Shown here: positions 1 through 64,000 of the stretch, piece by piece | How the letters are laid out: every line of letters starts with the position of its first letter | How positions within the stretch are numbered: the first letter of the stretch is position 1 | Assembly (NCBI GenBank): GCA_951804945.1 | Contig: OX638150.1 | Location: forward strand, 107,942,001-108,006,000 | Source: Podarcis cretensis | Taxonomy: Eukaryota | Length of the DNA stretch: 64,000 nt | Reading direction: 5' to 3' | Notes under the pieces: model-generated | Database searches by the model: none | Told to the model about the DNA's origin: nothing | The model's input: the letters and a program-made list of their open reading frames with translations, nothing else | Translations under genes and position numbers: made by a program

Positions 1-1274
1 ACTGTATAATGGCCAACCTACTTGCGCTCAAGCAGCAGGGCCATAAACGCGGTGGTGGAAATGCTACAATTATATGGAAGTATAGAAAAGCCACAGGACA
101 CCAGCCACAGAATTCAGCTTAAGAATTTTTTTCTTCTCTTTTTTTTTTCAAAGGAGCAACTATGGTTGAGAAGCTACACTTGAGAATAAGTGAGCAATGC
201 CTGATGGAATCTTAGGAGTCAGGGCTGCTGGTGAGCAGGATTTAAAGCGGCTTAAGAGTTGCCATCCCAGTCAGCAGAATAAATCCTCCTTGTAAACCAC
301 TTAGAGGTTATGTTACAATCAAGCGGTACATACATTTCGTTAAATAAAAAATAAACAGAAGTAGAATTCTGCAAAGAACGAGAAATCATGCAAAGGCTTC
401 CGATTTGCACCGTTTTAGAAGCTGCAGAATCTGGATTACAACAGTCTGGGTTGTCTCGGTGCAATATCGTTTTCTTATGGGTACAGAAATGCACAGCCCA
501 GACTCAAAGCCCATACAATTAGGCAGAAAGCTGAGAATAGCAGAAGATCGAGAGTCCAGAATCCCAAATTGTGGTCATCTCAACTTTCAAAAGAATAGAC
601 ATTTCCAGGGAGATTTGCTAAGGGGCAGCAGCAGACCTAAAGAGTTTAGTGGACCAATATTGAAAAATGGGAATGGGAAGCTCCAACTCCACCCCAAGCA
701 CAAATATGGGACACAATAAAAAGTAAGAAAACGGGATGCTTCAGAATGAAAGCACTGGCATGTGCTTGTCGTGAGGGAAACTGCAAAACAGAGGCTACCT
801 GCATGACTCACACCTGCACTGCACTACAAAGGTTTACAGAAGTTTTGATAGGGGGAGGCAAATGGCTGTAAGAAGAACAGGAAACACATCATGCAGATGG
901 GGAATTCTGGGGATGCAAAACAGCTAATGTTCTCCAAAGCTTAGAGTTTGCTAAGAGGTGAATGCAGGAGAGCAGCAGCCCAGAAGTTGACAGCATCTTT
1001 GGGTGCTACTGGGGTGGGGAAGCTGAGATTAAATGAATCAGAGGGCAGGGAATAGTGTTTCTGGTAACCCTTTGCACACTCTAGTATCCATCTACTGTGC
1101 ATAACAATAAAGGAGAATAGGGACTTTATAATCTGCAGGTGCCAGATTCTCGGAATACACAGGATTCTTTAAAAAACCTATCTGCTCATTTCTTAGGTCT
1201 ACCTGTGTCTTTCCAGTTTTGATGCATACATCCTAGGTCTGCAGGGAAAGCTGCCATCCTGCCCCCCAACTTAC

Positions 1275-23918
<22,644 letters not shown>

Positions 23919-23933
23919 GACGTTTGTCAGGGA

Positions 23934-24014
23934 TCACGGAGTCCAAAGGGTAGCGACTGGCGGCTCCAAGGGCGGGGAGCAGCCGCAGAGCCTCGGCCAA
24001 CACGTCACGGACAT
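23934..24014 (-). promoter_or_regulatory. uORF in SETD5 5'UTR (26 aa, MSVTCWPRLCGCSPPLEPPVATLWTP)
   Basis: ATG at 24014, TGA at 23936-23934, 15 nt before the main ATG, same exon. Confidence 0.6.
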
Positions 24015-25936
24015 GGGGAAACCTGCCAAGGGGAAAAGAAACAATGCACTGCATTTTTGTGTATCATTGCCACAGACATATGGTTCACCCTGCCTGCAAA
24101 ACCATCCTAAAGTTGAGGACAGTGCCGGCTGAAGGAAGGAATGAGAAACTTCAGAGGATGCGTGTTGTCTCTTGCCTCCGCATTACTTTTACATAATCTC
24201 CTCTCAAATATGGCCACCTGGTTCACATGCAGATATTTCCTCGTGCCATAAAAGAGAATGCCAAGCACAGGCAAGAGGCCCGCAGGCCTGTCTTGCAAAA
24301 GACGGTCACATGGGTAAAACTGCCAGTAGGGGAGGCAGAGCACAACGTGTGTGTGTGTGTGTGTTGAGATAGAATCCCAGAGCAGCCAATGAGAAAAGCA
24401 AGCAGCACGGAAGGCATTTATTCATTTCTGTAATGATTTATTTCAGAATGATCCTCATGACAACCCTAGTGCCAAAATCCAGTTCCTGAGCTTCACAGAT
24501 GTGCATGAGATGCAAAGTCATCCCCCAAATCCCTCATGCTCACTTGGGACAAGGTTTAACACAAGAGGAACAGGGGGAAAGGGGCATATCTGAAATGGTG
24601 GTGAAAGGGGGAACAGTCGAAGGCAGATGGCTGCACAATGAAGGAAGTAATGAGCCCAAAGGCCGTGCCTCTCTCTGTTTTGTACTCTGATACTAAAGTA
24701 CAACATACAGTACATGTGACTCTCTTCAGACCTGAACACAACGTGGACATTTAAACCACTGTGTTACTTGGAAATATACAGAGAAGCAGCTACCAGGAAA
24801 GGAATGGGCCCTACTCTTTCATATATTTTGCGGAGAAGAGTAACTAAACACACACAGATCCACCATTCAGATTTGGTATGCTATGTAATCCAGCATCTAC
24901 ACTCAACTGCAACTAAGTACAGAATGAGAAGCAGCCCTGATACAAAGGCCAACTTGAGGGAGGGGGGAGGACTTAAGTAAGGAAGGGAGAATGAAGTGAG
25001 AGTTGCAGTGGATGGTTCGGCCTGCTGGATGCAACCTGTCTGTGCCTGCCTCAACAGAGCTCAAGGCCTTCCAGTAAGTGAGAGGATATCTAGTTTGTGC
25101 CTTGCGGGTGTATCCGGGGCTGTGCAGAGGGGCTATATCCTTTGGGAATAGATTTGTACCTGCAGAACTGATCGCTTGTGGGAGGCGTCTACTCCCAAGC
25201 TCTTGGAGGGCAGCAGGAGCTTGTGGGTTAAAGCAGGTGGGGAAAGCTCACCAGTAGGTGCTGCTGGCTCTAAAGGGTTCAATGGTCGACTATCCACCTT
25301 GCCTTGCCACAAACTGCTTTTGTGGAACCAATGGTTCTTTGCCCATGGTAGACATATTACTAATTAACAATCTGTTCATTCCTACTACAGAGAACTTGGA
25401 ACAGCTGCTGCCCCCTGTAGCCTTTCAAGAACTTTCCTACCTCCACAAATTACCCATATGCAAGGATGAGGTCTGTGATGTGATCATGGTGGAATGTGGG
25501 AGAAGCAAATAAATGTTGCACTTTCTTTCTGACCTAGTTCCTTTGCACTTTCTTCCCATTCTTCAGGGCTAGCCATGCCATCAGGGCAGCTCTTTGCGTG
25601 GGAAACAAGCATTCAAGCTTTGTAATAATTACTAGTACAGGTTGGGCTAAATGCAGAAGGCACAGAACTTAACATGCATCGCTCCCAGGCACCATCAGGT
25701 ATCAAATCACTTCACCGATAGGCAAGCCTAGAAAAGGCTAGTAATTGTTCCCTTCTGAAAGAGGGTGTAGAAATATGGATCACATCTTGCTAGGAGGGGC
25801 TGGAAAATTTCTTCAGAATGTTTCTGCAGTTAATAGCATTATCTGCAGCCATTAAAAGGAGCTACATCACATGCACATTTCTACAGAGGAAGTATTCACC
25901 TGGCACATTAGAACCTGTGTGTGAACGCATGCCTGA

Positions 25937-25938
<2 letters not shown>

Positions 25939-25972
<34 letters not shown>
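25939..25972. repeat. (AC)n microsatellite
   Basis: Direct reading. Confidence 0.95.
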
Positions 25973-25974
<2 letters not shown>

Positions 25975-27634
25975 TAAGAGAATATGCAATTGCAGATTGT
26001 CTTTGGAGTCTTCCATTCTGTCCAGGAATGCTCACTACTGTGTGAAGCAGTGAATGTGAGCTGCACTGGTACTCAAACAAGGTTTTGCCCCACTTATTTA
26101 CAGGCAAGAGCATGGGAATCCCAGGGGTTCCTTTAAGGTTTGCCAAACAGTCCAAATATGGGTTTGCTTGAACTGAAGGGCAGTTCAGAAATGCTGCCAC
26201 ACAGAATGGCAAGCACCATTATGGTTCCTTCTGAGAACTGGCCACGCAATGAAAGAAAGGCCTGCTGTTTCTAGTCCAACAGCCCTAAGCCAGATTCGCA
26301 AGGAATTAGGAAGAACATCAAGGCTCATCCTTAATTAAGAAAAAACAACAACAGCTTAATTATGGACAGTATCTTGTAGGAGGAACTTCAGTAATGGAAA
26401 AGCACAGGATAATTTAGTTGCTTTCACCCACAAGACTATCACTACTTAATAGTGGAGCACCAACAATGTACTAGACATGGAACCCAATACCAACGCAATA
26501 TGACCCCTGAACAAAGAGCTCACAAAACTAAGTACAACAGAAATAACAAAGAAAATGGGAGCCAACAAGGCTTGATAAATGGAAGAGCAGGGACATGTTT
26601 TGGATCTTACAAGTGAGGATTATGCAGAGACTGGAAGCAGCCACTAGGCTGACTCATGCAGCCCTACAAACATTAAGGAGAAGGTCTCACCCATACAACA
26701 CAATGAGGTTCTCTAGTAACAACAACAACAACACCAGGGCAGGTGTACAACCAGGCTGTCGTTGTACAGGAACTGAAATTACTTGATGCCTTGATCTGGG
26801 GATCTGTTCAAGGGAGAGAGGGCAGTATCAATTTTTTCCTGGTAGTGTTATATGGAAATGGCCAGAATAGACTAAATATGCCATCTATAAATCAACTCCA
26901 TGACTATCAAATCTGAAACTGCCTCAACATTCAGGATGCAAGAGCAACAGAATAGTGCAATCTTTGTTTCAACCATCTCCCTTTATCCTTCACTCCCATC
27001 TGACCGATGTGGCTGAGACTTTGGAGGCAAGATGAAGAGCCGGCTGGAACGTTTTGTCTATAAAAACAATAAGACAATGAAGCTCAGTGCCCCCTCCTCT
27101 GGACTAGGCTGGGTTCAAACCAAAGGGGCTGCTCTGTGGGGGCTTAATCCTTTTCTGCTGAATCTCATGAGCTGTGTCTCTGAATTCTGAAAAAGAAGGG
27201 GGCAGGGCTCCCAGTCTAGTTTGAGCCCCAGACAGGGCAGAAGGATGCCCAGTCATTAGAATTCTCTCTGGACGACATAATGCAGCCAATACAAAGCACC
27301 AAACAATCTTAAACATTTCTAACACCCAATCATGGTGATAATGTCCACCTTTCTTCTAAAGACCAAAAAGGGCGTGCATCTTTTGAAAACCGCATTGTAA
27401 ATCAAGAGAGGGGGAGCTGGACAGGAATCAGAATTAGAACTCTCCTGAAAGGTTTCATCAGTCTATACAAGTCTCCCACACCGATCTTACTTTCTACATG
27501 GCATAGGGTAGATTCAGGTGACTTCAAGACTCATATGACAGTGAAGAAAAAGCTATACCACCAGTGAGATTGAGGAGAGAAACTCGTGAGTGATCCATGT
27601 GCAACTTTTACTGCCATCCTCAACACACAGTTCT

Positions 27635-27882
27635 TAAAGGTAAAGTAAAGGGACCCCTGACCATTAGGTCCAGTCATGGCCGACTCTGGGGTTGCAGCGC
27701 TCATCTCGCTTTATTGGCCGAGGGAGCCGGCGTACAGCTTCCAGGTCATGTGGCCAGCATGACTAAGCCGCTTCTGGTGAACCAGAGCAGTGCATGGAAA
27801 TGCCGTTTAGCTTCCCGCCGGAGTGCTACCTATTTATCTACTTGCACTTTGATGTGCTTTCAAACTGCTCGGTTGGCAGGAG
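27635..27882 (-). mobile_element. Sauria SINE, 5'-truncated
   Basis: aaaggtaaag tail then gggacccctgaccattaggtccagtc body, shared with the 63174 copy. Confidence 0.9.
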
Positions 27883-27916
27883 AGAATAAATAGCCCCTAT
27901 ACTGCGAATATGGTTC

Positions 27917-27942
27917 CAAACAAACAAACAAACAAACAAACA
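27917..27942. repeat. (CAAA)n microsatellite
   Basis: Direct reading. Confidence 0.9.
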
Positions 27943-28754
27943 CATGGATTTGCAGCTGTAATCACGTGTTTGATGGTAACTTATGAAGCTACAGACAAGT
28001 CTTTATTTATTAAGGTATTCATATTCCACCCTATGATGAAATCAAATTCAAAGCAGCCTACAAATAAAATAGTCAATTGATTAATTGCAAGCTTAAAATG
28101 TCAATCAACCAAATTTCAATGGCCAATGGCCTCTGAAGATTTGAGACAGGTTATGATACAGCATTAACTTGTATCCTAGACAGAGCCACATAACATCCAA
28201 TATCAAAACTGGTGAATATTTGGTGAATATCAAAACTTGGAGTTCTGTGTATCTATCCAAAACAATGATGTGATGTGATCAGCAATGATCTGCTGGTCAC
28301 CCTTCAATCTGGTTGTCACATTCTGAAAATTATCAAGGAAGCATAGTACTGTATTCAGGCCCTGTATACCTGGTTGGGTGTAAAAGTCAAGTGCAATAAT
28401 GCATAAAATAGGGGTAGTGACAGAGTCTGTGTTAGATGTTGAACCTGAAACATTGCTTTAAGGCCTGTAGCAGTTTGCATTATTCAGGGGTGTGGGTGTA
28501 GGTGTGGGTGGGTGTTCCTAGCATATATAATAGCAAAGGTGAAGAAGAAAAAACCTGCCTTAATTATATTTTTCCAAGTTTCTTCACATTTGGATACAGT
28601 TATAAACTACCACATATTCACAAAATACACTGTCATCTTAACAAAAAACGTTGGGAGAATTATGCTAGCAAGAAAACTGCAGTCACAGTTTTCACTGTTA
28701 ACATACTAACAGAGTGATCAAGATGGTTGACACATAACATTAAACCGAACAGGT

Positions 28755-28902
28755 TGAGTGATAGCTCAGTTTGGTAGAGCATGAGACTCTTAATCTCAGA
28801 GTTGTGGGTTTGAGTCCCAAGTTGGTTGAGAGATTTCTGCATTGCAGACAGTCGAACTAGATGACCCTTGTGGTCCCTTCCAACTCTACAAATCTATGAT
28901 TC
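28755..28902 (+). mobile_element. tRNA-Lys(CTT)-derived SINE with CR1 3' tail
   Basis: tagctcagtttggtagagcatgagactcttaatctcag head followed by gtcccttccaactctacaaatctatgattct. Confidence 0.8.
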
Positions 28903-30089
28903 TGTGAACTTGTGTTTAACATGTGCAAATTCTTTGCTCCTCTCCAGCTCCTGGATGCACTGCGTGTGGCAGAAACAAAACCATAAACAAGGCAGAGTCT
29001 GCTGGGCCATGTCATGAGGAGCAGGCCCCTGGTTTTGTTTCTCTCCAAACAAACCACAAAGAGGGGCCAAGGTTTGTTCTTGGCCAGCCTATCGTTGTTT
29101 GGAGAGAAACAAACCCCGAGCCCACAAAAGCTTGGGTTTGCACATGAGGCCCAACACTAGCTTGTTTCCTCTGACCACAAAGCACAGGAAAGAGCTGAGC
29201 GAGGAGCAAAACACCTGCATGTGTTAAAACTATGTCTTAATATTGTTTGCAAACTGGGCCACTGCCTCCTTGGCTTCTGGGTCACAGCCTCCATATTTCA
29301 AACCTTCCTTATCTGCCCAAGTCTCTAGGCCTTGTGTAACCATTTCTCCCAACACTTCTTCCTCAATTTCTTTCCCCCTCAGATCTGTGCATCCTCTGCA
29401 TATACTTTCCCTTCATATTCTTGTTTCCAAATACACTGGGTTCTTCAGCCATGCTGATAGCTCTGTAAAATCAGCAAAGTAGCAACTACACACAATTTTA
29501 GAGGATTGTCATTCTTTGTCACGCCAGCCCTGAAAATGTCATTCTGAGATGGTCCTGAAAACTGGCTGAAAGCACACAAATATGAACAGAAACTAAGAAA
29601 GAGTCAAACAGTGAAAATCAGGAAGAACTAGCATTATTGAGTCAATGATCTAGAGGGGAAACACATGTGCAGCTGATACTAAAGTAGAATTAATGAGAAT
29701 GAAAATCAGAGGAACAAGCAATTTCAGAAACACACCAAACAACAAAAATGCAAGCCAACACTTCTGGATTCATTTTCCCCAGACCACATTCAGAGGGAGG
29801 GGAAACAGCTAAGGAGGAGGCCAGCACAAGGCACATTAGATCTTAGTTTGATATCAACTATAGGAACGAAGCAGCTGGGGTGGTTTTGGAACAGCACAAA
29901 GACAGGCATTATGTCACAGAAGAGGCCCCTGCATTCACTTATAGCATATGGAATAGTGCATCTGACAAAGCAAATGAGAGGAAGGGGCCTAGTATCAAAT
30001 GCTGCTGTTGCATCCCCTGATTTTTTGGTAGCTTCCCTGAACAATTTGGTGGGATGAGTAAACTTGGACACGCACCACTGCTCACTCCT

Positions 30090-31130
30090 AACACCACATC
30101 AAAAAGTTTTTCGAAAGTCCAAGTACACATCTACTGGATTCAACTCTATCCATATTGATACTCTCAAAGAACTCCAATAGGTTAGTCAGACAGCACTTAT
30201 ATTTGCAGGAGCCATGCTGATTCTTCTTCAGCACCATTTGTTCTTCGATATGCTTGATAATGAGAGCTGAGCTCTCAACTGTGGCTCCTAGAAGCTGCCA
30301 GCATGCAACAGTGGCCACACCCCAGATAAGGCTTCGACTGGCCGACTAAACCAGATGAGGATAGCCAATGAGTCTCAAACTCTGAGTTAGGGACTGAATG
30401 CGAAGACAGGCTTTGGCAGATTGAACAGATGAGACCAACCGTGGGTCCAATGGTCAAGAAAGCGTTTTCTGCATGTGCTGTAGAGGAAAGTGAGGGACGG
30501 ATGAGGCTCGTCAACCTGGGATGGTAGCCCATCTAGGAGAAGCAAACCTCTGTCCTAAGAGAAGGAAAACTCTGGTCCTAAACCTCTGCTGCCTTGTGAG
30601 ATATATTCAGGAGAGAAAAGCTAAGGAGTAAACCCAACACAAATCCAGAGTAGTGCCCCTAAGGCCAAGTAGTGTCCCTAAGCCAAGCTGGTGCCAAATG
30701 TATTGCTCTGCTGTCCTTTAGACCACACCAGCGAGGCTGAGAGCAGGGTCGTTGTCTGGGCAGCCCAGGACCTCCAGACACACTGCCCAGGCTTGCCTCC
30801 TGGTGTGCGGCTAACACAGTGGTTTGACTTCACCCCCGGAGGTTCACTCCATTGCCTCTTGAGAAAGACAGGCACAAACAACAACAGTGCTTGATGATTT
30901 TGTGTTTAATAATGCTTTACATATTAGTTTTCCCAGAACAGCTAAGTGGTCTGTAATTTGCTGAATCTCTCCCTACTCCCTTGGTTTTTTTTTAAAAAAA
31001 ATGGTATTGCACTGGCCGCTTCACAATCCCCAGGTATGGAGACTGTTATTAGGGACAAGTTACATAATTTTATTACAAGAACAGCAATTTCACATTTGGG
31101 TGGGTGCCATCGGGATCCAGGGATGTGTTA
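30090..31130 (-). mobile_element. CR1 LINE fragment, interrupted by a younger insertion
   Basis: Similar to 59100-59350 (NLLEFFE motif on minus strand); halves rejoin across 30262-30887. Confidence 0.7.
30262..30887 (+). mobile_element. RTE-type non-autonomous retroposon nested in CR1
   Basis: TSD tgcttgataat / tgcttgatgat, (caa)n tail. Confidence 0.6.
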
Positions 31131-34100
31131 AGTTTTTGACAAGGCCTAGAATTTGTCTCCAACCACTATTTAAATTGTAAGTTTATTAAATTTATTAGAA
31201 AAGCTTTATTAAATTTTTTTGGCATCTTACAGCAATTAAAATATACAAAATATTTTTTTAAAAAACTGTAACATAAATGTGTATAATAAAATGAGACAAC
31301 ACTCTCTCCCCCCAAGAATGAAAAATAATCAGGAATGGTTAATTAACATTATGCTGATATTTAAAAATCAGCCAATCACATCCCATTAAATGTGTGGGAG
31401 TAGAGTAATAGCCTGGAACCACTGTAAAGCAGTACACCCCTCCCCAACTCAGGCAATCTCTCCATAAAGAAGCTACAGGAAATACTACTGAAAAGCACCA
31501 AGATCTCTCTTCTGGCACAGTTCCTTGCACATGTCACCCAGGAAAGTTTCTATACCTTAGATTCCTCCTAAGTAAGTTGGTACAGGCACAGGAATCTGCA
31601 CTACATCTTCTGCATTGAGGATAGATGCAAAGAATTCATTCAGCTTCTCTGCACTCACTCTTTTACTCCAATCGCTCACATTTAACTCCTTTATCACCCA
31701 AAAATCCAGTCATCTCCCCAGCTGGTTTGCTGCTTCTAATGTATTTTGAAGAGGGCTCTTTAAAAAAGTTGATCTTAAGTGTTTTTACTGATGCACTGTC
31801 TAATTCTTCTTTTGCATCCCTTATTATCAGCTTACATTTCTTTTGCTCAAATTACTGCTCATTTTTGTTCTCATTTGGGCATTCAGCTTGTTCTACACTT
31901 TTCTTATTAGACAGCCATTCCACAGAGTGTAGCCACTTTAATTTTGTTTTTATGCTAGTTGCCTCGTTGGTGGATAAGGCGGGGTTGTGCTTAATAGCTT
32001 TCTATTTGTAAATCATAGGACACAGGGTATAAGGCCTGAATAAAACAGAAGCTGGTAGATGAAGCATATGAAAAAGCAGGAGGGGGGGTGAGCCATTTCA
32101 GCACTGTAGGCTGAGCTGGAAATAGATTACAAGCTAGAGGGCTGCAGTTGATTTACATATTTTAGTTGCATGTTGCCAGGCATACTGCGTTTACTCTACA
32201 CTGGATCCTCAGCACTGTGATCGATTGTCTCAGATGTGAAAAACCTGAGTTATCCCTTAAATTATAAATTCAACATCCAGATTGATATTTGTTAGTTGGG
32301 CAATCAATTTTTTGCTGCTTTGCTTCCTGTTTCTATTATTCAAACGTTGTCACTGCACGATTTTTCAGCCACAGGACAAAAAGCTACATTTACAAAATGA
32401 AAACGAGGGTTCTCTAAATTGGGAAAGCCTTCCCCAGTCTTTCTCTGACACAAAAGGATGGTTCAGGGACCAATATGAAATACTTTCATAGTGAGTCAGA
32501 CTAATGGATCATCTAGTCTAGCAGTCAACCCCAATTAGCATCCGGCCACAATTTATCACTCCAAACTGTCTGGAAGCCTTGATATTAGAATTCTAATTCA
32601 GGATATAACAGTGAAAAAACCTGGGATGACCACAAGGAAGGTCCATGCTCTATCATAAACACCACATGAAAAGGTGGTGGCACCAGGTGTCTTCTGAGAT
32701 TCACAGTTAAAGGGGGCCAAAGCATCAAGATGAGAACTCATAAATACCTTGCTTTTCAATCCAAAGTGTGTGGGAGGTGGTGATGGGGGATATGTGAAAG
32801 CAAAATACCTTATTGGAAATAGTTAAAGCAGGCCTTTGCTTTTAAAAATATGAATCCTTACAAACCTGTCAGTAAAGTATCACTCCCTAAATTATTTTAC
32901 ATAGATGGCATTTGGGAGAAAAATAATGCCAACAGCTGAATCATAATAAAACGGTGCAGTAAACAGACTCAGCTGGACTGGAACTCAAATTCAGATCAAC
33001 CCCTTCATAATTCCCAGGACAATCACAGAGGCCACAGCAAATTACCGATTACAATGCTAGCAACTGTAATGTGCACATGATATATATCTGCCACCAAGAG
33101 AAGGCAATGCCTGACAAAATTTGCCAGGAACCAGTTGCTAGATTGGAAAGGAGAGAGCTCTGCATCTGCAAATCTGGCGACAGGCTTCTTATATTCAAGG
33201 ATGTCATGTGACAGGCCTACTCTGCCTGCTTGGCCACTCCCAGAAAAGGCAAACAAAACCACTCCAGAGTGAATTCCAGCAGGGATTTCAAAGGCAGACA
33301 TTGCATCAGCCAGGTGTACAGGAAGCAGCTGGGATTCAGAGTCCAAAGGGCAGCTGACCTACTGAGAGGCTCTCAGAGCAAGCTCTCTTTCTGGAATCCT
33401 GTGGGAAGGATGAGCAGGAAGGAGGAGAAATGCTTCAGAGACAGAACAGGCCGCATCTGCTTCACAAAGTCTTTGTACTAGTGCTCCGGACCTGGCTGCT
33501 CTCCCAGAGATGATGCAATCCCAAGGAACAAGGTCTGCGCCAGAGAGAAGTATTCACAGCCTATGCAGATGGCAAGTCAGCCAAGGGATCTCTGATGAAA
33601 ACACGCCCGAGCCAATCCAAAGGCAGCAGCCTCCCTTCCCCACAGCTACCCCACCCCACCATTTGGTAGAGGAAGGAATCCCACATTTCATGTCATTGCC
33701 CCCGTGACTGAAGACCGACGGAGGGAGGAACTAAGCATTTATGCTGCCTTATAATGTTTCCCACCTCAGTCTGTCTGAGGAGGAAGGGAAGGAACAAAAA
33801 TTCACGCAATATGGGGTGGGAAATACCCAGATCCTTTCCTAACACCCTAACTACAAGCACAGGGCTCTCTCCAATCACTTCCTTGTCAGTACAAGTCTAA
33901 ACTCCCCAAACACGTACACAGCAGCTCTGCTGTGACTGGCTGCCTTGGCCCTACTCTCAGAAATCATGCAGAGACACAGCACTGGGAACCATGGCAACAC
34001 GACACAGTGCAGCAATTATGGAGCCGTGGCAGCTACTCTATACTTAAGGTTCAGCCCCTACCTCCATTATAAACCTGATTTTATTCCCCCCTCCCCTTAA

Positions 34101-35665
34101 AAGTTACCAGCAAATGATCCTTCAGACCGATCAAACTGATCGTATATGTTTTGCAGGCTGCTGCCATGGGGGTGGGGAGAGGGCAGGGAGGGTGGAACAG
34201 TAAACTAGAAACCGCTTGGAAAATTTCAGTACAGAGAAGTGGGATCAGCTACTTAACACAAACTCCCTCTCCCTCCTGCACTCTCTCTCATCACCTTGCA
34301 GGGTCTGACATGTTGTTAGAAGCACTCATAACAAAATTTAAGCTTGGTGGTGCTGGTATGATTCAGGAGCCACAGAATCAGTCCATAGGCTGCCAAATGG
34401 ACATTTAACCCTTTTCTGGGCACTCCTAAACAGGTTTACACTCACATGATTTTGGGGGTCAACGTTCTAAGAACCATCAACACAGTAAGTACCATGTAAC
34501 AGTGAAACTGGGAGGTGAATGGGTAGCCATCTTCACTACAGACAAGTTAGGACTGCATGTTGGTGAGTTACTCTGCCGTAAAGCTATGTTAATGGCTTGT
34601 GCACATCTGTATAGGCCTTACACCCAGCTTGCTGCAGTATCTTTGGGAGAAATTAACTGTTTCTGGAGTCAAATGAGGCTCCATTTTAAAGTTGCTTAGC
34701 CCCTCCCACACACGAATGCTAAGAGGCACTGAAGTCCAAGTATTCCAAATCCTCCTTAATTGGAACCCAGGTTTCTCACACAATCTACATAGAACGTGAG
34801 TGGGCAGAAGATAGATCAGAATCTACCAGCAGATCATAGATTTAAATGACTCCCAATTTTTGTCCTTAAAGAACAAAACAACTGTTCCCACATAAATTAG
34901 GCTGCTAAAATGAAGAAAGCTAAGCGGGGCTTTTGTGTGAAAGGACTGTGAACTCAGTTCAGCTCTGGTACTGAAAATCAATTCCTAGACTCAAAATATG
35001 CTCACAGGCAGCCTGTTTTCTACTTCTAATTCTATGTCTTTTGCACCTGGCTCTGGCTGGTAGATCTTGGGGTTCTTGTAAAATAACAAGGATAAAATCC
35101 ACCCACCGCTGATCAACAAGGCCATGCATATACAGGTAAGGAACTCCAGGGAGTGGTACAAGCCATGTGTGGGAATGCAAAAGGCTGGGTCCTTAAACTG
35201 GTTTAATGTAAAGCAGTAACAAGCAGAGACCTGCCCAAAAATTATGTCTCTGGAGTCAGACATAGACCTCCACTGTAGCAGCACTATGCAGACTGCTGAA
35301 CGTTTCCAAGGCCAAAGAAGCACTGAAGTCTTTTTGGCCATTTAGTAGGCTCAAAATCATGCCAACAAAAACTTTACAAGCCAAAGCTGCAGTGAACACC
35401 AAAAGGAGAAGATGTGAAAGCCTCCTTGAAAGCGCAGTGTGTGTTCCACGAGTAACAAACACTCCTATGAGCTGCTGGCCACAAAAGCGATTCCTATGGA
35501 GCCAGGTGCCATTGACCTCTTCAGGTGTTTATTAGTGTCAGTTTTTCACAGAGCTGGAGGCTCTATGGTCAAGAAGAGTCACTGCCTACAGGCTTCACTA
35601 AAATCAGATTTGAAAAGCCAGAACTAGCTTCCCTAAGCTGAACCAGAGAAGCTGAAATAGGCATA

Positions 35666-35903
35666 CAGTGGAACCTCGGATGACGTACTGTCCTCCTTAC
35701 GAACATTTCAGGTAACGAGCTCCACTAACCCAGAAGTAGATGCTCCTGGTAGCGAACTTCGCCCCGGGATGCGGAAGTTGTGCGCCGGCGGTGCGGTGGC
35801 AGCGAGAGGCCCCATTAGTGAAAGTGCGCCTCAAGTTAAGAACCGTTTCGAGTTAAGAACGGACCTCTGGAATGAATTAAGTTCATAACCAGAGGTACCA
35901 CTG
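35666..35903. mobile_element. Tc1/mariner MITE, family A (diverged variant)
   Basis: cagtggaacctc...gaggtaccactg, TA TSD. Confidence 0.85.
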
Positions 35904-38394
35904 TATACAGTATAAGGGTGGTGCAACTGTTGCAAGTACATAATTGTATAGTGTAAAAAAACCATCCCCACACAACACCACTGCCATGGCTAGAACAATT
36001 CAGGAACCTTTTTAAAAAAGCTTTGGAGATCATGAAAGGATAAACACCCAGCCAGATATTCACATGAGAAAAAAATTGTCTTAAAAATGCAACACTTCCT
36101 GCTCCTCTCAGCAGCCCCGTAGCCCAAGAAGATACCCTTCCGCCCTGGAATGAAAGTGACTAGGCCAAAAGCTGTATTAAGGGAGTAACAGTTGGGGGGG
36201 GGGGAGCAGATATTGCTACACAAAAATAATCATCTCTGCCCAGTCTTAGGTTAAAGGGCAACATTCTACACCACTCCCTCTAGTCCACACACCCACTTTA
36301 TACATTTTCCTCCTTGTCAATCATATTTCTGTACATGCATACAACTAAAGACAGGCAAATACAAGAGTTAGTAAACAGTATTATCTACATCCCATGACCC
36401 TGGAAATTTCCACTAACACTAGGATCACCAACGTCACTTCTGTTATTTCTCCTAATTTCTAAAAATGTTCCGAGGCTCAGACTTCTATGATCAGAGCAAA
36501 GGCTCTGCGTTTAGCTATTATATACTTGCAATTGCAAGGCTGGAACTGTAAGCATTTTTAAAAATAGCTATGCCTTCAAAAGAATGTCTGAATTACCTCT
36601 TTATTCTGCTTACTAGTACAGGAGCTGCACAAAACATATCACTACAGAACAGGAAAAAACACTCAGTGGTTAAAACAGAGAAAAGCAAGGCCCACGAACA
36701 TGAGATCTGATTATGGTTTTTTAGCATTTGCTGACTTCTGAGGAAGCATAGAGAAGCTAACCAAAGCAGAATGCCAACTGAGCAGAGACCAATGTCCGAA
36801 CTACAATGTAAAAAAAGAGGGAGAGGGATAGGCCTGGTTGCATGTGATACTTAATTTGTGAAGTTCCTTAATTGCAACATAGCTTGCTTGAGAATTCTAT
36901 GACGACTTTGGGGACACAGCAACAACCATTCAAGGGAGGCTAAAGGAACAATGAACAAAAGGACTTTTGGCTTCCATCTATCAACCAAGTGAAGCCAGGT
37001 CTATTCTTACATGTCAGGAACTACATTCTTAAGGTCACAGCAGACACTGCATAAACTGGCACGTTTCAAGAAAGGGGATATGTGATCTGGATAGCAAGAG
37101 AGAGGCAGGTGATTTGTCTGAAGAGATTTGCCAGCAATGACAGATCACATGCAAGTGTGACCAGTCAATCCTGTGAACAAGGAGAAGGAATACAGAGCAG
37201 AGTTGCAGGTCTATCAGAACTATCACTAGATGAGAGTAGAAAGCAAAGAAAATGTGTGAGTTGGGAGTTTGTAGGTACCCCCAAAAAGCCTGGTTCTAGC
37301 AGACATTGTGGCATGACAAGAAGTGCCTTTCTGCCCATTCTGTGGTGATCTCAGTATGGCTACCTGTTTGTTCACCAATGGCCTGAGAGAAGTGCAGCAG
37401 ATTCACATCTACTAGGGATTAAGCTCCACTAAGGACCCTGGGACTTGCTTCTGAGTCAACGTGCACAGGACTGTAATGAACAAGTGGCAACAGCCTTAAT
37501 CCAAACAAATAAGGGAACCCAAGGCAATCATTTTGAATTTAGTACTGCAAAGATAGGGCAGGTTACTATTTCTCTGTCTCAGTTTGCACTCTGGAATAAG
37601 GGAACACCTATGTGTGGGAGAAGTGCACAGACAACAACTGCTAAAGGGACTGTTCTTGACTGGTATACTACAACCTCTCACCTCAACAATGGTCTGAGCT
37701 TAACTTAAAAGCTCTAAATTTATAGCGCAGAAATATAATGTTGATACTTCCCGCTCTTCAAACTTTTTTAGGAAGCATAATTTTGGGATGTACCCCTTAT
37801 TCAGCATTGAAGATCAAGGCTTTCAGACATCCAGAATCTACATTTTATGCTGCTGCTGATTTCAGCATAATTATCCTATCTTAGAGAGGCTTTCCAAAAA
37901 TCACAGCAACATTAACAACACTCCCTCGTTAAAATAGCATGTGCTTCACCGGTCATGGGCACGACAGACTGCAGTCAGCATTTGAAAATCGCCAGGCATA
38001 TTTTGCACCCAACTATCAGCCACTTGCAACCAATTGAAGAAGCCCTGGCACCAGGATGGCAACTGATGTCTCCACCATCTGAGGTACATGCCTGGGGATC
38101 CTTGGATCTTGACTGTTCTCACGATTTCCCCAGCCACTCTGGGCAGCTTACAGCATATATAATTTTTTTAAAACATCAGACATTAAAATTTTCCTGATAC
38201 AGGGCTGCCTTCAGATGTCAACAATGAATTCTATCCACTGTATTTTATCTGCACAACCAGAATGAATTTCAGGAACTAAAAGTTGTATTGAAAAATACAA
38301 CATTCGAGTTGTCTGGCCCCAAAATGGCAACTAGGTTTTCTGTTTTTGTCACTTAACCCTGTTTTAAGGAGCCATTTGGTGCCTAGCTTATATA

Positions 38395-38775
38395 TCTGAG
38401 GTTCTGTATACCTGAAGGAGCGTCTCCTCCCCCATCATTCTGCCGGACACTGAGGTCCAGCACCGAGGGCCTTCTGGTGATTCCCTCACTGCGAGAAGTG
38501 AGGTTACAGAGAACCAGGCAGAGGGCCTTCTTGGTAGGGGCGCCTACCCTGTGGAGTGCCCTCCCAGCAGATGTCAAGGAAATAAACAACTATCTTATTT
38601 TTAAAAGACATCTGAAGGCAGCCCTGTTTAGGGAAGTTTTTAATGTTTAATGCTGTATTGTGTTTTTAACATTCACTTGGGAGCCGCCCAGCGTGGCTAG
38701 GGAAACCCAGCCAGATGGGCAGGGTATAAACAATTAATAATAATAATAATAATAAATAATAATAATAACAACAAC
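38395..38775 (+). mobile_element. L2-type LINE 3' end with (TAA)n tail
   Basis: accaggcagagggccttc...ctgtggagtgccctccc...ctgaaggcagccctgttt and ccagatgggcagggtataaa then (taa)n. Confidence 0.75.
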
Positions 38776-40505
38776 ACTGACTGAAGTACTTGTTCTGCAT
38801 GCTAACCATTGCACTCTGTGTTAATCATAGTAATGACCCACTGCTTTTATCATCTTCAACCATGGTGACCATATCATAATGAAGGGCTAGGGCAGTGCTG
38901 CTGCCCCTTCCTGGAGACTCCCACCAAAAAAGGACAGATTCTTCATTTACACTCCCCAGTTATTGATTTCTGAAGATCTTGACCAAAGGCTTATTCTTCA
39001 CAACTCTTCATACTTATGCAAATCATTCCAAAGCAGCTCCCAAGTCTGGGAGTTTTCACATACTGCATCTCTGAATTTTACTAGTTTAGTGTCAACGTAT
39101 TCATATATATGGTTCAAGGAGCTATATATATAAATATGGAAACAAATGTACTGAGGAAAAGCTAAGCCAGAGAAAAGGTTTCTGAACTTGCTTCTAATGA
39201 AGACCTGCCTGGCTATCCAACATTCATTCTTAACTATATTTGGTATTAGGAAGCTGCTTCCATCACATCAGGAACTGCTTCCATTCTGCAACTCCTGCAA
39301 CTGGGGCCCCAAACACACTGCCTCCACTGACATGTTCCATACCTAGCACACACATCCCCAACACAGCAAAATCCCTACATTAAAACAAGAGTCATATGCT
39401 CTGTCAGTTTTTAAAGCTCTGACTCATCTGCTTCCCTCTTTCTCTTTAAGGCTAAAGCAAGCAAGCAAGCGAGTAAAGACCTAAGAAGAAAACCTAACTT
39501 TCTAGAGTCTCAGGTAAGCAGATTTTACCAGAGTTCTTTGCTGTATTCTGAATTTTGCTGCCTAGAATCAGTGCTCTCTTCCAGGGGAGAAAGGGAGCTG
39601 CAACACTGCTAGACAGGTGCTGCAACGCAGCTGCTACTTGTAGAAAAGGCTACGGATTTCCTCTCATGCCTCCAAAACCAGCAGATTCTACTACTAATCT
39701 ACTTCCCTACATTCTCAGACATAGTCTCATTAACTGTTTCCTCAGCCAGTCGCAATATGCAAGAGGATCTCCAATCTGTAATAATCAACATCTTTAGCTT
39801 ACATAGAAGTCAAATGTCCCACTTCAGCTTAGCCGTTGCAGAAAACTGAAGGATTCTTAACACCTAAGCTCACATGTTTTTTCCTGGAGCAAGGGTTTAC
39901 ACAATGTTGGGAGAGTCAGACAGGTTTTCAACGAGCATGTCGTGGGAAATTATGAAGCTCTTACAGATATCCCGGTAGTTTTCTGCTACAAACTATCTGC
40001 CCTGTCTGGAACTCGCAACAGTTCATTCTAGTGGTCTGCAACATCAACACAATTAGCAGGCTGGTTCACTTACAACCGTATCAGTGCAGAGGCCCTTTCA
40101 GAATGCTCAGAAAACTTTAAGAGTGACTTTTGACCAAGAGCAGAATCCCAGCATTTATGGGGTGAAAGGAAACAAACCCAAGAGATATAAACCAAGCTAG
40201 TAAATGCAACACTTCAAAATCCCATTCCTGAAAGTAAATGGATGATAGATGTAGATCAGATTCACCCTAACAAGTCTGTACTGAATGTGCAATATCTTCC
40301 AGTCCTAAGGCCTGGTCCTTATGGGTTCTTGCTGCCGACATGCGTCAGTGAACCAAGAAAACTAATTTTAAGAAATTAGGAGTTAAGCAGAACAGACACT
40401 AATTAAATATAAAGGTAATAGGACTGCAAAATAGGGTTTTCCTCCCTCTGAATGTATGCAGATAGATATAACTATCCTTCAAAAGCCAATATCCCCAGGG
40501 AAATA

Positions 40506-40833
40506 CAGTGGTGCCCCGCAAGACGAATGCCTCGCAAGACGGAAAACTCGCTAGATGAAAGAGTTTTCAGTTTTGGAGGTGCTTCGCAAAACGAATTTCC
40601 TATGGGCTTGCTTCGCAAGACGAAAATGTCTTGCGAGTTCCTGCGGGGGTTTTTTCCTCCCTCCCCCTTTTTCTAAGCCGCTAAGCCGCTTATCCACTAA
40701 GCCGATAAGCCACTAAAAGCCGCTAAACTGCTAATAGCGCTAATCCGCCAATGGGCTTGCTTCGCAAGACGAAAAAACCGATAGACGAAGAGAATCGCGG
40801 AACGGATTCTTTTCGTCTTGCAAGGCACCACAG
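40506..40833. mobile_element. Tc1/mariner MITE, family B (inverted relative to the 9452 copy)
   Basis: Near reverse complement of 9452-9793; TA TSD. Confidence 0.9.
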
Positions 40834-42537
40834 TAGACCCCTGTGCCCAAATTCCCATGTTGCAATAAAGGTGCCAGAGGACTATCTTCTTTTCTGTTAT
40901 GAACTACTATTCTGAAAGATGCAGTCTGGTTAACCGTTCAACTAGCATTTAAAAGGAGGGAAAGCACTTTTAAGATATTACAGGTTATAACTGAAGACTA
41001 AGGATGGATTGAAAAACGCCTGACTTTACTGGAGAAACCTTCGTGCCCTAGCATGCTATAAGCATTAAGGTGGAGTGCAGCATGTTGGGATTTGTAGTGT
41101 ACACTAGCCAGCAATGCATACTTAAAACAAGCTACTGCAGATCCGCCTCTGACAAGTTTTCAGTGCAACCACCCCTCTGACTGGACTTGATAAAATTTAC
41201 CAGGCTATAGATATATTACATTATCATTTTAATTCTACGTGGGAAACCTATGGCCCTCCAGCTGTTTTAGGGACTACAGGTCTCATAATTCCTGACCATT
41301 AGCCATTCCGGCTCATGTCCAACATGTGGAAGGTTCCCCATTCTTGATATAGGACAGATGTTCTAGCCTCAAGTTCTCTCCAGTTTCACAGATTTCCCCC
41401 CACATATAGAGATGTACAGTCAAATCACCAATAGCAAGTCATTGAAGAATGACTTATCTTCAGAATTTGTTAGCAAGCCACTGAAAGAATACACCACAAA
41501 AATACTATTCATAGTCCGTATTTAATTAGAGTAAGGGGCAGTTTTGTGGTAAACAAATTCCAAACAGTATTTTACTTTCACTTTAGTAGTATTGGACACA
41601 CATAGCATGAGACACTGAGCCCACCCAAAGTAAGGTCTGACACCACAAAATCGCAAAAGGAGGAAAATACTATCCCCATTTCACAGAAATAAGACTTTTC
41701 CAGAAAGCTGAAGCTAACAAAGCTGGGAAGTAACCCAAATTTACTTAAAGATCAACAGAAAAACCTACCTAAAAAAAACAACAACAGAAGTTTTCAGCAC
41801 ACAAGATAATTCTAGTTTTTAAAACTACTGACTATCAACTGATGTAATTCAACTAGTACAAATCTGTGCACAAAAGATTATTTCTATTTTATCAAACCTA
41901 TTTCAGTCATAGGTTAAGTCAATTAAGAACAGATTGAAGCTAATCCGAAATAAGCTATTAACACCAAAGTAAGTGTCCAGTCAAGGTTGGCATCACTTAA
42001 AACCAGTACAAGTAATATTATGAATTTTAGGTTTCAATTCCAACCCAACTTACCTGGGTGGGAATAAACTCCTTGAACTCAATAGGATTTACTTCTGATT
42101 AGATATAGTTAGAATTGTGCTGTAAGGTACTAAGTACAGTATCAAGAAATGAGGCCCATCACTGCTGCCCCATCTCCAACTGTCCTCTTAACAATCATAA
42201 TTGCCTCTGAAACACATTTGATGTGAAAATATCAGGAAGGTATATGGCAACTCCCATGACGACAGTTTACAGACTTTCAACATGCATTCAAGCAGACTTG
42301 GGAACACAACTCAAGTTTATCTCCAGATGCAAGCCTGACCTAGGCTGTAACACACAACAACAGACAGGTCACAGGGCACCCTAGGAGTCCCAAAAAATAT
42401 ATTTTTTAAAAATGGAAGATACATTCAAACTACTGGAGGGTTCTCACAACTCTCCACTTCACTCCATGAAAATGTTTCAAAACTATCTATGTACTTTAGC
42501 CCACAAGCAATCAGGGGGAGCAGCATTTATTCTACAG

Positions 42538-42674
42538 CAGGCATAGGCAAACTCAGCTCTCCAGATGTTTTTAGGACTACAACTCCCATCATCCCTAGCT
42601 AGCAGGACCAGTGGTCAGGGATGATGGGAATTGTAGTCCCAAAACATCTGGAGGGCTGAGTTTGCCTATGCCTG
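42538..42674. mobile_element. Palindromic hAT MITE
   Basis: TIR caggcataggcaaactcag...ctgagtttgcctatgcctg; perfect 8-bp TSD ttctacag. Confidence 0.92.
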
Positions 42675-44022
42675 TTCTACAGCATTTATTAAAAGCAAGT
42701 GCCTACAGCAATATACATTGCAGTTCAACCGATGCAACAAAGAACTTAGACCCCAGTAACCTTCAGTAAGCCACAACCCCTCTACTTTATATCCCAAACA
42801 ACGTGAGATTCATGAACTATGCCATAGGGTTGAAGGGCTATGTATAACAAAGCAATGATGATAGGGATCATTCAAGTACATCAGGCATCTAGATTCTAGG
42901 GCAAGAGCAGAAGTAACACAGATGTGACAATTTGTGACAAGGAACAAAGTGAAACTAACTGAAATGTGATACCACTCATCCACTTGTGTCTCAAAAACAA
43001 TAATTTAATACCTGGTGCAGGTACGTATATTCTCTTGACTCCGCCCCCTCTCCACATTTGATTTATACATAGTAAAGGAAGTTATACACAGGTCTATAGC
43101 ACTAGTATTACTAGTACAAATCAGCAACAGTACTAATAGTGTTAGTAAATTAGTCCTGGACTACAGTTTGCAGGAGGTATAAACAAGAATAAAACTGACA
43201 ATGGAGATTTAAAGCTGTAGTTTCCTTCTCGCCCCTCTAAAAACGACCAACTTTCCGGACAATCTTATAGCCTGCCATAGGTCTACAGCATAGGACACAA
43301 ATCTAGATAACATATGACTTTCCAAATGTTATCAGATTAGGTAACCTAGAAATGAATTTTGTTTCCCAGCAATGAGGAACTCATGCTGTGAAATTTCAGA
43401 AACGTTCTTGTGACCTCCATCTCAGGAGTGGTCTACATGGCTAGAAGCACTCTTCATGCCACACTTTCTGTGTTATATGGCTCGAAACATCCATTTTCTA
43501 GCCCAGGTTTAGTTGACAATTTTGTCATGGCATAGGATGCAACAGAATCTATCTGACACACCTTGAGGTCTATGGGCCCTGAAGGACTAACAAGAGTAAA
43601 CTTGTCTGCATCAAACAACAACAGCAACTACAGCTTTAAACATGAGGTGTTGCTTTTAGTCACACTTGCATAATTTCCTAAAGTTGCATTCAACTAGCAA
43701 CTTGTCAGTGCTTCGTTTCACTCTTTCGATCCAGAGTGAGAAAGGCATTAAGATTTTTAAAACATTTCAGAATAAGAAATGCTTCCGCAGCTTTCACATG
43801 GCTTCCCATGCTCTTCAGCAAATTTCATATCTGGGGCTATAGTATGAATGCACAAAAGCCTCCACTATATAATACATGCCAAAAGAAACTCTTTTAGTGG
43901 TAAACAAGTTAATCTGAGCATTATAAACTGATTGAGCATGCTATAAAAGCACTGACTAAGATTCCTAGCAACGTACTCAAGTCCTATCCCCTAAGCAGAG
44001 TCCAGTAGGACAAAAGTAACTG

Positions 44023-44354
44023 GTAATGTTATAAAGGAGTATCTAAAGATGGATTGTTAACAGGTGAGAATGTAAAGTTATAATATATTAAGATAAATTA
44101 TTAAGATAAAAGCAAAAATGGAAAGGATTTGCTGAAACAACTAATTGAACTAGAATACAAAAAAGGGAGGTGCGAGGAGGTCAGGGAAACAAGTAAATGA
44201 AAGTCAAGACATGGAAAAGTTGATTTGTTTTTAATTGTTTTTACATTTTTGTACTTTGTATTTTTTTGCTTCTTTTTGTTTTGTTTTGTTTTTCTTCTTT
44301 TATTCCTGTAACTTTTTTGAAACTTTAATAAATATTATTCAGGGGGGGGGGGGA
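44023..44354 (+). mobile_element. 5'-truncated L1/Tx1-like LINE 3' end
   Basis: 13-bp TSD acaaaagtaactg, T-rich 3'UTR, aataaa, tail of G/A. Confidence 0.65.
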
Positions 44355-46931
44355 ACAAAAGTAACTGTTGAATACTGTCAGTGTGGAAAAGGGAAGGAAT
44401 CCTCCATAGTTAGAATAGTGTCAAACTTCCACCCCTGGTTTTTGTTTAGCCAGAAGGTAAAAAAGAAAGAGATGTGGTTTTCAATCCATCTGTATGTACA
44501 GAAGTACACTTTCCTCAGTTCTTCCAGATAAAAAGGATCAGGCCTAGTGAAATGCCATTTAAGTTTTTTCCAAATTTTCCTCTGCTATGATGGCTTGTAA
44601 GCACTCACTAACCGTTTGCAATCCATATGCTAGAAGCAACTGCCAGAGACTGCCATTCCTTTGGGATACTGAAATACCTCAGAAACAGAGAAATCCCTAC
44701 TCTACTATGATTCTAATGAACAAGCAGTAAAGCAGAAGGAGTTGTAGATTGATAGATATATAGATGAAAAATATTCTTCTTTGAAAATGCACTACCACCA
44801 CATAAGTCCCATTTTGTTCTCTGAAAGAGATTTGTTAAACCAGCTGTTAGAATAACTAAAAAGCCTGATATTTGCTAATTAAAGTATTCAAGACTGGGTT
44901 CTTAATGTTAAAAGATTCAAGCACAACATTTAGGCTATCCCTTATCATTTATCTGGGATAAGACATCAGTGCAGCAAGAACCCTGATAATCCAGGCCCAC
45001 AAAGAAGAGTGAAGAACATAGCAAGACTGTAAAAACTTACATTGCCTAACTTTCTATTTTTAAAAGTCACACAAATTAGATGTACAGGAAGTGAGACTAT
45101 AAGCGACTGTTTTTGTCTTCAGCAGGGATGCCCCCAAAATAAATGAATTCCAGAACTTCTGCTAAAGGAATCCATTCAAGTGCCTCTTCTACACTAGTGT
45201 AGTCCCACCGTCCATCAGAGAAAATTGCTCCAGAATTGCCCCTAATATGAGCAAAATCTGCCAGGGCAATGACTAACTTTTCAATTTCTCAAACCCGATG
45301 TATTTATTTTCAATTGTCAATACTTGAAAGCCAGTTCCTTATCTGTTAGCCATTATTCAACCTGAGTAGCCAACCTTTATCAATTTCATTCAGTTCCTCC
45401 ACCTTACAGGATAAGCTCTTTGCTAACACCATTCCAATTAAAGCCATTTGTTCAATACCGGTTTCTATTGCCCTTATGTTTTCTACAAGTCAACATCCCC
45501 ACAAAACTGCATTGTTGTAGTGTTTTTGCAGTCTGGCTTAAGGGACCAAAATGTGTGCTACCTAACATACAAAGGGCACAAAGCATCTTAATGTAGGCAA
45601 CCACACCAGTGTGACTTACAAACTGAAATTCCATTTGATAAAAGGTGCACAAAAGTGCAACTCCATGGATCTTGACTGTTTTCACACACTAATACCACAT
45701 CCTGTAGAATTCTATCAGTTATATTTTGACTGCACAATCATAATGAATTTCAGGAACCAAAATGCTTTTTTTCACCTACCCCACCCCCACCCCCGTCCCT
45801 GCTCACAGTTGTGAGCAGTATTCTTACATCATGAATGGTCCATGTCACCATTAAGAAAAAGAAGTAGAAATAGGTCAATATACATGTGGACTGTTCCTGG
45901 ATAAAGTTCTCAAAGTTCTTAACCTAGTTTAAGGTTGTAATCTGTACAAGCCAGATATTTAACTAATAATCAATCACGGTCAGTCCATCATTTGAAAAAC
46001 AAGACTTTAGAGCCATCTTATCCTAAAATAGCAACTAGACATTCCGTTTTGGCGACTGCAACATTGGTTTAATGAGCCATTTGCCCCCTTGCTTATAAAT
46101 CTGAGTTTCTAACAACAATTCTGATGTGACAAAATAATGTTCTGAATGAGAAAAGGAATGGCCCTACGAAAGGGGCCTCAAACACAAGTAGGTTGAAAGG
46201 CCCAGCGGATACTCAGAAGCCACATGCTCCCTGGCATGTTCCTTAATATACTAGAGGGAAGGGAGCACAGAGTTGACTGATAACAGGGTATCCCAGCCTT
46301 GAAAACAGCTTAATATTTTCTGTGGAATACAGAAGAGGAGCTCCAGGCCATGTTGAAGACCAATGAAGGATCTCACTACAATTAATTCTGTTTGTGTCCT
46401 GAATGGAACATGCAGCCATTAGCTCCATTTCAGTGGCATTCAGAAATGAAATTCAAGTGAATACTAAAGATCTTAGGGCACTGCTCACTGACAAGCTCAA
46501 GGGTCTACTGCAGTTGCTTTGGAGCAGGGAACAGGTGGCACACATTTTTGCCTTTATCTGCTGTTCTTTGTATTGCTTTACTTCTGTTTTTACAACCAGT
46601 TAGGAAGCTATCATCAAACTGCTTACTCTTAAGTATTATTTCCAAATGTGCTCAACAGAATCACTCTAAAGCCACTAAAGCTAAAATTAATAGAAAAGCA
46701 CTGTAAAGTTCTTGTTTTTAAAAAATTGTAGCATCTGAGTCAAGCATTTTCTAGCAAAAACATTCATTTTCCTAGAACCAGCTAATACCCTTGACACTCA
46801 AGGCGCAGAAACATCAAGAATTTTATCAGGATTCCTCCAACTGTGTGAGGGGAGAAAACCAGCATGTATGGTTATTAGGGCTCCTAACATTTTGGGTCTC
46901 AGGAATATGAGTTATTTTTTCAGTTTTACAA

Positions 46932-47030
46932 ATTTTCATATTGAAAATGATCTTGAACAGTATGGTATATTTGAAATTAGAAATATTTCAAATATACCAT
47001 ACTGTTCAGGATCATTTTCAATGTGAGAAT
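46932..47030. repeat. Inverted repeat, 46-bp arms, 7-nt loop
   Basis: Arms are complementary at 43 of 46 positions. Confidence 0.9.
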
Positions 47031-49674
47031 CATTTGTACTCAGTTACTGTAGGATAACACTGCCTAGCACAGAAATACAAATATCTTTCTTCATAACAGA
47101 AATCTGCCAAAATGAGTTGCAGCCTAGACTTATGTGTTAAAGCAGCTCTGCGGGTTTTAAAAAACACTTTTTTAATATGAAAGACCCTGCAGCTTGTTTT
47201 TGCATTAATGTCATATTATGAAACCAGGATGCAATTTTAAAGTGTCATCGTTTTCAGTATAAACCATCACAAATGCCACCCTTTAATGTAGGCAAATCAT
47301 GCCAGATTCTTCTGGTGTTTAAAGAACATTTTCAAGGGTGTTGAAAATCTATTCCAGGGGTTCTCAAAACCACAATCTTAACAGCCTCCACCAAAACCAA
47401 CCAAATCAGAGATTTAGCAAGCATAATCACTTAAGTCCTAGACAAATGGATCAAATCATGGTTGAGGGGCACACATGATGTGTAAACATATAATAGCACT
47501 TGCAAGGAAAGCTCCCCTCCTCCTCCATATTGTCAGTTATGGATCTTAGGCAACTGCCCATGTCTTACCAACCAGAGGAGGGCACCTCAACACTCTGGTC
47601 CCTGACAGATCCAGCACACAAGACAATGTCAAGGAGGAGCTCTGTCTTCCCCTTACAACTGCCAGTGTCTCCTTAAGAAAGACTGCATCACAGTGTTTAA
47701 CCATGGGATTAGACTATGGTGACTGTAAGACTTCAAGAAGCAAGAATATTAAAGCACCACAATACTTGAGCAGGAGCAGATATTTATAAGCACCAGAAAT
47801 AGACCACTGTTGTATTAGATGGGGAACAGTGTACTTGTTGTAAACCTGCCTCAAGCAGTTCCATGTATGCTTTGCCCAGGTACCTAGCTGGAAGGGGCCA
47901 TTCTTTCAAATGGGCTCTGCTGCCACTTGCAAAATGTGTCATATTTTGACTGCACTCTCTGAATGGAAAATCCTCTCAGCGCTAGGAGGCTAGTGTCTGC
48001 TGTACACACCCATTGCACAAAGCAGAAATTCCTGTCAATAAGGCAAATGGGGCCCAGGCAATGTAAGGGGAGGAAAGAGACCTACAAACAATAAGCAAAG
48101 CATCTGGCTCTCTGATTTACTGGAAGGGAAGCTAAAGTCAGACAAACTGTAATCACAGGGCTGCATCTCCCACTTCAGAAAGATCAGATCAATTCTTGCA
48201 ACTGCAAAGGCTGTAAAGGAGACAGACATCCCTGGATATCCAGGCCAAATCCTAAAAGCAGTCCCAAAGACTGACAGCGATGGGTGAAAACTCAATTTGC
48301 ATCATTCTAGTTGAAAGCTTGCATGCCCCAGAAAGAAGTCCCCTCTCAGTGCATGAACCAGCCATCTCCTAAGTGCAGCACTAATGGAGGTTGTGCTGCT
48401 GTCCTTCCCTGGAGACAGCAGCCAACACTACTGAAGCTTCTCACGTAGCAACCAGAGCTCCAGAGCCAACATTAGCTGCTTGTCAACGCTCTGAACGTTC
48501 ACCCACAGGATCCAAAGCAAAGCAGCAACCTCGGTCACCTCTGCGCTGCAAGACATAGCTAGCAAAACCGACTTCCTGGGCCAGCTGGAGGGGGGAGGGG
48601 GCAGACTGCCTGATGTCACCTTCATAGGTGAAAAGGGAGAGTCCTGAACGCCATTAAGGAAGTAGTCCGTCTTTGTCTAGTCTGTAACCCATATCCTCAA
48701 GCTCATTTGGAAAACATGTTTGCAATCAGGCCTATGTCTTCACTGCCAAAAATCATGGGTTTTGAGGCCATGGCCCCATCCCCCTACAATACAAAACCAA
48801 TTCATTGTGCTGCCCACAGCCTCTGCCTGAGTGAGCCTTAAATACTCCAATTACATAATGGGCCAGGGAGAGAAACTGCAGGAGGCCACACTGCAAGGGC
48901 CATTATCTCCTTAAAGTAACACCAACCTCAGCAAAAGGAATCCCAGTAGCATATTTTGTTCCATTCTGAAAAATCTCCCTGAGCATAGGGGCTGCTGCCT
49001 GAAGTACAGGAGACCCCACTGGTTAACTGCAGAGACAAAACCTCTCTCAGCTAGGTACTTCACAAGGAAGAAGCTTCTGGCATTCTCTAACCTCACCAAC
49101 CATTTCCCAGATTACTAAAAAACCATTCCCCAAAACTGTAAAAAGGATTTTTGTCTCAGCAAGGCAGCTCTGTTTCAAGTAGCAGCAGGCCACTGGCACC
49201 CCAAGGACAAGCTGCTAAAGACAAGAGTGGGGGGAGACTGTGACGACCTTGCCCACAGCACTATTACTGTGTTTACAAGGGGCTGTGTTACCAATTAAGA
49301 CGCAGAGATCAATGCAAGAAAACCGAAAAAAGTACCCTGATAGAGCACAAACGTCAGACAATGAAAAAGTTGGGGGAGGGGGTCCATACTGCAGCCTCCA
49401 GGGAAAAGGAGAAGAGGATTATTAAAGTGCACCACCATCGCCACACAAGCACCATGAGAAAGCAGAAAATGCAGGTCAAACACCTCCTCCCCCGTTGCCT
49501 GAAGGAGCCAGCAAGTCAGAAGCAGACAGCCGAGGAAAGGGAGGGGGCGGGAAGGGAAGGGAAGGGAAGGAGCAGCAGCAGCTCAGGGGAAGCTGCTTCA
49601 GCACATGGAGGAGGAGGGGTGGAAGCAGAGGGGAGGCAATGGTGAACTCACAGAGGAGCACAGACGGGCGGTCG

Positions 49675-49684
49675 CACGCACGCA

Positions 49685-49721
<37 letters not shown>
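49675..49721. repeat. (CA)n microsatellite
   Basis: Direct reading; another (CA)n at about 49972-49993. Confidence 0.9.
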
Positions 49722-49726
<5 letters not shown>

Positions 49727-50202
49727 CCTGGCAAACAGCTGCTTTGAAGTGGAAGCCATCGTCCCAGAAAGGGATTTTCCCACATTCTCACAGTAGGCTT
49801 TCCACAGAAGATTGGACCGGCTACTTCCCCACCTCCAGCACTACCCTGCTCCACACACGCACACAGACACACTGCACCGAGAGAATCCTGCCTGGGAACC
49901 CGAAACAGGAATGAATTCAGAGGTTCCTTCAAACCACCACCCCTCCCCCCCACCCATTCTCTCCCTCTCACAACACACACACACACACACACAGAGGCCA
50001 CTCTCCCTCCCACCTCCTCCAGGACCAGACACGCAGGTTCGCCATGACGCCCCCGCTCTCCTCCAGCGCCTGGCACCAGGCAAGCTCACCCGCACCCCCC
50101 ACGGCGAGGAAGGTGGGGGATGGGTGGGAGCGAAATGGAAAACAGTCCCACCACCTTCCCTCCCTCCCTGCGGTAAGACCTCGGCGGGGATTCCCACTCA
50201 TG

Positions 50203-50333
50203 NNNNNNNNNNNNNNNNNNNNNNNNNNNNNNNNNNNNNNNNNNNNNNNNNNNNNNNNNNNNNNNNNNNNNNNNNNNNNNNNNNNNNNNNNNNNNNNNNN
50301 NNNNNNNNNNNNNNNNNNNNNNNNNNNNNNNNN
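50203..50333. other. Assembly gap (131 N)
   Basis: Run of N. Confidence 1.
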
Positions 50334-50848
50334 TCTGGATGTAACGAGAGGAGTGCGTGTGAATGTATGTAGATATATATGCACACACGTATATGTATAT
50401 GTATACACATTCACACGCACCCCTCTCTTCACATCCAGGTGCCTCCAAAGGTGCAGGCCAGGGAGTGTGACCTCTTTCTTTCCCCTCCGACATGCGGGAG
50501 AGGCTCCCCTTCCCCTGGAAGAGCCAGGCTGAGGTGCTTCTCTCCCTCACGCCCTCCCCGCCCCCCACATCCCTAAACCCCCCACCGCAGGGCAGAGAAG
50601 GCATGGAGAGAGTTCCCGGGCAGCTGGAAAGATGCGGGAGCTTGAAAGGAGGCGGTGAGAGAAGGGGCTGGAGCAGAGGAAGGACCACCGAGAAACAAGC
50701 CCTCACCACCGCCACCGCCACCACCATAAGTTTCCCGCCCCTCCCCCTCCATGGGTCTCTTTCCCACCCGCCTCCCGCCTTTTGAACGGGTGTCCCCTCT
50801 TCACCCCACACGCCCCCTTTTTCCTGCTCTTCCTTTGCCTTGGCTGAC

Positions 50849-51035
50849 CTGTCCGGCCCGTTGCCCGGGCCCCCGGCACTAGGCCCTGCTGGGCGCCACG
50901 GTGTTTCCTAGGCGGCAGGCGGGACCGAGAGCTCAAGCTCCACAGAGCAGCGGCCGCGGCCCCTCCCCCTCCGCGGCACCAGCGAACAGCCAACAGCTCC
51001 TCCTCAGCAGGCCGGGCGGAAACGGCACTGAGCGC
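50849..51035 (-). other. SETD5: Probable non-coding exon 1 of SETD5 (5' end approximate)
   Basis: GC-rich segment just downstream of a CCAAT/GC-box cluster, ending at GGACAG|gtcagc. Confidence 0.55.
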
Positions 51036-53816
51036 ACGGGGATTCCCAGCGCTGGCGCCAGGGGCGCCCCAGCCACGCCCACCGGCCCCACTCATTGGCC
51101 GGCTTTTCCGCGCGATCTCCACCCCCTCCGCTCTTCCTCCCGCCCCCGCCTCTCCCGACTCCTATTGGGCCCCTTCTCTTAGGGCAGGCGGTCGCCCCCA
51201 TCCCGTCCCTCTGTAAGCCCCAGCGGCCCCAGCCGCCGCCAGCTTCCCAGAGGCGCTGCCCTATTGGTTGTTGGAAACGCCACTCAGCTCCGCGTCAGCC
51301 TCAGCAAAGGCTATAAAAGCAAGCGCGGCAGCTTTCCCAGGCTCAGAGCAGTGCGGGTGCGGTGGGTGGATGGATGGGTTCTATAATAGGGAGGAGAGAG
51401 CGAGAGAAGCTGTTCAGGGCAGTTTGGCTGCTGCCCGCGCCTCTGCGCACGTGGGTCTGCTGCTCTACGTGCTTAAGGGCGAGGCAATCTTCCGATTGGC
51501 TCGTCTTTAGCCAGTCCCACGTGGGGTTAAGTGCTGCTTGGGGACACGTGGCATGGGAGCGGGGTGGGGGGGAGGGGCCGGGCTCAGCGCTGGCTCCGGA
51601 GGGCGCTTCTGTGCATGCGCGCCGAAGAACCGGTCTGGGAGGAAGAGCTGGCTGCAACACGGCGCATGCACCCTCCTACTGGGTGGCTGGGCTGCAGGCG
51701 GGCGGGGGTGACTGCAGGGGAGATTCGCGCCAGGAAAGGGGGTGTGTGCTAGGCTGGAAGCGCTCTCGTTACTTAGGGCAGGTTAGGGCTCGCACTGCTG
51801 CAGGATGTAATGCGGGCTTTGCCAATAAGCCCTATTGTGGCGGCGGCGGCGGCGGCCGCCCTCTCTTTCCACCGTCCGCCTGCTGCCCTCCCCACGCCAC
51901 GATCGACTGTCTTTGCCTGCTCTGCATCGCTTCGCGCTCCCCCCCTCCTCGTGATCTTGTATCCCAAGCCTATAATGCACGTATTTACTCGGGGCCCTGC
52001 CGAATTAGCCGGGATTTGTTCCCAAGTAAGCGTGCACAAGATCCGGCGGCCCTAATAATTTGTAGCTTACCCTGTCCACACACACCCAAAAAAAATCCCC
52101 CCCCCCCCTTTGCACAGGTTTCCTTCCCTGAGAGTAGGAAATCCTCTGAGGGAAGGGCCGGTGTTCTTCTCTATAAACATCGGCGGTGCTGTGCACACAG
52201 TAATTTCATCTGCCGCTCTCCTTGCGCAGCCTGAATTTGGGCGTACATCCTTTTCTAACGCCCGTCCGCCCTTTCTCACAAAGCTTCGTATTAAAAATGA
52301 GGAGCAGCACTTTTTAAAGAAGGGAGGGAACGCGTCTGGGGAGAGATCGAGACCAGTTCTGTACCAACAATGGAGTAAAAAGTGATGGTCGGAGGAGCTC
52401 CCTGTTGTGTCGCGATGGCCTGAGGTGCTCATTGCAAGTGCTCCATCACGAATAGGCCCTTTTGCCTGTTGACGATATGTTATCGCAGAATTCAGAGAAA
52501 GCCCAGTATCAAATTTTGCAGTGCATTAAAGCATATGCTGCAGTCAATGTGTTAATCATTAAGGTGCCACACAAGTCTCCATTGTTTTCGCCGCTATAGG
52601 CTAAAAGGGCTACGCCTCTGGAAAGTCAAGATAGCTTTGGCAGCTCTAGAGGACTTGCCAGCCACTAAAAACAACATCAGTTAGAGTGATATAGAGGTAC
52701 AAGGTTTAAAGGCTGGGGTACAAGACCAGGACTCCACATGGGCAGAGATGGAGAATCTGTGGACTTTCAGGTGCTGTGGGACAACAGCTCACCTGGTCTA
52801 TGACCTTTGGCTGTGCTGGGTGAGGCTGATGAGAATACTGCCTACAACATCTGCAAGGCCACAGGTGTGTTAATATAAGCAGCACCCATCTCTGTCGGTG
52901 AGGAGTCCTGGTCTGGTACCCTAGACTCTCTGTACCTTATGTGGGTCATACTCTGATATCTATTCTTGATCCAGATGGGCTGTTTAGCCTGCTTGCATTT
53001 GAAAAGCCAAGTGTGGCCCTCTGGCCATCTGAAGTGTCTTTCTTAGATACATTTGCAGGATGCAGTTCCAGGAAGTCTTTTCTCAGCCACCGTCTCTCCT
53101 GTGTCTGCGTAGATTTGTCTGCCACCCCCCTCCCACCTTCCCCCACTATGGGAGCCGGCTAAACACAGACCTGCGTCTGCCGCAGAGCAGGAAGCTGCAC
53201 AGCTGAGCTGCGTGCACCTAAGCCTGGCAAAATTAATGAGCATGCCCCTGGCTGCATAGTTATATTTTCATCCCTCTTTTCAGACTGGGATTGCTTCCCC
53301 AAAATGGGTCAGAGCAATTAAAACTCAGTACACAACGCCAGCGAGGGGTGCCAAACAGAAATGGTAGAGGCTCGCAAATTAAAAGGCACGTATGGGGAAA
53401 GTGCTGGTGGCAGGGGAGGAGAGATGATCTGTTTGGCAATGCCGTGTGGCTCTAGCCGAGGCTGATTCCCTTTTGCTGTAGATTGTGCTGGGACAGGGGT
53501 GGCGTACTGAGAGAGGGACAGAGGTGGGCACTGAGAGAGGGCCTCAAGCTTCCCTCTGCAGTTGCTGCCACTAAGGCAAGGAGACCCGGTAACAGTCAAG
53601 GACAGGGAGAAAAAAGTGGGAACTGCAGGGATATGTTGCAATGTGGAGAACTCCAGTTTTCCAGTAGGGTGTGTAGATGCACATATATGGTGTTCCATAT
53701 TGCACACACACGATAGGGCAATCCACCTTTTTGTTTTCTAGCAGGGCTGCTGTTTTTCAGGGCTACGTGACTCACAGAAAACCAGCAGATGACTTTCCCC
53801 ATGACTCTTATCTGCA

Positions 53817-53820
<4 letters not shown>

Positions 53821-53849
<29 letters not shown>
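53821..53849. repeat. (TG)n microsatellite
   Basis: Direct reading. Confidence 0.95.
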
Positions 53850-53851
<2 letters not shown>

Positions 53852-54605
53852 CTTTACCTACTAAATATCTGCTTTGTCACTCAGCGGCAAGTCCTGGCTG
53901 CGTTACCTCTAAACTCAAGATCCACAAATCCAGAGTCTTGTATTTTTAGTTCTTAGGCCCTCCAAAACTCCCTTCCCATCTCGGTATTCCCTGTCTGCGT
54001 TTGCAGGATGTAGTAACACTTAACATTGGCGCAATGGGACATGAGGCTGCCTTCCGGTAGGCTGAGATTTTGGAAGTCCCATCCCCCACTTTAAAAAGAA
54101 AAAAAAAGGAGCAGCAGCGGCCACAACCCTGTTTCTATATCAGGCCCCATAATGCAACAGTCCACCCTCCCTCCTCCGCCAGGATGTGAAGAACAGGAAA
54201 CTGGCACAGCTGCTCCCCATGTCTGTGGCAAAGCAGGGGACAGACAGCGGCACCTGGTGGCCAAAAAGGCATTGTACACGCTGGATGATTAGGTTATTTT
54301 GAGAGCGCTGGGCTGGCCGCTGTGAAAAATATCCTTGCTCACTGTCACCAGGCTTGTTGGGTCTTCCATCAACAACTTAAATTCATATTGGGGGGTGGGG
54401 AGGTGATAGACAGCAGTTTTCATTGCCTGGTCATATGAACCCAGAAAACTGCTTTACAAAGTATTTGTCCGTCTAGTCCACTATTGCCAAAGTCTGGGAT
54501 GGGGTGTGCGGGAACACCTGAGGCCTATGAAATGTTTCTGGACTACAACTGCCCTCATCCCAGACTGCTGGGTGGGTCTGAAGGGGGCTGGGCCCACCAT
54601 CCAGG

Positions 54606-55026
54606 TGTTAGAATTCCTGCTCCGTGATTGCAGTCATGGGAGTTCTATGATGGTGTATGAATCCACAGAGCGGGAAGTGACGGAGACAGGATGTTTGTGT
54701 TACTGTGTTCTGTGAAGTGGGACTATTGTCCTTTGTTTTTTCCCTCTTTGCTGTCCGATGCTAGAGAGAGAGGGAGCCATGTTGCAGTGCTCCGTGTGTG
54801 TTTCTATGTAAATAAAGTAGATTAGCCAAAATGCTGAGGTCTGTTACACAAGCTGCGAAGACTCTGCGGATCCCGAAGTGTGTTGGTGTCTGTTGGCATC
54901 AGTCGCTGTGATGTTCGGGCTGAAGAAAGCTTTTGAAGCTCCCAATCGACCAGGAGGGAGAGAACATGCCAATTGGGCATGTGTCTCTGCAAGGGTCCTA
55001 CTCAAGTGTAGGATGAGCCCCTGACA
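54606..55026 (+). mobile_element. Solo LTR (421 bp) inserted in a degenerate hAT MITE
   Basis: TGTTAG...CTGACA termini, 5-bp TSD ccagg, aataaa at 54811. Confidence 0.85.
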
Positions 55027-55609
55027 CCAGGTTCCCCAGGTCCCGCCAAATCAGACTAAAACTCATCTTCTCCACCATCCTGTACCCAGCAGCAGCAGCA
55101 AACCCAATGCCACTGGGGAGTCCCAAGTAGGACCCCAATGCTGTAGCCCTCTAATGTTATTTCACAAAACGATAAAGGAGATGGAAGGGGACCCAAGGTC
55201 ATCTAGTCCAACCCCCCGCAATGCAGGAATCTCAACTAAAGTATCCAAGTCAAGTCACAGTCTGCCCTGACTGGCAGTGGTCCTTGAGGGTCTCAGGCTG
55301 AGCTCTTCACCATCCAATGTTCCCTGCTCTTTTTTCAGATGTCAGAGACTGGAACCGGAACCTTCTGCATGCAAAGGATGTGCTGTGGCAGAAAGGAAAA
55401 TAAATATAAATGTATTCAGTAGAATTTTGACCTCCCACATGACAGAGGAACAATCCTTCTCCCTGGACATCTGTGGTTAAGAGACTGTTGGTTCTCATTC
55501 CTGCTATGAACCAGACTCGTGTTACTTTTTTGGCCTTGCTTACATCAAGGGTTTCTCTTCTCACAAACAGCTTCATGCTCAAAACATGGAACCTCGTGGC
55601 AGATTTGTA

Positions 55610-55827
55610 CAGTGGTACCTCGCGTTACAGACGCTTCAGGTTACAGACTCTGCTAACCCAGAAATAGTACCTCGGGTTAAGAACTTTGCTTCAGGATGAG
55701 AACAGAAATGGTGTGGCGGCAGCAGCGGGAGGCCCCATTAGCTAAAGTGGTGCTTCAGGTTAAGAACAGTTTCAGGTTAAGAACGGTCCTCCAGAACGAA
55801 TTAAGTTCTTAACCTGAGGTACCACTG
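55610..55827. mobile_element. Tc1/mariner MITE, family A
   Basis: Same TIRs, TA TSD. Confidence 0.9.
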
Positions 55828-57774
55828 TATGCTTAGGATCCCAAGTTGGTGTTGGAGCTTGCTGGAAGCTATACCTCAACTCAGCACTTTTATATTGCTA
55901 CTAAGGCAGAATTTCCTTTTTTTCATGTTTGTTGATACACAGTACTTATAAATACTGATATTGAGTGGTATTCAAACAAACTTTAGTCAGAGTAGACCTA
56001 CTGACATTAACGGACCTAACCTAGTCATGCTCATTAATTTCAGTGGGTCTACCATGAGTAAAACTGAGCTGAATAACATCTGCAGTCTGATGATGCAAAG
56101 TAAGATTTACCCGGACTAGTATATTACTATAATGCAAGTCATTTAAATGCGATGTAGGATGTCAGGTATATGCAAATTTAACGTTTAATTAAAAACACGA
56201 TACGCTTGGAAGCTTGCATACATTTTTAATCATTTATACAGCACTATCATTGTACATGGAACCCTTACAGCGTTGATTTAAGGAGAAAAAAAGGAGGCAG
56301 GTCCCTCCCCCCATGAAGCAGCAATCTAAATTTTGACAGTATTAGATAGAAAGGGGGAGAGGAGAGGAATGTGAGCAAATGCCGTTAAAGATACTTAGAG
56401 GAGTCTTTTAGTCCTCATCCACGTGGCTAGACATGATAGGACACGGCCAAAGGCTTCAACGAGAAAAACCCAGCGAATGTCGAGAGAAAACACAGTTGTT
56501 TCACATGGGTATTCACACTGATGTATGAACCAGACCAATGGATTGCAGTGCCACCCACCTGCAATGCAGACAGCTGTGGCCACAGGGTGGTGCCTGAACT
56601 GCCACGCAAAGCCCAGCTTACCATAGCACAGTCTCCCTTAGTTGTCACGAAGGGGAGACCAAGGGGCCAAATGTGCTCCCCAAATCGCCAAATCTGGAGC
56701 CAAGAGGGGCAATGAGAGGAACCGGTGGCGACAGCAGGAATGCCACAATTTTTTATTTACCATACAGGTGTTTAAAAAAAAAGGCACAGGAGCTACCCTA
56801 GAAGGGGGGCGAGGCAAAACTAGCAAGCTGAACGCCTCCTGTAGAAACAAGTGCAGAAGCAGCAGGGGAAGCACACGCAACCACCTGGCGAACGCACATA
56901 TATGGGAACGAGTTCTCTTGCAAGAAGCGGGATTGGCCTTCGAGCCTTGAGAACAGGGATCAGGCTGCACACTGCTTTCACCCAGCTCCTAAGTGGAACC
57001 CGTAGCACAGATGGGAATACCAGGCAGCTCCCAACGTTACTCTTTCCCACCCTCTATCTGCCTGCCTGCTTCCACTTTTCTAAACCCTCTGTGCTTGCCG
57101 CCACAGAGAAGCAAGGAGATGGGAGGCAGCTGGCGCTCTCTGCCCCTGTTCCAACCCTCCAGGCTTGCCAGCGCTAAATACGCCAGGCAATTTGTTTCTT
57201 TACTTTGCCGGTACATAAACTTAGCAAATTGCACACCTACCAGCAGGACCCTGTATTACGAGTCACTCCAAACCATCGGGGGGTTTATGACTCGGCTGTA
57301 AACATCACGTTGTCTTTATTCCAAGAGGTTCTTAACCTAGTTGCAAGCTTTTTTGTCTTCCCCTACCCCTCCGCCTGCAACATGGGCTTCTGCCAGCAAT
57401 TTGTCTCATTGTGTGGCAAAATACTTGACCTAAATGGCAGGGTGAGAGAGGCAGGCTAACAAAATGCTTTTATTGGATGACACACACAAAAAGGACCCCC
57501 CACTCAACCCTCCTTACCCAGAAACGCTCCTCATGACCTGTTAAAACGGGGCCAGGCTATTAAACCTGCTGGTTCGTGCTGAACTCGCCTTTTAAGCACG
57601 TAAGATGAGCCTGCAGGATCAGGCCAGTATGGCCCGTCTAGTTCAGCATCCTGTTCTCACAGCGGCCAACTGGATGGCCGCGGGAAACCCTCAAGCGAGA
57701 TCCCAGCACAAGAGCCCTTTCCCTCTCCGGTGGGAATCCAGCAACTGAGATTCAGAAGCCTCCAAGTGTACACA

Positions 57775-58005
57775 AGAAGAAGAAGAAGAGTTTGGAGTTG
57801 ATATCCCGCCTTTCACTCCCTTTAAGGAGTCTCAAAGTGGCTAACATTCTCCTTTCCCTTCCTCCTCCATAACAAACACTCTGTGAGGTGAGTGGGGCTG
57901 AGAGACTTCAGAGAAGTGTGACTGCATGTGGAGGAGCGGAGACACGAACCCGGTTCCCCAGATTACGAGACTACCGCTCTTAACCACTACACCACACTGG
58001 CTCTC
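57775..58005 (-). mobile_element. Squam3-type SINE nested in CR1
   Basis: Head gagagccagtgtggtgtagtggttaagagcgg on minus strand, (ctt)n tail. Confidence 0.85.
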
Positions 58006-58264
58006 ACAAGCCTTGCCACCATGGCTGGTAGCACCAGCTAGGCTTATCCTTCATGACTTTGCCTAATTCTCTTTTAAAGCTATCCAAGTTGGTGGCCGTT
58101 GGAGCGAGTGCAGTAGCTTAACTACACAATGTGTGAAGTGCCGTTCTTCATCTGTCCTGAATCTTCCAACATTCAGGTTCGTTGGAGGACCATGAGTTCT
58201 AGTGTCGCAAGGGGGGGGGGGCTTCTCTACCCACCTCCTCTAGGCCATGCCATAATCCTCTATC

Positions 58265-58405
58265 ATAGCCTTTCTCCACCTGTGAGTCCCCGGATGTTTT
58301 GTTGAACTACAACTCCCATCACGCCTAGCTAGCAAGGCCAGAGCTCAGGGATGATGGGAGTTGTAGTCCAACAACATCTGGGGACCCACAGCTTGAGAAC
58401 CGCTG
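58265..58405. mobile_element. Palindromic hAT MITE nested in CR1
   Basis: actacaactcccatc...gatgggagttgtagt palindrome, as in the 42538 copy. Confidence 0.75.
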
Positions 58406-60744
58406 CTCTCCTCCAAACTAAAAAGTCCTCAATGCTGCAACTTTTCCTCCATCCCCTTCGGTTGTCCTTCTCTGAACCTTCTCAAACTCTGCAATATCCA
58501 TTTTGAGGCGAGACAACCAGAACTGGACGTTCTAGTATTCCAAATGCAGTCGCACCATAGGTTCGTATAACGGCATGATGAGATTATATTCAGTGCCTTT
58601 AATAATGACATTAAAGGCAGGACATTTGCCTTTTTCACAGCTGCTGCTGCTGCTGCTGCCAACATCTTCATGGAGCTATAGACCATGACCTCAAGGTCTT
58701 GGGTCCTGGTCAGTCACCACCACTTCATATTCCATGGGGTTATATGTGAAACTTAAGATTTTTCTTGCCCCAACACTTGTTTACATTGAATTGCATTTGC
58801 CATTTTGCCACCCACCGGAGAGATCCTTTCGGAGCTCTTTTTGTTTTAACGACACTGAACCATTTAGTATCGTCAGCAAACCTTGGGCCAACTTGTTGCC
58901 TACTTCTAACTCTAGATCCTGAATATAACAAGCTAAAAAGTGCAGGTCTCAATACCAATCCTTGACGGCCCTCCACTTTTTACATCTCTATTCTGAGAAT
59001 TGACCATTTATTCAGACTCTGGGGCCTCCAACCTAAGCAATCCCTGATCCTTATTCCAGGACTACTAAGCTTACTCAGGAGTCTGTAGTGAGCTACCTTG
59101 TCAAAAGCTTTTTGAAAAGTCACAAGTCCACTGTGTCAACTGGATCCCCTCTATCTATATGCTTGTTAACACTCTCAAATACCTCAACAGGTCCGTGAGA
59201 CAAGACTTGCCCTTACAGAAGCCATGCTCGCCTCTGCTCCAGCAATACTTGTTCTTCTATATGCTTGGTTATTTTATCTTTAACAATACTTTCCACCAGT
59301 TTTCCCAGGACAGGCGTTAAGCTAACCGGCCAGTGATTTCCAGGATCCCTTTTTGATGTTACATAGGTTACTTTCCAGTCCTTGGCTATAGAGGCTGATC
59401 TGAGTAACTTATTTTTGTGAGAAGTCCTGCAGTTTCACATTTGAGTTCTTTGAGAGCTTTTCAGGTGGGCGCCATCCAGACCTGGCAAGTTGTCAGTTTT
59501 CATTTTGTCTGTTAGACCTAGACTTTCGTCTCTAAACACCACTAACTGCCTCAGTTCCTCAGGCTCCATCCTGCAAAAAAGTATTTCAGGCACTGCAATC
59601 TGCCCTATAACTTCCACTGTGAAGACAGATGCAAATAATTCATTCAGCTTCTCCATCTCCTCATCCTCCTTTGACCTCCTTGTCATAAAGGTCCAACCAC
59701 ATCCCTAGATGGTCTCCTGCTACTAATGTATTTAAATAACTTCTTTGTTGTTAGTCTTAATGCTTTTAGCAATGTGCACCTCAAATTCCTTTACGCATCC
59801 CTGACTGTGTATATGCACCAAAGCTTTTGCTTCCTTCTTGTCCTTTTCATTTAGATAAGGCTTCCGTATTTTGAAAAGGGCCTCCTTAATAACTTCCTTG
59901 ACTCTGCTCTTTAATCATGCTGGCATCCTATTGGCCCTCATGACATCGTTCCTGGTCTGCCACAAACATTCCTGCTGAGCTTCCGATATTGCCTTTTTAA
60001 ACAACTCCTAAGCATTTTGGAATGACTCAATCCTCTGGGCTTCACCTTTCAACTTCCTTTTTTATAAGTCTCCTCACTTGGGGAAAATTTCCTCTTTTGA
60101 AGTCAAATATTGGGCCACACCACAATACCGTGCCACGTTTTAAAGGAGAGGAGTTTGACACGGCAAATCTTATCTGGACTGCAATATCCCGGGCCTCTGG
60201 GTGAATGGCCTATTTGCAACACTCATAAGCTTTTTCTTTTCCAAATTTACTATAACAGAACCATCGTAATTCCCGTGGACATAGAGCTATGCAACCAACC
60301 AGCAGAGTTTTTTTATATTAATTGAAGCTACAGCTAGAAAAAGACCTTCAACTAGAGTTCCACCTGAAAACAAAATTAGGGGGTGGGGGTGATATTACAT
60401 CTTCTGTTCCAACTTTTGACATAGAATTGGCAGCCATTTCCACAGCTGTCAATGTGTACTGAAAACTGAACTGGACAAGCAGCAATTCAGGTGTTACAGG
60501 TGGCATCTAGAGTTACCTATGTATTTTTTTAAAAAAAAACACTTAAAAAATTAAAGCAGACAGCTTTTCTCATCACGTCATCTGCATGCTGGGATAAACG
60601 ACATCTAGGGAATATCTGTTTCAACAGGCAGAGAGCCCTGTCGGAAAACAGCTGGTAACTTTGGTCGAGCAAACCACACACCAGGTTTACCTTCTTTCAT
60701 CTAGAGAAGCTAACAGTTTTGGCCTTCAACTGGCAGGCCCACTG

Positions 60745-60864
60745 ACATGGATGTAGCCAAGGGGGCAACCCCCCCCCCAAAAAAATCAATAAAAACACAT
60801 AGCTAACTGAGGTCCTGCCCCAACAAAAGACCTGCCCCCCCAAAAAATATTGGCTACGCCCAGA
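60745..60864. mobile_element. Short hAT-like MITE (degenerate)
   Basis: catggatgtagcca...tggctacgcccag imperfect TIRs. Confidence 0.5.
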
Positions 60865-63173
60865 GCCACTGACCCCAATTTTATGACCCAAGACTTGAGT
60901 GAATACAACTCTATATAAAAGCTAAGCCAAGCCATGCAATCCCAGGCTCCTCTATAGACTGTACCCCCAAGTTTCTGCTATCATAAAAATTCAAAATGGC
61001 CGCCATCCATTCCTTTCACAGCAGAAGAAAACGGTGGGAAAGGACGCAAAGTTCAAAAATGGATTGCAGGTTGCAGTTTGGTATAGGGGAGAGTCCTGGA
61101 AATATAAATGTCTAGCAGGTAGAAAAACCGCTACAACAAGAGACCCACGTTCACACCAAGCCTCCATCACAGACCTGGTGTGTGGGACTCTTGTTCTGAA
61201 TGTGTGAGAATCTGGAACAAACACTAAAACATGCCTTAGGGAGATGTTCTGGGAACGACAACAAGACAAGCAGACATCTGTTTTGCCACTTGAGAAAATG
61301 CCCTGCCACTCGACAAGTACCTGTGCAGCAGAGCTCTCAAGTCCCGTCCCACCCCCCACCCCCGCTTCCCTTTTCATGAATCCCTTCTCAAGAGGCGCGT
61401 TTTTCATTTATTCGTTGAATACTGTTGTTCTACCGAAACAGGAACACTCACATTGGGTTTTTAATCGGACAGGAGGGGAAGGAAAGGAACGCACACCGCC
61501 GAACACCAGCAAAGCTGCATTCTCTTCTACATTGGTCCTTAGCTCTAGGCTAGGTAGCAAACATTGGGCCTTCCAGGTTTTTGCTGAACGGCCAACTTCC
61601 AACACACCCCAGATTATTGGTCATGCTGGCAGAGGCCAATGAGAGTTGGGAGTCCGGCAACATCCGGAGGGCACCGTGTTGACTACCCCTGCTTTGGCTG
61701 CCTCTCTCTGCTGCTTTAAACCAAGGGCAGGCAGACAAACGTCACAGTCTAATTTCATGTGGGTGGCTGGAAAAGGAGCAAAATGGGGGGTGGAGATGAA
61801 AAGGCAGGGGAGAAAAGGACGGTATCCCACCCACTTTGGACCCGGATCCTACCCACTGCTAGCATGCAGCCCTAATGATTACCCCCACCCACCCAGGAAT
61901 ACGACCCCCCAGCAGGGGAAAAAAGTTCTCCATGTCTGATTTAACCTTCCTGTGTCAGGTATGGCCTATTCCTGGATGTGCCCAGCACAGCCCTTCCTTA
62001 TTCCATCCCCCATCCTTTGGCTGGAGACGTCATGGTACATTGCGAGCTCTTACTTTCAAAATCCTTTTCCACCCCCACCCCTCCAAAGTCATCTGAAAAG
62101 GGTAACAGGAAGGATGCCGCAAAGATAGGAAAACAGTCCACAAGCAGGAATACAAAGACAAGGGATTTCAACTACTTTTGGCTAAAACAGAGATAACGAC
62201 GGCTTCCTAGGAGCAGTTCAGCGACAGAATAAGCAGTCCAGAGGGGTTGCGGCATCTTCATTCCTTCAATAATAATAATAAAAATGCTGCCCCAAACGAG
62301 ACTGACAAGAGGTGGCGATGCGTTAGGTACAAGGTCAGCCTTCCCGTTGCCAGGTGACCCCGGCATTCCTTTCATGGTTTCCCTCCGCACGGAAGCTCGG
62401 GCCACACCTGTACATCATCTCACCTGGTTTGAGGGCGGTATGGGAAATGCAGACCTATATCCATGACAGAGCCACTGGGGAGAGAACCCTAACAATCCAA
62501 CTGGGGGAGAGAGCTTTAAAGCCTCCGCCTTACTGGAAAGAAAAAGAAAAGAGGGGGGGGGGAGAAAAGGAGCGCTCCTCTTATCGTAAAGGAGAGCCGC
62601 CCCTCCGTTCGGCATGCTGCCCTGACGGGCCTCGAGAGCTGCTGTCGGCAGGAGCTTCCTCTTCCCACGAGAAAAGTGTGTGCGCACACACAGGGGCGGC
62701 GGCCCCACGGACTCCACGTGGGGCGGACAGAGCCACGCTCTGAAGCACTTCTCAGTTTAGCAGTTTCAGCTGCCCGGTCACCTGGTTCACCATCTCTTCC
62801 TCCCCCATGATGGCGAGGACTGTGTGGGAGCCCGTCGGAACCTGGAACACAGAGAGGACACCCCACAGCTGGGGCAAGCAAAGCACTGAGGAGGGAGCTG
62901 CCAGAGAGCTGGGGCCGCACCTCGATCTACCGTGTCCTCACCCCTGCTGTATACTTTCGAGTGCTCCCAATGTGGGGTGTGACATCACTGAAGCAGTCAA
63001 GTACAACGTTTCCTGTTTGCCCAGAGTGGACACACAGGGGAACGTTGCTCCAGCCGGGAGGACTTCCTGTCACACCTGGTCTGGAGCATCCTTCCCCTGC
63101 GTGTGACCAGGTAGATGGGCGTGACCCTGGCAGACCATATAAAGGGGCTAGTCATGCAGCCATCTTTCTCTTA

Positions 63174-63522
63174 AAGGTAAAGGGACCCCTGACCATTAGG
63201 TCCAGTCGTGGCCGAGTCTGGGGTTGCGGCGCTCATCTCGTTCTATAGGCCGAGGGAGCCGGCGTACAGCTTCCGGGTCATGTGGCCAGCATGACTAAGC
63301 CGCTTCTGGCGAACCACAGCAGCGCACGGAAACGCAGTTTACTTTCCCGCCGGAGCGGTATCTATTTATCTACTTGCACTTTGACGTGCTTTCAAACTGC
63401 TAGGTTGGCAGGAGCAGGGACCGAGCAACGGGAGCTCACCCCGTCACAGGGATTCAAACCGCCAACCTTCTGATCAGCAAGTCCTAGGCTCTGTGGTTTA
63501 ACCCACAGCGCCACCTGCGTCC
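63174..63522 (-). mobile_element. Sauria SINE, full length
   Basis: tRNA-related head ggacgcaggtggcgctgtgggttaaacc on minus strand, accttt tail, TSD-like tttctctta on both sides. Confidence 0.92.
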
Positions 63523-63559
63523 AATGTTTCTCTTACTCTCTCTTAAAAAAAAAAAAATA

Positions 63560-63950
63560 TTGCTCAATTTCCACATAACAAATTATCAAATCATATAATC
63601 ACCTACATAATTAATAATCCCCTTTTTTTATTCCCCCACCACCAAGGACTTCCCTCAGTTCCTCTCCCTGATTTCGCTGCACATATTTTCTCTGCATATA
63701 TTAAAATTGTATATATCCTTACATATCTGTCCATCATGTTATCAACAATAAATTTGTGTACGTTTATTCAAAACCTGCCAAGGAGTCCACTTCATTTTGT
63801 TGTGTTTTTAAATAATTTGTATAAAGTTCCCATTCCTCCGTGAAGTCACAGTTGTCCTTGTCTCACAATTTGTATGTCAATTTGGCCAGTTCTGCATAGT
63901 TCATCAATTTCTCTTGCCACTGGTCTTTTGTTGGGGTTTCTTCATTCTCA
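63560..63950 (-). mobile_element. L1/Tx1-like LINE ORF2 C-terminus and 3'UTR fragment
   Basis: Minus strand reads ETPTKDQWQEKLMNYAELAKLT followed by an AT-rich UTR. Confidence 0.65.
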
Positions 63951-64000
63951 TCTTCCTCTTACTCTCTTCATCCCTTCTCTCCATTATGCCTTTTGCTATC

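Follow-up and report, generated by a model that had tools for sequence, protein, structure and literature searches.

A predicted divergent non-coding transcript at the SETD5 CpG island of a lizard, bordered by a UBA-PTH2 gene rather than by THUMPD3

The SETD5 promoter of pig, mouse and human works in both directions and is common to ROSA26, which in mammals lies between SETD5 and THUMPD3 and overlaps the 3' end of THUMPD3 with its own 3' part; the pig ROSA26 promoter and first exon reach 85-91% against those of mouse, rat and human (sections of PMC4099177). The mammalian ROSA26 RNA is non-coding, spliced and made in all tissues, and the locus serves for transgenes because it accepts insertions and keeps their expression stable. 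An enhancer put at mouse Rosa26 increased the expression of both Setd5 and Thumpd3 (PMC6375575, in part), and the species with a described Rosa26 are all mammals in the excerpted text of PMC9704577. The question raised by a 64-kb stretch of Podarcis cretensis DNA (the window) is whether a lizard possesses such a unit beside its SETD5 gene, and of what kind, since a sequence-only reading had proposed a divergent, TATA-driven transcript there.

The orientation of SETD5 was established from its coding exons. The SETD5 exon frame matched 574 of 605 candidates, and the named ones among the 120 matches listed were almost all SETD5. The best of these, from Podarcis lilfordi, gave 15 tblastn exon matches on the minus strand, running from 23918 to 1275. 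The TATA box at 51312 on the plus strand, discussed below, therefore points away from SETD5, as had been proposed. The start-codon exon spans 23847-24024 (minus strand; tblastn), with its ATG at 23918 and a splice acceptor before 24024. A non-coding exon 1 is predicted at 50849-51029 on the minus strand, with a donor (CAG/GTCAGC) at 50848 and a start predicted at 51029, the sole minus-strand initiator match in 50990-51100. The P. lilfordi model CAI5767709.1 uses an exon at 50907-50848 and then continues at 24024, which supports the view that exon 1 of SETD5 ends at donor 50848; between 50848 and 52792, no other minus-strand donor reached at least 7/9. None of the recovered SETD5 proteins carries sequence ahead of the usual N-terminal motif (matches above 24200 were of low complexity), and neither three of the SETD5 exon frames nor a 305-codon frame matched a Pfam family.

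Two further features were observed within SETD5 introns. A 131-N assembly gap in intron 1 (50203-50438 region) is followed by a TA/CA-rich inverted repeat with 46-nt arms and sub-threshold miRNA matches. At 28762-28820 (+) lies a tRNA-like element that Rfam scores at 36.6 bits over model positions 8-63; it is the only Rfam match in the window at gathering score and probably the head of a tRNA-derived SINE.

The 5' end of SETD5 and the divergent unit are spanned by the sole large CpG island in the window, at approximately 50700-52300 (~1.6 kb). The island was called in 500-bp segments with GC>0.55 and CpG o/e>0.65; qualifying segments start at 50701-51801 and, elsewhere, just at 62901-63001. 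TATA, initiator (BBCABW), U1, E-box, NRF1 and YY1 sites were called by generic motif definitions. Chance levels were taken from 2000 dinucleotide shuffles of 50700-52400.

On the plus strand, the motifs of the sequence-only reading were all found where it had placed them: the TATA box TATAAAAG at 51312-51319, 33 nt 5' of the predicted +1; an ATTGG at 51263-51267, 45 nt ahead of the TATA box; a half-CRE, CGTCA, at 51293-51297; and two candidate 5' splice sites, CAG/GTTAGG at 51782-51787 and CAA/GTAAGC at 52026-52031, each a 7/9 match to U1. The sole BBCABW match in 51320-51370 (+), at 51342-51347, puts the predicted +1 at A51345, only 2 nt from the start near 51343 that had been suggested. TATAWAWR occurred in 74 of the 2000 shuffles and the exact TATAAAAG in 29; of the 37 TATAWAWR matches in the window, the 51312 site alone lies in surroundings of 61% GC with 12 CpG. 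The donors constitute weak evidence, because sites matching U1 at 7/9 occur at 0.67 per kb per strand and the candidate donors are no denser than this background.

The two predicted starts, 51029 and 51345, enclose a predicted shared (bidirectional) promoter of 316 bp at 51030-51344, which holds a GC box at 51140-51145 and CCAAT boxes at 51094-51098, 51164-51168 and 51263-51267, all reading CCAAT on the minus strand. Altogether four CCAAT boxes, from 51094 to 51499, are oriented toward SETD5; at least five CCAAT/ATTGG motifs were present in 328 of the 2000 shuffles, so that the CCAAT count is not above chance. In purely descriptive terms, GC skew runs between -0.09 and -0.32 across 50400-51199 and between +0.02 and +0.25 across 51200-51799; it flips near 51200, and each predicted RNA thus starts G-rich, the pattern that outward transcription of both arms would give.

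Downstream of the predicted start, the first exon of the divergent RNA is predicted at 51345-51781 (+), 437 nt long and ending at donor 51782. Within it lies a block of factor sites (51448-51669, unstranded) that consists of three CACGTG E-boxes, an ACGTG at 51467, a CCAAT box at 51495-51499 and NRF1-like sites at 51613-51620 and 51662-51669. The E-boxes, at 51448, 51518 and 51545, fall within 100 bp and account for three of the seven in the window; at least three were found in none of the 2000 shuffles, and the sequence-only reading had passed over them. The block is inside the predicted exon and, seen from the SETD5 start, 420-640 bp upstream, and either arm could therefore make use of it. 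The first poly(A) signal 3' of the TATA box, an ATTAAA at 52290-52295 (+), marks the predicted end of an unspliced form. The predicted exon 1 folded no better than its shuffles (z -0.51), and Rfam gave no match at 51.3-52.3 kb; its 29 matches in 50334-56300 were all below gathering score.

What lies beyond the divergent arm decides whether the unit can be the one known from mammals. On the minus strand at 62752-62841, behind a splice acceptor, is the last coding exon, with the stop, of a UBA-PTH2 gene annotated as 'probable peptidyl-tRNA hydrolase 2'. This exon (62841-62752) matches Pfam PTH2 at E 2.3e-4 with a score of 21.8 bits, narrowly short of the cut-off (23), over profile positions 88-115 of 115; it also matches archaeal Pth2 weakly, and is identical in 30 of 30 residues to Podarcis muralis XP_028575559.2, 'putative peptidyl-tRNA hydrolase 2'. 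In the search with this exon, 16 of 17 candidates passed and carried PTH2, 15 of them together with PF22562, which we take to be a UBA-type domain. The exon rules out SETD5-THUMPD3 adjacency in this lizard.

Several side observations concern this gene. Its named UBA-PTH2 matches came from squamates and amphibians; the 16 included neither mammals nor birds (weak evidence of absence), and the literature matches listed included nothing on a UBA-PTH2 paralogue. Protein isoforms X1 of Lacerta agilis and P. muralis carry nine extra residues, corresponding to 27 nt ahead of the usual acceptor (62752-62868 region). In CAI5767709.1, a model of 1735 aa, the PTH2-like gene and SETD5 are fused into one. 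It passes from 62781 to 50907-50848 and on to 24024, all on the minus strand, by way of a donor internal to the last PTH2-like exon and an acceptor within exon 1 of SETD5; it represents either (i) a genuine read-through transcript, or (ii) an annotation merge.

Gene order in other squamates was judged by accession order, an indirect proxy, in the 15 species with both accessions (P. lilfordi not counted). SETD5 and PTH2-like accessions lay within three numbers of each other in nine (P. muralis, L. agilis, the Varanus RefSeq set, Rhineura, Elgaria, Gekko kuhli, Paroedura, Heteronotia and Phrynocephalus) and further apart in six (Tiliqua, Sphaerodactylus, P. raffonei, Eublepharis, Pogona and Euleptes); in the Varanus GenBank set they were seven apart. 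By this proxy, the arrangement looks general in squamates. Chicken SETD5 is likewise not adjacent to THUMPD3, its upstream 14,327 bp holding two LOC genes and then 'PLNXB3' (PMC10290409, in part); nine of the 17 supplementary files of that paper mention no SETD5, THUMPD3, PLXNB3 or PTRH2.

These data bear directly on the possibility that the lizard unit is a true ROSA26/THUMPD3-AS1 equivalent between SETD5 and THUMPD3, usable as a safe harbour. The unit does have the same head-to-head placement with respect to SETD5 (PMC4099177, in part), and its ATTGG, which occupies -82 to -78 relative to the predicted +1 in an island whose CCAAT count is not above chance, can be set beside the conserved CCAAT at about -56 of mouse Rosa26 (PMC3484877, in part). 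However, the neighbour is UBA-PTH2, with accessions near those of SETD5 in most of the squamates compared, chicken SETD5 is unlinked to THUMPD3 as well, and just ~4.9 kb separate the predicted plus-strand start from the covered 3' region of the PTH2-like gene. We therefore regard this explanation as very unlikely. The sequence-only reading had assigned the transcript to the ROSA26/THUMPD3-AS1 syntenic position and had itself named a THUMPD3 that is not adjacent as a refutation; with the last exon of UBA-PTH2 inside the window, that part of it has to be given up.

Whether the divergent arm is transcribed was approached through four sequencing runs (X1, X2, X13 and X19) of 20 listed, from related species, whose contigs were placed at 86% likeness. 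These contigs are unstranded and of guessed RNA type, and show presence rather than strand, start, end or level; the run shares are small (0.05-0.06) and may stem from repeats. Uncovered bins served as a silent-stretch control, although absent cover proves nothing, and a human-sequence filter may have removed SETD5 contigs. Three of the four runs, from three studies, have contigs over 51326-52231: X1 and X2, which come from two studies of organism A, and X13, from organism B. Contig depths, in the order X1/X2/X13/X19, were 0/0/0/0 at 50420-50872; 1.42/1.53/0/0 at 50873-51325, in part of the bin, upstream of the TATA box; 15.5/7.72/8.42/0 at 51326-51778; 6.4/3.52/1.51/0 at 51779-52231; 1.04/0/0/0 at 52232-52684; 0.45/0.36/6.45/0 at 52685-53137; 0/0/1.11/0 at 53138-53590; and 0/0/0.69/0 at 53591-54043. 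The fall in depth at the bin edge beside donor 51782 and a computed X1 end at ~52305 fit the predicted exon and poly(A) signal, with the proviso that contigs cannot show ends or levels. X19 (15 million letters; same species label as the best-matching DNA run) gave no cover at the divergent unit and is uninformative, because it has almost no cover on the PTH2-like 3' region either. Among the 15 joints listed of 310, none fell at 51.3-52.3 kb. Just beyond the island, a MITE-like inverted repeat (52710-52927; 42-nt arms 134 nt apart) may explain the scattered cover in its bin.

The same runs outline the 3' end of the far neighbour. Long contigs of X1, X2 and X13 extend along 56210-62845, with holes, and two of them continue for 406 and 425 letters past 62845, departing from the genomic sequence at the boundary of the PTH2-like exon in the manner of spliced RNA. 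A 3' UTR of 6.5 kb for the PTH2-like gene is accordingly likely at 56210-62751 (minus strand, from contig cover), converging on the divergent unit; contigs from three studies end at 56210-56213, a weak hint, and an ATTAAA is found at 56230 on the minus strand. This likely UTR retains several repeats. Frames at 58.7-59.7 kb resemble what we presume to be a broken CR1-type LINE reverse transcriptase, and a double YY1-like motif at 60993-61006 is the sole such plus-strand match in the window.

Could the RNA at 51.3-52.2 kb instead come from the minus strand, either from an upstream SETD5 start served by the CCAAT/E-box/NRF1 block or by read-through from the PTH2-like gene, with the TATA box incidental? 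The CCAAT boxes are oriented to SETD5, X1 and X2 include cover 5' of the TATA box, and CAI5767709.1 joins the PTH2-like gene to SETD5. That fused model, however, treats 50908-62780 as intron, no good minus-strand donor exists in 50849-52791, GC skew is positive over 51200-51799, and the plus strand offers a TATA box and an initiator at the correct spacing; we consider a minus-strand origin unlikely. We assign no greater probability to generic, short-lived divergent transcription (PROMPT/uaRNA), or DNA traces in the runs, with no stable gene and with TATA box and donors present by chance. CpG-island promoters are commonly transcribed in the divergent direction (PMC3882496, in part), a TATA match arises in ~4% of shuffles, the donors sit at background density, and the stretch has neither structure nor an Rfam match. 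On the other hand, assembled contigs were recovered there from two organisms and three separate studies, and TATA box, initiator and donor follow one another in the right order and spacing. The divergent stretch is thus probably transcribed: of the divergent transcript that had been proposed, the promoter-like plus-strand site back to back with SETD5 stands and is joined by contig cover of 51326-52231 in three of four runs, while strand, start and splicing remain predictions.

The sequence-only reading had also stated that the unit holds no credible protein ORF, and in doing so had missed a 286-codon ATG ORF at 51374-52234 (+). This frame would fit a young single-exon protein-coding gene starting at 51345, with its ATG at +29, its stop at 52234 and a poly(A) signal 56 nt on; it sits within the predicted unspliced transcript, and an ATG ORF of its length was reached in just 12 of 2000 shuffles. 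Yet searches revealed no homologue at E<=1 among 5.8 billion proteins of 167-534 aa and no match among 1.84 billion representative proteins, the best Atlas score being 0.76. Neither did the frame exhibit codon periodicity (chi2 7.0, p 0.32; the intron median is 5.55, and SETD5 has a median of 38.9 and a minimum of 7.1). The frame also passes through A8/C12 and GGC tracts, and its ATG is preceded, 4 nt before, by another ATG in a different frame. A coding gene is accordingly highly improbable, and the ORF is likely a non-coding by-product of GC-rich DNA; lacking both homologue and codon periodicity, it leaves the original statement valid.

Taken together, the observations lead us to favour, with some confidence, the interpretation that the stretch is the second arm of a bidirectional CpG-island promoter at the SETD5 5' end, yielding a non-coding RNA that runs away from SETD5. 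We prefer it because of (i) the SETD5 orientation and exon-1 donor, the TATA box, the E-box triplet and one initiator per strand at a fitting distance, and (ii) the GC-skew flip, the contig cover in three of four runs, the want of a good minus-strand donor at 50848-52792 and the non-coding look of the ORF. Against it count the unstranded contigs of guessed RNA type, the X1 and X2 cover 5' of the TATA box, the uniformly SETD5-ward CCAAT boxes and donors at background density. Under the bidirectional model, CCAAT- and GC-box factors would hold a single open region between the starts at 51029 (SETD5) and 51345 (divergent RNA), and TBP on the TATA box, together with the initiator, would focus the plus-strand start at 51345. 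U1 binding at donor 51782, 437 nt downstream, would let the RNA escape early termination and become more stable than a short-lived upstream transcript. Copies left unspliced would terminate at the 52290 poly(A) signal, and a longer form would run into the 3' end of the PTH2-like gene ~4.9 kb away. The divergent RNA is probably a by-product or a local tuner of SETD5 transcription.

How, then, does the bidirectional unit compare with known systems? Like mammalian ROSA26 (mouse Gt(ROSA)26Sor, human THUMPD3-AS1), it stands head to head with SETD5 (SETD5 exon-1 donor at 50848 on the minus strand, TATA box at 51312 on the plus strand), with a predicted common promoter whose activity is likewise a prediction, a CCAAT-type motif (ATTGG) a short way ahead of the predicted start, and a predicted donor after exon 1, which would open an intron at the place used for knock-ins in mammals (PMC4099177 and PMC3484877, in part). 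It differs in that its far neighbour is UBA-PTH2 and not THUMPD3, so that nothing in the lizard unit is antisense to THUMPD3, and in its consensus TATA box: the available sections of PMC3484877 report none for mouse Rosa26, and its authors added one to their constructs. Because the unit does not lie between SETD5 and THUMPD3, and the likeness is one of position relative to SETD5 only, we do not file it as ROSA26/THUMPD3-AS1. It is likely one of the ordinary divergent lncRNAs that CpG-island promoters make, with a likeness to ROSA26 on the SETD5 side only.

The promoters of long upstream antisense transcripts (LUATs), known from genes for transcription regulators, have been linked to a distinctive GC-skew profile and to large CpG islands, and are mostly TATA-depleted (PMC3882496, in part). 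The lizard unit resembles them in its large CpG island, its chromatin-regulator partner gene and the opposite GC skew of its arms and, if the runs are RNA, in a transcript seen without exosome knock-down. It departs from the depletion trend, and its consensus TATA box is atypical for the class, given that LUAT promoters mostly lack one. A counterpart in aim is the chicken 'cROSA' (PMC10290409, in part), which came from a search for a ROSA26-like site in another sauropsid with SETD5 and THUMPD3 unlinked; its authors picked the side of THUMPD3 and passed over the region upstream of SETD5 (14,327 bp) as gene-rich, whereas the lizard unit lies on the SETD5 side.

A divergent non-coding RNA from a CpG-island promoter is in itself ordinary, and the value of this one is practical, in reptile genetics. 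The titles and abstract beginnings listed from the open-licence literature contained no reptile ROSA26-like site or safe harbour, and a short, testable candidate would thus be useful, if its RNA is plus-strand, broadly expressed and spliced; with both neighbours close by, safe-harbour use is put forward as a candidate only. More speculatively, the ROSA26 unit may predate its mammalian setting, the SETD5-divergent promoter and first exon stemming from the amniote ancestor and being active in lizards, and THUMPD3 having replaced UBA-PTH2 on the mammalian line only; we think this possible, though doubtful. If it is true, the real ROSA26 of reptiles and birds would lie beside SETD5 and not beside THUMPD3, where chicken cROSA was chosen, and knock-ins in reptiles could be aimed at the intron after 51782 as a ready-made promoter trap. 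SETD5-THUMPD3 synteny, the usual route to ROSA26, fails in this lizard, and a mammalian ROSA26 recipe applied to lizards must reckon with another neighbour, whose likely 3' UTR ends ~4.9 kb off.
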